Below, piece by piece: positions 1 to 64,000 of a DNA stretch of 64,000 nt. The stretch is from a candidate division WWE3 bacterium RIFOXYB1_FULL_43_24 (GTDB taxonomy: Bacteria; Patescibacteriota; WWE3; UBA101185; UBA10185): the NCBI GenBank assembly GCA_001773135.1, contig MEVX01000008.1, positions 25,992 to 89,991 on the forward strand, read 5' to 3'. The notes beneath the pieces are model-generated. The model did not search any database. It was not told the DNA's origin and saw nothing but the letters and a program-made list of their open reading frames with translations. Position numbers and translations under genes: made by a program. The stretch's first letter is position 1; the number at the start of each line of letters is the position of its first letter.

Positions 1-3
1 TTT

Positions 4-558
4 GTGATTATTTTTATAGAGACGGGGTTGGTTTTTACTCCATTTCTTCCCGGAGACTCCTTACTTTTTGCCGCCGGTGCTTTTGCCGCGCTGGGTTCCT
101 TCAATGTGGTTTTCCTTTTTTTCCTTTTATGGGCAGCAGCTTTCCTCGGGGACACAGCAAATTATTGGATAGGTCATTTTTTTGGCGAAAAAATTATCAG
201 TAACCCCAGACTCCCTATTAAGAAAGAACACATAGATAAGACGCAGGCTTTTTATGATAAACACGGTGGTAAAACTATATTTTTAGCCCGTTTTATTCCG
301 ATTGTAAGAACATTCGCCCCGTTTGTCGCCGGTATCGGGAAAATGAGCTACAGGCATTTCATAATGTATAACATTCTGGGGGGTTTTGTGTGGGTTGCCT
401 CCTTTATTTTTGCGGGGTACTTTTTTGGTAACATACCTCAGGTAAAAGAAAACTTTTCTCTGGTCGTTTTCGCCATCATCTTTTTGTCAGTGGTGCCGAT
501 GATACTTGAGTTTATAAAAAGCAGATCACGTTCGGGCCACAAAGACGCTAATTCTTAA
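4..558 (+). CDS. DedA/SNARE-associated family inner-membrane protein; the 5' end probably continues upstream of the window
   Basis: ORF runs from the window edge. The multi-TM protein carries the DedA-type motif region ([22 protein letters not shown] ... IFLARFIP). Convergent 11-bp overlap with lexA. Confidence 0.7.
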
Positions 559-1180
559 ATCTTCTGATTACTCCTGTGACAACTCCCTGAATACTTAAAC
601 TTTTAGGTTCTACAAATATCGGATCCATCATTTTATTTGCCGGTTGCAGTCTAATCTGTCCATTTTTTTCATGGTAAAGGGTTTTTAGCGTGGCAAATTC
701 ATTGTCTATTAATGCCACGATTATTTGTCCGTCCCTTGCTGTGTCTTGCTGTTGAATTACCACGTGGTCCCCGTCAAATATTCCCATGTCTATCATGGAG
801 TCTCCTTTAACCTGAAGAACAAAGCATCTTTTTGTTTTGGAGACGATGTCAGCGCTTACGGTTACGGTTGCTAAAGAGTTTTCTATAGCCTCAATAGGCT
901 CACCGGCCGCAATATAACCTACAAGAGGCAGCTCAACGGCTGAAAGAGAGGTGTTAAAGGTCCTGTCGAGTATTTCTATGCCCCTTACTGACCCATCATA
1001 CTTCTTAATGACTCCTTTTTTCTCTAACGCCTGAATATGCTCGTGTACCGTGGCTAAAGATGAAAGATCCATGGAGTCAGCTATTTCCTGCAAGGTGGGA
1101 GAATGGCCGTTTACCTGAATATACTGGGAAATATAGTCTAAAATTTGTTTCTGTCTTTTATAAAGGGTTACGGGGCTCAT
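548..1180 (-). CDS. lexA: LexA transcriptional repressor (N-terminal wHTH plus C-terminal S24 autopeptidase)
   Basis: 210 aa. N-terminus [23 protein letters not shown] is LexA-like. C-terminal S24 motifs GDSM (Ser nucleophile) and a downstream Lys. Strong SD AGGAGG 8 nt upstream of the ATG at 1180. Confidence 0.85.
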
Positions 1181-1227
1181 TAAGAATCCTCCTGTTTAAA
1201 TAGTTACGGTTTTTCTTTGGTATTTTT

Positions 1228-1257
1228 ATACTACCGAACATTATACGAAGATGTCAA
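1228..1257 (-). promoter_or_regulatory. Putative lexA promoter (minus strand: -35 TTGACA at 1257-1252, 18-bp spacer, -10 TAGTAT at 1233-1228) with the dyad-like element CGAACATTATACGAAG (1235-1250) inside the spacer
   Basis: Read directly from the sequence. A perfect -35 hexamer abuts the U-tract of the upstream terminator. The spacer element resembles a Cheo-type half site (CGAAC) and a GTTC-N7-GTTC-like direct repeat (cTTC-N7-GTTC on the minus strand). Operator identity is speculative. Confidence 0.35.
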
Positions 1258-1299
1258 GAAGAAAAAATGCCGTGAAGCTTTAAAAGGTTTCACGGCATG
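1256..1299 (-). terminator. Rho-independent terminator on the minus strand: 10-bp perfect stem ATGCCGTGAA/TTCACGGCAT (1267-1276 / 1289-1298), 12-nt loop, then a U6 tract (complement of 1261-1266)
   Basis: Perfect inverted repeat followed by a T-run in minus-strand orientation. It sits about 60 nt downstream of the small ORF 1360-1518 and immediately upstream of the lexA promoter. Confidence 0.5.
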
Positions 1300-1359
1300 T
1301 GTTACCGGGCGGGGTCGCATGGGTGTGGATCCTTAAAAACGCCCGGCCGCTGTGGTCTA

Positions 1360-1518
1360 TCAGAATATTTTCGTCAGCCCCCAAATTATCAGTGCCGCAA
1401 CGTAAGTCACCCAGGAAGTTAATAGAGTTCCGAGAATCTTAAAAACTTCTCCCCAGAAAACCATTACCGCCGCCCTACGTGCTTCGGCCTCGTAACGCGC
1501 CCACCGCGTCTCGTCCAT
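1360..1518 (-). CDS. Small single-TM membrane protein (52 aa: MDETRWARYEAEARRAAVMVFWGEVFKILGTLLTSWVTYVAALIIWGLTKIF); not in the supplied ORF track because it is under 60 aa
   Basis: Hand-translated from the minus strand. ATG at 1518 is preceded by a strong SD (AAGGAGGGG, 5-nt spacing). Stop TGA at 1360-1362. It is followed by the terminator at 1256-1299. The locus is more GC-rich than its flanks. Confidence 0.45.
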   Translation of the reverse strand: MDETRWARYEAEARRAAVMVFWGEVFKILGTLLTSWVTYVAALIIWGLTKIF

Positions 1519-1616
1519 TTACCCCTCCTTTGGGATTAAGACCAGCAATCAGTATATTACGCTTCGTTTTTAAATGCAAATATTAACCAAATAAAACCCA
1601 AAAGTGTGATAAAATT

Positions 1617-3620
1617 TTGAAGATGTTTAAACTGGCATCTCCATTTCAGCCGACGGGCGATCAGCCCGCTGCAATAGAGCAGCTCACAAAAAAACTTGAT
1701 TCCGGAATAAAAGATCAGGTTCTGTTGGGTGTTACAGGGAGCGGAAAAACTTTTGCCATCGCTAACGTTATAAAAAATGTTCAAAAACCGACCTTAATAA
1801 TTTCACACAACAAAACTTTGGCTGCCCAACTTTATCAGGAATTCAGAGAATTCTTTCCCGGGAACGCCGTGGAATATTTTGTCAGTTACTATGACTACTA
1901 CCAACCAGAAAGTTACATACCTTCAACCGACACGTATATAGAAAAAGATTCAGACATAAATGAAAAAATTGATAAGTTAAGGCTTTCTGCAACCACTTCG
2001 TTAATGACCAGAAAGGACGTCATAGTTGTTTCTTCGGTCTCGTGCATTTACAACCTGGGTAGTCCCGCAGAATATTCTAAAGTAGCTTTGGAATTAAGGA
2101 CGGGAATGAAAATACGCAAGATTGATTTATTAAAAAGACTTTCACAGATTTATTACGACCGGTCTGAGTACGATTTTTACAGAGGTACGTACCGCGTAAC
2201 AGGGGACGTAATAGATGTTTACCTGGCTTACCAGGACCACGCACTCAGACTTGAATTATCTGACGACACTCTGATCAGTATAAATTATATGGATCCTTTA
2301 ACCGGCCAGTACGTGCAGCAGCAGTACCAGGACATGGCAGTTGTTTATCCTGCAAAACACTACGTTGCTCCCGAGGAAACCCGTCAGGCTGCTTTGGCGC
2401 AGATAAAAGAAGACCTGGCGCTAAGGCTGGAATTTTTAAGAAAAGAGGGAAAACAACTTGAAGCTTATCGTCTTGAGCAGAGAACCAACTACGATCTGGA
2501 GATGATTCAGGAGGTCGGGTATTGCAAAGGAATCGAAAATTACTCCCGCTACTTTGACGGAAGAAATCCCGGCGATGCCCCACACTCGCTGATGGAATAT
2601 TTCCCAAAGGATTATTTGCTGGTCATAGATGAATCTCACATTACGGTTCCTCAAATCAGAGGAATGCATAACGGAGACCGCTCGAGAAAACAGGTTCTCG
2701 TTGATTACGGTTTCAGACTTCCCTCAGCCATGGACAACAGACCATTGAACTTTGACGAGTTCGAACAAAGAGTTAACCAGGTTATATATGTAAGTGCTAC
2801 ACCAGACGAATGGGAACTGGAAAAATCGAATAATAACGTCGCCGAAATTCTTATCAGACCTACCGGGATTACTGACCCGAAGGTTACGATATTACCGACA
2901 AAAGGACAGATCGAAGACCTGCTGCAAAAAGTAAAAGAACGTGTCGCGAAAAAAGAAAGGGTATTAATTACAACACTCACAAAGAGAATGGCCGAAGAGA
3001 TGGCTGAGTACATGACGGAAAAAGGTATAAAAGTAACTTATCTTCACTCCGACATCGATACTTTGGAAAGAACCGATATTTTAGACAATTTAAGAAGCGG
3101 GAAATATGATGTGCTGGTCGGAATCAACTTACTAAGAGAGGGTTTGGACCTGCCCGAAGTTTCTTTGGTGGCCATACTCGACGCGGATAAAGAAGGATTT
3201 CTGAGATCGGAAACTTCCTTAATACAAACTATGGGAAGGGCAGCGAGACATATTTCAGGAGAGGTAGTAATGTACGCGGACAACATGACGGGGAGTATGA
3301 CGAGAGCTATTGCGGAAGTAGACAGACGGCGCGCCATTCAGGTTAAATACAACCTTGAGCACGGTCTCGAGCCTCAAAACATTTCAAAACCCAGGCGCGA
3401 AAAATTGATAGACGAAGAATTAGAGGAAGTACTCGAAGAACAAAGAGGAAAAAGACACGGCCGTGAGGATATTGATTACCGCCAATTGCCCCCTAACGAA
3501 TTGAAAAAAGAAATTAAGAATTTAGAAAAGGAAATGATATACGAAGCAGAGGTTTTGAATTTCGAAAAGGCAGCAACGCTGAGGGACAGGGTTAGGGATT
3601 TAAAGAAGTTGTTAAATTAA
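1617..3620 (+). CDS. uvrB: Excinuclease ABC subunit B (UvrB)
   Basis: 667 aa. Walker A GVTGSGKT, helicase motifs, and a C-terminal UvrB/UvrC interaction (UVR) domain: EAEVLNFEKAATLRDRVRDLKK. Confidence 0.95.
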   Translation: MKMFKLASPFQPTGDQPAAIEQLTKKLDSGIKDQVLLGVTGSGKTFAIANVIKNVQKPTLIISHNKTLAAQLYQEFREFFPGNAVEYFVSYYDYYQPESYIPSTDTYIEKDSDINEKIDKLRLSATTSLMTRKDVIVVSSVSCIYNLGSPAEYSKVALELRTGMKIRKIDLLKRLSQIYYDRSEYDFYRGTYRVTGDVIDVYLAYQDHALRLELSDDTLISINYMDPLTGQYVQQQYQDMAVVYPAKHYVAPEETRQAALAQIKEDLALRLEFLRKEGKQLEAYRLEQRTNYDLEMIQEVGYCKGIENYSRYFDGRNPGDAPHSLMEYFPKDYLLVIDESHITVPQIRGMHNGDRSRKQVLVDYGFRLPSAMDNRPLNFDEFEQRVNQVIYVSATPDEWELEKSNNNVAEILIRPTGITDPKVTILPTKGQIEDLLQKVKERVAKKERVLITTLTKRMAEEMAEYMTEKGIKVTYLHSDIDTLERTDILDNLRSGKYDVLVGINLLREGLDLPEVSLVAILDADKEGFLRSETSLIQTMGRAARHISGEVVMYADNMTGSMTRAIAEVDRRRAIQVKYNLEHGLEPQNISKPRREKLIDEELEEVLEEQRGKRHGREDIDYRQLPPNELKKEIKNLEKEMIYEAEVLNFEKAATLRDRVRDLKKLLN

Positions 3621-3658
3621 CATTTGTAACGTAACCTCCAAAATAGTAGAGTTTTAAT

Positions 3659-4399
3659 ATGAGTGCAAATCCATTTATTTATGACGCTGAGTCTCCGGAA
3701 TCTAAATTTGAGCTGGGAGAGCAGACGGCAGAACTTTGCCGGTCTTTGGCAAAGATAGGAAGTTCTGCGGAAGAAATCAAAATTATGGACAGGCGTTATC
3801 AAGATCGGATTCTTGAAGGTCTTAAGCCCGTTATAAGCGCCGATAGGGAGGGACAGGGCAAGTATAAAGCATTTACGGAAATGCATGAAATCACACAAGT
3901 TTTACAGGCAGGAGTTAAGCGCAATATTGATGCAATGGCTTTAGAGTCGGCCAGGCGTATCCCCGGTTCAGAAGAGTCTGAAATTAGGAAGCTGCTGGAA
4001 GACGTTTCGGTGGAAAATGCGGAAGAAAAATTCGCATCCCTTATAAAAATCCAGGACGATATCGGTCAGTATTACCACGCATTTATGAAAAACAGATATG
4101 AAACTTTTCATGCGCGGGGCCGTATAAAAAATACTGCGGACGAGATTGCAGAAAAAAGCGGTTTTTTAACTAGAAGGGCAGCCGGTGAAGAGGGTGCTTT
4201 AGGCATCGGGGACGAAAGAATATCAGACGTGTTAAAAAAATTCGGTGTCCGTAGTAAATCCTTCGCTGAAACTGTGTCAGTTCTTAACTCCAAAGCAAAA
4301 CATTTTGAAGCGGAGAATCTTGGACAGATGGAAGAAAACTTCAAAAATTTTAACAGGGTTGTGGTTGTAGTTAAAAATACCTTAGGGGTAGAGAAATAG
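3659..4399 (+). CDS. Hypothetical soluble protein (246 aa) between uvrB and the PBP gene
   Basis: Long ORF, same strand, tightly packed with its neighbours. No recognisable motif. Confidence 0.5.
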   Translation: MSANPFIYDAESPESKFELGEQTAELCRSLAKIGSSAEEIKIMDRRYQDRILEGLKPVISADREGQGKYKAFTEMHEITQVLQAGVKRNIDAMALESARRIPGSEESEIRKLLEDVSVENAEEKFASLIKIQDDIGQYYHAFMKNRYETFHARGRIKNTADEIAEKSGFLTRRAAGEEGALGIGDERISDVLKKFGVRSKSFAETVSVLNSKAKHFEAENLGQMEENFKNFNRVVVVVKNTLGVEK

Positions 4400-4476
4400 G
4401 CGTAATTACAACATTTCTATTACACAAACTACCTGTTGACTCGGTCAATTTCATAAACTAAAATCTGCTCAGATAG

Positions 4477-6630
4477 ATGCTAAATACTCCAATAAAAATT
4501 GGTGCATTATTACTTAAACTCACTAAAAACATCGGCTACTTTTTTCTCAGCATTCCCGACAGAATTTATAAGTTAATAAAAAAATTTCCTAAACTAAAGA
4601 TCCGTAAATTTCGAACTCCGAAGTTTCTGAAAAAAATCAGAAACGTACCGACGCACATACTTTCCCATACCGGAAAAGTTTTTAAAAACATACGGCTTTT
4701 TATTTTAGGTTTTGCGGCGTCGCTTCTCCTTATTTTTATTCCGTATGTCGTTCAATCGTGGTTTAAAGAACTACCGAATCCCGAAATGCTGACTGTTGCT
4801 CAGAAATACGGCCCCACACAAATTTTGGATAGAAACGGAGTTTTACTCTACGAAATATATTCTGATAAAAAATATGAACCTGTAAAACTTGACCGTATAT
4901 CGGAAGATGCTGTAAACGCGACAATTGCTGTTGAGGATTCTCTTTTTTACATACATAGAGGATTGAGGCCCGACAGTATAATAAGAGCTTTCAGAAAAAC
5001 ATTTGTGGATGGAGAAAAACAAGGTGGATCTACTATAACTCAACAGCTCGTGAAAAACGTACTTTTAACCCCCGAAAGAACTTTCTCAAGAAAACTAAAG
5101 GAAGCTGTCCTGTCCCTGATGGTGGAAGCAACGTACTCCAAACAACAAATTCTTGAAATGTATTTAAACAACATTGCTTACGGCGGTAACGCGTGGGGAA
5201 TTCAGTCAGCGGCCCAAAAATATTTTGCCAAAAATGCGTGGGAATTAAATCTGGCTGAGTCCGCAATGTTAGCAGGACTCCCCTCATCGCCTTCGCTTTA
5301 CTCTCCTTTGAACGACATGGGGGTTGCAAAAGAACGCCAGAAATATGTTTTGGACCGGATGGTCTCGTTAGGATATATCAATAGCGACGAGGCTAATGCA
5401 GCTCTGGAGCAAGAATTGAATATTGTTCCGCAAAAAGATTTTATAGGGGCGCCCCACTTTGTGAACTATGTCAGGAAAGTTCTGGAAGATATGTACGGCA
5501 GCAATTTTGTTAACCGCGGTGGTCTGAGGGTTACCACGACTTTGGATTATGGTCTTCAGCAAAAAGCCGAAGCTATAGTGTTTGACGAAGTACAAAAGGG
5601 AGGTAAATACGGTTTCTCAAACGGAGCGGCCGTAGTTCTGGATGTTAAAAATGCCGAGATATTAACTTATGTGGGATCTTACGATTACTTCGCACCGGGA
5701 TGGGGCGCTTTCGACGTTGTAACTTCTTACAGACAACCCGGGTCTTCGATAAAACCCGTGACGTACTCTTTAGCTTTGGCCGATACCTACACACCGGCGA
5801 CGATTATAAAAGACTCCCCTGTTGTATATAAATTCGAAGGATCCGAACCATATAGACCTGTTAACTACGATGGAAAGTACCACGGAAACGTTACTTTAAG
5901 GGCTGCTTTGGCTAATTCCTACAATATTCCAGCCGTTAAAGTTGCAAAAGCGGTTGGACCGGACAATATTGTTTCTTTGGGAAAGGACATGGGATTAACA
6001 AATTGGAAAGTCGATGGCTCCTACGGACTGTCCGTAACTCTCGGAGGAAAAGAAGTCAGACTAATTGATCTTGCCAATGTTTACACGACTTTAGCCAGAA
6101 AAGGATCTTATGCCGAACTGTCCCCTATTATTTCCATACGGGACGGCAGGGGATATGAAATATATTCGAAAAAGCAGGTTTATCCGCGGCAGGTCATTTC
6201 AGAAGAGGTGTCCTATTTAATGTGGAGTATTTTATCGGATAGTCAGGCACGTCTTCCGGCCTTTGGAACGCGTAACTTTCTTACTGTTGAGGGCAAACAA
6301 ATTGCGGCAAAAACCGGCACAACGGATTTGATAAAGGACAATTGGACCTTTGGTTTTACACCGAGCTACACAGTAGGAGTGTGGGTTGGGAACAACGATA
6401 ACAAGCCGATGAATAAATACATGGCTTCCGGATTAACAGGGGCTGCGCCAATTTGGAACAGGATAATGTCGGAGGTGCTGGCAGGAAAAACCAACGAGGT
6501 TTTTGACATGCCACTAGGCGTGTTTGTTAAAAAAGAAGAGGGTTGCAACAGGAGCGAGGTGTTCATAAAGGGATCGAATGTTCCGAAGAGTTTGTGTCCG
6601 GCTACGGAGAGGGCGGAGAAGGCGGACTAA
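4477..6630 (+). CDS. Class A penicillin-binding protein (GT51 transglycosylase plus transpeptidase), N-terminal membrane anchor
   Basis: GT51 motifs (AVEDSLFYIHRGL, GGSTITQQL). Transpeptidase motifs SSIKP (SxxK), SYN (SxN) and KTGTT (KTG). The true start may lie downstream of 4477. Confidence 0.85.
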   Translation: MLNTPIKIGALLLKLTKNIGYFFLSIPDRIYKLIKKFPKLKIRKFRTPKFLKKIRNVPTHILSHTGKVFKNIRLFILGFAASLLLIFIPYVVQSWFKELPNPEMLTVAQKYGPTQILDRNGVLLYEIYSDKKYEPVKLDRISEDAVNATIAVEDSLFYIHRGLRPDSIIRAFRKTFVDGEKQGGSTITQQLVKNVLLTPERTFSRKLKEAVLSLMVEATYSKQQILEMYLNNIAYGGNAWGIQSAAQKYFAKNAWELNLAESAMLAGLPSSPSLYSPLNDMGVAKERQKYVLDRMVSLGYINSDEANAALEQELNIVPQKDFIGAPHFVNYVRKVLEDMYGSNFVNRGGLRVTTTLDYGLQQKAEAIVFDEVQKGGKYGFSNGAAVVLDVKNAEILTYVGSYDYFAPGWGAFDVVTSYRQPGSSIKPVTYSLALADTYTPATIIKDSPVVYKFEGSEPYRPVNYDGKYHGNVTLRAALANSYNIPAVKVAKAVGPDNIVSLGKDMGLTNWKVDGSYGLSVTLGGKEVRLIDLANVYTTLARKGSYAELSPIISIRDGRGYEIYSKKQVYPRQVISEEVSYLMWSILSDSQARLPAFGTRNFLTVEGKQIAAKTGTTDLIKDNWTFGFTPSYTVGVWVGNNDNKPMNKYMASGLTGAAPIWNRIMSEVLAGKTNEVFDMPLGVFVKKEEGCNRSEVFIKGSNVPKSLCPATERAEKAD

Positions 6631-6667
6631 GTATCTTCACAAACCCGAACTTTTACCGTAAAATCAT

Positions 6668-9600
6668 TTGGTTATGGAAAACACCTCACTCTCGCACATT
6701 CTAATTAGAGGCGCGCGTCAGCATAATCTAAAAAACATAGACCTCGACATTCCGAAGAACAAGATGGTTGTCCTTACAGGTGTTTCAGGCTCCGGAAAGT
6801 CATCTCTGGCTATGGACACCATTTACGCTGAGGGTCAGCGTAGATACGTTGAAAGTCTCTCATCTTATGCCCGTCAGTTCTTGGGAGTTATGGATAAACC
6901 TGATGTCGACAAAATCGACGGGCTATCGCCCGCCATCGCCATCGACCAGAAAACCACGTCGAAAAATCCCAGATCTACTGTGGGAACTATTACTGAAATT
7001 TATGATTATATGAGACTGCTGTTCGCAAGAGTCGGGCACCCACATTGTCCGAACTGTGGAAGGGAAATTCAAAGACAGAGTTCTACGGAGATTGTCCAAT
7101 CAATTCTCAAAATTATTTCCGAATTTAAAGATTTTAAATCAGAAAAAGGAGTGAGATTTTTCTTATTTTCTCCGATAGTGAAAGACAGAAAAGGAGAATA
7201 TTCGGCGCTGTTCGATAATTTGAAAAAGCAGGGAATAGTCAGAGCAAGAGTCGATGGTGATATTGTGAGCTTAAAAGAACGCTTCGATTTAATAAAAACA
7301 AACAAGCACACAATTGACGGATTAATTTCGAGACACTCGGTAAATCACAAAAGGGTCGGGGACTCAGCGGAAGCTAAAAATACTTTTTCCGACATTTTTG
7401 CCTCGGTAGAAACTGCCTTACGTTTAAGTAACGGAACGGTAATCCTTACGATAGTAAAAGATTCTTCTTTTGATTTTCCGGAAAATCCAAGAGACACCGA
7501 AGACCACATGCTATCCGAAAACTTTGCGTGCCCTGTTTGTAATATTTCATTACCGGAAATCGAGCCTCGCACTTTTTCCTTTAACACGCCGCACGGAGCT
7601 TGCCCCGCGTGTGACGGTCTCGGCATGCAGTTAAGAGTAAATGAAGACTCGGTTGTTAACCCTAGATTATCAATATCCGAGGGCGGTATTTTGCCCTGGC
7701 AGAGATTATTTGAGCACCAGACCTGGACACAAAATGTAGTTAAAAAAGTTGCTCAGGTATATGGATTTTCTCTCGACACACCTATTAAAGACCTTTCGAA
7801 AGAAGCGCTAAAAATAATTATGTACGGCGTGGGTGACAGGAGATTTAAGATTACTTACAGGGGGCAAACAGGGCACGAACATACTTACGAAGCAGGTTTT
7901 GAAGGTGTAATACCAAATTTAGTAAGACGCCACCGCGAGACCGAATCAGATTATATTAGAAACGAGATAGCGAAATTTATGATAGATGAGGAATGTCCGG
8001 TTTGTAACGGTTCAAGATTAAAAAAAGAATCTTTATCTGTTGTGGTCGATTCGAAAAACATAACGGAAATTAGCAGCCTCTCTATAAAGGACAGCATAGA
8101 GTGGGCAAGAAAGCTTGATAAGGTATTGACTGAAAGAGAGCATAAAATTTCCGACGCGATACTTAAAGAAATTAACTACAGACTTAACTTTTTGAAAGAC
8201 GTGGGGTTGGACTATTTAACGCTCGCCCGGTCTTCATCTCAATTGTCGGGGGGAGAGGCACAAAGAATCCGTCTGGCCTCCCAAATAGGTTCTGGCTTGT
8301 CCGGTGTTTTATACGTTTTGGACGAACCTTCGGTTGGGTTACACCAAAAAGATCAGGGAAAACTTATCCGCACACTTCACCAGTTAAGAGATCTTGGTAA
8401 TACGGTTTTAGTTGTGGAGCACGACGCCGAAACAATGATGGAAAGTGACTACATTTTCGATTTTGGCCCGGGAGCCGGCTCGGAAGGCGGAAAAGTTGTA
8501 GCAGAAGGAACACCGCCCGAAATAATTAAAAACCCAAACTCGCTAACAGGCAAATACTTGTCCGGAAAAATAATAGTGGGTAAAAACGACCGTAAGGGAA
8601 AGATGAAAGGCGAGATGTTTATGGATTTGGACCCACTTCCTAAAGTAATGAAGTCCATCGAAGGTAAAAAATTAGTTTTAAAAGGGTCGACCGGCAGAAA
8701 TTTGAAAAACATCGACCTTTCTATTCCGTTAGGCAAGTTTGTTTGTATCACCGGCGTCTCGGGCTCCGGGAAGTCTACATTGATTATGGATACTTTGTAT
8801 CAAGGATTGAGGCAAAGTTTCGGAATGAAGCTGGATCAGAAACCCGAGCCGTTTAAATCTCTCGAGGGTGCGGATAATTTAACTAACATTATCGCTATAG
8901 ATCAAAGTCCGATAGGAAGAACTCCTAAGTCTAATCCCGCAACTTATACAAAAGTATTCGACCACATCAGAGATCTCTTTTCTCAAACTCAGGAAGCGCG
9001 TGTAAGAGGTTACGGACCCGGGCGTTTTAGTTTCAACGTTAAAGGCGGAAGGTGTGAAGCTTGCAGGGGTGAGGGTCAGATAAAGATAGAAATGCAGTTT
9101 ATGCCGGACGTTTATGTTAATTGTGAGGTGTGTCAGGGAAAAAGATATAACAGGGAGGCTTTGGAAATAAATTACAAAGGTAAAAATATCGCTGATGTTT
9201 TAGATATGACCGTCGAAGAAGGCCTGGTATTTTTTGAAAATATTCCGCAGATACGAAGAAGAATCGAAACATTATTTGATGTCGGGTTGGGATATATTAA
9301 ATTGGGACAGCCGGCGCCCACACTATCCGGAGGCGAGGCTCAGAGGGTTAAATTATCTTTGGAGCTTTCCAAGAGAGCAACGGGAAGTACGTTCTATATT
9401 CTCGATGAGCCGACAACCGGTCTTCACTTCGCGGACCTGGAAAATCTTATAACAATATTTAAACGTCTCACAGCTAAAGGAAATACCGTGGTAGTTATCG
9501 AGCACAATTTGGACGTAATTGATAACTGCGACTACGTTGTAGATCTTGGCCCTGACGGCGGAGATATGGGAGGAAAACTAATATTTTCCGGAACTCTGAA

Positions 9601-9673
9601 AGAACTTAAAACACACAAAACTTCGTATACTGCAGAAGCATTGAGGATGTTGGATCGTGCTAGAGGATCATAA
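6668..9673 (+). CDS. uvrA: Excinuclease ABC subunit A (UvrA)
   Basis: 1001 aa. Two ABC ATPase modules ([10 protein letters not shown] and [10 protein letters not shown]; two LSGGE signatures) and zinc-finger cysteine clusters (CPNCG, CPVCN...CPACDG, CEAC...CEVCQG). Confidence 0.95.
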
Positions 9674-11389
9674 GATTTTTATCGAATAACTTTTGTCCCG
9701 GAAATCTTTTAACTGAATACTATCTTCTCCTTTTTTAAGGTACACGTTCATTTTTTGTCCCGGCACCAGTGTTTTTCCCTGGAGATCGTAAATAAAATAT
9801 CCGCTTGTGTTTTCTACAACATGCCTGATATTACCCCGCACAATTTGTATGGGATTAATATTTACGGCACGGGTTATCGAAAGTACCGGAGAAAAATCTT
9901 TCTCGGAGTTGGCAGTTCCTGAAAAATCAACATCAACCAGTTTTTCGTTATCTGAAAAACTGTACGCGCCCGCGGGATAAGGGTACTCGGAACTTTTTCC
10001 TTTTATTACGAAGGCGAAATGGTTTGTGTCCAACTTAGTGAAGTAGTCAGTTCCGGAAGTGGTTCCCCAAGTTGGATCTATCTGTACCCAGCCGTAAAAA
10101 GGATCGTAGTATTCCGCCCAGGAATGCAGTGTGTCGCCGCCCTTCAAACTAATCGAAATAGGCTTCTCCACATTGTCGTTTGTAAAAGCATACCCATTTA
10201 TTTCTCTTGCAGGTATTCCCATCGCTCTTGCGGTAGCTACAAAAAGATCGGTAAACTCCATGCAAGTGAAAGAACCGCGTTGTGTTAATGCCGCTACGGC
10301 CCCTTTCCTGGTTACCAGATTTTGGTTTGCCGCTGCTTGGTCGTACGTAAGATTGGAAGAAATATAGTCGTAAATCCTTCTTGTATTTTGTGAAACATTT
10401 AAGTTGGGGTCTAAAATGGATGAGGCAAAGTTCTTAATCTCATCATTATCGGATTCCCAGTACTTTTGATTCTTTGTGTATTCTCTTACCAGTTCCTTAG
10501 GTAAATCCTGTATTTTTCCACCAAAATCCGGGTTTATCTGTCTTCCCATGATTTTTGCCGAGCCTGTAAGAGTTATTTCAAGCTTACTTTTTGGCCCTAC
10601 CCAAAAAAGTGCTAAAGCATTCCCATCTTTATCGAGTCTTATTTTTCTCGGTTTGGGATCTATTGAGTCATATTTTACTTGCTGGATATTTTTGATGTCC
10701 GGAGGGAGAGCAACTTCGTACACCGAACCTAAAATTCTGTTATTTTTAAGCTGGTACTTAATGCGAAAGTTGAGGGATTGGTATTTTCCAAATGCCGCGG
10801 TTACCCCCTTAGATGAAAAACTTTCTTTTGTAAAATAATAATTATATTTACCGTTTTCAAACTTTTCGTTAGCCGGTGCCGGTGAAACGAATATCCTGGG
10901 TCCCATAGACGGAGGAACTGAGAGGACAATATTATATACGATCGTGGTATCCGGAGTATCTATACCTTGTATGTAAATATTCCACACATCTCCAATTCTG
11001 GAAGCAATTCCCTTAGTTTTGTAAGTCATTGTCACTATATTCTGTTTACCTTCCCCGATGGAGTAAGTGGAAAACGGAACTGTAATAACAATTTCATTTT
11101 TTCCCGGTGTTTCTTTACGGGCTTCGGTTTTTTTCCCGTTAGTTTGTGCAGCTATATCGTAAACATCGAGATATTTTGTTTTGAAAGAATAGGTAGTCGG
11201 CACAACATCGTTTTTTAAACTGGTAATTGTGGTGGTTTGTGATACAAAAGTTTCTCCTGAGTCCTGCACATCGTACCTGATATCGTAATTAATAATGAAA
11301 TTTTCTTCGGTCTGCGCCCCCGCTATAGGAGACAATATTACGGTCAATGTAATGACCGCCAGGAATTTTTTAAGAGCATTACCAAGCAT
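9668..11389 (-). CDS. Secreted transglutaminase-like protein (signal peptide plus transglutaminase core Cys/His/Asp)
   Basis: N-terminal signal peptide MLGNALKKFLAVITLTVILSPIAGAQ. Core motifs SFTCMEFTDLF (Cys), HSWAEYYD (His) and WVQIDPTW (Asp). It overlaps the uvrA 3' end by 6 bp; its start codon overlaps the uvrC start (CATG at 11387-11390). Confidence 0.75.
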   Translation of the reverse strand: MLGNALKKFLAVITLTVILSPIAGAQTEENFIINYDIRYDVQDSGETFVSQTTTITSLKNDVVPTTYSFKTKYLDVYDIAAQTNGKKTEARKETPGKNEIVITVPFSTYSIGEGKQNIVTMTYKTKGIASRIGDVWNIYIQGIDTPDTTIVYNIVLSVPPSMGPRIFVSPAPANEKFENGKYNYYFTKESFSSKGVTAAFGKYQSLNFRIKYQLKNNRILGSVYEVALPPDIKNIQQVKYDSIDPKPRKIRLDKDGNALALFWVGPKSKLEITLTGSAKIMGRQINPDFGGKIQDLPKELVREYTKNQKYWESDNDEIKNFASSILDPNLNVSQNTRRIYDYISSNLTYDQAAANQNLVTRKGAVAALTQRGSFTCMEFTDLFVATARAMGIPAREINGYAFTNDNVEKPISISLKGGDTLHSWAEYYDPFYGWVQIDPTWGTTSGTDYFTKLDTNHFAFVIKGKSSEYPYPAGAYSFSDNEKLVDVDFSGTANSEKDFSPVLSITRAVNINPIQIVRGNIRHVVENTSGYFIYDLQGKTLVPGQKMNVYLKKGEDSIQLKDFRDKSYSIKIL

Positions 11390-12767
11390 GGGTAAATGCT
11401 ACAATAACTTCGTGGTTTCCTCAAATCTAAAAGAAAAACTCAAGAGATTGCCTACAACACCGGGGGTCTATATTTATGAAGACTCCGGAGGCGAAATTAT
11501 ATACGTCGGTAAGGCTAAAAACCTTAAGTCACGGGTATCTTCCTACTTTGGTCTGAACCTAAATAAAAATTCTAAAACCTTCGCGCTTGTGGAGAACATC
11601 CACGATTTGAGAACTATAGAAGTAGAAAGTGAGTTGGAGGCCTTAATACTGGAAGCCGAACTAATAAAAAAACATTTGCCCCAGTTTAACATCAGTCTAA
11701 AAGACGATAAGTCCTATTTATACGTTGGGATCAGGCCGGAAAAAGTTGATGTAGATGGAAAGCCTATCAATGTTCCAAAGGTTGAAACGTTCAGAAAACC
11801 CGACACCCGAAAGTTTCAGTACCACTACGGCCCTTTTCCGGATGGAGGCACAGTGCGGCAGTTAGTAAGAACGCTCCGTAAAATATTTCCTTTCAGGGAT
11901 TGTAGCGTCAATAAATACGAGAAGTATAAAAAGTTGAAAGCGCCGTGCTTGTACGGTCATCTTGGCTTATGCCCGGCTCCCTGTGTAAACGGTATGGCCG
12001 TCTTACCGGCATATCGAAGTAATATTAGAACAATAAATAGCATCTTATCAGGAAAAACATCCAAATTAATCAAAGCTTTGGAGAAGCAGATGAAAAACTT
12101 TGCTTCTGTAGAGAACTTTGAAAAAGCAGCAGAAATTCGAAACACGCTTCAAAAATTTAAATATGTTAGACAGAGCTTCCGACTTCCGGGAGAGTATATA
12201 GAAAACCCCTACTTGCTGGATGATCTGGCAAGATCGGCGCTGGAAGATTTGGTCAAAATAATACCGGTACTTAAACAAATACCTTCAAGAATAGAGTGCT
12301 ACGACATCTCAAATATTTCCGGAAAAGAAGCAGTCGGATCGATGGTAACAGCCGTTAACGGAAGAATCGAAAAAAGGGAGTACAAAAGATTTAAGATACG
12401 AACAAAAAATACTCCCGACGATTTTTATATGATTTTTGAAGTTTTATACAGAAGACTTTCACACGAGACCGATAAAAAGAAAACCAGTTGGGGTCTTCCT
12501 TCACTCATTGTTCTCGACGGCGGAAAAGGGCAGTTATCTTCGGCCATGGCTGCGATGACCAAATTAAACTTGAATATTCCGATGATTGGGTTAGCCAAAA
12601 AGGAAGAAACGGTTGTATATTACGACGGAGTTTTTCATGAGATTGTTCCCGGAGTCAATAACCCCGGCATGAGACTCTTGATAAATCTCAGGGACGAAAG
12701 CCATAGGTTTGCTCAGAGATACCACCATATGCTAAGAAGCAGGAAAATCTTTGGTTCGGCTGAATAA
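11388..12767 (+). CDS. uvrC: Excinuclease ABC subunit C (UvrC, GIY-YIG nuclease)
   Basis: GIY-YIG region PGVYIYEDSGGEIIYVGKAKNLKSRVSSYF sits about 20 aa after the in-frame ATG at 11388. The track ORF begins at 11295, but that reading would add about 30 atypical residues. The C-terminal RNase H-like/HhH region is present. Confidence 0.9.
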   Translation: MGKCYNNFVVSSNLKEKLKRLPTTPGVYIYEDSGGEIIYVGKAKNLKSRVSSYFGLNLNKNSKTFALVENIHDLRTIEVESELEALILEAELIKKHLPQFNISLKDDKSYLYVGIRPEKVDVDGKPINVPKVETFRKPDTRKFQYHYGPFPDGGTVRQLVRTLRKIFPFRDCSVNKYEKYKKLKAPCLYGHLGLCPAPCVNGMAVLPAYRSNIRTINSILSGKTSKLIKALEKQMKNFASVENFEKAAEIRNTLQKFKYVRQSFRLPGEYIENPYLLDDLARSALEDLVKIIPVLKQIPSRIECYDISNISGKEAVGSMVTAVNGRIEKREYKRFKIRTKNTPDDFYMIFEVLYRRLSHETDKKKTSWGLPSLIVLDGGKGQLSSAMAAMTKLNLNIPMIGLAKKEETVVYYDGVFHEIVPGVNNPGMRLLINLRDESHRFAQRYHHMLRSRKIFGSAE

Positions 12768-12785
12768 CACGCTATAATTTAAAAT

Positions 12786-13196
12786 ATGAGGGGCGTAATA
12801 AAGAACCTAACGTATATTTTGATTTCACTTTTTTCCGCCAACTATGTTTTATCGTCCTTGTTTTATGGTGACGATCCGAAGACGTTTATAATAGTAGCTT
12901 TTGCGTTGAGCGTTTTGTTTTATTTGGGTAAACCCCTATTGGCCACTTTTGGGTTACCCACAAAAGGCATCGGATTTTTGTTTATCGCGACAATATTAAC
13001 AACGCTAACTCTTTATGTTCTCACTATTTTTTTGCCGGATTTTACATTAAGAGAGACGACTTTGTCGGATTTGATTATTTTTGGCTTTATGCTACCATCG
13101 AAAAGCCTTACAGCCTTTTGGTCTGCCCTATTTTCTGCTTTTATTATCTCAATGGTATATACTTTCTTCGAGTGGCTAAGCGGCTCTAAAAAATAA
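12786..13196 (+). CDS. Hypothetical 4-TM membrane protein
   Basis: 136 aa, four hydrophobic helices, no recognisable motif. Confidence 0.5.
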   Translation: MRGVIKNLTYILISLFSANYVLSSLFYGDDPKTFIIVAFALSVLFYLGKPLLATFGLPTKGIGFLFIATILTTLTLYVLTIFLPDFTLRETTLSDLIIFGFMLPSKSLTAFWSALFSAFIISMVYTFFEWLSGSKK

Positions 13197-13197
13197 T

Positions 13198-13416
13198 ATG
13201 ATGTCGATACTTAAAATAACACAGGTAATAATTTCTATAATTCTGGTACTTCTGATCCTGGTTCAAACGAAAAATGCCGGACTTTCTTCCGGTCTTAAAA
13301 ATTCGTTTACTGCCTACAGGTCATTAAGAGGTGCGGAAAAGGCAGTATTTATCTTAACTGCCGCATTAGGAGTTCTTCTTGTAGCAAATTCGTTTTTGCT
13401 AATCAAACTATCCTGA
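13198..13416 (+). CDS. secG: Preprotein translocase subunit SecG-like
   Basis: 72 aa, two TM helices, SecG-like central NAGLSSGL segment. It sits directly upstream of murA. Confidence 0.6.
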   Translation: MMSILKITQVIISIILVLLILVQTKNAGLSSGLKNSFTAYRSLRGAEKAVFILTAALGVLLVANSFLLIKLS

Positions 13417-13417
13417 C

Positions 13418-14749
13418 ATGAGCACAGCTATAATTGAAGGTGGCTCTCCTTTACTGGGCACCGTTCAGGTTTCAGGTACAAGGAATTCGGCATTAAAATT
13501 GATGGCCGCGGCAATGTTTTCAAATGACGACGTAATTCTCCAGAATGTTCCTAAAATTGACGCAGTAGAGGATGATATACAAATGATTCGTGCTCTCGGC
13601 GGGAAAGCCGATTGGGCCGGCGCCGGCAGGCTTATTCTCAACGGGTCCGGAATCACTTCTTATGAAATCCCTCTTGATCTGGGATCTAAGTACAGAACCT
13701 CTTTACTTATGGCACCCCCCTTACTTTTTAGGTTTGGTAAGGCTTCCGTTCCTAAATATAAGACAGGCTTAACCGTACCCAGACCTGTAAACAGAATTTT
13801 GGAGGTGTGGAAAACATTAGGTGTGACAATTGACGAAGACGAGAATTATTATTTTATTTCTTCTGCAAACGCTATTTCCGGGCATGTTAATTTTAAAATT
13901 CCCAGTCACATGTCAACAGACGCACTTATTATGACAGCAGCATTTCTTCCCGGAGAAACTGAAATAAATAACGCTTCGGAAGAATGCGAAATAGACGATC
14001 TTATAGAACTAATGAATGCTATGGGAGGTGCTGTGGTGCGCTCGGAGCCGCGTGTAATAAAAGTGAACGGGGTAAATGTGTTTAAAGGGGCATCCTTGGA
14101 AGTGCAGCCTGACAAAACTGAAGCTGTTATTTTCTCTATCGCGGCTTTAATTACTAAGGGAAATGTCGTTATCAAGAACATCAACAGGAATGTAATGGTT
14201 CCGCTGGTTAATTTTTTAACAAAAGTAGGAGCCAGGTACGAATTTGAGCAGAATTCAATTAAGATATGGCGGCATGACGAAGAACTCCAAGCTACGAACC
14301 TTACTATTGCGCCCACACCGGGCTTTGTTCCCGATTGGCAATCGTCCGCAACGCTCCTTTTGACGCAGTGTAGTGGTACATCTTATATACACGACACTGT
14401 ATACACAGATAGGTTTGGTTACGTGAAAGATCTAAATAGGATGGGAGCAAAAATTGAACTGTTGAAACCCTCCGAAGCAGGTATAATCTCAGTCGTTAGT
14501 GATGATACGTACGATACCGAAAGGTTAGGAGAACCATACACAGTTGCAAAAACTGTAGGTCCTGTAAAATTAAAGGGAGAGAAGCTAAACATAACAGATT
14601 TCAGGTACGGTGCGGTACACGTTTTAGCCGCACTTATCGCCGAGGGCAGAAGTGAAATTGAAGGCACAGACGTACTTGATTGTTACATAGAAAATTTTAC
14701 GTCAAAGCTTAAAAATTTAGGAGCAAAAATATGGGATCAGCGGGAATAA
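13418..14749 (+). CDS. murA: UDP-N-acetylglucosamine 1-carboxyvinyltransferase (MurA)
   Basis: 443 aa. EPSP-synthase-fold repeats with a MurA-like N-terminus (LKLMAAAMFSNDDVILQNVP). Confidence 0.9.
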   Translation: MSTAIIEGGSPLLGTVQVSGTRNSALKLMAAAMFSNDDVILQNVPKIDAVEDDIQMIRALGGKADWAGAGRLILNGSGITSYEIPLDLGSKYRTSLLMAPPLLFRFGKASVPKYKTGLTVPRPVNRILEVWKTLGVTIDEDENYYFISSANAISGHVNFKIPSHMSTDALIMTAAFLPGETEINNASEECEIDDLIELMNAMGGAVVRSEPRVIKVNGVNVFKGASLEVQPDKTEAVIFSIAALITKGNVVIKNINRNVMVPLVNFLTKVGARYEFEQNSIKIWRHDEELQATNLTIAPTPGFVPDWQSSATLLLTQCSGTSYIHDTVYTDRFGYVKDLNRMGAKIELLKPSEAGIISVVSDDTYDTERLGEPYTVAKTVGPVKLKGEKLNITDFRYGAVHVLAALIAEGRSEIEGTDVLDCYIENFTSKLKNLGAKIWDQRE

Positions 14750-15834
14750 TGTTGGATTTATTATTTTTATTTGCTGCGGGGTTGTTATCTTTCATTTTGT
14801 ATCCTATATGGATAAATTTTGTGTATAAATTTCAAATGGGAGAAGAAGTACGTGTAGATGCCCCCAGGACACACTTAATGAAGATGGGTACGCCTACAAT
14901 GGGGGGTTTAGTGCTGGTTTCTGTTGTTGCAGTTTTGACATTATTATTTAACCGCTCCCGCACACAAACCCTATTACCGATCTTTGTTGCTCTCATAGCA
15001 GGATTACTCGGGCTTTTCGAAGATTTCACAAAGGTTTACAGAAGGTCAGGACTCCCCGGTTTTTTTGAGTATCATTTACGGGGTTTATTTAAGAAAAAGA
15101 ATAGTCGACCCAAAGGATTGCTCGGCGTAGTTCTAAAACCGTGGCAATATTTTAAGGAATTCTGGCGTGTTGTGGGGAGTACAGACGCCAGCGGTATGCA
15201 GACTTACAAGAAATTTATAGTTCAGGGTCTAATCGGCGGTTTTGTAGCTTACTGGGTCTATTTTAAGCTTGGGTGGGATTATCTCTGGTTTCCTCTCGTT
15301 GGCGATGTTCATATAGGTTTTTTATACCCCATCGTTGTTTTTTTACTTTTTATCGTAATTTTGAACGCGGTTGCCTTTTCTGACGGGCTGGATGGCCTCG
15401 CAGGAGGATTATCTCTTTTCGCTTTCCTGTCCTTTTGGGCAGTGTCCAGAGTGCTTGAATACAACTCTATTGCTATTTTCTGTGCCACTTTTGTGGGAGC
15501 TCTTTTGCCCTTTCTATACTTTAATGTTTACCCCGCGAGGATATTTATGGGAAACGTAGGTTCGCATGTTCTGGGGGGCACCTTAGCTTTGTTGGCGGTT
15601 TTTCTTCACCGCGAAGTAGCATTTATTGTAATCGGCGCCGTGTTTTTATTTGACGGAATAAGCAGCCCCTTACAGCAGCTTTCGGTAAAAATTACCGGAA
15701 AAAGATTATTCCGCTATGCCCCGGTGCATCACCATTTTGAGTTGCTCGGTTGGCCGGAAACAAAGGTTACATTGAGATTTTGGTTATTCGGCGCCTTTTT
15801 TGCTTTTGCCGGTATTTTCATTGCCCTAATGTAA
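14731..15834 (+). CDS. mraY: Phospho-N-acetylmuramoyl-pentapeptide transferase (MraY)
   Basis: 367-aa polytopic membrane protein. MraY family motifs (MGTPTMGG, FSDGLDGLAGG, VHHHFE). Confidence 0.85.
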   Translation: MGSAGIMLDLLFLFAAGLLSFILYPIWINFVYKFQMGEEVRVDAPRTHLMKMGTPTMGGLVLVSVVAVLTLLFNRSRTQTLLPIFVALIAGLLGLFEDFTKVYRRSGLPGFFEYHLRGLFKKKNSRPKGLLGVVLKPWQYFKEFWRVVGSTDASGMQTYKKFIVQGLIGGFVAYWVYFKLGWDYLWFPLVGDVHIGFLYPIVVFLLFIVILNAVAFSDGLDGLAGGLSLFAFLSFWAVSRVLEYNSIAIFCATFVGALLPFLYFNVYPARIFMGNVGSHVLGGTLALLAVFLHREVAFIVIGAVFLFDGISSPLQQLSVKITGKRLFRYAPVHHHFELLGWPETKVTLRFWLFGAFFAFAGIFIALM

Positions 15835-15838
15835 CGCT

Positions 15839-17005
15839 ATGAAATCAAAAACTGTTCCCACAATGAGTAAAAAAGATAGGTCTTTCGTATTGCTAATACT
15901 GGGTTTTTTACTCTTCGGCATAATTATTATCGCTGATTCCACAATTATTCACTCTGACAGTCTTTACAACGATCCATATAGATTTGTTTTTTTACAAATC
16001 GGGTGGGTGTTAATGGGCCTGGCAGGATTCTTTTTTTTCTACAACCAGGATTACAAAAAAATTGACAAAATTACGGCATTTATGTTTGGAGCAAACATAC
16101 TGTTTCTCCTGTTACTTGCTTTCGTTGCGCTGCTTCCGTGCTCATCGGATATATTTTTTGCTCCTTGTATAAACGGGGCTAATAGATGGTTTTATCTAAA
16201 CGCTCCTCCCTTACCGAAATTACCCTTACTTGGTGTTGCGGGCTTTCAGCCCGGTGAGTTGGCAAAACTAACGCTAATAATGTACCTAAGTGTAATGTTG
16301 CCTAAAAAAATTCAGGAAAACCAAAACGTCTTTAGTTTGTACGCAGTAGCTACAGGACTGCTCTTTCTACTTATAATAGCTCAGCCCAACATGTCCACAG
16401 CTGTCATGGTTGCGGCTATAGGAACCGTCGTGTATTTTTCCTCCGGAGCCTCGATAAAACCTTTGTTATTAGCTTCTCCGGCGTTGGTGTTATTAGTTGT
16501 TTTACTGATATTAAGCTCCCCATATAGAAGAGAAAGATGGCTCACTCAATTGAAAGGTTTCGACACTACCGACAGGGCCGAAGGATACCATATAAAACAG
16601 GTTCAAATAGCACTTGGTTCAGGCGGACTTTTTGGAGTTGGGTTTGGGCAATCACGGCAAAAATATTATTACCTTCCGGAAGTTGCCTCCGATTCAATAT
16701 TTGCAATTATCGGTGAGGAATTCGGATTCTTAGGCACGGCCTTAGTAATAATAGCTTTCTCTTATCTAATCTACAGGGGTTTTGAGATAGCCAAGAACGC
16801 AAAGACACAAAGAGGAAGACTGTTAGCCTCCGGCATTACTTCCTGGATTGGCCTTCAATTTTTCGTAAATATAGGGGCAATGACCCAACTGTTGCCTTTG
16901 ACAGGTGTCCCGATACCGTTAATTTCGTACGGAGGCTCAAGCATGGTTTTTAGTTTGATGGGACTCGGTATTTTAGCTAATATTGGTAAGGATAACTCAA
17001 AATGA
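15839..17005 (+). CDS. ftsW: Lipid II flippase / peptidoglycan polymerase FtsW (SEDS family)
   Basis: 388-aa polytopic protein. SEDS motifs (PGELAKL, SDSIFAIIGEEFGF, PLISYGGSS). Positioned between mraY and murG. Confidence 0.85.
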   Translation: MKSKTVPTMSKKDRSFVLLILGFLLFGIIIIADSTIIHSDSLYNDPYRFVFLQIGWVLMGLAGFFFFYNQDYKKIDKITAFMFGANILFLLLLAFVALLPCSSDIFFAPCINGANRWFYLNAPPLPKLPLLGVAGFQPGELAKLTLIMYLSVMLPKKIQENQNVFSLYAVATGLLFLLIIAQPNMSTAVMVAAIGTVVYFSSGASIKPLLLASPALVLLVVLLILSSPYRRERWLTQLKGFDTTDRAEGYHIKQVQIALGSGGLFGVGFGQSRQKYYYLPEVASDSIFAIIGEEFGFLGTALVIIAFSYLIYRGFEIAKNAKTQRGRLLASGITSWIGLQFFVNIGAMTQLLPLTGVPIPLISYGGSSMVFSLMGLGILANIGKDNSK

Positions 17006-18129
17006 AAATTGTAATTACCGGAGGACATCATAGCTCGGCTCTGCCTGTTATTGAGGAATTTAGATCGAAATACCCCGGTACGGAAATCCACTGGTTTGGT
17101 CACAGGCGCTCTGCAGCCAGTGATAAGCATGATTCCTTGGAATTTAAAGAAATTACTAGTCTTAACATTCCCTTTTACGATCTTAAAGCGGGAAAAGTGT
17201 ATAAAACATTTAATATTATACGGTTGCTTAGGGTTCCGCTAGGTTTTCTACAAGCATGTAAGTGGTTATTAAAAATAAAACCGGATGTAATTCTTTCTTT
17301 TGGGGGTTATCTTGCGGTGCCTACTGTTATCTCGGGGTGGTTTCTCGGTATTCCCTCTATTACACACGAGCAAACCGTGGTAGTAGGTTACGCTAATAAA
17401 CTTCTCTCTAAATTTGTTAAAAAAATATGTATTGGCTGGAAGGATTCGGAGAAGTTTTTTCCCGCAAGTAAGGTAATATACTCCGGGGTACCTCTCAGAA
17501 AATCGGTGTTTGAAATAGGCTCCGATTCGTTTAATTCCGATAACAACCTTCCGACTATCTATATAACTGCCGGTAAAGCTGGCTCACATACAATAAATGA
17601 AGTTGTTAAAGAAGCACTCCCCGAGCTTTTGTCTATATGCAATGTAATACACCAAAGCGGAGATCACTCAAAATTTAATGACTACGATCAGTTGGAAATG
17701 ATTTATAAGGAGGTGGGTGGTTTGGCTAACGGTAAATTATATCTAAGGAAGTTTGTTATGGATGATGAAATCGGAGAAGCGTTCAACAAAGCATCCGTAG
17801 TAGTATCAAGATCGGGAGCGCACACCATAACCGAGCTTTTGGCTTTAGAAAAACCCTGTGTTTTAATTCCTATACCGTGGGTCAGTCATAACGAACAAAA
17901 AGAAAATGCTTTAATACTTCAAAAATATGGGTTGGCTGAGATACTGGAGGAAAAGGACTTGAACGAAGGTAGTTTATTTGCGTCGGTCACAAAAGTATTG
18001 GGGCACCTTCAGAATTACAAACTTAACGATGGGGGAGCAGCAAGTGCGGTGAATCTTAAAGCGCCGGAAATAATTGCATATGAAACCTATGAACTCGCGG
18101 ATAAACTCGCACAAAGTAATACCAAGTAG
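17002..18129 (+). CDS. murG: UDP-GlcNAc:lipid I N-acetylglucosaminyltransferase (MurG, GT28)
   Basis: 375 aa. N-terminal GGHHSSALP (G-loop variant) and a C-terminal GT-B domain. Context is ftsW-murG-ftsQ. Confidence 0.85.
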   Translation: MKIVITGGHHSSALPVIEEFRSKYPGTEIHWFGHRRSAASDKHDSLEFKEITSLNIPFYDLKAGKVYKTFNIIRLLRVPLGFLQACKWLLKIKPDVILSFGGYLAVPTVISGWFLGIPSITHEQTVVVGYANKLLSKFVKKICIGWKDSEKFFPASKVIYSGVPLRKSVFEIGSDSFNSDNNLPTIYITAGKAGSHTINEVVKEALPELLSICNVIHQSGDHSKFNDYDQLEMIYKEVGGLANGKLYLRKFVMDDEIGEAFNKASVVVSRSGAHTITELLALEKPCVLIPIPWVSHNEQKENALILQKYGLAEILEEKDLNEGSLFASVTKVLGHLQNYKLNDGGAASAVNLKAPEIIAYETYELADKLAQSNTK

Positions 18130-18943
18130 GCGCCCGATTTCTAAACAGACCAGCGGGAACCAGCTACTACTTAACAAAATAAAAAATCGTCATAGAGGAG
18201 TAAAAAGTCCGCGGGTAATAGCGAGAAAGTATAGAGCGCCCATCAATATCCTTCTGATTTTACTTATCTTAGGCTCATTTAGTTACCTGTCCTATAAATA
18301 TGTATATCTTAACCCCAGGTTTACAGTTAAGAGGGTTTCTATTGTCGGGGGTGGGAAGTTCGTTAACCTGGAGGATTTTAGAACAATTACGGAACAAAAA
18401 GTTGTAGGGCAGAGTATATTTTCAGTTGACGCAAAGGAGTTAGAGCGGACGTTGAAGAGCAATTTTCTTGGGGCAAAAAGTGTAGATGCATCTTTGGATT
18501 ACCCCGACGCCTTGGTAGTAAAAATAGAAGAACGGTTACCTGTTGCCGTAATAACTTCGGGAGAAAAAACAGCAAATCACTATCTAATAGACACCGATGG
18601 GTATATCCTGGGCGAGGTATCAGATGAATTTATGGGTCTTCCGGAAATAATATACGAAGGAGAGATACGGGTTGGGGATTTTCTGGAAGCCGGGATTGTC
18701 CCTGTAAGTATCGAGATACTGTCGGAGATAGGTAAAGCGGGATTGAACATCAGTAGCATAAGTTTCCGGGAAAGGTACTCACGGCTGCAACTGGGTTCTA
18801 CCGATGTCTATTTAAGCAATACCAAGGACGTGGGGAGCTCTGTTCAAAAACTCGAAAAACTATATAAAAATCTTACTCTTGAGGGAAAAAAGGTAATAAA
18901 AATTGATTTACGTTATGATAAAGTAATAGTATTATATGAGTAG
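18074..18943 (+). CDS. ftsQ: FtsQ/DivIB-like cell-division protein; start uncertain because the track ORF overlaps murG by 56 bp
   Basis: Basic N-terminus, single TM (INILLILLILGSFSYLSY), then a POTRA-like periplasmic domain. Sits between murG and ftsA as in dcw clusters. Confidence 0.55.
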   Translation: MHMKPMNSRINSHKVIPSRRPISKQTSGNQLLLNKIKNRHRGVKSPRVIARKYRAPINILLILLILGSFSYLSYKYVYLNPRFTVKRVSIVGGGKFVNLEDFRTITEQKVVGQSIFSVDAKELERTLKSNFLGAKSVDASLDYPDALVVKIEERLPVAVITSGEKTANHYLIDTDGYILGEVSDEFMGLPEIIYEGEIRVGDFLEAGIVPVSIEILSEIGKAGLNISSISFRERYSRLQLGSTDVYLSNTKDVGSSVQKLEKLYKNLTLEGKKVIKIDLRYDKVIVLYE

Positions 18944-18957
18944 CTTTTAACCACATT

Positions 18958-20214
18958 ATGCCCAAAGAAAAGATAATAACAGGAATAGACGTAGGTTCCA
19001 CCAAAGTAGGTACTACTATTGCTTCGGTGTCCGAATCCAGAGTTTCGGTAATTGGCGTATCGGGGGAGGTCCCGTCTAAAGGCGTAAATAAGGGAAATGT
19101 TGTCGACATAGACAGCGCCGTAGAAGCAATCGCCGCCAGTATTGAGAAAGCGGAGCGTATGGCGGGAGTTTCCGTATCCAGCGCCTTTGTTACCATAAAC
19201 GGAAGCCATGTTGAAACTTTAAATTCGCACGGTGTTGTTGCCGTTTCCCCCAATCAGACCGATGAAATTAGCAAGGAAGATGTTTCCCGCGTTATAGAGG
19301 CTGCCCAGGCAGTATCTTTGCCGTCCACGCGCCAGGTTATACACGTAATACCGCGTGATTTTTCAATTGATTCCCAGGAAGGTATAAAAGATCCTGTCGG
19401 CATGTCGGGAGTACGTTTAGAGGTGGAAACTAACATAATACACGGTGCTTCTATAGCGTTAAGAAATATTGCCCGGTGTGTAAACCAAGTAGGTGTAAAC
19501 GTTGAAGAGATGGTTTACGCGGGGCTCGCGTCCGCCGAGGCAGTTTTAACCGATACCGAAAAGGAATTGGGAACTTTGCTGGTAGATATTGGCGGGGGCA
19601 CTACTTCAATGATTGCTTTTTTGGACGGAAGCCCGGTGCATTCGGCGGTTTTGCCTATTGGGGGCAAACTCATCACCAGCGATTTGGCAATAGGGTTGAG
19701 GTCCCGTTTGGAGGACGCCGAAAGAATAAAAATAAGATTGAGTAACGAAGCTGTTCTATCAAGAAATAGTGATAACGTAAGGAAAGACGAGGATTTTGAT
19801 GTTTCTGAGTTCGGTCTTGAGATAGACAGATTACCCCGACAAATGCTTTATAAGATATTAGACGCCCGTCTTGAAGAAATATTCCGTCTCATCGCCCTTG
19901 AAATAACTAAAGTGAATTTAAACGGCAAACTTCCTGCAGGAGTGGTCGTAACGGGCGGCGGTGCTTTAACTGCAAATGTCGAAAGAAGTGCAAAAGTTAA
20001 TTTGAAAATGCCCGTAAGACTTGGAATTCCGAGAGGAGTGACCGGATTAATTGATGAAATTCAGGGTCCTTCATCTGCCGCCGGAGTCGGTGCTGTATTG
20101 TATGGTGTAAAGCTTTTCAGAGGTAGCCAGCTGTTGTCATTTGATGACAGACGGGGTAATATGAATAAAAGCTTTTCGAAGTTTGTTGACAAATTAAAAT
20201 CTTTCCTGCCCTAA
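18958..20214 (+). CDS. ftsA: Cell-division protein FtsA (actin-like ATPase)
   Basis: 418 aa. GIDVGSTKV phosphate-1 motif, VDIGGGTTS phosphate-2 motif and the VVTGGGA adenosine motif. Confidence 0.9.
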   Translation: MPKEKIITGIDVGSTKVGTTIASVSESRVSVIGVSGEVPSKGVNKGNVVDIDSAVEAIAASIEKAERMAGVSVSSAFVTINGSHVETLNSHGVVAVSPNQTDEISKEDVSRVIEAAQAVSLPSTRQVIHVIPRDFSIDSQEGIKDPVGMSGVRLEVETNIIHGASIALRNIARCVNQVGVNVEEMVYAGLASAEAVLTDTEKELGTLLVDIGGGTTSMIAFLDGSPVHSAVLPIGGKLITSDLAIGLRSRLEDAERIKIRLSNEAVLSRNSDNVRKDEDFDVSEFGLEIDRLPRQMLYKILDARLEEIFRLIALEITKVNLNGKLPAGVVVTGGGALTANVERSAKVNLKMPVRLGIPRGVTGLIDEIQGPSSAAGVGAVLYGVKLFRGSQLLSFDDRRGNMNKSFSKFVDKLKSFLP

Positions 20215-20255
20215 AAAAATTTAAATACCGAAAGTAAATTTGGTATAGTGTTGCA

Positions 20256-21443
20256 ATGCAAGTTAAACCTGAGATAGAACGCTTTGCAAAAATTCGAGTT
20301 GTCGGAGTCGGAGGTGCCGGCGGTAATGTAATAAACTCCATGATCGAGTCAAATCAGATCAGAGGTGTTGAATTCATTTCAATAAACACCGACGCTCAAG
20401 ATCTTTCAATAAATAAAGCAGTAATAAAGATACCCATTGGTCAGGAATTAACCCAAGGCTTAGGTGCGGGCTCAAATCCCGAAATTGGAAGAAAAGCAGC
20501 CGAAGAATCACTCGACCTTATAAAAAGCAACCTCGAGGGAGCTAATATGGTGTTCATTACTGCCGGTTTAGGCGGCGGAACAGGCACGGGAGCTTCCCCT
20601 ACCGTTGCGAGGATTGCCAAGGAGTCGGGTGCCCTTACTATTGGTGTTGTTACTAAACCGTTCAATTTTGAAGGAATACAAAGAATGAGGGCAGCAGACA
20701 GAGGGATGATGGAGCTAAGAAAAGAAGTTGACGCCTTAATCACCATACCCAACCAAAAACTATTAGAAGTTGCGGACGAAGACATGTCTATTATTGAAGC
20801 GTTTAGGCTATCGGACAGTGTTTTAAACCAGGGTGTGCAGGGAATTTCGGACCTTATCGTTATGCCCGGTTTGATCAACGTCGATTTCGCCGACGTTAAG
20901 ACAATTATGAAAGATGCCGGTACTGCTTTAATGGGCATAGGGATAGGTACAGGAGAAAATAGAGCCGAAGTTGCAGCCAAAGCAGCGATTTCCTCACCTT
21001 TGCTTGAACAATCGGTTGAAGGTGCCAAAGGCATACTTTTCAATATATCGGGTGGCCCGGATCTCACTATGAGGGAAGTAGATAGGGCAGCGAATATTAT
21101 CAGGGGAATAGCCGGAGAAGAGGCCGATATAATATTCGGAACTTCGATCGATGATGAACTGGCGGGGCAGCTAAAGATAACAGTAATTGCTACGGGATTT
21201 GAAGTTCCCGAAGAGGACGATTCGATGGCAGGATACGTGGAGAAGCACTACGGGCAGCCTTTGAGAAAAGACAAAACAGAAGTGCCGTTTCAACAAAACA
21301 TCCCCCAGACACCACAGGCTGAAACTCCCCCTGAAGATAAAAAACAGCCTAAGCTTCCTTCCGAAATGTGGAAACCCGATGACGCAGAAGACGAAGATTA
21401 CGGCACAGGTTTTGATATCCCCACTTTTTTAAGACAAAAGTGA
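20256..21443 (+). CDS. ftsZ: Cell-division GTPase FtsZ
   Basis: Tubulin signature GGGTGTG. The conserved C-terminal peptide DIPTFLR precedes the stop. Confidence 0.95.
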   Translation: MQVKPEIERFAKIRVVGVGGAGGNVINSMIESNQIRGVEFISINTDAQDLSINKAVIKIPIGQELTQGLGAGSNPEIGRKAAEESLDLIKSNLEGANMVFITAGLGGGTGTGASPTVARIAKESGALTIGVVTKPFNFEGIQRMRAADRGMMELRKEVDALITIPNQKLLEVADEDMSIIEAFRLSDSVLNQGVQGISDLIVMPGLINVDFADVKTIMKDAGTALMGIGIGTGENRAEVAAKAAISSPLLEQSVEGAKGILFNISGGPDLTMREVDRAANIIRGIAGEEADIIFGTSIDDELAGQLKITVIATGFEVPEEDDSMAGYVEKHYGQPLRKDKTEVPFQQNIPQTPQAETPPEDKKQPKLPSEMWKPDDAEDEDYGTGFDIPTFLRQK

Positions 21444-21509
21444 TTACGCATCTGATTACAGAAGTGATTACGCATCTGAATACAGAAGTGATTACGCATC
21501 TGATTACAG
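21438..21509. repeat. Three tandem copies of a 24-bp unit (AAGTGATTACGCATCTGATTACAG). Each unit holds two TGATTAC heptamers, giving six heptamers at 12-bp spacing. Copy 2 has one mismatch.
   Basis: Read directly. It starts inside the ftsZ stop codon and lies about 280 bp upstream of nrdJ. Confidence 0.8.
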
Positions 21510-21725
21510 AGGTAGTTCATTTGTACAAAAGGCAGGATGCTTTTGAGTACAAAAGTGCTTTTTTAGTAAAGAAATAGTGGATGTTCCGCAGCTACAACAA
21601 ATTAAAAAAACGTTCCCGCATAATAACAATCAAATATTGAGATACTACAACGTGCGTTTCCTTGTATCCTGAGTGATTTTTTGTTTTGATTTATATACTT
21701 AGTATTTATTTAGAATAGTCTTCTC

Positions 21726-24305
21726 GTGTTTCGGCAATCTTTGGATATGGGCAGTGAGAGATTGCCGGCTCGTGAGATAAAAAATAAACTTATGAGCAGT
21801 TTTCTCTATCGTGAGGATGGGTCGGTTTTTTCAAAGAATACGTCAATAGATTTTTCGGAGAACGCAAAAAAGATTTTGGAGAAGAGATATTTACGAAGGG
21901 ACTCAAACGGAGAGGTATTTGAGTCTCCTGAAGGGATGTTTGAGCGTATCGCAAATGTAGTAGCTGCGCCCGATGCTTCGTATACTGATATCGAGAAATC
22001 ACGTATAGAGTTTTATAATCTTTTATCTTCCAAAAAATTTTTCCCCAACTCGCCGACGTTTACAGGCGCAGGTACTCCGTTAGGTCAGTTGGCCGCCTGT
22101 TTTGTTTTACCCATCTCGGATGACTTGGGCAAGGAAAAAGATGGAATATTTTCTACACTGCGTGTTGCATCCCTCATACAGCAAAGTGGGGGAGGAAATG
22201 GTTTTTCGTTTTCGCGCCTGAGACCAAAAGGTTCCAGAGTTGCTGCAAGTAACGGGATAGCTACAGGACCTGTAGGATTTTTGAAGGTATACGACGCAGC
22301 TTTTGGTGAAATAGCTCAGGGTGGAGTAAGACGTGGTGCTAATATGGGAGTTTTGCGCGTGGACCACCCGGATATACGTGAGTTTATAGCGTGTAAGTCT
22401 GAAGAAGGGGCAGTTCAGAATTTTAATTTGTCCGTTGCTATCACCGACAAGTTTATGGAGGCTGTAAAAGACGACTCGACCTATGACTTGATAGACCCCC
22501 ATTCATTAAAGATAACCGAATCACCCAGAGCAAGAGAGATATTCGATTTGATTGTGGAGTGTGCACATAAAAATGGTGAACCGGGGGTTTTATTTATTGA
22601 TACCGCTAACAAGGAAAATCCTGTCCCCCATCTGTACCAGTTAGAGGCAACCAATCCCTGCGGAGAGCAGTGGTTAGGGCCTTATGAAAACTGTTGTTTG
22701 GGTTCAATAAACCTGGCAGAACACTTAAACGCAGACGGGAAGTTGGATTGGGAAGAACTGAAAAAAACGACAATATCAGCTACCCGTTTCCTTGAGAATG
22801 TTGTTGAGGTTAATAAGTACATTCCTGCAGTGCCTGAAATAAAAGAAGCGGCAATGGATGTGAGAAGGATCGGATTAGGATTTATGGCTTTGGCGGACGC
22901 GATGTACTCCATGGGTATCAGGTATGGCAGTGAAGAAGGACAGGAATTTGCAGCCCAAGTCTCCGAATTCATAAGGTACTACTCTATGAAGGCATCTATT
23001 GAGTTAGCAAAAGAAAGAGGTCCTTTTAGAAAAATACATGGGAGTATTTATGATCCTGAAAATCTAAAATGGGAACCCCCGAAGCCTATTAAAGAATATA
23101 AAAGAAATTTCGGCAGACCGTGGATCGATTGGGCTTCGGTTGTCGAAGGAATAAAATTGTACGGTATAAGAAACGGGGCACAGGCCACAATAGCTCCAAC
23201 AGGAACGATTTCTACGGTTGCGGGGGTCGAGGGGTACGGATGTGAACCGGTTTTTGCTCTTGCGTACTATAGAAATGTTTATCAGTCGGCGGGAAATGAA
23301 GGAAAGATGACTTTAGCATACGTTAGCCGGTTTTTTCAGAAAGCCTTAGACAGTTTAAATTTGTCTGACGAGTCGAGAAAATCAATAATAGATAAAGTAA
23401 TCGAGTCAGGAACTTGCAAAAATATATTGGAGTTGCCGGAGGCAGTAAGAAATACATTCGTTGTTTCAGCCGAAGTTACTCCTGAAGAACACATAATGAC
23501 GCAGGCTGCCATTCAGGCCTTTGTAGACAACTCAATCTCTAAAACCTGCAATTTTCCCGAAGGGGCGACGAAAGAGGATGTAGCAAAAGTATACGTTCTG
23601 GGTTGGGAAACCGGCTGTAAAGGTCTTACCGTTTACGTTACGGGGAGCAGACAAGAGGTAGTATTAGAAACGAAGTCTACGAAGGATCAGAAAGAAAACA
23701 AGGAAACAGCTGATCCGGTCAATAAAGAAATCTTACTGACCGATAAAGATAGACCGTCAGAAGAGATAACTATAAGGCGTGGATACAAATTGAGTGGAAC
23801 TACCTACAAAATGATTACCCCTCAGGGCAAAGCTTTTATAACAATAAATAAAAATACGGAAGGAAGGCCTTTGGAGGTGTTCCTTAACGTGGGGAAGGCG
23901 GGTAGTGATGTTTCGGCATTGGCCGAAGGACTAGGCAGGTTATTGTCGGGTTGGCTCCGTATGCCCCAATATAGCCTGGAGGTCGTGAGGGAGATTATAG
24001 TTCAGCTTGCAGGTATTGGAGGCTCAAAATCCATCGGTTTTGGTAAAAATAGGGTTAGTTCGTTGCCCGATGCTGTAGCTAAAGTGCTGGCGGAGGAATT
24101 TGGTTTCACCGTAAAAGAAAATGGAACTAAAGGATCTGAAGAAGGGCCCGAGTCCACCGAAGTGACGAATACCCGGGAAGAAGAGAAATTGGCACTTCCC
24201 CACTCGTTTACCAATACCGACATGTGTCCGGAGTGCGGGAATTACACTCTTGTGCTGGAAGAGGGGTGTGCAAAGTGTTACGAATGCGGCTATAGCAGGT
24301 GTTAG
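21726..24305 (+). CDS. nrdJ: Class II adenosylcobalamin-dependent ribonucleotide reductase (NrdJ)
   Basis: 859 aa. RNR active-site region (NPCGEQWL, a radical Cys finger) and the C-terminal zinc ribbon CPECG...CAKCYECG typical of monomeric class II enzymes. The start may be the downstream Met at about 21792. Confidence 0.9.
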
Positions 24306-24320
24306 TGGTATTATCTTTCT

Positions 24321-24860
24321 ATGAAGCTTTATACAAAGGAAGGTGACGCCGGCACGTCCGCGCTTTTCGGCTCCAAAAAACGCTTACTTAAATCAAGACC
24401 GGTGTTTGAGATTTTGGGTCTTTCGGACGAGGTGAATGCTACACTAGGCTGCGCTTTGGTAACTCTGAAAAAATCCCGTGAAAGCGACATATTGCAGTCA
24501 GTTCAAGAAGATCTGTTTCTAATCGGTTCGTACGTGGCCGGGCTTAAGGTATCTCACCGGGATAGAGCTGATTGGGGTTTAAAAGTGAAGAATCTGGAAA
24601 GTGTGATAGACGAGTATTCCGCCAAGTTGCCCCCTTTAAAAGCTTTTATTATCCCGGGCGGCTCCGAAGCTTCTTCTCAGATACACTTAGCACGGGCAAA
24701 AGTCAGGTCTTTAGAAAGAAGCCTTGTATCCTACAAGGGCAGCCAGTCTTTAAAATTTCTTTTACCTTATGTAAACAGACTGTCGGACCTATTGTTTGTT
24801 TTGGCGCGGTATGTGAATATAAAACTTGGTAAGAAAGAGAAAATATGGAAGATAAAATAA
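24321..24860 (+). CDS. PduO-type ATP:cob(I)alamin adenosyltransferase
   Basis: 179 aa. The N-terminus TKEGDAGTSALFG matches the PduO/MMAB ATP-binding motif (T-K-x-G-D-x-G-x-T/S). It sits immediately downstream of the B12-dependent nrdJ. Confidence 0.8.
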   Translation: MKLYTKEGDAGTSALFGSKKRLLKSRPVFEILGLSDEVNATLGCALVTLKKSRESDILQSVQEDLFLIGSYVAGLKVSHRDRADWGLKVKNLESVIDEYSAKLPPLKAFIIPGGSEASSQIHLARAKVRSLERSLVSYKGSQSLKFLLPYVNRLSDLLFVLARYVNIKLGKKEKIWKIK

Positions 24861-25014
24861 TGAATAAAACCTACATATTTTTACTTATATTGCTCGTATT
24901 TATTATGACAGCCTTGGTGGGTCTTTTAGTTTACAGGGCCTACACTAACGATAGATTCTTTTCGGAGCAAGAATCTTTGGAAATGTCTGAAATCTGATAA
25001 AATTCTACTGTTCT

Positions 25015-27888
25015 ATGGATAAAAAGGAAAACTCACAACAAAATATTTCAATTCCCGAAATGGAGGAGGAAACTTTACAGTATTGGCTTCAGAACAAGAT
25101 TTTTGAAAAGTCAGTAGAAAATAAATCTAAAGAAAATTTGTATGTGTTTTACGACGGTCCCCCTTTTATTTCCGGGCTCCCGCATTATGGCCATCTTCTA
25201 GGTTCAATTGCCAAAGACATCATACCCAGGTACTGGACAATGAAAGGCAAAAGAGTCGAGAGAGTTTGGGGATGGGACGCTCACGGTTTAACCGTAGAAA
25301 ATAAAGTACAAAAAAAGCTGGGGATAAAAAATAGACGCGATTTCGAAGCATTCGGTTTAGAAAAATTTGCAGAAGAATGCTACAACTATACCCGCGAAGT
25401 TTCTGAAGAATGGGAATGGTACGTTAATAAAATCGGACGTTGGGTAGATTTAAAGAATGCATACAGAACTACCGATACAAACTATATGGAATCGGTAATG
25501 TGGACTTTTAAGCAACTGTACGACAAGGGACTGATATACGAAGGTATTCGTACATCTTTATATTGTACGAAGTGCGGAACCCCGGTTTCGAATTTCGAAA
25601 TAGCGATGGACAATTCATACAGAGATGTTGAGGATCCCGCTATCACAGTTAAATTTAAGATAACCACTGACGGTGAGTTTAAAGATGCCTTTGCTTTAGC
25701 CTGGACTACCACTCCTTGGACCATACCTTCAAACCGGGCTTTAGTAGTCGATAAGAACGCTGATTATAACGTTGTAGAAAGCGGTGGTACTAGTTATATT
25801 ATTGCGGAAGCCCGTAATGACAGCGTTTTATCGGGGTCTGATTACAGGGTACTTAAAAAAATAAAAGGCGCTGAATTAATGGGTTTGAAGTATGAGCCCC
25901 CTTTTAGGTACTACATTTCAAAGGAGGGTGAGTTCGAAATATATCATTACGACGGAATGGTGAGCATGGAAGAGGGCACAGGCATAGTTCACAGTGCTCC
26001 GGGATTTGGTGAAATCGATTCAGAGATGGGGAAGCACTTTGGTCTTACTTTAATGCTTACAATAGATAATGATGGAAAGTTTTTGCCGGGCACGGAAAAA
26101 GAAAATCCATACACAGGAGTTTTTTACAAAGATGCTGATTCATCGTTAATAAACGATTTACTTGAATCAGGCCTATTATTTAAAAACGAAAAAGTTACTC
26201 ACAGATTTCCTTATCACGATAGGTGTGACACCTTATTGATTCAAAGAGCTCAGCAAAGTTGGTTTATAGATGTTGAGTCTCTTAAACCCAGGATGTCGGA
26301 GTTAAACGAGAAAATAAACTGGATACCCGAGCATTTAAAATACGGAAGGTTCGGACAAAATATTAATCAACAGCCGGACTGGTGTATTTCCAGAAATAGA
26401 TATTGGGCAACTCCCATGCCTGTGTGGGAATCTGAAGATGGTGATAGGATAGTAGCCTCTTCTGTTAAAGAAATCGAAGAATTGTCCGGGCAAAAAGTTG
26501 AAAATTTACACCGTCCCTACATCGACAAAATAGTAATCAAAAAGAACGGTAAAGAATACAAACGACGCGTGGAAGTTCTTGATTCCTGGCTTGACGCGGG
26601 ATCGATGCCGTGGGCGCAGATACACTATCCTTTCGATAATAAACAGAAGTTTGAATCCAACTATCCCGGAGATTACATAGTCGAGTATATTGCTCAAGTC
26701 AGGGCTTGGTTTAACGTGATGCACATACTCTCGACAGCTGTATTCGACTCAAATTCATTTACAAACGCTATATCTACCGGGATTATGGCCGGCTCTGATG
26801 GGAGAAAGATGAGCAAGACGTTTAACAATTATGCAGACCCGCGGCAGGTTCTTCAGGACTACGGAGGAGACGCATTACGACTATATTTAATGGGGTCTCC
26901 TTTAATGATGGGGGAAAATGCAAATTTCGAAGAGTCCGAATTAAGGACAAAATTAAGAAATGTACTAAACCCCCTTTGGAATTCAGCAAAATATTTTCAA
27001 ACGTATGCAACACCATCCAAATGGAGAGAGTCCGAGATTGTAAAATCAGACAACATATTGGATATTTGGGTCATGACCCGTCTCAACGAGGTAACTAAAG
27101 AAACTGCAATGAACATGGAACAGTATCACGTTCCTGCTGCGGTAAGGGTGCTCGAAGAATTCGTAGATGATCTCTCAAGATGGTACGTTCGAAGATCGCG
27201 GGAAAGAATATCGTCCGGAGACCAAGAGGCGTTAAGTACTTTATACACAGTTCTATTAAGCTTTTCTAAAGTATCTGCCCCGGCAATCCCGTTTATGTCA
27301 GAAAATATTTATAGAACACTTAACAAATTTTCTGCAGGAAATGCCCAAGAATCTGTTCATCTTGAAGATTTCCCCGAATACGACAACGACTTTATAGCGC
27401 TAAATCAAGGTTTACTGGAAGATATGAGAAAAGTTAGGGAGCTGGTTTCGTGCGGACTCTCGATTAGAAGTGATAGGAAAATTTCTGTTCGCCAACCGTT
27501 AGGAACCGTTGCAGTCTCAGGAATGGAAAAACTCCCCGAAGATTTATCTGCCCTTGTTTTGGACGAACTTAATGTTAAAGAGGTTCAGTACGTTAGTGAG
27601 GTGCCGTCAGCTTACGCTTCGGCGTCTTTCAACAGTATTGTTGTCGGTTTGGATACAAATATCACGGATGATTTGAAATACGAGGGTCTCTCGAGAGATT
27701 TTGTGAGAAAAGTACAGGAGTTAAGAAAAGAGGCGGGTTTAAAAGTCGGAGATATAATTGAAATTACGTATCCTTCTGATCCCGAAACGGTAAAAGTTAT
27801 AGAGCTGTACGGTCAGGAGATTGTTAAGAAAATACAGGCTTCAAAACTTGTAGTAGGCCCGGAGTTTTCAATCCGAAAAGTTAACTAA
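25015..27888 (+). CDS. ileS: Isoleucyl-tRNA synthetase, type 2 (eukaryote/archaea-like)
   Basis: 957 aa. The PPFISGLPHYGH form of the HIGH motif, KMSKT (KMSKS), and a large editing (CP1) insertion. Confidence 0.9.
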   Translation: MDKKENSQQNISIPEMEEETLQYWLQNKIFEKSVENKSKENLYVFYDGPPFISGLPHYGHLLGSIAKDIIPRYWTMKGKRVERVWGWDAHGLTVENKVQKKLGIKNRRDFEAFGLEKFAEECYNYTREVSEEWEWYVNKIGRWVDLKNAYRTTDTNYMESVMWTFKQLYDKGLIYEGIRTSLYCTKCGTPVSNFEIAMDNSYRDVEDPAITVKFKITTDGEFKDAFALAWTTTPWTIPSNRALVVDKNADYNVVESGGTSYIIAEARNDSVLSGSDYRVLKKIKGAELMGLKYEPPFRYYISKEGEFEIYHYDGMVSMEEGTGIVHSAPGFGEIDSEMGKHFGLTLMLTIDNDGKFLPGTEKENPYTGVFYKDADSSLINDLLESGLLFKNEKVTHRFPYHDRCDTLLIQRAQQSWFIDVESLKPRMSELNEKINWIPEHLKYGRFGQNINQQPDWCISRNRYWATPMPVWESEDGDRIVASSVKEIEELSGQKVENLHRPYIDKIVIKKNGKEYKRRVEVLDSWLDAGSMPWAQIHYPFDNKQKFESNYPGDYIVEYIAQVRAWFNVMHILSTAVFDSNSFTNAISTGIMAGSDGRKMSKTFNNYADPRQVLQDYGGDALRLYLMGSPLMMGENANFEESELRTKLRNVLNPLWNSAKYFQTYATPSKWRESEIVKSDNILDIWVMTRLNEVTKETAMNMEQYHVPAAVRVLEEFVDDLSRWYVRRSRERISSGDQEALSTLYTVLLSFSKVSAPAIPFMSENIYRTLNKFSAGNAQESVHLEDFPEYDNDFIALNQGLLEDMRKVRELVSCGLSIRSDRKISVRQPLGTVAVSGMEKLPEDLSALVLDELNVKEVQYVSEVPSAYASASFNSIVVGLDTNITDDLKYEGLSRDFVRKVQELRKEAGLKVGDIIEITYPSDPETVKVIELYGQEIVKKIQASKLVVGPEFSIRKVN

Positions 27889-27907
27889 TTGTGCTATAGT
27901 TATAGAT

Positions 27908-29239
27908 ATGAAAGATGTATACCTGTCACTTAATAACAATATTCTTAGGCTTACTCACATCGGTAAAGAAGGTTTAAAAACTTATTCCACACAGTTAGCT
28001 GAGGACATTGTTTCCGATACCAAGATATCCGATATTCAGCGTTACGCCGACGAAATTAAAAAAGGCATTTCTCAGATTACCAAAACCCTTCCTTCTAAAT
28101 TGAATCTTATTGTAATCACAGAACCCGAAGACACGATCCTAAGATTTATAATGGTAAATAAACGTGATGGGGACAAGCAGGAGCAGTTACTGAATGATAT
28201 GAAAGCTAAAATTACGGAAGCTCCTCTCGAGGATCTGTACTTTTCATATCAAAAAATAGCTCCGTTTCTATACCAGTTCATCGGTGTAAGAAAACCCTAC
28301 ATGGACAATTTATTGGAAGTGGCTTTTGCAGTAGGTATTTCACTTAAAAACGTCGTTCCCTGGTTATTGCTAATGCCTAAGTATGTGGGTACCAACGACC
28401 CCGCCGTTTTTATATGCAGGGTGGATGGAAGCCACGTAATGGCTTTGTCGGAACTAAATGGAATTTTCTACAGCGGAGTAAGTGATAAAGAAATTACCGC
28501 AGAACAGCTCGAGGGTTTCGTATCAGACCTATCGTTGTACAAGAAAAAAACACCGGTCAAAAAAGTGTACACCCTGAATTATCAGGACCTTGATGTTAAA
28601 GGTTTTGAGGTATCAGAAATAGGCATACCGCCTGTCAACAGCGAGTTCGAGGATGAATTTAAGGTCAACATGCTTGTGAACTACATGCTGGATACTGAGC
28701 CGGACATATCTTTCTGCCAGATGAACCTTCTAAACTTAATGCCCCTTCCTGTAGTTGTAAAAAGCAATAAAAGTTTGGTTTATGCCGGCGCGGCTTCGGT
28801 ACTTGTGGTAACAGGATTGCTTTCTTTCTTCCTTTTTTTCAATAAGGACGGCGGCTCTCAGGTCGCATCGAATAACCAGGATAACGTTTTGAGTGAGCAG
28901 ACCTCCCAGGAAGTTAACCAGGCTGCTGAACAACCCACTCCGGTGTTGGATAAAGCTGACTTAAAAATAAAAATATTAAACGGTTCGGGATTGAACGGGT
29001 TGGCCGCCAGAACAAAGACGCTCTTAGAGGAAAAAGGTTACACAATCGTCGATATCGACACAGCAGACGAAACCCGCGACGCAACGTTATTTAGGTTCAA
29101 AAAGGACAAACTGCCCTATAAAGACCTCATGCAGGGTGACACCGAGGATGCCTTCCCTGAAATTGTGGTGGAAGACACCTTACCGGATACCGAAGAGTTC
29201 GATGTGCTTATAGTAGCGGGTTCTACAAGCGAATTATAG
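27908..29239 (+). CDS. Membrane protein with a C-terminal LytR_C (LytR cell-envelope-related attenuator C-terminal) domain
   Basis: 443 aa: cytoplasmic N-domain, one TM (LVYAGAASVLVVTGLLSFFLFF), then C-terminal KIKILNGSGLNGLAARTKTLLEEKGYTIVDIDTAD, typical of LytR_C. Confidence 0.6.
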   Translation: MKDVYLSLNNNILRLTHIGKEGLKTYSTQLAEDIVSDTKISDIQRYADEIKKGISQITKTLPSKLNLIVITEPEDTILRFIMVNKRDGDKQEQLLNDMKAKITEAPLEDLYFSYQKIAPFLYQFIGVRKPYMDNLLEVAFAVGISLKNVVPWLLLMPKYVGTNDPAVFICRVDGSHVMALSELNGIFYSGVSDKEITAEQLEGFVSDLSLYKKKTPVKKVYTLNYQDLDVKGFEVSEIGIPPVNSEFEDEFKVNMLVNYMLDTEPDISFCQMNLLNLMPLPVVVKSNKSLVYAGAASVLVVTGLLSFFLFFNKDGGSQVASNNQDNVLSEQTSQEVNQAAEQPTPVLDKADLKIKILNGSGLNGLAARTKTLLEEKGYTIVDIDTADETRDATLFRFKKDKLPYKDLMQGDTEDAFPEIVVEDTLPDTEEFDVLIVAGSTSEL

Positions 29240-29312
29240 GTATCCCCAAAGCGGCGATATGGCTGTTTGAAGGGAATTCTTGCCCAAACTTCAAAATTAG
29301 TGTAAGATTCCA

Positions 29313-29765
29313 ATGTTTTCTATGGATAAATACGCGATAATTAAAATAGGCTCAGCCCAATATAAAGTACATGAAGGGGAAACCCTGATTGTAGACAATC
29401 AAAACGGTAAAGTAGATTCCGAAGTTCTCCTTTTTTCCGACGGAAAAACCACAATTTTGGGCGATCCTATCGTAAAAGACGCTCACGTGAAACTCAAAAT
29501 TTCAGGAGCCTTAAGAGGCGACAAAATCGTTGTAGGTAGGTTTAAATCTAAGTCAAGATACAGAAAAAACAGAGGATATAGAGATACTTTGACCGAGCTT
29601 TTAGTTGAAAAAATTGAGCTGGGTGGAAAAAAGGATGAAGAGGAAAAGAAAGTAGTTGAAACTCCAAAAAAGGTAGTGCACACCAAGCCCGCGAAAGTAG
29701 AGAAGAAAGTAGCTACCAAAAAGTCCGTAAAGACTAAAAAAGTGACAAAGAAAGAGACTAAATAA
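29313..29765 (+). CDS. rplU: 50S ribosomal protein L21 with a lysine-rich C-terminal extension
   Basis: YAIIKIGSAQYKVHEGETLIVD is an L21 N-terminus. The likely start is the second Met (MDKYAII at 29322). Confidence 0.9.
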   Translation: MFSMDKYAIIKIGSAQYKVHEGETLIVDNQNGKVDSEVLLFSDGKTTILGDPIVKDAHVKLKISGALRGDKIVVGRFKSKSRYRKNRGYRDTLTELLVEKIELGGKKDEEEKKVVETPKKVVHTKPAKVEKKVATKKSVKTKKVTKKETK

Positions 29766-29768
29766 ACT

Positions 29769-30029
29769 ATGGCACATAAAAAAGCAGGTGGATCAAAAGC
29801 AAGACAGGGCGGAAATGTATCGGGTAAAAGGCTCGGTGTTAAAGTATTCGGTGGCTCCAAAGTAAAAGCCGGAGGAATTATTATTAGACAGCGCGGAAGA
29901 ACTTTTGCTCCCGGCAAAAATACCGCTATGGCAAAAGACTTTTCAATTTTCAGCAAGGTATCCGGAGTTGTTAAATTTTCATGGCTTACGAAAAAGAAAA
30001 AGAAAATCGAAGTTGTCGCGTCTGAGTAA
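29769..30029 (+). CDS. rpmA: 50S ribosomal protein L27
   Basis: MAHKKAGGSKARQGGNVSGKRLGVK...QRG is a canonical L27. Confidence 0.95.
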   Translation: MAHKKAGGSKARQGGNVSGKRLGVKVFGGSKVKAGGIIIRQRGRTFAPGKNTAMAKDFSIFSKVSGVVKFSWLTKKKKKIEVVASE

Positions 30030-30034
30030 TTACC

Positions 30035-30589
30035 TTATTTCCCACCATTCAATAGTCTTATATTTTCAAACGGGTAAAACACTAGCAACGCGCGCCCTAT
30101 TATTGTCTCTTTTTGGATAGGGCCCCAATATCTTGAGTCTGTGCTTTCAGATCTGTTGTCTCCCATAACAATGTAATAATCCTCCGCAATTTTGTGTTCC
30201 TGTCCTTCCGTCAAAAAATCAGTTGCTCGGGTTACCACAGCTTCTGATAGATAAGGTTCCTCAAGTTTTTTACCGTTTATAAACACGAAACCGTTCTGAA
30301 TTTTTATTATTTCTCCCGGGAGACCGATGACACGTTTAACAAGCAGATCTGATTTGGTTTTCGGGTGCCAGAATATTATTACCTCTCCGCGTTTGACAGG
30401 GTCAAACTTTATAGATAGTTTCTCAGCTATTATCTGTTCTCTGTCGTGTAGGTACGGATACATTGAACTTCCCGATACTTCAAGAAACTGCCCTACGAGT
30501 ATGTAAACGAGTATAAACACGGTCGTTCCTATCAGGAACAACTCTATGATGTCGGCGATTGTATTTTTTATGCTGGATTTCCGAACCAT
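30035..30589 (-). CDS. lepB: Signal peptidase I (LepB)
   Basis: 184 aa, N-terminal TM. S26 motifs include the Ser box (GSSMYP), the Lys box (VKRVIGLPGE) and GDNRSESTDSRYWGPI. Confidence 0.85.
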   Translation of the reverse strand: MVRKSSIKNTIADIIELFLIGTTVFILVYILVGQFLEVSGSSMYPYLHDREQIIAEKLSIKFDPVKRGEVIIFWHPKTKSDLLVKRVIGLPGEIIKIQNGFVFINGKKLEEPYLSEAVVTRATDFLTEGQEHKIAEDYYIVMGDNRSESTDSRYWGPIQKETIIGRALLVFYPFENIRLLNGGK

Positions 30590-30661
30590 AAAGAAATTTT
30601 ATAACAGCGCTGGCCAAATAACTAGGACGTAAAGAAAAAATGCTGTAAAATAGGTGCGCAC

Positions 30662-30737
30662 GGGTCCGTGGCTCAGTGGTTAGAGCGCTCGGTTCACATC
30701 CGAGAGGTCCCTGGTTCGATCCCAGGCGGGCCCACCA
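30662..30737 (+). tRNA. tRNA-Val (anticodon CAC), CCA encoded
   Basis: Manual cloverleaf. Acceptor GGGTCCG/CGGGCCC, D-stem GCTC/GAGC, anticodon stem CTCGG/CCGAG, loop TTCACAT, T-arm CCTGG-TTCGATC-CCAGG. Confidence 0.9.
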
Positions 30738-30857
30738 TTTATCAAACTTGTGTACTTGATTGGTTGTATTCTAATACCCCGCTCACTTGAAATTATTTAT
30801 TATTGACTATAGAAAATATTTAGCAAAGAATTATTAGATAGTAAAAAAGTAGTACTC

Positions 30858-30975
30858 ATTTTGGAGAGTACTCCAAAAAGTAGCATCATTCTGGAGAGTA
30901 CTCCAAAAAGTAGCATCATTCTGGAGAGTACTCCAAAAAGTAGCATCATTCTGGAGAGTACTCCAAAAAGTAAAA
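30858..30975. repeat. About 3.9 perfect tandem copies of a 30-bp unit (ATTCTGGAGAGTACTCCAAAAAGTAGCATC), each containing the palindrome GAGTACTC (GGAG-AGTA-CTCC)
   Basis: Read directly. The array ends 1 bp before the ATG at 30977. A degenerate partial copy (AAAAAGTAGTACTCATTTTGGAGAGTACTCC) precedes it. Confidence 0.85.
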
Positions 30976-30976
30976 A

Positions 30977-32528
30977 AATGAAGAACAAAGAACCGTCGAA
31001 TTTTAATAACTCAGATAACGACCCCGGAGGCCAGCCCTCAGATTTTTCAGATCCCATATCAATGCCGGAAGTAGACAACATGGAGTTTTTTCGAACTCCT
31101 GCAATGCTGAACAAAAACTCCAAGGCTTGGCACGAAAAAGAAATACCCATAAGAATAAATTCGTACAACCGACCAGAAGGTATAGAAATAAATATTGAAT
31201 CTAAGCTGATTAACGAACATAACTTAATGAAGTACCCCAACGGTATCTGGCAGAATTATCCGGAAGACAATAAAGCAAAGCTGCTTGATAACATCGCATA
31301 TATTTTTACAGCCCATCTACCTATGTTGCTAAAAGGAAATATAAGACTCGAATACAATACCGGATATCCTCAGTGCTTTTCCTGGTCCCAGCAGTCGTTT
31401 ATGAGGCACCTGCCACTATATTGGTATTACTATAAAAAGCGGGGCATGAGCGTAATGCCTATGCTCAAAACGCTGCTTAATTCCAGGGCGTACTTTCGCG
31501 ACACCACCGATGTTCCCCCGGAGTTCCCGATCAGCGTCGACGAGAACGTTATACTACCTTTTACATTCGGTAAGGACAGCTTTTTAACTTACCATGTTTG
31601 CAAAGAACTTAAATTAAACACAATTCTGGTTTTCTTCAATGACCCAACTTTTTTGGGTTACGAGGGGGCGCATAAAAAAGTCTTATTTGAAGAGTTCTTA
31701 AAAAAGAACAAAAATGATCTTTATTTTCTGGAAAATCCTATGGAAGGTCTGAGAGATAACGGAGATGGCTGGTTTGGGTGGGAATTAAGTCTGACATCCT
31801 GGGCGTTGATGTGTCTGCCGCTTGCTTACAAATATAAGGCAGGGTACATTTTATTCAGTAATGAAAAGAGTGTTAACGCTTTTTACTACGACGACCAGGG
31901 ATTTAAAGTAGTACCGGAATATGAACAGGCATACCAGGCAACAGAAGAAATGTCATTACTCACACAGGCTATGTCGGAGGGCGAGTTGTATACATCAACA
32001 TTTTTACAAGGGCTAAATGATTTGGCTATAGTTGCGGTGTTGAACGAAAATTATGCCAAAGAAACTTTTCCCTATCTAATGTCATGCTGGGACGGAAGTG
32101 AGGAGAAGCGCTGGTGCGGTAAATGCACAAAGTGTGCCAGACTTTATTTGTACCTGTCTGCAATGGGTATCAATCCAATAGAAGTGGCGGGCTTTGAGGA
32201 TGATATGTTTAGTGAGGATAAGATAGACCTTTATAATGCTTTTGGAGAAAAAGCCTCCGGTCTGGGTTGGGACTCTTTCGGCTTGAATAAAGATGAACAA
32301 GAACTGTCCTTTTATATATGCGCTAAGCTTGGTAACCAGGCTCCGCTCGTTCAGATCTTCAAGAATTCGGAAGCTTACCAAAGAGTAGAACAAAACCTTA
32401 ACGTGCTTGTCGATGAATATTTAGGTCTTCATGAGGAACACTCCTCCCCACTAATTTGGAGAACTCAGATAAATGAGATCTTTAATACAGCACTAAAAAA
32501 AGTAAGAGAAAGAGTTTTCAGTTTATAA
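30977..32528 (+). CDS. PP-loop ATP-pyrophosphatase superfamily protein, QueC/ExsB-like or N-acetyl-sugar-amidotransferase-like. If the N-terminus instead includes the repeat-encoded ESTPKSSIIL x3, the ORF starts at 30861.
   Basis: C-terminal SCWDGSEEKRWCGKCTKCARLY matches the QueC-type zinc motif SC[YW]xG-x7-CGxCxxCxxR. A degenerate PP-loop-like ILPFTFGKDSFLT is present. There is an N-terminal domain of about 150 aa with no match. Confidence 0.45.
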
Positions 32529-33756
32529 ATTCGTCGTAAAGTAAGTTCCAAAGTTCAGTATAACCGCCGTCATATCCGAGTGCCCAAATGCCCACACCCA
32601 TCAATCCGTTATTTTTAATAAGTTTATATTTAACTGCCAAAGACTTTTGATCTTCGTAGAAGACCTGTCTTAGTTGTCCGGTTTCTTCACTGATGTAACT
32701 AAAGTAGGGCACCTGACCGAGATCGTCCCATAAAATTCTGGGTTTTATATTAATAATTACGTCCATAATAGCTTCGTAAGATTGGGATTGGGAGTATCCG
32801 ATCGCGTCATTTCCATTTATTCTTTCTGCGTATTTTTCGTCTTTTCCGACTACCCAGTTGTAGCCGTAATAGGGTACACCCAGCAGCAGTTTATTTGGCG
32901 GTACGACAGCCAAATAGTCTTTCAGCATTGTTTCTATGTCGTATTCTGCGTGGACTCCTTTACCGCCGATCGGGGCAACAGGCCCGGCATTATCCGAGGA
33001 GGGCCTGTGAAAGTCATATCCCATTATAAAGATGCCGTCGCTGTATTTAGCCAAATTTTCCAAATCAGAACTTACACGATCCTTAACCGATGAATCTGCA
33101 AAAGCGGACACAACGACATTAGAATTTCCGTATCTTTTGTCGAGTTCCTGATTTGCGTATTTTGTAAACTCGGAGAATTTTACAGCCATGTCTTTTCCCG
33201 TATATTCGGCGTATTCAAAATTTAAGTTAACGTCAGTTATATTTTTTTCATCAAGTTCTGTGTAAATATTTTTTAGTAAATTATCCCAGCATTCTCTGCA
33301 GTCCAGAAAAGCATCGTTATCTTCGTCGTTGTGAGCTACTACCGTCAGCGCAAAATTTACCCCGAATTTTTTGCATGCGTCAGCAAGTTGCGTGACTTTC
33401 TCGTTTTCCTTCCAGTTTCTATACCCGGGCTCTGCAATCCATATACCCTCCGCGTCTTGCACGGTTTTTACAAAGTTACCTTCGCCGTCTATGTAAATAC
33501 CGAAGTAGGCAACATCAGTTAATCTGTCAAGCTCAATAAATTCCAGTTTCTCCAAGGTCCAGTAGGGAAGGTATCCATAAATCCTGTAAGCAGGTTTTTT
33601 GCGTTCTTTGAAAAGAGAGAGAATGTCGAAAGAGCTCGAATAAGGGGTCAGGGGGTGATTTTTATAGCTAAGTTTGCTTATATGCAGGCTTACCCCTCCC
33701 AATATCGTAACAATAAGAAATAGTACTAAAATTGTTTTTATCTCTGCTCTCACCAA
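32518..33756 (-). CDS. Membrane-anchored GH18-like glycoside hydrolase / chitinase-like protein
   Basis: N-terminal TM anchor. The GH18 catalytic motif has Asp replaced by Asn but the Glu is retained: TDVNLNFEY versus the DGxDxDWEY consensus. Aromatic-rich barrel segments. Confidence 0.55.
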   Translation of the reverse strand: MVRAEIKTILVLFLIVTILGGVSLHISKLSYKNHPLTPYSSSFDILSLFKERKKPAYRIYGYLPYWTLEKLEFIELDRLTDVAYFGIYIDGEGNFVKTVQDAEGIWIAEPGYRNWKENEKVTQLADACKKFGVNFALTVVAHNDEDNDAFLDCRECWDNLLKNIYTELDEKNITDVNLNFEYAEYTGKDMAVKFSEFTKYANQELDKRYGNSNVVVSAFADSSVKDRVSSDLENLAKYSDGIFIMGYDFHRPSSDNAGPVAPIGGKGVHAEYDIETMLKDYLAVVPPNKLLLGVPYYGYNWVVGKDEKYAERINGNDAIGYSQSQSYEAIMDVIINIKPRILWDDLGQVPYFSYISEETGQLRQVFYEDQKSLAVKYKLIKNNGLMGVGIWALGYDGGYTELWNLLYDEFIN

Positions 33757-33833
33757 GTAATTTTAAGCATAAAATCTCAATAAATACAGCCGATGTTTTC
33801 GGTATAAAATCCCATAAATGATAGAATTGGTTT

Positions 33834-35051
33834 GTGGCTATTCTAAATATCCGTAGATATAAATTTTGGACAATTCTCCTTTTTTTGGTTTTGAGCACGC
33901 TGCTGGTATCGGCTTTTGTCTTTCTAAAAGAGTATAAAAGCTATCTTGCTGAAAAAAAGCAAATTGAAGAGATGCAGAGACAGGTATACACGGACAGGCT
34001 GAGGGCAGCCGAGGCTTCGGCCAATTGTGCCGAAGTTCAGGAGGTTGAATACTTCACGTACTCGGGTAATGACCCCCTTTGGAATGAAAATAATAAATTC
34101 GGAATCTATATTTATGCTGAAATTGACGAATTTTTTGACCGGGCCGCAGAACTTGTAAATTCCGGTAAGGGCGATTGGGGTTATGTGTTGATCCCTTATA
34201 ACGTAAAAGATAAAAATTTCGAAAAATGGAAAAACGTTTTCAAGAAGCTCAATGAAAAGCATCTGATTCCGGTCATTCAGTTACATGATGTAGATCCGGA
34301 TGACTACAAAGATCAAACCAGGGAGTCCGCCGCCTTTTTAAACAGATTTGTTTGGCCCGTACGGTATAGGTATGTCAGTGTTTACAATGAACCGAATGAC
34401 CGTAAGTTTTGGTACGATCGGGTGAGTCCGAAAGAGTACGCGGAGATATTGGATTATACGATCGACGTTTACAAGGAAGAAAATCCCGATTTTTTTATGC
34501 TGAACGGTGCCTTTAACGTTACTGCTCCTTCCGATGATAATCACATGGATTCTTTGGAATATATGAGACGTATGGAAGTTGCCGAACCGGGAATTTTTAA
34601 AAAACTGGACGGTTGGGCGTCGCATTCTTACCCCCAGCCGAACTTTTCGGGCAACCCTTACGACGAAGGAAGGTGGAGCATAAAAGCCTACGAGACCGAA
34701 TTAAGTTATCTTAAAAAAGTACTTAAGGTAGAAAAGGATTTACCGGTGTTTATCACTGAAACCGGTTGGGCCCATGCTGAAGGATCGGAATATAACAGCA
34801 GCTATTTACCTGTAGATACGATTTCCGAATATTTTGAAAAAGCATTTAAAGATGTTTGGCTTAAAGATAAGAGGGTGAGGGCAGTTATGCCGTTTACAAT
34901 AAGATACGATCCTCCTTTTGATCACTTTTCATGGCTTAACCAAGATAACGACCCTTACAAACATTTCGATGTTGTCAGGGATATGAAAAAAGAAGAAGGG
35001 AAGCCCCCGGTACTTGTAGTTAACAAAATAAAAGTCGGGGGTTGCGAGTAA
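33834..35051 (+). CDS. Membrane-anchored glycoside hydrolase of clan GH-A (GH5-like TIM barrel)
   Basis: N-terminal TM. Clan GH-A acid/base motif YNEPN and the nucleophile motif FITETGW. Confidence 0.55.
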   Translation: MAILNIRRYKFWTILLFLVLSTLLVSAFVFLKEYKSYLAEKKQIEEMQRQVYTDRLRAAEASANCAEVQEVEYFTYSGNDPLWNENNKFGIYIYAEIDEFFDRAAELVNSGKGDWGYVLIPYNVKDKNFEKWKNVFKKLNEKHLIPVIQLHDVDPDDYKDQTRESAAFLNRFVWPVRYRYVSVYNEPNDRKFWYDRVSPKEYAEILDYTIDVYKEENPDFFMLNGAFNVTAPSDDNHMDSLEYMRRMEVAEPGIFKKLDGWASHSYPQPNFSGNPYDEGRWSIKAYETELSYLKKVLKVEKDLPVFITETGWAHAEGSEYNSSYLPVDTISEYFEKAFKDVWLKDKRVRAVMPFTIRYDPPFDHFSWLNQDNDPYKHFDVVRDMKKEEGKPPVLVVNKIKVGGCE

Positions 35052-36328
35052 TGAGCTTTTCTCCGGCAAGTAAAAAAATAGCTGCCAACACGATTTATCA
35101 GTTAGTAGGGAAAGTCGTAAGTTTAGGCATAACGGTACTAGCCACCATTATTATCACCAGAACATACGGAAGAGAAATCTATGGTCAGTTTAGTTTGATG
35201 CAGGCATGGCCAGCTTTGTTTTTTGTGATAGTAGACTTTGGTATCAACGCTATCGCTACACGTGAGATCTCCAAGGACTGGAGTAAGGCCGGAAAATACT
35301 TTGGAAATATTTTACTCATTAGAATAATATTTTCTGTTATTTTGATGGCTGTTTTGTTTGTAGCTTCGAGGTTTTTTCCTTACTCTCAGGCACTTAAAGC
35401 AGGTATCACTCTGAGCCTTCTTCTTGTTCTTACTCAGGCACTTTTTACGTCAACCAATATAATATTTCAGGCAAAACTAAGGTATGACCTCTCTACAATA
35501 GGGTACCTGTCAGGCTACGCCATTATTTTGATTTTAGTTTTCTTTTTATCTCAGGCAAAAGTTGATGTAATGTGGATTAGCTTCAGTTACGTTATAGGTG
35601 GTTTTATTACGTTTGCAATAAACTATTTTTTTGTAAAATCGCTCGGTGTAAAACCTGAATTTGTACTTGATAAGAAGGTTTGGGGGTATCTTTTATCCAG
35701 CTCCCTGCCTTTGGGCTTGATGTTTGTGTTCAGCCAGATAAATTTCAAGGCTGACTCATTGTTACTATCCGTTCTTCCCGTTCCGGCCTTTTTAAATGTG
35801 TCCAATAACGAAGCAGTAGGATTATACGCACTTCCTTATAAAATTTTTGAAGTTGCTTTAGTGATGCCGACATTTTTTATGAATTCCGTTTATCCCGTAA
35901 TGATAATCCGCATGTCCGAAGGCAAGGAAAAATTACAAAAAACATTAAAGCAATCTCTCAAATTCTTAATTGTCATCGCTATTGTATTTTCACTTGTAGG
36001 CTATGTATTTTCCCCTTTGGCAATTAATGTTTTAGGCGGCGCAGAATTTTCTGCTTCAGTTCCCGTACTAAGGATATTATTATCAGGACTCGTCCTTTAC
36101 AGCGTCACACAGCCTTTGGCGTGGGTAATCGTAACACTGGGATACCAGAAGTATCTTCCGGGTATTTATCTAATCAGCGGTGTTTTTAACGTAGTACTGA
36201 ATCTTATATTTATTCCTGTTTATTCTTTCTATGTTTCGGCTCTTATAACCCATTTATCCGAGCTTTTGATACTAGTTCTTTTGATTGTTACTGTCCGGAA
36301 AGTGTGGCGTAAAACCTATGCTGCTTAA
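35042..36328 (+). CDS. Polysaccharide biosynthesis protein / Wzx-like MOP-family flippase
   Basis: 428 aa with about 12-14 TM helices. The N-terminus KKIAANTIYQLVGKVVSLGITVLATIIITR is typical of the family. Confidence 0.65.
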   Translation: MRVMSFSPASKKIAANTIYQLVGKVVSLGITVLATIIITRTYGREIYGQFSLMQAWPALFFVIVDFGINAIATREISKDWSKAGKYFGNILLIRIIFSVILMAVLFVASRFFPYSQALKAGITLSLLLVLTQALFTSTNIIFQAKLRYDLSTIGYLSGYAIILILVFFLSQAKVDVMWISFSYVIGGFITFAINYFFVKSLGVKPEFVLDKKVWGYLLSSSLPLGLMFVFSQINFKADSLLLSVLPVPAFLNVSNNEAVGLYALPYKIFEVALVMPTFFMNSVYPVMIIRMSEGKEKLQKTLKQSLKFLIVIAIVFSLVGYVFSPLAINVLGGAEFSASVPVLRILLSGLVLYSVTQPLAWVIVTLGYQKYLPGIYLISGVFNVVLNLIFIPVYSFYVSALITHLSELLILVLLIVTVRKVWRKTYAA

Positions 36329-37484
36329 ATACTTTTTATACTTACTACTCGCGACATTATCGCTCGGTCAGTTGTCGCGGGTCGGAGACCTCTACACTTT
36401 TGATTTAGCCGCGGTAGTTTTTGTATTTTATGGAATAATTTATTTTTTATTTAAGCGAAATTTAAAGGTTCCACGTTATTCGGTTCTCTTTTTCATTTTT
36501 TCGTTATTGGCAGGGGCGTCGTTACTTATAAATTTTTACCGGTACGGAGAAGCCGAAGCTATAACGGCGGCATTCTATTTAGTAAGGTATGTCACCTATT
36601 TGTTAGCAGGCTTAGTTGTTTACAACATGCTCGTTGATAAGTACATCACACGTGACCAGCTAGAAAGATACTTTTATATCTCGGCTCTTTTTCTATGCGC
36701 TGCGGGTTTGGTTCAACTCTCGGTATTACCTGACTTTAGTATTTTAGACGCCTCGCTAGGCTGGGATCCGCACAAAAATAGGGTAGCTTCGACTTTTTTC
36801 GACCCTAACTTTCTCGGAGCCTACTTGGTTGCTGTACTGACTTTAATTTTAGGAAGTATCTTTGAAGGTAAAAAAGACAGATTTAGGGTGATTTCAGCAG
36901 TCACACTTCTAGTTTTCATCTTTCTTACCTTCTCAAGAAGTGCTTGGGTAATGCTGGCTGTTGTAATTTTCGTATTCGGTCTATTAAAGAAACGCAAACT
37001 CCTGCTTTTAGGCTTGTTATTGGCTTTTTTGGCTTACTTTTTGGTGCCCCGGGTTCAGACCAGGTTGTCGGGAATTACTGATCCGGCAGATTCTGCGCGA
37101 TTTAGGCTCGTTTCATGGAAAAATGCTTTACAAATATCGCGGGACAATTTATTCACGGGAATTGGATTTAATGCGTATAGATATGCTCAGAAAGATTACG
37201 GCTTTCTCACAATAGATAATATTTCGACGCGCTCGGGCGCCGGTGCCGACTCCAGCATTCTATTTGTTTTAGCTACCACAGGAATATTCGGTATGTTAAT
37301 TTACGTTTCTGCCCTCGCGTTTCCGTTTATCGACAGCATTTTTTCAAAAAGAAAATATAGGTTGGTGATAATAACCTTGCTTCCCGCACTTATGCTGGAA
37401 TCACTTTTTATAAACTCGCTTTTTTATCCACAGATAATGTTTATTATGTACGCGGTAATCTTTAGCTCGTCTCTTGATATTTAA
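36285..37484 (+). CDS. O-antigen ligase / Wzy-like polytopic membrane protein
   Basis: 399 aa with about 10 TM helices and a periplasmic-loop region (SRSAWV ... NAYRYAQ) similar to the Wzy_C family. The likely start is the Met at 36318. Confidence 0.55.
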   Translation: MLLSGKCGVKPMLLKYFLYLLLATLSLGQLSRVGDLYTFDLAAVVFVFYGIIYFLFKRNLKVPRYSVLFFIFSLLAGASLLINFYRYGEAEAITAAFYLVRYVTYLLAGLVVYNMLVDKYITRDQLERYFYISALFLCAAGLVQLSVLPDFSILDASLGWDPHKNRVASTFFDPNFLGAYLVAVLTLILGSIFEGKKDRFRVISAVTLLVFIFLTFSRSAWVMLAVVIFVFGLLKKRKLLLLGLLLAFLAYFLVPRVQTRLSGITDPADSARFRLVSWKNALQISRDNLFTGIGFNAYRYAQKDYGFLTIDNISTRSGAGADSSILFVLATTGIFGMLIYVSALAFPFIDSIFSKRKYRLVIITLLPALMLESLFINSLFYPQIMFIMYAVIFSSSLDI

Positions 37485-38193
37485 CGTTTATGGTTTCCTC
37501 GCTTTTGTTTCCGGCTTCGTCTGTTGCTTCAATCTTTATTTCCACGTCTCCGGATTTAACACCCAGAATATATTCGAACGTAAGATCCGGTTTTTGAATA
37601 ACCATCCTGCCGTTTATTTTTAAGGTAGATTTTTCGCTGACCTTGCCCACGATAGTGATTCTTTTATCCAAATTCCTTACAGTTGAGTCGTTCTTTGGTG
37701 AATCTACCTCAATTTTAGGTGCTTCGGTATCCAGTATTATCGTAAAAGTTTCACCGGCCTCGCTTTCTTCGTTTTTTGCGTTCACGGCTTTAGCGAAAAC
37801 AGTATTCCGGCCTTTTATAAGTTCTATTGAGATGAAGTTAAATATACCGTCGGCGCCAGTGGTTGTCTGAGCAACTTCCGGACCGTTCACGAAAAGTTTT
37901 ATGGTCTCGCCCTCATTTGCATATCCGGCCAGATTTATTTTCGTTTCCTTAGTTGCTGTAGGGACGTTCGTGAGAGTTGGTGGCCTGATTCTTACAGTTA
38001 CAACCTCCTCTTTAGCGTTTCTATTTTTGGATAAAAGCCCGAATGCCGAACCGAAAGTTGGGGCGAACACAAACAAGGCTAGAATAACGAACACAATCAA
38101 ACCGATTATTCCCAATAACTTTTTAATAAGCTTCTTTGAAAGCTCTTGTTCGCTCATACCGTATTGTTTGCTTCTGTATTTTTTTGTTACCAT
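37462..38193 (-). CDS. Membrane-anchored protein with bacterial Ig-like (Big) domain repeats
   Basis: N-terminal TM (LIGIIGLIVFVILALFVFA), then two all-beta repeats of about 80 aa (…TATKETKINLAGYANEGETIKLFVNG… and …ITIVGKVSEKSTLKINGRMV…). Confidence 0.5.
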   Translation of the reverse strand: MVTKKYRSKQYGMSEQELSKKLIKKLLGIIGLIVFVILALFVFAPTFGSAFGLLSKNRNAKEEVVTVRIRPPTLTNVPTATKETKINLAGYANEGETIKLFVNGPEVAQTTTGADGIFNFISIELIKGRNTVFAKAVNAKNEESEAGETFTIILDTEAPKIEVDSPKNDSTVRNLDKRITIVGKVSEKSTLKINGRMVIQKPDLTFEYILGVKSGDVEIKIEATDEAGNKSEETINVKYQETS

Positions 38194-38194
38194 C

Positions 38195-39094
38195 CTATTT
38201 TATTATCTCATCTTTTATAAAAGTTTTAAGTTCGTCTTTCAAGTCGTCTCTTTGCATAGCAAATTTCAAGGTCGTTTTCAGATATCTTAGAGGGTCACCG
38301 GTCGTCAGCCACTCTCCTTCAATCGGTTGCGCAATTACGGTTTTTCCTGCGTCCACGAGTCCGTTAAGGATGTCGATGAGCCAAAGTTCGCCGTCCTTAC
38401 CCGTTGCAGTATTTACAGCTGCCTCAATAACATCGTAGGAAAAGACAAAACGCCCGAACTGCACTTTATTTGAGGGTGCCTGATCTTTTGGAAGTTTCTC
38501 GTAGCCTCTCTCCATGGTGTATTTGTAGGGGGCATTTTCTTTATATTTTACGGATCCGTATCTTTCTACCTCAGACCACGGTACTTCCTGAACTGCCAGT
38601 ACTGCTGCCGGATGCTGCTCGTGATAAACGTCTATTAATTGCTTCGTGACGGGTACGTCAGAAAGGGTTAAGTCGTCGCCGAACATATATACAAAAGCTT
38701 CGTCGTTATCAATTAATTCTTTAACTGTAAGTAGGGGAGAGCCGTTACCGTAGGGAAGGTGATTTTTCTGGCGTACATAAACGAAATTAGCCATCTGGGG
38801 TATGGACTGGACGATTTCAAGGTATTTAAGTTTGCCGTCTTTTTCCAGGGAGTTTTCCAAATCCGACCTGTTATCGAAATAGTCTTCCATAATATGGTTT
38901 CCCGCTCTTGTGACCAGGATTATTTCTTCAATACCAGAATTAACTGCCTCTTCAACAAGGTAGTGAACAATAGGTTTATCTATGATTGGTAGCATTTCTT
39001 TGGGTTGATTTTTTGTTGCGGGAAGAAATCTCGTTCCGTATCCGGCGGCTGCTATAACAGCCTTCGTTACTTTGGAATATTGCTTCATAGTCAT
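38195..39094 (-). CDS. galU: UTP--glucose-1-phosphate uridylyltransferase (GalU)
   Basis: KAVIAAAGYGTRFLPATKNQPKEMLPIIDKPIVHYLVEEA matches the GalU nucleotide-binding signature. 299 aa. Confidence 0.85.
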   Translation of the reverse strand: MTMKQYSKVTKAVIAAAGYGTRFLPATKNQPKEMLPIIDKPIVHYLVEEAVNSGIEEIILVTRAGNHIMEDYFDNRSDLENSLEKDGKLKYLEIVQSIPQMANFVYVRQKNHLPYGNGSPLLTVKELIDNDEAFVYMFGDDLTLSDVPVTKQLIDVYHEQHPAAVLAVQEVPWSEVERYGSVKYKENAPYKYTMERGYEKLPKDQAPSNKVQFGRFVFSYDVIEAAVNTATGKDGELWLIDILNGLVDAGKTVIAQPIEGEWLTTGDPLRYLKTTLKFAMQRDDLKDELKTFIKDEIIK

Positions 39095-39177
39095 TCAATT
39101 TTATCACAAAAAAAGAGCAGACAGTGATCCTACCGGTGAGGGTTGGGGTCTTTGTCTGCTCGGTGGTTAACCCGTTT

Positions 39178-39384
39178 TTACTTGCGAGGTTTTCGGGCCA
39201 TTGTTTGGGTGCTATCGTCTTTTTCTGGCTTTCCTGGAATCCATAGTCCGACTATGCCCAAAAGCAGGAACGCGAATACAAAAGCAGTTGCGAAAATTCC
39301 TGCTAAACTCTCTAAATTGGACGTGTAACGGTAAGCAAAATATCCAAGTAAAAGCAGTACGATAGTAACAATCATCTTAGCCAT
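39178..39384 (-). CDS. Small 2-TM membrane protein (68 aa)
   Basis: Two hydrophobic helices and a basic C-terminus. Lies between tRNA-Thr and galU on the same strand. Confidence 0.4.
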   Translation of the reverse strand: MAKMIVTIVLLLLGYFAYRYTSNLESLAGIFATAFVFAFLLLGIVGLWIPGKPEKDDSTQTMARKPRK

Positions 39385-39491
39385 TTTTATGCTCCTTATT
39401 TTGGAATGAATGGATTAATTGCGTTTAATTTTAACCTGATAATTATACCCCATAGTGTGTATTTTGTCTAGTTGGGGGTTTCGAGGCTAAA

Positions 39492-39567
39492 TGGAGCCGA
39501 TAACAGGAGTCGAACCTGTGACCTTTCCCTTACGAAGGGACTGCTCTACCAACTGAGCTATACCGGC
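39492..39567 (-). tRNA. tRNA-Thr (anticodon CGT), CCA encoded
   Basis: Manual fold of the reverse complement: GCCGGTA-TA-GCTC-AGTTGGTA-GAGC-A-GTCCC-TTCGTAA-GGGAA-AGGTC-ACAGG-TTCGACT-CCTGT-TATCGGC-T-CCA. Confidence 0.9.
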
Positions 39568-39639
39568 CAACGTCATAATTTTACCAGAATAAAAGAAACG
39601 CTGAGATAGTTTTTGTGTTATCTCAGCGTTAATGGCAGA

Positions 39640-39954
39640 TCACTCTAAAAGTTTTTTCCCTTCTTCCACAGAGATAATTTCTTCGTGAGTTGTCAATTGT
39701 TCAAAACCGAGGTAATAACAAACGAAGGCGACTTCCTCGTTTTTATAATAAGCGCGGTAGATTTTCAATGTTGCTACTTTGTCTTGAAACTCCACCTCCC
39801 TGACTCCCAGGGGCTCCTGGTCAATAAACAATGTCCCCACAGGTATTTGTTTATAGAACGTGACTGCTTTAAGATTTCCGCGTGCACTTTTTTGGAAGTG
39901 TTTGATCGTGCAAACTTGTGTTACCATGCGGTACGTGCCATTAGTGTTGTTCAT
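39640..39954 (-). CDS. Hypothetical protein (104 aa) lying between tRNA genes
   Basis: ORF only. No motif recognised. Confidence 0.35.
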   Translation of the reverse strand: MNNTNGTYRMVTQVCTIKHFQKSARGNLKAVTFYKQIPVGTLFIDQEPLGVREVEFQDKVATLKIYRAYYKNEEVAFVCYYLGFEQLTTHEEIISVEEGKKLLE

Positions 39955-40180
39955 TTTCTCCCTCTCTTTATGCAGTTCGAATTAGTGGGGTTATCGGTTT
40001 TGCTCTAGCGCGTCTATATAAATTTATCTCTCCTTCAATCAGATTTTTTGCAGTATATCACAGAATATAACTGCGTTCTTTTAGCCCGACACGTGCAAAA
40101 AAAAAACACTTAACCGCGCGAATTGTATTGTAGGTTTGGAATATTGTTGGAAAGGCGGGGTGGATTGAATTTCAATCATT

Positions 40181-40420
40181 TGGAGCGGGTGACGGGATTC
40201 GGTCACCGGTTCGTGTCTGCTGACACGCCCGTCGACCCCGCCTCGCTCACCTACGTTCGCTGCGGCATTCTCATCCCGTCAGACTAAAAAGCTTGTCAGG
40301 AGATAAACTCCCGCCAACCTTTTTGGAGCGGGTGACGGGATTCGGTCACCGGTTCGTGTCTGCTGACACGCCCGTCGACCCCGCCTCACTCACCTTCGTT
40401 CGCTGCGGCATTCTCATCCC
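40181..40420 (-). repeat. Two tandem 97-bp GC-rich repeats (40181-40277 and 40324-40420; period 143 bp; 2 mismatches). Each ends on the minus strand with the last 21 nt of tRNA-Gly (CGAATCCCGTCACCCGCTCCA).
   Basis: Read directly. The copies lie immediately 3' of the intact tRNA-Gly on the minus strand. Each unit has internal hairpins (GGTGAC/GTCACC, GTGTC-AGCA-GACAC). Confidence 0.8.
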
Positions 40421-40471
40421 TTACACCCTATAAATTTGCCCACCAACCCTGCGGGCTGTTGGTCAAATTTC

Positions 40472-40546
40472 TGGAGCGGGTGACGGGATTCGAACCCGCG
40501 ACCTTTTCCTTGGGAAGGAAACGCCATACCACTAGGCCACACCCGC
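40472..40546 (-). tRNA. tRNA-Gly (anticodon CCC), CCA encoded
   Basis: Reverse complement folds as GCGGGTG-TG-GCC..GGC-G-TTTCC-TTCCCAA-GGAAA-AGGTC-GCGGG-TTCGAAT-CCCGT-CACCCGC-T-CCA. Confidence 0.9.
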
Positions 40547-40628
40547 GTATCAAAGAGATTATAACAACAGAGCACAACAAAAAACACCCTCAGCTATAAG
40601 GGTGTTCTTAAGTTCGAAAGTAAAAAAA

Positions 40629-41123
40629 TTAGGGAAGAACCAAAACCTGACCGGGAATAATCAAAGCCTGCTGCCCGTTAACTAAAAATCCCACATCACC
40701 TTTATTTGCTTCCAATATCTTTGTCCATTGAGAGCCGTCGCCGTAAGCTCCTTCAGCTATTTCCCACAGAGTGTCGCCGGATTTAACTGTGTATGTTGCC
40801 CCTTGAATATCACCTTTTTGGTAGTTGTTGGCTACCCACTCGGCTTTAACAAGACCACTCACATCAGCTTTCGAAATAGTCCCCGCGACTGTAGGCGGTA
40901 AATTTTTATCTGCCGCTGCGTTTCCGTTTATATCTCCCTCTACCTCCTCGAAATCGCCGTTTTCCTCTTGAAATACTGCTTGTTCCTGAGTTTTACTTAT
41001 CTCTTCCGAGCTTTTGTTGAAATAATTGTATGCAGCGAAAACCAAAGCAACTATAAATAACCCGCCGATTATCAAAGCCAAACCGTCTCTCTCGTTACCT
41101 TTTTCTTTTACGTCTGTGGACAT
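40629..41123 (-). CDS. LysM-domain protein with N-terminal TM anchor
   Basis: C-terminal YTVKSGDTLWEIAEGAYGDGSQWTKILEANKGDV is a LysM motif. N-terminal TM LALIIGGLFIVALVFAAY. Confidence 0.7.
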   Translation of the reverse strand: MSTDVKEKGNERDGLALIIGGLFIVALVFAAYNYFNKSSEEISKTQEQAVFQEENGDFEEVEGDINGNAAADKNLPPTVAGTISKADVSGLVKAEWVANNYQKGDIQGATYTVKSGDTLWEIAEGAYGDGSQWTKILEANKGDVGFLVNGQQALIIPGQVLVLP

Positions 41124-41167
41124 TTACGAACCTCCTTCATATGAGGGCAGAAATAAGATTAATACTA

Positions 41168-41244
41168 TGGCGGGATCGACGGGACTCGAACCCGCGGCCT
41201 CCGCAGTGACAGTGCGGCGCTCTAACCGACTGAGCTACGACCCC
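41168..41244 (-). tRNA. tRNA-Asp (anticodon GTC), CCA encoded
   Basis: Reverse complement: GGGGTCG-TA-GCTC-AGTCGGTTA-GAGC-G-CCGCA-CTGTCAC-TGCGG-AGGCC-GCGGG-TTCGAGT-CCCGT-CGATCCC-G-CCA. Confidence 0.9.
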
Positions 41245-41733
41245 TTAATGCTGGTGTTATACTAGCAATTTGTTGTTATATGGTCAATAAATTAGATAAC
41301 TATCCGGCTTTTATTACATTTTGCGTTGGTGTTTTTTCTGGTAAAATGACAAAAAATCAGGTCTGAGGAGGGGTAAAATGTTTGAAGCTTTTTCGTTTCG
41401 CAGTTTGTTAAGGGCGCAGGGGATACGTTTGCTGTCAATACAGTACACGGAAACACACGCGCCGGGAGCCAACCATGTGTGCTGTAAGCCGATTGAGTAC
41501 TCGGTAGCGGATGGAAGCTTTAAGCAGATTCCGGAGGAGACAATGCATGAGATTTCAGAAAGTCTTCGGTTTCGTCCGAGCAAAGCTGAAGTTAGTAGGC
41601 TTAGCAGTACGTTGTACGTAAGAGTTCCACGTTAGCGTTTTGTTTCAATGCGGTTTTCTGTTCTTGTTTTTATAAACAACAGAGACCGCATTTTTTTGTC
41701 ACCGTCTTCTTATAACTTTGCTATTATTTACAT

Positions 41734-43491
41734 ATGAACGCCAATCGTATTTCCAACAAAGAAGTCATTTCAGCTATGAAAGAAGTTTTAGCTGCGATGG
41801 ATGTGAAGAATTTCAACGTTTTTAGGGTGAGGGCTTATCAGAACGCTATAGCGATACTCGACAACCTGACAGTTTCAATATACGACTTGTGGGAAAACGG
41901 CAGGCTGAAAGAAATTCCGGGTGTGGGGGCAAGTATTTACGGCCATCTAAATGAGCTTTTTTCCACAGGGAAAGTTAAAGAATTCGAAGCAATTAAAAAG
42001 GATCTACCTGAAGGGATGTTTGCGCTAATCGGTATCCGCGGTATCGGAGCAAGAAAAGCTTTTAAACTTGCTAATGCTTTCAAAATAAAAACAAGGGAGG
42101 GGGCAGTTGAACGAGTTAAAGAACACGCAGAAAAAGGTGAGATAAGAGAGCTTGAAGGTTTCGGCGAAAAATCGGAAAAAGACATACTGGAGTCTATCGG
42201 TCAGTTCAAGATGACCAAGAACGAGAAACAACGCGTGCTCTACTCAAGAGCGGAGGAAACGGTGGGGAGAATTTACGATTACATGAAGGAGTTGGATGCA
42301 CTCGGTCACATTGAAGCCGCCGGATCATTCCGCAGGAAGAACGCCACAATCGGGGATCTGGATATACCTGTTGCTACTACCGACCCTGACAAAACAATCA
42401 AGCACTTTTTACAATTTCCTGAAATTGCCGAGACTTTAGTAAAAGGTGACAAAAAATGCAGCGTTGTCCTTAAAAATGATTTACAGGTGGACCTGAGAGT
42501 TTCAACCCCCGAAGCGTACGGTGCCATGCTCCAGTATTTTACAGGTTCCAAACAACATAACATTCTCCTCCGCAACTTTGCCCTTTCCAGAAATATGTCT
42601 TTATCCGAGTACGGGATTAAAAAAGGAAGCGACATTTACGAGTTTGCAGATGAGCCGTCTTTTTATAAATTTTTAGGGCTGCCTTATATAGAGCCTGAAC
42701 TGAGGAACGGTTCTAACGAAATTGAAGCGGCTATTGAAAATAAACTACCTGATTTGATTGAGCTAAAGGATATTAAAGGAGAAGTTCATACCCACACTAC
42801 TGATTCGGACGGAGTAAGCACTTTGGAAGAAATGGTAGATGCGGCCATCGCGTTAGGTTACGAATATTTAGGAATTTCAGACCACGCACCGAGCGTTACA
42901 TCACGCGGCTACAAAGAAGTATCGGATATTATAAAAAAGAAACGGGCGGCGATAAATAAAATAAACGAAAAACAAAATTTTATTAAAGTTTTCTTCGGCT
43001 ATGAAGTTAATATTCTAGCTGACGCGGCATTAGGTTTACCCGACGAAGTGCTTTCTGAGCTGGACTATGTTGTAGCTTCTATCCACACTTCTTTTAATCA
43101 GGACAGGGAGCAGATAACGGATAGACTTCTGGCCGCAATAGAAAATCCTTACGTGAATATAATCGGTCACCCATCGGGGAGGTTGCTAAATCAACGAGAT
43201 CCGGTAGACCCCGCGTGGGATAAAATATTTTTAGCTGCCCGTGATAACAACAAAATTCTTGAAATAAATTCTCAACCCGACCGTTTAGACCTTACCGACG
43301 ATTTGGTAAAGGAAGCAATCGGCTGGAAAGTGAAAATGGTGATAAGTAGTGATGCACACGCTACAGATCAGTTTTCACACATGAAGTACGGAATTTATAA
43401 CGCACGCCGGGGTTGGGCGGAAAAGAAAAATATTTTAAATACGCTCGGTTTTACTGACTTTGTGAGAGAAGCCGGGATACGTTTGAAGTGA
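41734..43491 (+). CDS. polX: Family X DNA polymerase with a C-terminal PHP phosphoesterase domain (PolX)
   Basis: 585 aa. N-terminal Pol-beta-like HhH (IPGVGASIYGHL; GIRGIGARKAFKL) and nucleotidyltransferase (GSFRRKNATIGDLDI). C-terminal PHP with HTHTTDSDG ... SDHA. Confidence 0.85.
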   Translation: MNANRISNKEVISAMKEVLAAMDVKNFNVFRVRAYQNAIAILDNLTVSIYDLWENGRLKEIPGVGASIYGHLNELFSTGKVKEFEAIKKDLPEGMFALIGIRGIGARKAFKLANAFKIKTREGAVERVKEHAEKGEIRELEGFGEKSEKDILESIGQFKMTKNEKQRVLYSRAEETVGRIYDYMKELDALGHIEAAGSFRRKNATIGDLDIPVATTDPDKTIKHFLQFPEIAETLVKGDKKCSVVLKNDLQVDLRVSTPEAYGAMLQYFTGSKQHNILLRNFALSRNMSLSEYGIKKGSDIYEFADEPSFYKFLGLPYIEPELRNGSNEIEAAIENKLPDLIELKDIKGEVHTHTTDSDGVSTLEEMVDAAIALGYEYLGISDHAPSVTSRGYKEVSDIIKKKRAAINKINEKQNFIKVFFGYEVNILADAALGLPDEVLSELDYVVASIHTSFNQDREQITDRLLAAIENPYVNIIGHPSGRLLNQRDPVDPAWDKIFLAARDNNKILEINSQPDRLDLTDDLVKEAIGWKVKMVISSDAHATDQFSHMKYGIYNARRGWAEKKNILNTLGFTDFVREAGIRLK

Positions 43492-43550
43492 ATTCCTCAG
43501 AAAAAGATATATAATAGCTTTAGTAATTTTGTTAACTAAGGAGGTGCATT

Positions 43551-44093
43551 ATGGAGATACTATTAGTTGTCATTGCGTTAGCCGCAGTATTCTTGATTTC
43601 AATTTATAACTCTCTCGCAACACTGAAAGTTAAGATCAAAGAAGCCTGGAGTCAGATAGATGTACAGCTTAAAAGAAGGATTGACCTTATACCTAATTTG
43701 GTAGAGTCGGTTAAAGGCTATGCTGCTCATGAAAAGGAAGTGTTCGAGAATGTTACCAAAGCCCGTGCGGCTTTGATGACCGCAGGAGATCCTAAAGCTG
43801 CCGGTGAAGCTGATATGCAGTTAACTTCAGCTTTAAAGAGTCTTTTTGCCGTTGCTGAGGCCTATCCAGAACTGAAAGCTCAGGAAGGTTTTATTAACTT
43901 GCAGAAAGAACTTTCCGATACGGAAGACAAGGTCGCTTATTCCAGACAATTCTTTAACAGCGTTGTAAGACAATACAACGAGAAGATTGTTGCTTTCCCT
44001 TCAAACCTGATTGCCGGAATGTTCGGATTCAAGCAGGAAGCATTCTTTGAAGCAGAAGCCCAGGACAGAGAAGCAGTTAAAGTTGAGTTCTAA
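43551..44093 (+). CDS. lemA: LemA family protein
   Basis: 180 aa. N-terminal TM then the LemA core (YNSLATLKVKIKEAWSQIDVQLKRRIDLIPNLVESVKGYAAHE). A strong SD AAGGAGGTG lies upstream. Confidence 0.8.
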   Translation: MEILLVVIALAAVFLISIYNSLATLKVKIKEAWSQIDVQLKRRIDLIPNLVESVKGYAAHEKEVFENVTKARAALMTAGDPKAAGEADMQLTSALKSLFAVAEAYPELKAQEGFINLQKELSDTEDKVAYSRQFFNSVVRQYNEKIVAFPSNLIAGMFGFKQEAFFEAEAQDREAVKVEF

Positions 44094-44099
44094 GCTTAG

Positions 44100-44567
44100 A
44101 TGGACAAGCACATTTTAAAGATAAAGATTGCTGTCTTGGCCTATTTTGAGAAAGACGGAGAAGTTCTTTTGCAAAAACGAAAGAACACCGGTTGGCGGGA
44201 CGGTTGGTATGGATTAGTAGCAGGGCACGTCGACGAAGGAGAATCTTACAAGTTGGCATTATGCCGCGAAATTAAAGAGGAAACCGGAGTTGACGTTCTC
44301 GAGGAAGATTTGGAGTTCAGTCACTTTTTATCGATACCTGCAAAGATCTCAGACTGCAGCAGGCAGTATTTTTACTTTATTGTTAAAAAGTGGAACGGAA
44401 CTCCGGAAAATACCGAACCTGAAAAATGTGACGGGATTGAGTGGTTCGATAAGTCGTCTCTTCCTGACAACCTGATACCCGTCGTGAAGTCCGGAATGGA
44501 AAAAATGCTCGTCGGAGAAAAATACAGCGAGTTTGGTTGGGAAGAAGGATACACAGAACTATCATGA
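44100..44567 (+). CDS. NUDIX hydrolase
   Basis: Nudix box GHVDEGESYKLALCREIKEETGV fits the GX5EX7REUXEEXGU pattern. Confidence 0.8.
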   Translation: MDKHILKIKIAVLAYFEKDGEVLLQKRKNTGWRDGWYGLVAGHVDEGESYKLALCREIKEETGVDVLEEDLEFSHFLSIPAKISDCSRQYFYFIVKKWNGTPENTEPEKCDGIEWFDKSSLPDNLIPVVKSGMEKMLVGEKYSEFGWEEGYTELS

Positions 44568-45463
44568 ACATGTACCAGCATATAAATCAAAATAAACGGG
44601 ACACAATGATAATCATCGCCTTGTTTATTGCTGTGGTATCAGCAATAGGCTGGTTTGTAGGTGAATATTTTTACGATGGGTCAGGCATGACTTTTTTAGG
44701 GGGTGCCCTTATTTTCTCCGGAATCTCAGGATTTATTTCTTATTACAACTCAGACAAAATAGTTTTAGGAATATCGGGAGCAAAAGAAGTTAAGTTTGAA
44801 GACGGCCCGGATCTTCACAAATTAGTAGAGAATATGAGTATAGCTTCGGGTATACCCAAGCCAAGGATTTACGTTATTCAGGATTCATCTATGAATGCAT
44901 TTGCTACCGGCCGCGATCCCAACCACTCGGTAATCTGTTTTACAACAGGAATTATCCAACGCTTAGAAAAAAGAGAGCTTGAAGGAGTTATCGCGCATGA
45001 AATGTCTCATATCGGAAATTATGATATACGCCTTATGTCTATTGTGAGCATATTAGTAGGGACAGTCATGCTTTTATCAGATTGGTTCACGAGAGGAGCG
45101 TTTTTCGGAGGTTCGAGGAAACGAAGTTCCAATTCGGATTCGGGAGGTAGCATATTTTTTCTCATCGGAATGGTTTTACTTATACTAAGTCCTATAATTG
45201 CCACCTTGATAAAACTTGCCATTAGCAGAAACAGGGAATTTTTAGCGGACGCCACAGCGGTATCCATAACAAGACACCCGAAAGGATTAGCCGATGCTTT
45301 AACGAAATTGGGGTCCGATAAGGAAGTTTTAGAAGCAGCCAACGGTGCTACAGCCCATCTTTATATCGTAAGCCCGGTGAAAAACCTGGGAAAAGCAGCA
45401 AGCAACCTATTTTCTACACACCCTCCGATAGAAGAACGCGTAAATCGTCTCCTGCAAATGTAA
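44564..45463 (+). CDS. htpX: Zn-dependent membrane protease HtpX (M48)
   Basis: HEMSHIGNYD contains the HExxH motif. Multiple TM helices. The start ATG overlaps the NUDIX stop (ATGA at 44564-44567). The track ORF starts earlier, at 44537. Confidence 0.8.
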   Translation: MNMYQHINQNKRDTMIIIALFIAVVSAIGWFVGEYFYDGSGMTFLGGALIFSGISGFISYYNSDKIVLGISGAKEVKFEDGPDLHKLVENMSIASGIPKPRIYVIQDSSMNAFATGRDPNHSVICFTTGIIQRLEKRELEGVIAHEMSHIGNYDIRLMSIVSILVGTVMLLSDWFTRGAFFGGSRKRSSNSDSGGSIFFLIGMVLLILSPIIATLIKLAISRNREFLADATAVSITRHPKGLADALTKLGSDKEVLEAANGATAHLYIVSPVKNLGKAASNLFSTHPPIEERVNRLLQM

Positions 45464-45503
45464 ACGCCCAAAAACCTTTTAATATCCACGAAAATGCTTT
45501 AAT

Positions 45504-45812
45504 ATGAACACTATGGACAGCAGGAAAATAACAATCGAAGAGGTCAAAAAGATTGCTCAGATGTCCAAACTTAACATTGAGGGCGACGAAGAAAAATTTT
45601 CCCAATTATTATCACAAACTCTAGATTACATAAAAATATTGGATGAGCTAGATACTTCTAAAGTTAGTGAAACATTTCAGGTTACGGGTTTAACAAATGT
45701 TTATCAGGACGGTTCACAAAAAGTAACTCTTCCCCGCGAAGACGCGTTAAAAAATGTGAAGGAGACTGCGCGAAACCTTGTGGTTACTAAAGGAGTTTTC
45801 GACCGTGAGTAA
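45504..45812 (+). CDS. gatC: Asp/Glu-tRNA(Asn/Gln) amidotransferase subunit C
   Basis: 102 aa. ITIEEVKKIAQMSKLNIEGDEEKFSQLLSQTLDYIKILDELDT is GatC-like. Sits directly upstream of gatA. Confidence 0.8.
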   Translation: MNTMDSRKITIEEVKKIAQMSKLNIEGDEEKFSQLLSQTLDYIKILDELDTSKVSETFQVTGLTNVYQDGSQKVTLPREDALKNVKETARNLVVTKGVFDRE

Positions 45813-47244
45813 ACTTAATGAGCTTACAGTATTAGAGGCGATCGAAGGTTTAAAAAAGAAGGAATTTACTTCGGTAGAACTGGTAAGAGCTTGTTTAACC
45901 CAAATTGAAAAATATGACTCTAAGGTTAAGGCTTTTTTGAGAGTTACTGCGGATAGCGCGTTAAAAAAAGCGGAGGAGGCCGACAAAGAAATTTCAGCTA
46001 AAGGTGCTGAGGCTTTCATAAACAAACCACTATTAGGCATACCGTACGCGGCAAAAGATAATTACTCAACAAAAGATGTGGAAACTACCGCGTCCTCAAA
46101 AGTTTTGGAAGGTTATGTTCCACCGTTTGACGCCACAGCGATTAAAAGGCTGAACGAGGCGGGAGCGATTTTGCTGGGAAAAACGAACTTGGACGCATTT
46201 GCTCATGGTTCTTCCACCGAAACTTCGGACTTCGGAGCAACCTTTAATCCGTGGGACCTAACTAAGGTTCCGGGCGGTTCCTCGGGAGGCTCAGCGGCCG
46301 CTGTAGCGTCCCACATGGTGTTATTTGCAACCGGAAGTGAAACAGGAGGAAGTACACGGGGACCTGCGTCCTGGTGCGGTGTTACGGGCGTAAAACCCTC
46401 TTACGGCAGAGTAAGCAGATATGGAATTGTAGCCATGGCTTCTTCTACTGATTCTCCTGGTCCGCTAACTAAAACAGCCGAAGACGCGGCTGTGATTCTG
46501 AGAGTTATGGCAGGAAAAGATTCGCTCGACGCAACATCCTTACAAACCGAGGTACCCGATTACTTATCCGAAGGGAAATCTTTTAGTATGCAGGGGGTCA
46601 AAATCGGAAGGCCGGTGTCCTACTTTGAAATGGAACTTGAAGAGGGAACGCGAAAAAAGATTGATGAAGCAATCGAGGTTTTCAGATCTTTGGGAGCGGA
46701 AATTATTGACGTCGATATGTTAAGTCCGAAATATTCAATTGCCGTTTACACAATTTTACAAAGATCAGAAGTTTCTTCGAATTTGGCGAGACTCGACGGG
46801 ATAAGATATGGTCACGACCGCAACTCTTTCGGGTTTGAAGCTAAGAAAAGAATTATGTTGGGAGCTTACACTTTAAGCTCTGGATATTACGATGCTTACT
46901 ACGCGAAAGCGCAAAAAGTACGCACATTAATTAAACAAAGTTTTGATTCAGCATTTGAAAAAGTCGATTTGTTGATTGCCCCTTCTATGCCGTGCGTTGC
47001 TTTGAATGTCGGCGAAAGTTCTAACTCGCCGATGTTCGGAGAAATGATGGATGTTTTGAACGAGCCGAGTTGTATCGCGGGAGTCCCGGGAATAAGTGTA
47101 CCGTGCGGGTTTTACAATGGGTTGCCAGTGGGTGTCCAAATAATGAGCAAAATAAACGAAGAGTCGAAAATATTCGGGGCGTTATTTAATTATCAGGGGG
47201 CGACGGGCTTTCATCTCGAAAAACCGGCGTTAATTAAGGAATAA
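45778..47244 (+). CDS. gatA: Asp/Glu-tRNA amidotransferase subunit A (amidase signature family)
   Basis: Amidase signature GGSSGGSAAAVA and a Ser-cisSer-Lys triad region. The true start is probably GTG 45805, overlapping the gatC stop. Confidence 0.9.
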   Translation: MWLLKEFSTVSKLNELTVLEAIEGLKKKEFTSVELVRACLTQIEKYDSKVKAFLRVTADSALKKAEEADKEISAKGAEAFINKPLLGIPYAAKDNYSTKDVETTASSKVLEGYVPPFDATAIKRLNEAGAILLGKTNLDAFAHGSSTETSDFGATFNPWDLTKVPGGSSGGSAAAVASHMVLFATGSETGGSTRGPASWCGVTGVKPSYGRVSRYGIVAMASSTDSPGPLTKTAEDAAVILRVMAGKDSLDATSLQTEVPDYLSEGKSFSMQGVKIGRPVSYFEMELEEGTRKKIDEAIEVFRSLGAEIIDVDMLSPKYSIAVYTILQRSEVSSNLARLDGIRYGHDRNSFGFEAKKRIMLGAYTLSSGYYDAYYAKAQKVRTLIKQSFDSAFEKVDLLIAPSMPCVALNVGESSNSPMFGEMMDVLNEPSCIAGVPGISVPCGFYNGLPVGVQIMSKINEESKIFGALFNYQGATGFHLEKPALIKE

Positions 47245-47245
47245 A

Positions 47246-47638
47246 ATGGGATTTTTTGATTTTATATTCGGGTCAGGAACGGGAACATCTTACGGAAGCG
47301 TGAGCCAGGAAACTGTGAGAAAAATAACCTCTGACTGGGAAAATATAAGCGTGTTACTTAAACAAAAAGGTCCTTCGCAATTAAAACAGGCGTTGATTAT
47401 GGCTGACAAATCATTGGACGCGGTATTAAAAGAGATTGTTCCGGGCGAGACAATGGGAGAACGTTTAAAAAACGCCGTTGATAAATTCGACAGGCCGACT
47501 TACAACAGAATTTGGGATGCGCACAAATTAAGAAATAGTTTGGTACATGAAGCAGGTTTTGAGCCGGCATATTTTATGGTTACCGAAGCAGTCGCAAATT
47601 TAAAAGAAGCTTTATATAAATTAGGAGTTAACGTTTAA
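47246..47638 (+). CDS. Hypothetical protein with a HEPN-like Rx4H motif (AHKLRNSLVHEAGF), inserted between gatA and gatB
   Basis: 130 aa, predicted all-alpha. R-N-x3-H near the C-terminus sits where the HEPN catalytic motif lies. No other recognisable motifs. Confidence 0.4.
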   Translation: MGFFDFIFGSGTGTSYGSVSQETVRKITSDWENISVLLKQKGPSQLKQALIMADKSLDAVLKEIVPGETMGERLKNAVDKFDRPTYNRIWDAHKLRNSLVHEAGFEPAYFMVTEAVANLKEALYKLGVNV

Positions 47639-47641
47639 AAA

Positions 47642-48964
47642 ATGACCGAAGAATTATTAGGAAAATACAAACTGGTCGTGGGAATGGAAGTTCACGTCCA
47701 ACCAAAAACGGAACAAAAAATGTTCTGCGGATGCGACGCTAATATATGGGGCGCCGAGCCTAATACACACACTTGCCCAACCTGTCTGGGATTACCGGGT
47801 GCTTTACCCGTTCCTAATTTAGAAGGAGTTAAAAAAGCGCAGCTACTGGGTTTAGCCCTAAACTGCAACTTAAACACCGATGCAAGATTTGACAGAAAAC
47901 ATTACTTTTACCCCGATCTTCCGAAGGGTTACCAAATTAGTCAGTACAAACAACCTTTGTGTGAAAACGGTTCGTTGCTTTTGGAAAGCGGGGATACAGC
48001 CGACATCGAACGAGTTCACTTAGAAGAAGACGTGGCAAAGTCTTTTCACGAAGCTGGTAAAACTTTAGTTGATTTCAATAAATCAGGACTTCCACTCATC
48101 GAAGTAGTAACAAGGCCGTGTTTCCGTTCCATTGAAGACGCCGTCGACTATTGTAAAAAACTCCAGGTAATTTGCAGGTATTTAGGAATAAGCGAAGCCG
48201 ATATGGAAAAAGGACAGATGAGACTGGAAGCTAATATCTCACTACGAACAGCCGAGATGGAGAAAAAAGACGAACTGTCCCCCTATAAAGTAGAAGTTAA
48301 GAATATTAACTCGTTTAAATATATGGAAAAAGCTGTACGAGCGGAAATTGTAAGACAGCGGGAAATTTTGGAAAAAGGCGAAATGCCGAAACAGGAAAAC
48401 AGGGGATACGACGAATTTAAAAATATTACTGTCGCACAACGTGATAAAGAGGAAGCTTCTGATTACAGATACTTTCCGGAACCTGATATTCCGCCTATGG
48501 TTTTTGATGACAAGTATATAAACGAGTTAAGGGCGGTTGAAGGTAGCTTGCCCCGGTCACTAAGAAGAGAAATGGAAGAAAAGGGTGTCACAAAAGAGCA
48601 GAGTAGGATTTTGGTGGAAGTGATGGGACTTCCGGTTGTGGAAAAATTCGGGAAGTTGGTGGACGGGGGTCTGGATGCATCAAAAGCGGCCACAGTGCTG
48701 ATAAACAGGAAGGATCTTTTTGAACTGGATGCCAGCGAAATATCGGAAAAATTAAAAGGCGAAGATGACAAAGTTTCAGATGCGCGGGAAATAAATAAGG
48801 TTATAGAGTCAGTTTTGGAAAAGAACCAGTCCGCTGTTTCTGATTTTAAAAACGGAAAAGAAAGCGCTTTGCAGTTTTTATTGGGTAGCGTTATGAGGGA
48901 GATGAAGGGTAAAGCAGACCCGGTTATTGCCTTAGATTTGATAAAGGAATTTCTAAGTAAATAA
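47642..48964 (+). CDS. gatB: Asp/Glu-tRNA amidotransferase subunit B
   Basis: 440 aa. N-terminal YKLVVGMEVHVQ...KMFCGC is a GatB signature. C-terminal YqeY-like domain. Confidence 0.9.
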   Translation: MTEELLGKYKLVVGMEVHVQPKTEQKMFCGCDANIWGAEPNTHTCPTCLGLPGALPVPNLEGVKKAQLLGLALNCNLNTDARFDRKHYFYPDLPKGYQISQYKQPLCENGSLLLESGDTADIERVHLEEDVAKSFHEAGKTLVDFNKSGLPLIEVVTRPCFRSIEDAVDYCKKLQVICRYLGISEADMEKGQMRLEANISLRTAEMEKKDELSPYKVEVKNINSFKYMEKAVRAEIVRQREILEKGEMPKQENRGYDEFKNITVAQRDKEEASDYRYFPEPDIPPMVFDDKYINELRAVEGSLPRSLRREMEEKGVTKEQSRILVEVMGLPVVEKFGKLVDGGLDASKAATVLINRKDLFELDASEISEKLKGEDDKVSDAREINKVIESVLEKNQSAVSDFKNGKESALQFLLGSVMREMKGKADPVIALDLIKEFLSK

Positions 48965-48971
48965 TAACGAT

Positions 48972-49023
48972 AAAAAAAGCCACAAGTAGATTATATGTTT
49001 CTACATTGTGGCTTGTTCGTGTT
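48972..49023. terminator. Bidirectional rho-independent terminator: A7, stem GCCACAAGTAGA / TCTACATTGTGGC with a 1-nt bulge, 9-nt loop, then a T-rich tract
   Basis: Read directly. It lies between the convergent genes gatB (+) and ORF 49022-49315 (-). Confidence 0.55.
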
Positions 49024-49315
49024 ACAGCGCTCGGTAAAGTAGTTCCCACATGCCCATCATCAAGATGATAGTCCCAATGACATCATCCGTTTTCTCTTTT
49101 GAAACTTTAATAATCACCGCGCCGGTAATCATTTGAAGAATCAGGAAAATAGTGTAGACCCATCCGGGGATAGCTGTTGCGACTATGGTGATTAAATCAT
49201 AGCCAATGAGTAAGGCAACAACTACGCAAACAAAGAAAATGACGCCAACAACACTATTGCTACTGTCATTCATTTTTCCTCTCCTTTTTACATCGAATTT
49301 TTCGAAGAATATCAC
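49022..49315 (-). CDS. Small membrane protein (2-3 TM)
   Basis: 97-aa hydrophobic ORF. The start may be the internal Met (MNDSSNS). Confidence 0.4.
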   Translation of the reverse strand: MIFFEKFDVKRRGKMNDSSNSVVGVIFFVCVVVALLIGYDLITIVATAIPGWVYTIFLILQMITGAVIIKVSKEKTDDVIGTIILMMGMWELLYRAL

Positions 49316-49366
49316 ACTATAGGTTTTTGGTCAACACTGGTTTGGAAACTAAAAATATTACGATCG

Positions 49367-51253
49367 TTGATAAATATGAAAAATACAAGTGGTATCATAT
49401 ACAGGATGGAATTAAAATTTGATCCGGCAAATCCCTCATACGACTACATCACAAAAATAGATCAGGCAAACGAAGCTCTGGAAATTTTAGAGAAAGTGAA
49501 GGTAGTGGGGGTGGACATTGAAAGTACCGGTCTTGATCCTTACACCTCAAATTTGCTTTTGGTGCAAATAGGCACAGAAGATAAAAGCTACATCTTCGAC
49601 GCCCGCGCTCTAGAATTAAGGAACTTCTGCCGTTTTAAAGAATTTCTTGAAAACCCAAAAATACTTAAAATATTTCATAACGGAAAATTCGACTACAAGC
49701 ACATTAAAATCCATACCGGTGCGGCGCCCACTAACTTATATGACACAATGCTTGCGGAAGTTATTTTAAATGCAGGACTTGGGCGCGGTTATTACTCCTT
49801 AAAGGACCTTACAAAAAAATATACGGGGTTGGATTTAAAGAAGGATGTACGGGAAACATTTGAGGGCGTGACGAACAAAACAAAAATTAACGTCGAACAA
49901 TTGAGGTATTCCGCGCTGGATACATTAATACTCTTTCCTATCTTCAACGAACAGCTAGTTAAAATAAAAAGTGAGAACTTACTAAATGTCGCTAAGCTTG
50001 AATTTGCCGCGACTAGAGCAGTGGGCGAAATGGAGCTGAAAGGCATCTACATAGATGAGAAAAAGTGGCGGGACATAATGGTGCATTTATCAGAAAGAAG
50101 GAATGCTTTGGCCAAAGAATTTCAGGAAGCCATAAGACCTTATTACTCCAACAACATGATAGATCTTTTCGGAAACCACGCGGACACTATAAATATGAAT
50201 AGTCAACAGCAGTTGATGGACTTATTTAATAACAAACTAAATTTAAATTTACCGTCTACCGGGGATGCCATCCTGGCTTTGCACAGCGAACCGATTGTTA
50301 AGTTATTAAGAAACTACAGAGGATACGAAAAATTATTGTCGGCATTTGGTGACTCATTGTTATCAAAAATTAACCCCGTTACAAAAAGACTGCATCCGGA
50401 ATTCAACCAGCTTGGTACTGCAACAGGAAGATTTTCCTGTAACAATCCTAACCTTCAGCAAATTCCGCGAAATTCCGAAGAGGCTCCTTTTAGAACCTGT
50501 TTTAACCCCGAACCCGGTTACAAATTAGTGACGGCAGACTACTCTTCGTTTGAGATGAGAATTCTGGCCGAGCTCTCCGGAGATGCGAAAATGATCAAAG
50601 CCTTAAATGATGGATTAGATATTCACTCGTACACTGCGTCACTTATGTTTAATGTACCTTACACCGATGATTTCAAAAAGAAGTACCCAAGCTATAGACA
50701 AATTGCCAAACCTATAGGTTTTGGATTGATGTACGGCATGGGATCGATGGGGTTGGCCGCAAGAATTGAGAATGAAACCGGAGCTCCCGTAACCCGGGAA
50801 CAGGGAGAAGATTACATGAATAGATATTTCGCGAGTTACCCCAGTGTTAAGGACTACCTAAATAAAACGGCAAAGAAAGCTGTAAGGGACGGTTTCAGTA
50901 CAACCCCGCTCGGCAGAAAACGCTGGTACGAAAAGCCTTTAAAGGACGATCCCGATTTCAGGAAAAAAGAATCGCGTATTGAAAGAGAGGCAAAAAACCA
51001 CCCAATTCAGGGAACAAACGCCGACGCGGTTAAGTATGCCCTAATTTTTTTAAACGACAGGATGAAAAAAGAGGGTATAGATGGTGGGCTGACCCTTACG
51101 GTTCACGACGAAATCGTATCGGAAATCAGGGACGACCAGGCGGAGTATTGGGCAAAAGTGCAATCCGACGAAATGGTGCGGGCAGCCGCTTTGTTTATTA
51201 AAAAGGTAAAGGTTCAAAGTGATCCATTTGTAGGCGATGTTTGGGAACATTAA
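49367..51253 (+). CDS. polA: Short family A DNA polymerase (3'-5' exonuclease plus polymerase domains; no 5' nuclease domain)
   Basis: 628 aa. Exo motif VVGVDIESTGLDPY. Pol motif A DYSSFEMRILAELSGD, motif B RQIAKPIGFGLMYGMG, motif C TVHDEIVSE. Confidence 0.85.
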   Translation: MINMKNTSGIIYRMELKFDPANPSYDYITKIDQANEALEILEKVKVVGVDIESTGLDPYTSNLLLVQIGTEDKSYIFDARALELRNFCRFKEFLENPKILKIFHNGKFDYKHIKIHTGAAPTNLYDTMLAEVILNAGLGRGYYSLKDLTKKYTGLDLKKDVRETFEGVTNKTKINVEQLRYSALDTLILFPIFNEQLVKIKSENLLNVAKLEFAATRAVGEMELKGIYIDEKKWRDIMVHLSERRNALAKEFQEAIRPYYSNNMIDLFGNHADTINMNSQQQLMDLFNNKLNLNLPSTGDAILALHSEPIVKLLRNYRGYEKLLSAFGDSLLSKINPVTKRLHPEFNQLGTATGRFSCNNPNLQQIPRNSEEAPFRTCFNPEPGYKLVTADYSSFEMRILAELSGDAKMIKALNDGLDIHSYTASLMFNVPYTDDFKKKYPSYRQIAKPIGFGLMYGMGSMGLAARIENETGAPVTREQGEDYMNRYFASYPSVKDYLNKTAKKAVRDGFSTTPLGRKRWYEKPLKDDPDFRKKESRIEREAKNHPIQGTNADAVKYALIFLNDRMKKEGIDGGLTLTVHDEIVSEIRDDQAEYWAKVQSDEMVRAAALFIKKVKVQSDPFVGDVWEH

Positions 51254-51265
51254 TGAAGAAAACTC

Positions 51266-51294
51266 TTGCACTCGAAAGCTCTGAGTGCTAATAT
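51266..51294 (+). promoter_or_regulatory. Sigma70-like promoter for the Clp ATPase gene: -35 TTGCAC (51266-51271), 17-bp spacer, -10 TAATAT (51289-51294). The predicted TSS is about 1 nt before the ATG, so the mRNA would be leaderless or nearly so.
   Basis: Read directly. The track ORF starts at TTG 51266, but the zinc-finger N-terminus MVLCHRCG begins at ATG 51302. Confidence 0.4.
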
Positions 51295-51301
51295 CTTACT
51301 C

Positions 51302-53413
51302 ATGGTACTCTGCCACAGATGCGGACAGCGTCCCGCAAAATACCCAATAAATCAGATAGTAGACGGTAAGCAAGTCTACATGGCTCTCTGCGAAGTCTGC
51401 TACGAGGAAGTTGTAAAAGAGACGTCTCAATCCGCTTCAAAACTAGATAAATACGGCCGCGATCTTACCCAATTAGCACGTGAGGGTAAACTTGACCCTG
51501 TTATAGGGAGAAAAAACGAGATCGAACGTGTTATTCACATCCTTTCAAGAAGGACAAAGAATAACCCCGTGTTAATCGGAGACCCCGGCGTGGGTAAAAC
51601 AGCTATAGTTGAGGGTTTGGCACAAAAAATCGTTAACGGACAGGTTCCGGAGCCTTTAAGGGGTAAGCGCGTGTTTATGCTGGATTTAGCTTCAATAATC
51701 GCAGGAACTTCCCATAGAGGAATGTTCGAAGGTCGCCTGAAAGACATAATCACTGAGGTCATCTCCGCGAGCGGTCAAATAATCTTATTTGTAGACGAGC
51801 TGCATACGGTTATCGGAGCAGGAAGTGCAGAAGGATCGATGGATGCCGCAAATATCCTTAAACCGGCCCTGGCAAGAGGTGAATTACAAATGGTAGGTGC
51901 TACAACAATCGACGAGTACAGAAAATATGTTGAAAGGGATGCCGCACTTGAACGCCGCTTCCAGCCTATTATGGTTAACGAACCTACCGCGGAAGATACC
52001 GTCGAAATTCTCAGAGGACTGAGGGAGCGCTACGAATCTCACCACAATGTGAAAATCACAGATGATGCTATTACAGCTGCTGTTAAAATGAGCGACCGTT
52101 ATGTTTCTGATCGCTTTTTACCCGATAAGGCAATTGATTTGATAGACGAAGCCTGCGCGATGGTCCGCTTGTCCCAGGTGAAAGAGCCGGAGAATTTAAG
52201 AACCGTCGAAGAAGAAATTTCAAAATTAAAAAATGATGCGAGGAAAAATAAATTAAGTGACGAAGATAAGGAAACGTTGAAGAAAAAGACAGAAGAGCTT
52301 GAAAAAATAAAATCAGAGCTCGTTGAGATCTGGACAAAAACCAAACTTGAAGAAATTCCCGATGTTACCGAAGACGCTGTTATAAAAGTTGTTTCACGCG
52401 CAACCGGAATACCGCTTGAGAAATTAAATGTTGTAGAACGTGAAAGGCTCTTAAACCTTGAGCGTACTATTAAGAACAGAGTTGTCGGTCAGGACAAGGC
52501 AATCGGTGTTTTGTCGGAAGCGATAAGAAGAGCCAGAGCAGGTTTGAAAGACCCGAAAAGACCTATCGGATCGTTTTTGTTTCTTGGTCCGACAGGTGTA
52601 GGTAAAACCGAATTAGCCAAAACTTTAGCCGAGGCTTTATATGGCGACGAAGATATGATCGTCCGTTTGGACATGAGTGAATATATGGAAAAGCATTCGG
52701 TAAGTAAATTGATAGGGGCGCCCCCCGGATACGTCGGGTATGAACAGGGTGGCCAGTTAACCGACATTGTGAGAAGAAAGCCCTTTTCCGTAATATTGCT
52801 GGATGAAATAGAGAAAGCTCACCCCGATACATTTAACGCTTTGTTGCAGATAATGGAAGACGGGCGTCTAACTGACAGCAAGGGAAGAACGGTTGATTTT
52901 AAAAATACTATACTGATTCTTACTTCAAATGTGGGTTCTGATCTCTTAAGAAGAAAAGACATAGGCTTTGTCGAAGATAAGAAAAAGTCCCACGATGAGG
53001 TAGCAATAGCCGCGGACAGAAGAATATTCAGCATATTAAAAGACTCTTTCAAACCGGAGTTTTTAAATAGGATTGATGAAATAGTCTTATTTACAAGTCT
53101 CGGAAAAGAGGATATTAAGGAGATAACCCTGAGGATGTTGGATAAAACCAGGAAAATGTTGGCCGAGCAACAGATCACCCTTGAAGTTTCGGATAAGGCG
53201 GTAGATTATCTTGTTGAGAACGGATACAGCGAGGAGTACGGGGCAAGACCTCTTAGAAGATTAATTCAGACTGAGGTGGAGAATGCAATTTCAAGCAAAA
53301 TAATAGGAGCTGAAACGTCGGAAGGAGACCTGGTAGAAATCGGCGTATTTCCGGGGGGTGGCTTATCGGTGGAGGTTAAAAAACCCGCGAAGGTGACCTC
53401 GAAAAAGAAATAA
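51302..53413 (+). CDS. Clp/Hsp100 ATPase with two AAA+ modules and an N-terminal zinc ribbon (ClpE-like)
   Basis: N-terminus MVLCHRCG...LCEVCY has the C-x2-C...C-x2-C pattern, as in ClpE. Walker A GDPGVGKT and GPTGVGKT. Short coiled-coil middle domain. No N-terminal Clp_N repeats. Confidence 0.8.
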
Positions 53414-53452
53414 TTGATATTGAAGGTATAATTTGCTATCCTAGCACAGTCT

Positions 53453-53986
53453 ATGGCCGATAAAGATCAAGATACAACTAAACAAGACGACACAACTCAA
53501 CAGGACGCACCTGTAGAAGAAAGCATTGTCGAAGCGCCTGCGCAGGAAGAGGAAGCAGCCGAAGCTCCTGCGGTAGAAATTGAAGAAGAAAAACTTGAGG
53601 AAGCCATTGAAGAAAAGGCCGAGGAAGAGTCCAAAGCAGCTGAAGAGGAACTCCAAAAAGCTTCTAAAGAAGAGCCCAGGATCCCGGAATTTAGGGTCGG
53701 TGACACTATAAAAGTTTTCTATAAAATAATCGAAGGTGAGAAAATGAGAATTCAACCATTCGAGGGTATTGTGATTTCTTTTAGAGGCTCTGACGTTTCG
53801 AAGACTTTCACTGTAAGGAGAATTGGAGCCAATCAGATAGGAGTTGAAAGAATTTTACCTTTGCATTCCCCCAACATAGAGAAAATAAAAGTAGTTAAAC
53901 ACGGAAACGTAAGAAGAGCTAAACTATTTTACTTAAGAGATAAAGTCGGTAGAGAAGCTATGAGAGTCAGAGAAGCGAAGAAATAA
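53453..53986 (+). CDS. rplS: 50S ribosomal protein L19 with an acidic N-terminal extension of about 45-65 aa
   Basis: [34 protein letters not shown]...KLFYLRDK is canonical L19. Upstream in frame is a poly-E/A/Q low-complexity extension with no alternative ATG. Confidence 0.85.
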
Positions 53987-54045
53987 CCCCGTATAAATTA
54001 AAATATTATAATTATCTACGTTAGTACGCTGTTGTTTTAATTTTT

Positions 54046-54090
54046 AAAAAAACCCGGCGCTTTCAGTTTATTAAAACTTGATTGCGCCGG
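54046..54090 (-). terminator. Putative minus-strand terminator: stem CCGGCGC/GCGCCGG with a 23-nt loop, followed on the minus strand by U7
   Basis: Read directly. It lies just downstream of the stop of ORF 54100-54450 (-). The long loop lowers confidence. Confidence 0.35.
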
Positions 54091-54099
54091 TTGGTAATT

Positions 54100-54450
54100 C
54101 TAGTAGTAGTTCCTGGCCCGGTAAGACGTTCCACCCAATGCCGTTTGGATGTCAAGAAAAACTACCTGTTCGATTTTTGTCCAATCCCTCCCCCGTTTTT
54201 TAGAAAGACCTACGTATTCGTGAGTTAAATAGATAAAATCGAGTTCTTCGATCTTGTTTAACATAGTGAGGAGGGATGCTCCGATTGGCCCGATCTCATC
54301 ATTAAGTTTTTCATTTGTATCGGCACCGATCGGCAGTGTATAGATTTTGTGAGGAGCAATAGAGATCTGTTGGTCAGTGTAGTATTCTCTGTATTGGACA
54401 TTTGCCGAATCTTTCCTTACCCTGATTTCGATAGTACCTGGTTTGGCCAT
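54100..54450 (-). CDS. Hypothetical protein (116 aa) with a strong SD; apparently a monocistronic unit flanked by terminators
   Basis: SD AGGAGA 5 nt upstream of ATG 54450. No motif recognised. Confidence 0.45.
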   Translation of the reverse strand: MAKPGTIEIRVRKDSANVQYREYYTDQQISIAPHKIYTLPIGADTNEKLNDEIGPIGASLLTMLNKIEELDFIYLTHEYVGLSKKRGRDWTKIEQVVFLDIQTALGGTSYRARNYY

Positions 54451-54532
54451 TTTCTCTCCTTATTTAATGTCTTAATTTTAGACGTTGTTTTATATGTGAG
54501 TGCAGGTATTTTAGCATAGTGACGGAGAATTT

Positions 54533-54569
54533 AAAAAAAGAGGAGACTGGTTTTTGGCCGAATCTCCTC
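54533..54569 (-). terminator. Minus-strand rho-independent terminator: stem GAGGAGA/TCTCCTC, 16-nt loop, U7
   Basis: Read directly. It lies downstream of the stop of the secreted-protein gene 54607-55236 (-). Confidence 0.45.
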
Positions 54570-54606
54570 AGAGTTCAATGCTTGGTCAGTTATTTACACG
54601 TAGTGC

Positions 54607-55236
54607 TTAATGCTGTGTAAAAAATCCCAAACCAGGATCTGCGTAGATTGTTACGCCATGAGCGCCTACTGCAGGATCGTTGTACACCTCTTCAAGCACA
54701 TCATAGGATCCCCAAAGGGGGCTATCAGGACCAAAGTATCCAATCTTGACGAAGTACGTGTAGTGTTGCAGACCGTTGGCGTCGATGTAATCACCGTTGA
54801 CGTGGTTTGTTAACCAGCCGGCACTGATATTGGTAGGAACGCCATTTATAAGACCTCTATCAAGCTTATGGTCGCCGTTGCAATCAACGTTTGACAACCA
54901 CTCGTCCGACCATTTCATCTGCAACTTATCGTCGACAAAGTCGCCGGTTTGTCCCCAGTACATGCCGTCCAACTTCCTGTCAGCTGAGTCGTAGGTACCG
55001 TCGAAAAGATGCGCCTGGTAGTTGTATCCGTAAATATCGAAACCGGTTTCAAGGGGATTCCCCGCAGAATCTAAAATTGTTCCGCTCTGGATTTTAGCGC
55101 AATCGCTGGTTGACCACGCAGTTTCTGCCCCGGTTACCGGGTCAAACCCAACAGGCTTGTCTGCCAAGACAGGTGAGACGATCGTTAAGACCACCACGAG
55201 TGCAAGTATTACCGAAAACAGTCTCTTCGCTTTCAT
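54607..55236 (-). CDS. Secreted hypothetical protein (signal peptide)
   Basis: N-terminal signal peptide MKAKRLFSVILALVVVLTIVSPVLA. Mature part is rich in Gly, Asp, Tyr and Trp. No motif recognised. Confidence 0.5.
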   Translation of the reverse strand: MKAKRLFSVILALVVVLTIVSPVLADKPVGFDPVTGAETAWSTSDCAKIQSGTILDSAGNPLETGFDIYGYNYQAHLFDGTYDSADRKLDGMYWGQTGDFVDDKLQMKWSDEWLSNVDCNGDHKLDRGLINGVPTNISAGWLTNHVNGDYIDANGLQHYTYFVKIGYFGPDSPLWGSYDVLEEVYNDPAVGAHGVTIYADPGLGFFTQH

Positions 55237-55438
55237 TTTCTCTCCGTTTCAACTAAAAGAATTGGTGAATCTGCGACCAAGCAGACGCATACTATATCAC
55301 TGTTATGTATATTTGGAAAGGCGGGTAGAGACGATTTCGTAAGGTGTGAGATGTGAGGTAACTAAACTAGTTGAACAATAAAAAAGGGTAACCCCGAGAC
55401 CAAAAATTTCTGGTTTCAAGATTACCCTTCGCGAGCAG

Positions 55439-56194
55439 TTAATTTCTTTTATTCAGGAGGTATTTTTTCAGACCCAAATAAAAGATTAACACACACAAAA
55501 TACCCATACTCAAACCGGCGAGAATTTCTCCCCCATAGAATCTGGTAACGGTTACCGCAAGATTTTCTCCATAGCCACTTGTGGGGACAGGTGGGGGTGT
55601 GCGGGTTGGTTGAGGGGGCCCCGGCGTTGCAGTAGCTGGCGGTACCCAAGTATTTGTAGGTGTCGGCGGTACTTCGGTTGGCGGTACTTCGGTTGGCGGG
55701 ATTTCTGTCGGCGGTACCTCTGTCGGTGTTGTTGTAGGTGTCTCCGTGGGTGTCGATGTTGGTGTTGCCGTGGGCGTAGATGTAGGTGTCTCCGTGGGCG
55801 TCGATGTAGGTGTTGCCGTGGGCGTAGATGTAGGTGTGCTGGTTTTCGTTGGAGTAGGTTCCGGTGTCTTTAACACGTCGTAAGGAACCAACTCTTGTAC
55901 TGTGTCTCCGCACCAGAAGCGATTTACGCTGGGTATATAACTGCACACAGTTCCTACCGTGGGATTTGGCAACGCGGGATTGTTGCAGTACGCGTTTACA
56001 ACGTAGCCACCTGCTCCACCGAGCTCAAACCTAAATTGCGAGCCCGACACTCCCGGTACCGGACCATAGCCCAGATCGTCAATTACGCGCCAACCCTCTT
56101 TCGGTAGATCAAAACCTGCGCTAGCAGCGGTGTTCAACATAGCCGCCAGAAAAACAAAAACAAATAGTATAGTCACAATTTTGAGCTTATTCAT
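55439..56194 (-). CDS. Secreted protein with a Cys-containing N-domain, a long Pro/Thr-rich linker (TPTSTPTATPTSTPTETP... then EVPPTEIPPTEVPP) and a C-terminal TM plus basic tail
   Basis: Signal peptide MNKLKIVTILFVFVFLAAMLNTAASA. C-terminus ILAGLSMGILCVLIFYLGLKKYLLNKRN is a hydrophobic helix plus KR tail with no LPXTG. Confidence 0.55.
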   Translation of the reverse strand: MNKLKIVTILFVFVFLAAMLNTAASAGFDLPKEGWRVIDDLGYGPVPGVSGSQFRFELGGAGGYVVNAYCNNPALPNPTVGTVCSYIPSVNRFWCGDTVQELVPYDVLKTPEPTPTKTSTPTSTPTATPTSTPTETPTSTPTATPTSTPTETPTTTPTEVPPTEIPPTEVPPTEVPPTPTNTWVPPATATPGPPQPTRTPPPVPTSGYGENLAVTVTRFYGGEILAGLSMGILCVLIFYLGLKKYLLNKRN

Positions 56195-57052
56195 TTACTG
56201 CCTCCTATATTCAAGGATTACAATTAGGCGCTCGCTCGAATACCACGGTTCGTGGAATATATCCCTGGCGCTGGTAATAATGACGATACTTCTGTCATTC
56301 AGGGAGACGCCGATGAGTTGGGATAGTTCTGTCGGATCCATAGACCTTACAGAGCTGAGATTTTCGTATTTGATTATCCCGGCTCCGATCAACAGTAATT
56401 CAACAGAAACATCCTTTTGTTTTAATACGACCGGAGATTTTTTCAGCTCTTCGATTGCCGTGCTCATCCGGCTTTCCGAAAGATCTGTTAGTGCGTCGTC
56501 ACACCCTCCCCCTTCAAAATGACGTCTGAGGTACTCACCTTCAAGTTCGGTCCAACCGGACTTTCCGCGGTACTTAAAACATCCTGAGTGAGGATTTACA
56601 GTGACATTGCCCCAATCATCTGCCCAGACCCCTGATTTGTAAATTCCCGGCTTATAATCGTCAGGACCGTTTACAGGGATAACCGGGGTGAATGAGACGG
56701 AAAAGGGATCACCCGGAGTTGGGAAAAACCATATTTCTATCGTATCAAAACTGTCGAATCTTATTCCCTTAAAATCATACGGATTTACTTGTAAGGTCGG
56801 TTCCGGTGTCGTTTCAGGCGCGGCGACCGTCATAGATAGCACAGGCTGGTCCACAGACACGGGAGTACTCCGGAAAGGTTGAAATGGAGTTGGTGTTGCT
56901 GTGTAATCAGGTGCTTTAGCCGATACGAACTGTTCTCTTGACATGGGTGCCCCGCGCAATAATTCCTGAGCAATGGGTGCCATCACCTTAAAGTCAAGGA
57001 ACAACAGCAGGACAAAAATAAAGAGCAAGACTTCCATAACAGTTTTTTTCAT
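56195..57052 (-). CDS. Secreted hypothetical protein (signal peptide); start taken at the Met of MKKTV. The track ORF extends to 57097.
   Basis: MKKTVMEVLLFIFVLLLFLDFKVMA is signal-like. The start codon of 55439-56194 abuts this gene's stop, so the three co-directional secreted-protein genes are probably co-transcribed. Confidence 0.5.
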   Translation of the reverse strand: MKKTVMEVLLFIFVLLLFLDFKVMAPIAQELLRGAPMSREQFVSAKAPDYTATPTPFQPFRSTPVSVDQPVLSMTVAAPETTPEPTLQVNPYDFKGIRFDSFDTIEIWFFPTPGDPFSVSFTPVIPVNGPDDYKPGIYKSGVWADDWGNVTVNPHSGCFKYRGKSGWTELEGEYLRRHFEGGGCDDALTDLSESRMSTAIEELKKSPVVLKQKDVSVELLLIGAGIIKYENLSSVRSMDPTELSQLIGVSLNDRSIVIITSARDIFHEPWYSSERLIVILEYRRQ

Positions 57053-57305
57053 CGACCCTCCTAGGTCATTGATAATAGTCAAATTTTCAAAGTACACACG
57101 TTCCCTTTGTTTAGAGTGTGAATACCCGATAGTTTAGCACGAAACTATAGGTTTGGAAAATTGGTAAGGAGCTAAAAAAATCCCGTTCGTTGCCTTTGTC
57201 CAAGCATAGAACGGGGAGAAATTTACTTGGGGACCGGTACTTTAAATACATTTTCCCCGAAAAGTGTCACGGCGACGATTTTTGAGTATTTTTCCCATCT
57301 CCCTC

Positions 57306-57521
57306 CTAGAAAACATAAGAGATAATCGCTGTCCAGCAATATATTGCCCCAATAAAAACTATAGAAGATGCTACAATAAGCAGTACGATCGAAAATGATG
57401 AGAGCTGGTGTTTTTTTACCTCTTTCCTCGCTAAAACGAAACCGCGGATTATAAAAAATATCGTCACACAAACACCCGACACAACATAGATTTGGGATAA
57501 TATTTCTCCAAGCGTTTCCAT
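57306..57521 (-). CDS. Possible small 2-TM membrane protein (71 aa) at the head of the secreted-protein operon
   Basis: ORF only. Confidence 0.3.
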   Translation of the reverse strand: METLGEILSQIYVVSGVCVTIFFIIRGFVLARKEVKKHQLSSFSIVLLIVASSIVFIGAIYCWTAIISYVF

Positions 57522-57616
57522 TCTCCTACTCCTTTACTTGATTTGTCCCCATCTTACGGTTCGGGAAGCGGGTAGTCAAGGACACAGGTGGCATTAACCA
57601 AAATTCTTGTTAAACT

Positions 57617-58489
57617 GTGAGAGTGCCCGATCTATCGATATCTCAAAACTTTTTAACGGACGCTAAGTTGATTCGTCGATTGGCTATAAAAGCGGGCATA
57701 TCAAAAGACGACGTGGTCTTGGATATTGGATCGGGAAAGGGGATCATCACCGAAGTTCTAGCAAGTATCGCCGATTCAGTTATTTCTTTGGAATTGGACC
57801 CCAAGTTACATGCTCAAGTCAGGGAAAAATTTTCGGGTGATTCTCATGTGCATGTTTTAAACGAAAATTTTTTACTTTATTCGTTACCTTTAAAACCATA
57901 CAAAGTTTTTTCTAACATCCCTTTTAGTATTACCTCTCTGATTGTTAATAAACTTTTATTTACAGGTCGTGTTCCCGAAGATACTTTTCTGGTAGTTCAA
58001 AAGGAAGCAGCTGATAGATTTATGGGAAAAGGTGAGGGTTATCTATTTTCTTTGTTAACTCAACCATTTTTCGACTTTAGCGTGTTTTATAAATTTAAAA
58101 GGGAAGATTTTACACCCCGGCCTTTAGTTAACGTTGTGATGTTAAGAATGCGTAAAAAGAAAGAACCTTTGATTGCACTTAATCTCCGTGAGCAGTATTT
58201 AGATTTCGTATGCTACGTAGTGAATCAACAAAAACCCACTCTAAAACTCAGACTTAACAGACTCTTTACCGCCTTACAGTATTACCGTATTTCAGACGAG
58301 CTGAATTTTTCAGTAACGTCGAAAGTAAAAGATCTTACCCTTCCTCAGTGGATTTCATTATTCGAAAGGTATGTTTCTTTTGTTGATAGTGAGAAAAAAT
58401 CTATTACAGGTGGTTCGTATTCTAAATATAGAAAAGTTACGTCAGGCTTAGGTAAGGTCACAAGAACAAAAGCTAGGCGCCCGCTATGA
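57617..58489 (+). CDS. rRNA adenine N6-dimethyltransferase family protein (KsgA/Erm family)
   Basis: SQNFL near the N-terminus, SAM-binding LDIGSGKGIIT, and the catalytic-region motif SNIPFSITS (N-I/L-P-Y/F). Confidence 0.75.
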   Translation: MRVPDLSISQNFLTDAKLIRRLAIKAGISKDDVVLDIGSGKGIITEVLASIADSVISLELDPKLHAQVREKFSGDSHVHVLNENFLLYSLPLKPYKVFSNIPFSITSLIVNKLLFTGRVPEDTFLVVQKEAADRFMGKGEGYLFSLLTQPFFDFSVFYKFKREDFTPRPLVNVVMLRMRKKKEPLIALNLREQYLDFVCYVVNQQKPTLKLRLNRLFTALQYYRISDELNFSVTSKVKDLTLPQWISLFERYVSFVDSEKKSITGGSYSKYRKVTSGLGKVTRTKARRPL

Positions 58490-59956
58490 TTATTTGTCCT
58501 CTTCTATTGTCAGTGCCACACTAACGCTTACCATCTTATCTTCTAGAAGAATTCCCTCGGGTAACAACAACTTTACCGGTAGAACTGTAGACTCGTTTTT
58601 GTCAGATAGATCTATCGGTTCTGTGGATATTTCAGTTGAAGCTTCTATTCCTTCCGGAACCCAAACTTTCAAAGATTTAGGTTCAGCTTCTGCTCCTTTC
58701 AGGGCAAGATCAGCTTTAAGTTTTCCTGCCGTTTTCACGGAAATGGGTATTTCTGCGGGATAATATTTTTGCGCAGTCAGGAGTAGTGTGGATGGTTCGA
58801 ACGAAATGATAGAAAAATTTGCCGGCCCCGTAATAAGATTTTTTGATATTTGCAGTTTATTTATGCCGCTCTGTAAGTTGGATAAGTCAAGATTAATTTT
58901 AAAATCCTTAACCGCTATATCTTTAAAAGAATCTTCTCCTCTTGTTGAAACCTTTATTTTTAATTCTTTAGGACTATATTCCTGAATGATGATGTTTTTA
59001 GGTACCTTTAAATTGTCAAAGGGCACGTTGTAAGTTTTCTCAACGATACCTGCCTGGTAGGCAGCAAAAAACCATATTATGCCTGCAACTGTCAGAGAAC
59101 CCAGGCGCAGCAAAAAGTCCTCTTTAATTATCTTTTTCAGTTTGCTCTCTTTAACATTTTTTGAAAATTTAGCTTTAATATACTTTTCGAATTCTTTTTC
59201 AAGGTCGGTGAATTCCTGTAGCGTTTTTAATTTACCGTCTTTGGATATAGAGATTTTCCCGTTTTCTTCGGATACTACTATGGCAAATGCGTCCGTTAGT
59301 TCGGTAATTCCTAATGCAGCACTGTGACGTGTACCGTGTTTTCCTATTTCTTTAAAGTTTGTAGATAACGGTAGGTGAGTAGCGAATTTTGAAACTCTGT
59401 TGTTGCTAATAATCAAGGCCCCGTCGTGTCCGTAAGAGCGGGGTTCAAAAATACTTGAAATCAACTCTTCAGAAATTACCCCATCCAAAGGGACACCGCC
59501 GTCAACAAACTGGTCCAGACTGTCTTTTCCCTGCACTACTATTAATACACCGATTTTTGCCTGCGCCATTTTTACACACGCCTGAATAATTTCTGAGGTG
59601 GTCGGAGACCTTGTTGCTAAAGGAAGTACCTTCAGCTGCCTCGAACCAATAAGACCCAGAAACTCGAAGTACCTTCTTATTTCATTTTGGAAAATAATGA
59701 CAAATATCAGAACCGACACACCTATAAAATATTTCAAGGCTAATAATGTGACATAAAGGTTAAAACTCTTTGCAAAAAGATACAACGTCGCTGCAATCGC
59801 CAGGCCCAAAAACACCATTAAAGTTTTGGTGTTGCGGAGGAAAAGAAACAACGAGTATATGAGGAGAGCTACTATCAGGATGTCGAAAAAGTCTGTAATA
59901 TAAAGGTTTCCTTTAAGTTTCACAAGGTTGTTGAGAACGCTGAACATACTGAACAT
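58490..59956 (-). CDS. cdaA: Diadenylate cyclase CdaA fused to a YbbR/CdaR-like C-terminal region
   Basis: 3 N-terminal TM helices. DAC domain motifs DGALIISNN and GTRHSAALG (RHR variant). These are followed by about 230 aa of beta-rich repeats resembling YbbR. Confidence 0.75.
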   Translation of the reverse strand: MFSMFSVLNNLVKLKGNLYITDFFDILIVALLIYSLFLFLRNTKTLMVFLGLAIAATLYLFAKSFNLYVTLLALKYFIGVSVLIFVIIFQNEIRRYFEFLGLIGSRQLKVLPLATRSPTTSEIIQACVKMAQAKIGVLIVVQGKDSLDQFVDGGVPLDGVISEELISSIFEPRSYGHDGALIISNNRVSKFATHLPLSTNFKEIGKHGTRHSAALGITELTDAFAIVVSEENGKISISKDGKLKTLQEFTDLEKEFEKYIKAKFSKNVKESKLKKIIKEDFLLRLGSLTVAGIIWFFAAYQAGIVEKTYNVPFDNLKVPKNIIIQEYSPKELKIKVSTRGEDSFKDIAVKDFKINLDLSNLQSGINKLQISKNLITGPANFSIISFEPSTLLLTAQKYYPAEIPISVKTAGKLKADLALKGAEAEPKSLKVWVPEGIEASTEISTEPIDLSDKNESTVLPVKLLLPEGILLEDKMVSVSVALTIEEDK

Positions 59957-60059
59957 GGCTTGATTTTAACAGTAATTAGTCGATCGTGGCTAGGTGTAAT
60001 AGTGTTTGACAGATTTTCGTTTATTGACAATGTAGGGGCTACTAAATACCATTATATTT

Positions 60060-60371
60060 ATGGCAGAAAGATTTAACTCTGACAGCACCGAAACGTTTAC
60101 GGCCACTGATGGAACTGAAGGTTGGCTAGGCCGCGCTCCCACGCAGGAAGAACTCGCAAAAGATAGCAGAAAACAAGCCGAGGCTAACGAAAGTATGAGA
60201 AATCAAATAGCAGCTAGGGAGGAAAAACTCGGTATTGCACAGCCCCCAACTAAAGAATTGATTGATAGTTTGCAGTCCGAATTCGATGTAATAGAGCCTG
60301 AGACACACGAAGAGAAAAAACCTGATACGGATGAGGTTATCGCAGAGTTAAGAGAACTTTTCAAAAATTAA
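60060..60371 (+). CDS. Hypothetical acidic protein (103 aa)
   Basis: ORF only. Divergent from cdaA. Confidence 0.4.
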   Translation: MAERFNSDSTETFTATDGTEGWLGRAPTQEELAKDSRKQAEANESMRNQIAAREEKLGIAQPPTKELIDSLQSEFDVIEPETHEEKKPDTDEVIAELRELFKN

Positions 60372-60842
60372 GCTTTATTATCTACAGGAGTTCGTGTTTT
60401 CTAGCGTTTTTTATTCAACTTTCGAATGTTCGGTTATATATTCTTTATTCATCCGGGAGCTTTTTAAAAGCACTTTTTTTGGGTCGTCGTATGTTTTTTT
60501 AAGACGTTTTTTCGGCTGTCAGGACGCCTCAAACGAAGACCTATAGCATTAGTAATCGTGAATTTGACATCGGCCTCTAGTAATGGCAATATCCTAACCA
60601 AGTGTCAATCCTGTCGCTTAACACTATAGAATTTTTATAACTGCCGCCTTGCCTGTTTGTACATCTCAGCACGTGACCTCTAGGGTTGAAGATGAAGCTG
60701 AGATGGGCACTTTGAAAATTAATGATAGTAGACAGTGAGTACTAGACTAGAGGTTTCTTGTTACGGTAGCTTTTACAATGCTGTAATTCAAGAAATATAA
60801 TTCAGCTTTGTCATAATCACGAATCATACGAAAGGAGATGAT

Positions 60843-61841
60843 ATGGAGGACAGTGAGATTGTTTGGGATAAGCTTCCAAGAGCTCTCAGACCGGGTGTCG
60901 GTGAGGTCCTATTTTGGAAGTTCGCCACTTTTGTTGTGACCGGCGTCACTACAACTATTTTAAGTTGGGCAATCCGGTCAGCCGTACTAAGCATTCTACG
61001 CGGTAGTTTTGGAGTTGCAGGGCAGAGCCTAATCAATGCAGGAAATGTGATGCTTTTCGTGTTTTGGGTGTTTATCTTGGTTTGTTCTTTTGTTGTCATG
61101 TCAGGCGCAACTATTATTCCGTACAACACCGCTTTGGTAACACTTACCTTCGGTAAGTTCAGAAAAGTTCACAAAGCAGGTTATGCATGGACTTTGCCCG
61201 TACTCGAACGTTGGGTAAAATTCGTAGATTTGCGTACTAAGACGCGGGGAGTGACTGCAAACCAGGCACTAACCTCAGACAACATCCCGGTAGACGCTTC
61301 AGCAAACATCTTTTTCCGTGTCTTCGACCCGCTTAAGTCAGTATTTTTGACTGACGATATCGAAGCTTTGCTTCTAGCGCAGGCCGAGATTGCAACGAAA
61401 GACCTACTTTCAGGCTGGTCCGTAATGGCTTTGAATGACCAGCAGGTGAGACAGGAGGCATCTGTAACTTTGCTCGATAAACTTAGCTCGAAAATGGAAC
61501 CTTTTGGGGTTCAAGTGAGCGACGCCCGCTTTTCAGATATTGTTGTGACCGATGAAAAGGTTCAGGACAGTATCATCCGGCAACTTAGGGCGGAGCTTGA
61601 AAAAAGCGCAAGGGTTACTGAGGCTGAGGCCGATACATCAGTAAACAAAACGCTTATAGATTTGATTGAGAGATACCTTCCGGATCTGACCCCTCAGGAG
61701 AAGGCATCTATGATGCTTTCTCTGAGAAAGGAACAAACGAAACAATCGTTTTCCGGATCCTCGAATGTGTTGCCGGTGTTAAACCTGTCGCAAGATGAAA
61801 ACAACCCATCTTTGGGAATCAATCCGATATTAGGAGAATAG
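60843..61841 (+). CDS. SPFH/band-7 (stomatin/prohibitin/HflK-C family) membrane protein
   Basis: Two N-terminal TMs, then the SPFH core (YNTALVTLTFGKFRKVHKAGYAWTLPVLERWVKFVDLRTKT ... NIPVDASANIFFRV) and a C-terminal coiled coil. Confidence 0.8.
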   Translation: MEDSEIVWDKLPRALRPGVGEVLFWKFATFVVTGVTTTILSWAIRSAVLSILRGSFGVAGQSLINAGNVMLFVFWVFILVCSFVVMSGATIIPYNTALVTLTFGKFRKVHKAGYAWTLPVLERWVKFVDLRTKTRGVTANQALTSDNIPVDASANIFFRVFDPLKSVFLTDDIEALLLAQAEIATKDLLSGWSVMALNDQQVRQEASVTLLDKLSSKMEPFGVQVSDARFSDIVVTDEKVQDSIIRQLRAELEKSARVTEAEADTSVNKTLIDLIERYLPDLTPQEKASMMLSLRKEQTKQSFSGSSNVLPVLNLSQDENNPSLGINPILGE

Positions 61842-61850
61842 GAGACTGAA

Positions 61851-62183
61851 ATGGATCAGCTTAACGCGATTAAGGAAGGGCTCGGTGTTTTGGCGGCATT
61901 TTTAATATCGGCCGCCGTGCTAGTGGGTGTGGTTCTTATGGCTTTTAATTTGATTAAGGGCGGCGTCCACAGCACAAAGAAAATTTCTGAAATGCAGGAA
62001 TCTGATGAGGACCAAGGAAGGACCATAAAGTACGGTCTTTTATCTGTACTTGTATTTCTTATCGGGATTCTGTTCATCGGGATTGTTTTCGTGCTCCCCA
62101 GCTTTCAGACTTTCACGACTGCGGGAACTTCCGGCTCCAAATTTCTTGATATGATCTTTAGCATCCTTTCGCTTGGAGCTTAA
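61851..62183 (+). CDS. Small 2-TM membrane protein (110 aa)
   Basis: Two long hydrophobic helices separated by an acidic loop. Starts 10 bp after the SPFH stop. Confidence 0.5.
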   Translation: MDQLNAIKEGLGVLAAFLISAAVLVGVVLMAFNLIKGGVHSTKKISEMQESDEDQGRTIKYGLLSVLVFLIGILFIGIVFVLPSFQTFTTAGTSGSKFLDMIFSILSLGA

Positions 62184-62206
62184 CATGTGTTTGGAAGGGA
62201 GCTGAC

Positions 62207-63709
62207 ATGAAGATAATTCTATTGTCGCTCTTGTTACTTGACACAGGCCCGATCGGCTTATTAATACGTTTCGTAAAGGCGTTTTTTGAGGTCGCCGGTA
62301 ATTGGCCTTCTGGACAACCGTTCAGTATGGATACCATGTTACTGGAAGCTTTCAAAGTCATGGCTTTCCAGGAAGTAGGGATAGCTATCGATGACTTTGT
62401 AATAAACCTTACAAAAACGCCTCAGATTTACGGCACACCTATAGGAGAACTTTTGGGTGTGGGGGTGGCAGTTGTCGCAGCTCCCGTATTAATATTTGCC
62501 GCGGTAAGATTCTGGCGAACTAATGCGGAGACAATAAAGTCGGCTCCTATCGGAGACATGCCCCCGGTCGTAGATACGGCGCGTATGTACGTAAAGTTCG
62601 GTATCCTGTTTTCTATAGCAGGAACCTGCGTATATATAAGTCAGTGGGTTCTGGATCTGTCGTATACCCTGGTTTATGAGTTAGTTCAGGCTTTGTATGG
62701 CGGACAAGGAACATCAGCAGAAACCTGGAGTATTATCGTAGAACGTGTGCTCGAGAAACCTACGATAGAAATGCTCCTAGCTTTGTGGGGTGTAACTGTC
62801 ATTTTAGGGTTGGGTATCGTCGTCGTTCTGTTTTGGAGATTCATAAGATTTCTCTGGGCCAACATAGAGTTTTTTATGTTGGCGGCAAGAACCGTAGACG
62901 ATCCGAACTATAGCCTATGGATACCCATCCTCAGCTACTTAAAATGGCTAACTCTACTAATCCTAACGGTCTTGATTATTCTAATCGGACCAAGATTCAT
63001 AGTCGTATTCACCGGTTTGAATGGTTTTTTCATGGTCTTGGCATTGGGTGTTGTCCTTTACGCCGGGATTAAAATTCCGACGTTGTGCGGTGACTTCATA
63101 GATGTCGAAATTGCACGTATCGAAGGCAACGAAGATATCTCTGTCGATTTCCTGAAACGGGAACGTATCCTGACTTCCAGGATTATCTCCGTGGGGAAAA
63201 AAGCCGTTCAAATAGCATCACCTCAGGCCGGGGTCACTATCGCTACCGCTGAAGAAGTATTACGTGAAGTGAAGAGCGGAAATGTTGAAGAAGCTTACAA
63301 TTCATTCTCACGTAATTTTTCGAAGCACGATGTGGCTACAGAAAACTCAAACCGTGATATTAGCAATGCAGACGAAGGTGTCTCTATCTCCGTTAATACG
63401 GATACTGTAGAAACATCTGAAGCTAGCATCAGTAATTCCGAACCGATACAAGTAAACATAAAGAAATCTACGTCCCCGTTACCGGAGTCGTATATTTCTA
63501 AGATGCTAGAGTTGGATTCCTCGTTACCTAAAAATCAAGCTTTGATAGGTTTGGTTACCGCAAAATACGAAGGTGGGAACGTGGGATCATACGAAAATCT
63601 TCTAGAAGATGCCAGATTCCGCATAGAAAGTCTTTCTTCGGATGACCCTGAGTTTTTAGCTTGGGCGAGTAAAGGAAGAGATGTGGTGTCCAGGATCAAA
63701 GGAGAGTAG
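62207..63709 (+). CDS. Large polytopic membrane protein (about 7 TM in the first 290 aa) with a hydrophilic Ser/Glu-rich C-terminal domain
   Basis: 500 aa. Topology only; no motif recognised. Confidence 0.5.
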   Translation: MKIILLSLLLLDTGPIGLLIRFVKAFFEVAGNWPSGQPFSMDTMLLEAFKVMAFQEVGIAIDDFVINLTKTPQIYGTPIGELLGVGVAVVAAPVLIFAAVRFWRTNAETIKSAPIGDMPPVVDTARMYVKFGILFSIAGTCVYISQWVLDLSYTLVYELVQALYGGQGTSAETWSIIVERVLEKPTIEMLLALWGVTVILGLGIVVVLFWRFIRFLWANIEFFMLAARTVDDPNYSLWIPILSYLKWLTLLILTVLIILIGPRFIVVFTGLNGFFMVLALGVVLYAGIKIPTLCGDFIDVEIARIEGNEDISVDFLKRERILTSRIISVGKKAVQIASPQAGVTIATAEEVLREVKSGNVEEAYNSFSRNFSKHDVATENSNRDISNADEGVSISVNTDTVETSEASISNSEPIQVNIKKSTSPLPESYISKMLELDSSLPKNQALIGLVTAKYEGGNVGSYENLLEDARFRIESLSSDDPEFLAWASKGRDVVSRIKGE

Positions 63710-63711
63710 CC

Positions 63712-64000
63712 ATGCATGTTAAAGAGAAAAAAGGAGTCAGATTTTTTGGTAAAACTTCAAATCTGACTCCTGACGACAATCCGTCGGTTCCGAGACAGCA
63801 GATGATGACTTACAGCCGTAGAAACTACGGAAAATTAGGTCACCTGCTTAGTTACAGGAAAGAACTGCCGGGTGGATATAGTTTCGCAGTTCTTCCTGCA
63901 GTAATTTACCTTTCGGCTTTTGTACTTTGGGTGGCAATTTTAAAACCCTTAGTTACAAGATTGTCGGGAGTTGACGCAACGGTATTCACGCCGTACGTTC
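63712..64000 (+). CDS. Partial ORF (continues beyond the window) encoding a protein with an N-terminal hydrophilic region and a TM helix
   Basis: SD GGAGAG 6 nt upstream of ATG 63712. Starts 3 bp after the stop of the previous gene. Confidence 0.35.
   Translation, partial: MHVKEKKGVRFFGKTSNLTPDDNPSVPRQQMMTYSRRNYGKLGHLLSYRKELPGGYSFAVLPAVIYLSAFVLWVAILKPLVTRLSGVDATVFTPYV

What the first reader, a model, noticed from the sequence alone, without database searches (positions are those of the whole stretch)
60372..64000. SPFH-domain protein followed by small 2-TM and large 7-TM membrane proteins, behind an unusual 470-bp AT-rich leader
A 470-bp non-coding region precedes a tightly spaced four-gene module. 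The leader contains three CCTCTAG heptamers (two of them inverted), an 8-bp inverted repeat ATCTCAGC/GCTGAGAT and a TTACGGT site.

The module comprises an SPFH/band-7 protein, a 110-aa 2-TM protein, a 500-aa protein with about 7 TM helices and a hydrophilic tail, and a further TM protein with a good SD that runs off the window. SPFH proteins usually pair with NfeD partners, so this gene order (SPFH first, then small hairpin protein, then large polytopic protein) is atypical.

A 2-TM small protein followed by a polytopic protein resembles the VirB2-pilin / VirB6-like core of type IV secretion and conjugation systems. This is a low-confidence hypothesis.
Basis: inference. Interest (0 to 1): 0.5.

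Follow-up and report, generated by a model that had tools for sequence, protein, structure and literature searches.

The report
Stomatin-led divergent type IV secretion operon
The four genes are the front half of a seven-gene chromosomal operon in an ultra-small groundwater bacterium (candidate division WWE3) that encodes a very divergent type IV secretion machine, and its first gene, unusually, encodes a stomatin-like membrane-scaffold protein.

Summary
The gene observations hold. There are four tightly spaced + strand genes: an SPFH/Band_7 protein, a 110-aa 2-TM protein, a 500-aa polytopic protein, and a fourth membrane protein that runs off the window.

The "unusual leader" is not special. 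It is only mildly AT-rich, its heptamer and inverted repeats are within chance, it has no excess RNA structure and it has no Rfam match.

The native contig continues with a 233-aa polytopic protein, a 734-aa P-loop ATPase, a membrane-anchored SLT+M23 peptidoglycan hydrolase and a lipoprotein.
- A confident AlphaFold model of the ATPase matches only VirB4/TrwK over its full length (Foldseek E 1e-20; next folds 1e-7).
- Its profile aligns to pCF10 PrgJ (hhalign 95%, E 3e-8).
- Gene order is collinear with pCF10 prgF/G-H-I-J-K-L.

The VirB2-pilin assignment of the 110-aa protein remains unsupported.

The family is tiny: 16 representatives among 1.84 billion proteins, invisible to Pfam and NCBIfam VirB4 models. 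The SPFH gene leads the operon in 5 of 5 close relatives but not in more distant ones. This is a new variant of the known Patescibacteria T4SS.

The parts
60372..60842 (.). Intergenic region upstream of the operon. It contains a sigma-70-like promoter candidate at 60772-60801 (TTTACA-18-TATAAT). The CCTCTAG and inverted-repeat motifs are within chance expectation.
60843..61841 (+). Gene 1: a stomatin-type SPFH/Band_7 membrane protein of 332 aa. It has an N-terminal hydrophobic region and a C-terminal helical tail.
   Evidence: Pfam Band_7 E 1.8e-24. The closest solved relatives are PH1511 stomatin (1.2e-13) and QmcA (6.6e-10). It is the first gene of the operon in 5 of 5 close orthologous loci.
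61851..62183 (+). Gene 2: a small 2-TM hairpin protein of 110 aa with a K/E-rich loop. It is a T4SS membrane component of unassigned type, in the position of PrgF/G, VirB3 or VirB2.
   Evidence: Hydropathy. Orthologue alignment A5. It is homologous to the L019 counterpart (hhalign 96%). No pilin or VirB3 profile hit.
62207..63709 (+). Gene 3: a polytopic membrane protein of 500 aa, with about 6-7 TM segments and a hydrophilic C-terminal domain. It is the candidate VirB6-like channel subunit.
63712..64000 (+). Gene 4 (first 96 of 233 codons; the rest is beyond the window): a 4-5-TM membrane protein immediately upstream of virB4, in the position of VirB3/PrgI.
   Evidence: Full gene on the native contig at L001 11506-12207. 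Alignment A6 has invariant N114, W121, G123, R146, W197 and others. No family hit.

Best explanation
The finding is the 5' half of a seven-gene, chromosomally fixed operon of a candidate division WWE3 (Patescibacteria/CPR) bacterium. The operon encodes a highly divergent, monoderm-type (MPF_FATA-like) type IV secretion system.

Gene order:
1. SPFH/stomatin protein.
2. Small 2-TM protein.
3. VirB6-like polytopic protein.
4. 4-5-TM protein, in the VirB3 position.
5. VirB4 ATPase (734 aa).
6. Membrane-anchored SLT+M23 peptidoglycan hydrolase (VirB1 analogue).
7. Lipoprotein.

Shown: the ATPase has the full-length VirB4 fold and intact Walker A/B motifs. The hydrolase domains are identified. The operon is conserved and collinear with pCF10 prgF/G-H-I-J-K-L. 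The SPFH gene is the first gene in the closer relatives.

Inferred:
- The VirB4 hexamer docks on the polytopic proteins to form a cytoplasmic-membrane translocon.
- The hydrolase opens the cell wall locally.
- The stomatin-like protein forms an oligomeric ring or cage that corrals, stabilises or gates this membrane complex.
- As no relaxase or coupling protein is nearby, the machine probably serves host interaction (transfer of proteins or other substrates between the epibiont and its host cell) rather than plasmid conjugation. This is what has been proposed for other Patescibacteria T4SSs.
For: - Native contig: searches give the five genes downstream of the 110-aa gene. NCBI names the ATPase as a hypothetical protein of candidate division WWE3 bacterium RIFOXYB1_FULL_43_24.
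- ATPase model: AlphaFold2 pLDDT 82.3, pTM 0.78.
- Fold match: the 14 best Foldseek PDB hits are all TrwK/VirB4 of R388, at E 1.9e-20 to 5.5e-12; 13 of them align over 760-860 columns, i.e. full length, and the 14th is a partial chain of 489 columns. The next folds (EccC, HerA, FtsK) start at 3e-7.
- Profile match: hhalign of the family profile against pCF10 PrgJ gives probability 95.1%, E 3.2e-8, over 269 collinear columns from the N-terminal domain to Walker A.
- Motifs: Walker A GxxGxGK[ST], Walker B hhhhD[DE] and TxQ[ST] are conserved in all 14 family members.
- Hydrolase: SLT_2 (2.9e-8) plus Peptidase_M23 (9.7e-12), with an N-terminal TM segment.
- Last gene: a lipobox cysteine is present in 9 of 9 orthologues.
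- Synteny with pCF10.
- The same operon occurs in L004, L006, L007/L008, L013, L014, L017, L018 and L019, at 24-36% ATPase identity (alignment A2; 20-34% in A1) (loci).
- Band_7 is first in 5 of 5 closer loci.
- The flanks are housekeeping genes, and partly the same ones in relatives: ClpB-L19 in L001 and L007, PBP-MreB in L006 and L014.
- Literature: Patescibacteria T4SSs are MPF_FATA-related, mostly lack a relaxase, often have M23-containing VirB1 homologues, and are essential for epibiotic growth in Saccharimonadia (PMC12102498).
Against: - No curated VirB4 model recognises the ATPase. Pfam gives nothing. NCBIfam conju_CD1110 gives 11 bits against a cut-off of 325.
- The profile search of PDB sequences finds only P-loop matches.
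- No homology to VirB2, VirB3 or VirB8 was detected for the other three membrane or lipoproteins.
- No T4CP was found in the 64-kb window or the 10 kb downstream.
- The role of the SPFH protein is inferred only from conserved gene order. The gene is absent from the operon in L018 and is separated from it by four genes in L019.
- In Agrobacterium, SPFH proteins are dispensable for T4SS function (PMC8656257).
Confidence: 0.8

Rival explanations
1. An ordinary stomatin/NfeD-type membrane-scaffold operon with unrelated membrane proteins and no secretion function.
For: The SPFH domain is genuine. The small and polytopic proteins have no family hits.
Against: None of the partners hits NfeD or has an OB-fold domain. 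A VirB4-fold ATPase and a cell-wall hydrolase follow in the same tightly packed operon. The six-gene core exists without SPFH in L018, so the core is not an SPFH accessory.
Confidence: 0.03
2. The T4SS belongs to an integrative conjugative element or plasmid remnant and transfers DNA by conjugation.
For: VirB4, a VirB6-like protein and a hydrolase are the core of monoderm conjugation systems such as pCF10, to which the gene order is collinear. The ATPase profile aligns best to a conjugative VirB4, PrgJ.
Against: - No relaxase, coupling protein, integrase or replication gene lies in the 64-kb window or 10 kb downstream.
- The flanks are housekeeping genes and are partly syntenic in relatives.
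- All components co-diverge to about 20-35% identity, as expected for vertical inheritance.
- There is no tblastn match in 72,556 plasmids.
- GC content shows no island.
Confidence: 0.07
3. A VirB4-driven DNA-uptake (competence) or other import machine. It would be analogous to the archaeal Ced/Ted systems or Helicobacter ComB, and would help an auxotrophic epibiont scavenge nucleic acids from its host.
For: VirB4-based importers exist and lack relaxases, and the Ced and Ted VirB4s are discussed in PMC12102498. CPR bacteria depend on hosts for nucleotides (general knowledge). No T4CP is nearby.
Against: No CedA/CedA1-like or ComB-specific component was detected. No DNA-binding or nuclease gene is in the operon. 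The direction of transport cannot be read from sequence.
Confidence: 0.1

Closest known systems
Patescibacteria-clade T4SS (MPF_FATA-related; Quinonero-Coronel et al. 2025, PMC12102498; essential for epibiotic growth in Ca. Southlakia epibionticum according to that paper)
   Same: - Chromosomal and monoderm-type: no VirB7/9/10.
- VirB4 sits next to polytopic membrane proteins and a peptidoglycan hydrolase carrying an M23 domain.
- No relaxase or T4CP is nearby.
- The host lineage is CPR.
   Different: - The VirB4 is so divergent that an exhaustive phmmer search of 1.84 billion representatives finds only 16 relatives and no canonical VirB4. Pfam and NCBIfam VirB4 models miss it.
- No TrsD, PrgI or VirB2-profile proteins were detected.
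- An SPFH gene leads the operon. That paper's main text and held supplements contain no SPFH, Band_7, PF01145 or stomatin term.
Enterococcus faecalis pCF10 Prg/Pcf conjugative T4SS (MPF_FATA prototype)
   Same: The order is collinear: small TM proteins (PrgF/G), polytopic PrgH (VirB6-like), PrgI (VirB3-like), PrgJ (VirB4), PrgK (cell-wall hydrolase), PrgL (membrane-anchored, VirB8-like). PrgJ is the one component with detectable profile similarity.
   Different: - There is no adhesin (PrgB), T4CP (PcfC) or relaxase (PcfG).
- The hydrolase uses SLT+M23 rather than the PrgK domain set.
- The last gene encodes a lipoprotein.
- The VirB6 candidate is twice the size of PrgH and has a cytoplasmic tail.
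- An SPFH gene is added.
- Apart from PrgJ, no component shows sequence similarity.
R388 Trw T4SS (MPF_T; solved structures 7o3v, 7o41, 8rtb)
   Different: It is a diderm system with an outer-membrane core complex, pilus, VirB11 and T4CP. There is no sequence-profile similarity beyond the P-loop.
Prokaryotic stomatins (PH1511, E. coli QmcA) and flotillin scaffolds of secretion systems
   Same: The SPFH domain plus C-terminal helical region is typical of ring- or cage-forming stomatins. T4SS and T6SS co-fractionate with SPFH-marked detergent-resistant membranes in Agrobacterium (PMC8656257). From my own knowledge, not checked here: flotillin FloA aids T7SS assembly in S. aureus.
   Different: Here the SPFH gene is genetically embedded as the first gene of the T4SS operon and has co-diverged with it. 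There is no NfeD partner. In Agrobacterium, the SPFH proteins were dispensable for the T4SS.

Membership tests
Type IV secretion system (VirB4-based) | A VirB4 ATPase with an N-terminal domain, a C-terminal RecA-like domain and Walker A/B motifs | tested here: met
   Full-length Foldseek matches go to TrwK/VirB4 only (E 1.9e-20). hhalign to PrgJ gives 95.1%, E 3.2e-8. The motifs are conserved in 14 of 14 members.
Type IV secretion system (VirB4-based) | VirB4 recognised by curated sequence models (Pfam AAA_10/CagE_TrbE_VirB/DUF87; NCBIfam VirB4 families) | tested here: not met
   There is no Pfam hit for P0001. One member of 14 has DUF87 at E 0.077. NCBIfam conju_CD1110 gives 11 bits against a cut-off of 325. 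The CONJScan T_virB4 profile was not available.
Type IV secretion system (VirB4-based) | A VirB6-like polytopic membrane protein encoded near virB4 | tested here: inconclusive
Type IV secretion system (VirB4-based) | A VirB3-like small membrane protein that anchors VirB4 | tested here: inconclusive
   There are two candidates by topology and position: the 110-aa 2-TM protein and the 233-aa protein directly upstream of virB4. Neither shows profile similarity to PrgI or TrwM.
Type IV secretion system (VirB4-based) | A VirB1-type peptidoglycan hydrolase in the cluster | tested here: met
   SLT_2 at E 2.9e-8 and Peptidase_M23 at E 9.7e-12, immediately after virB4, with an N-terminal TM segment. 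This gene is conserved in every locus that extends past virB4.
Type IV secretion system (VirB4-based) | A VirB8-like (NTF2-fold) bitopic protein | not tested
   The terminal lipoprotein (233 aa) has no Pfam hit in 6 orthologues and no hhalign match to PrgL or TrwG.
   No such Pfam hit at E <= 1 appears in 5 orthologues. hhalign to TrwL gives 0.1%. The NCBIfam 'pilin-like' hit at E 0.05 occurs in one member only. The two-helix topology is present but is not specific.
Conjugative T4SS (mobile element) | A relaxase and a type IV coupling protein (VirD4/TcpA) associated with the cluster | tested here: not met
   None is present in the 64-kb window or 10 kb downstream. The rest of the genome was not searchable.
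SPFH / stomatin family | A Band_7 domain above Pfam's gathering score, with a membrane anchor | tested here: met
   87.2 bits against a cut-off of 23.6. A TM segment lies at residues 69-87. The closest solved relatives are PH1511 stomatin and QmcA.
SPFH-NfeD operon | An adjacent NfeD (OB-fold, membrane-anchored) partner gene | tested here: not met
   No NfeD hit appears in any neighbour. The 110-aa protein has no room for an OB-fold domain.
HflK/HflC | A score above the NCBIfam equivalog cut-offs | tested here: not met
   33 bits against 159 for HflK, and 27 bits against 134 for HflC.

The most novel reading that the evidence does not exclude
The stomatin-like protein is a dedicated structural subunit of this T4SS. 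It would form an SPFH ring or cage that encloses or gates the VirB4/VirB6 membrane translocon. In a wall-bounded monoderm with no outer-membrane core complex, it would substitute for a scaffold. This would define a previously unrecognised T4SS subclass of WWE3/Microgenomatia bacteria that standard VirB4 models miss.
Probability: 0.3. Interest if true: 0.7.

Novelty: new variant of a known kind. Interest (0 to 1): 0.58.

Why it matters
T4SSs are emerging as a central and, where tested, essential organ of the epibiotic lifestyle of Patescibacteria. Surveys find them through VirB4 sequence models.

This operon shows that some lineages (WWE3 and Gottesmanbacteria-like) carry a VirB4 machine so divergent that curated models, and even exhaustive single-sequence HMMER, do not connect it to known VirB4s. 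Genomes scored as lacking a T4SS may therefore have one.

It also offers the first case I could find of an SPFH/stomatin gene hard-wired into a secretion-system operon. That turns the long-debated idea of SPFH microdomains as assembly platforms for secretion machines into a testable, genetically defined pairing.

Tried and rejected
- Word-indexed homologue searches with the ATPase, the 500-aa protein and its alignment returned only the queries themselves.
- The scans for related loci in genome and metagenome contigs found only loci already in hand. The 14-sequence alignment was too diverse to seed a scan.
- Neither the single-sequence nor the profile search of PDB sequences identified VirB4. 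Both gave only P-loop matches.
- Pfam and NCBIfam gave nothing for the 110-aa, 500-aa and 233-aa proteins or the lipoprotein, in up to seven orthologues each.
- hhalign of every operon family against all pCF10 Prg proteins and R388 TrwL/M/K/J/I/G was negative except for ATPase against PrgJ.
- Foldseek with the low-confidence model of the 500-aa protein was not significant.
I got round this through exact cluster look-up.
- I checked the leader for an RNA family, excess structure, motif enrichment and motif conservation. All were negative.
- I considered an NfeD partner, a T7SS EccC-like ATPase and a HerA/FtsK-like ATPase. I rejected them.
- A plasmid origin was rejected.
- I could not establish whether the 2025 survey scored these particular proteins as VirB4. 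Its supplement is truncated. The Gottesmanbacteria genome GCA_001779095.1 is listed 'Yes' for VirB4, but the protein responsible is not visible.
Full report
**Observation**

The region holds four co-directional, tightly spaced genes: 60843-61841 (332 aa), 61851-62183 (110 aa), 62207-63709 (500 aa), and an ORF that starts at 63712 and runs off the window. The gaps are 9, 23 and 2 nt, and each gene is preceded by a GGAG-type ribosome-binding site.
- Gene 1 is a genuine SPFH/Band_7 protein (Pfam E 1.8e-24, 87 bits against a cut-off of 23.6). It is of the stomatin type. Its closest solved relatives are PH1511 stomatin (1.2e-13) and QmcA (6.6e-10). It falls far below the HflK/HflC cut-offs.
- A hydropathy scan gives two TM segments for the 110-aa protein. 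It gives about six for the 500-aa protein, followed by a roughly 190-residue hydrophilic tail.

**The leader**

The 471-nt upstream region does contain the three CCTCTAG heptamers, a 9-nt perfect inverted repeat and TTACGGT. None of this exceeds chance.
- 26% of Markov shuffles of the leader carry some complex 7-mer in three or more copies.
- The motifs are absent from the equivalent regions of orthologous loci.
- GC is 37.6% against a window mean of 41.8%, the 7th percentile.
- Predicted RNA structure is no better than in shuffles (z = -0.31), and Rfam finds nothing.
- A near-consensus sigma-70-type promoter candidate (TTTACA-18-TATAAT) lies at 60772-60801, about 40 nt before the start codon. 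Most of the 'leader' is therefore probably just a long intergenic spacer. Long spacers of 395-1232 nt do recur upstream of the orthologous operons.

**Extending beyond the window**

The 500-aa protein is found, by exact sequence, on groundwater-metagenome contigs of up to 95 kb among those read. NCBI assigns the neighbouring ATPase to candidate division WWE3 bacterium RIFOXYB1_FULL_43_24.

On the native contig (L001; window coordinate = L001 coordinate + 52206 in this part) the operon continues as follows:
- a 233-aa protein with 4-5 TM segments (the ORF cut by the window end);
- a 734-aa soluble protein with a GQNSAGKS Walker A motif;
- a 454-aa protein with an N-terminal TM anchor, an SLT_2 lytic transglycosylase domain (2.9e-8) and a Peptidase_M23 domain (9.7e-12);
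- a 233-aa protein with a lipoprotein signal.

After that, the genes switch strand (HisRS and others).

**The ATPase is a VirB4**

Sequence methods barely see it.
- Pfam and a single-sequence search of PDB sequences give nothing.
- NCBIfam gives a sub-threshold hint to the 'VirB4-like conjugal transfer ATPase, CD1110 family' model (E 0.09).
- An exhaustive phmmer search of 1.84 billion representative proteins finds only 16 relatives.

An AlphaFold2 model built from 14 of these is confident (pLDDT 82.3, pTM 0.78). Foldseek against the PDB returns TrwK/VirB4 of plasmid R388 as the 14 best hits.
- E-values run from 1.9e-20 to 5.5e-12.
- For 13 of them the alignments span 760-860 columns, so they cover both the N-terminal and the ATPase domain (the 14th is a partial chain, 489 columns).
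- The next folds (EccC, HerA, FtsK, the viral packaging ATPase B204) begin thirteen orders of magnitude worse.

Independently, hhalign of the family profile against PrgJ, the VirB4 of the Gram-positive plasmid pCF10, gives 95.1% probability and E 3.2e-8. The match covers 269 collinear columns from the end of the N-terminal domain through Walker A. The same profile does not align to TrwK beyond the P-loop. This fits an affinity with the monoderm MPF_FATA class.

Walker A, Walker B (hhhhD[DE]) and a TxQ[ST] motif are conserved in all 14 members, so the enzyme looks active.

**The other components**

The 500-aa protein could only be modelled poorly (six sequences, pLDDT 57).
- Foldseek ranks the same protein fifth, but not significantly.
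- Profile comparisons with PrgH and TrwI are negative.
- I treat 'VirB6-like' as moderately supported.

No homology could be shown for the 110-aa hairpin, the 233-aa polytopic protein or the lipoprotein. The only 'pilin-like' hit (NCBIfam, E 0.05) does not recur in any orthologue.

Positionally, the operon is collinear with pCF10:

| This operon | pCF10 counterpart |
|---|---|
| Small TM protein | PrgF/G |
| Large polytopic protein | PrgH (VirB6-like) |
| Membrane protein just before virB4 | PrgI (VirB3-like) |
| VirB4 | PrgJ |
| Cell-wall hydrolase | PrgK |
| Membrane-tethered extracytoplasmic protein | PrgL (VirB8-like) |

**Conservation and the SPFH gene**

The same operon was recovered around other family members.
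- L004: an assembly labelled Saccharibacteria, 35% ATPase identity, with a scaffold gap inside the operon.
- L006: Ca. Gottesmanbacteria RBG_16_52_11.
- L007/L008, L013, L014, and more distantly L017, L018 and L019.
- The polytopic proteins, the lipoprotein and (in L019) the small protein are demonstrably homologous across these loci, with hhalign probabilities of 95-100%.

Band_7 is the first gene in all five closer loci that have enough upstream sequence (L001, L004, L006, L007, L014). The SPFH proteins have diverged about as far as the other components, to 21-25% identity.

In L019 a Band_7 gene lies 5 kb upstream on the same strand, with four genes in between. In L018, a 956-kb contig, none is adjacent. 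The six-gene core is therefore the conserved machine, and the SPFH gene is a lineage-specific but stably linked addition.

**Context**

The rest of the window is housekeeping: UvrABC, PBP, ribonucleotide reductase, aminoacyl-tRNA synthetases, PolA, PolX, ClpB, GatAB, FtsA, CdaA.
- No relaxase, coupling protein or integrase lies in the window or the 10 kb downstream.
- There is no compositional island.
- Flanking genes are partly shared with relatives (ClpB-L19; PBP-MreB).
- There is no match in 72,556 plasmids.

This argues for a vertically inherited chromosomal system, not a conjugative element.

**Comparison with what is known**

A 2025 survey (PMC12102498) established several points.
- Most Patescibacteria carry a chromosomal T4SS whose VirB4 forms a clade nested in MPF_FATA.
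- It usually lacks a relaxase.
- VirB6 and VirB8 are often undetectable, especially in Microgenomatia.
- VirB1 homologues sometimes carry M23 domains.
- The T4SS genes are essential for epibiotic growth in a cultivated Saccharimonadia strain.

The present operon fits that picture in kind, so it is not categorically new. It differs in two respects.
- Its VirB4 is extremely divergent. It is not reached from, and does not reach, canonical VirB4s by HMMER.
- An SPFH/stomatin gene is its first gene. Neither that paper and its held supplements nor my full-text searches mention such a link.

The nearest published connection is biochemical. T4SS and T6SS co-fractionate with SPFH-marked detergent-resistant membranes in Agrobacterium, where the SPFH proteins were nevertheless dispensable (PMC8656257).

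**Mechanism**

Shown: a VirB4-fold ATPase with intact catalytic motifs, a bifunctional wall hydrolase, conserved membrane partners and conserved operon structure.

Inferred:
- VirB4 hexamers dock on the VirB6-like and 233-aa membrane proteins to form the cytoplasmic-membrane translocon.
- The anchored SLT/M23 enzyme cuts a passage through the peptidoglycan.
- The lipoprotein and the small hairpin protein complete the extracytoplasmic or periplasm-like part.
- The stomatin-like protein, by analogy with ring- or cage-forming stomatins such as QmcA, delimits a membrane patch in which the complex is assembled, stabilised or gated.
- The substrate and the direction of transport are unknown. Given the absence of relaxase and T4CP, and the literature on Patescibacteria, host-directed transfer is most likely. 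DNA uptake is a live alternative.

**Verdict**

The gene observation is confirmed and the leader observation is not significant. The finding is a new, strongly divergent variant of the known Patescibacteria T4SS with an unreported SPFH lead gene.

Noticed in passing
window 58490-59956 (-): A single 488-aa protein combines the CdaA N-terminal TM domain, the diadenylate cyclase (DAC) domain and YbbR repeats. From my own knowledge, CdaA and its regulator CdaR (YbbR) are separate proteins in Firmicutes. This looks like a cyclase-regulator fusion.
   Followed up: partly
window 60060-60371 (+): A 103-aa highly acidic, hydrophilic ORF with no family hit lies just upstream of the operon spacer. It has its own promoter-like site (TTGACA-17-TACCAT at 60024-60052). 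It is called as a gene on the native contigs, but no counterpart is called upstream of the SPFH gene in L004, L006, L007 or L014.
   Followed up: partly
window 54100-57097 (-): A block of four consecutive minus-strand ORFs (116, 209, 251 and 300 aa) has no Pfam match at E <= 0.01. One of them differs in length (267 against 251 aa) between otherwise near-identical contigs L001 and L002, which suggests a variable region.
   Followed up: partly
L004 / L009 (GCA_964612565.1, CAZTDP010000004.1): This record is labelled 'uncultured Candidatus Saccharibacteria bacterium' but carries the closest relative of the WWE3 operon (ATPase 35% identical). A run of N inside the operon artificially fuses the SPFH and VirB6-like reading frames. 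The taxonomic label may be wrong.
   Followed up: no
L019 379-5538: In this more distant relative, four extra genes (339, 316, 229 and 175 aa, mostly with one N-terminal TM segment) sit between the Band_7 gene and the T4SS core. They could be lineage-specific accessory components or substrates.
   Followed up: no
window 30861-33756: A 555-aa ORF with no family assignment lies next to a GH18 (chitinase-like) glycosyl hydrolase on the opposite strand (32518-33756). That is an unusual enzyme for a reduced CPR genome.
   Followed up: no
upstream of the SPFH gene in L001, L004, L006, L007, L014: All five operons are preceded by an unusually long spacer (395-1232 nt) that is lower in GC than its locus by 4-15 percentage points. 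No shared motif was found with the simple k-mer check. A regulatory role was not examined further.
   Followed up: partly
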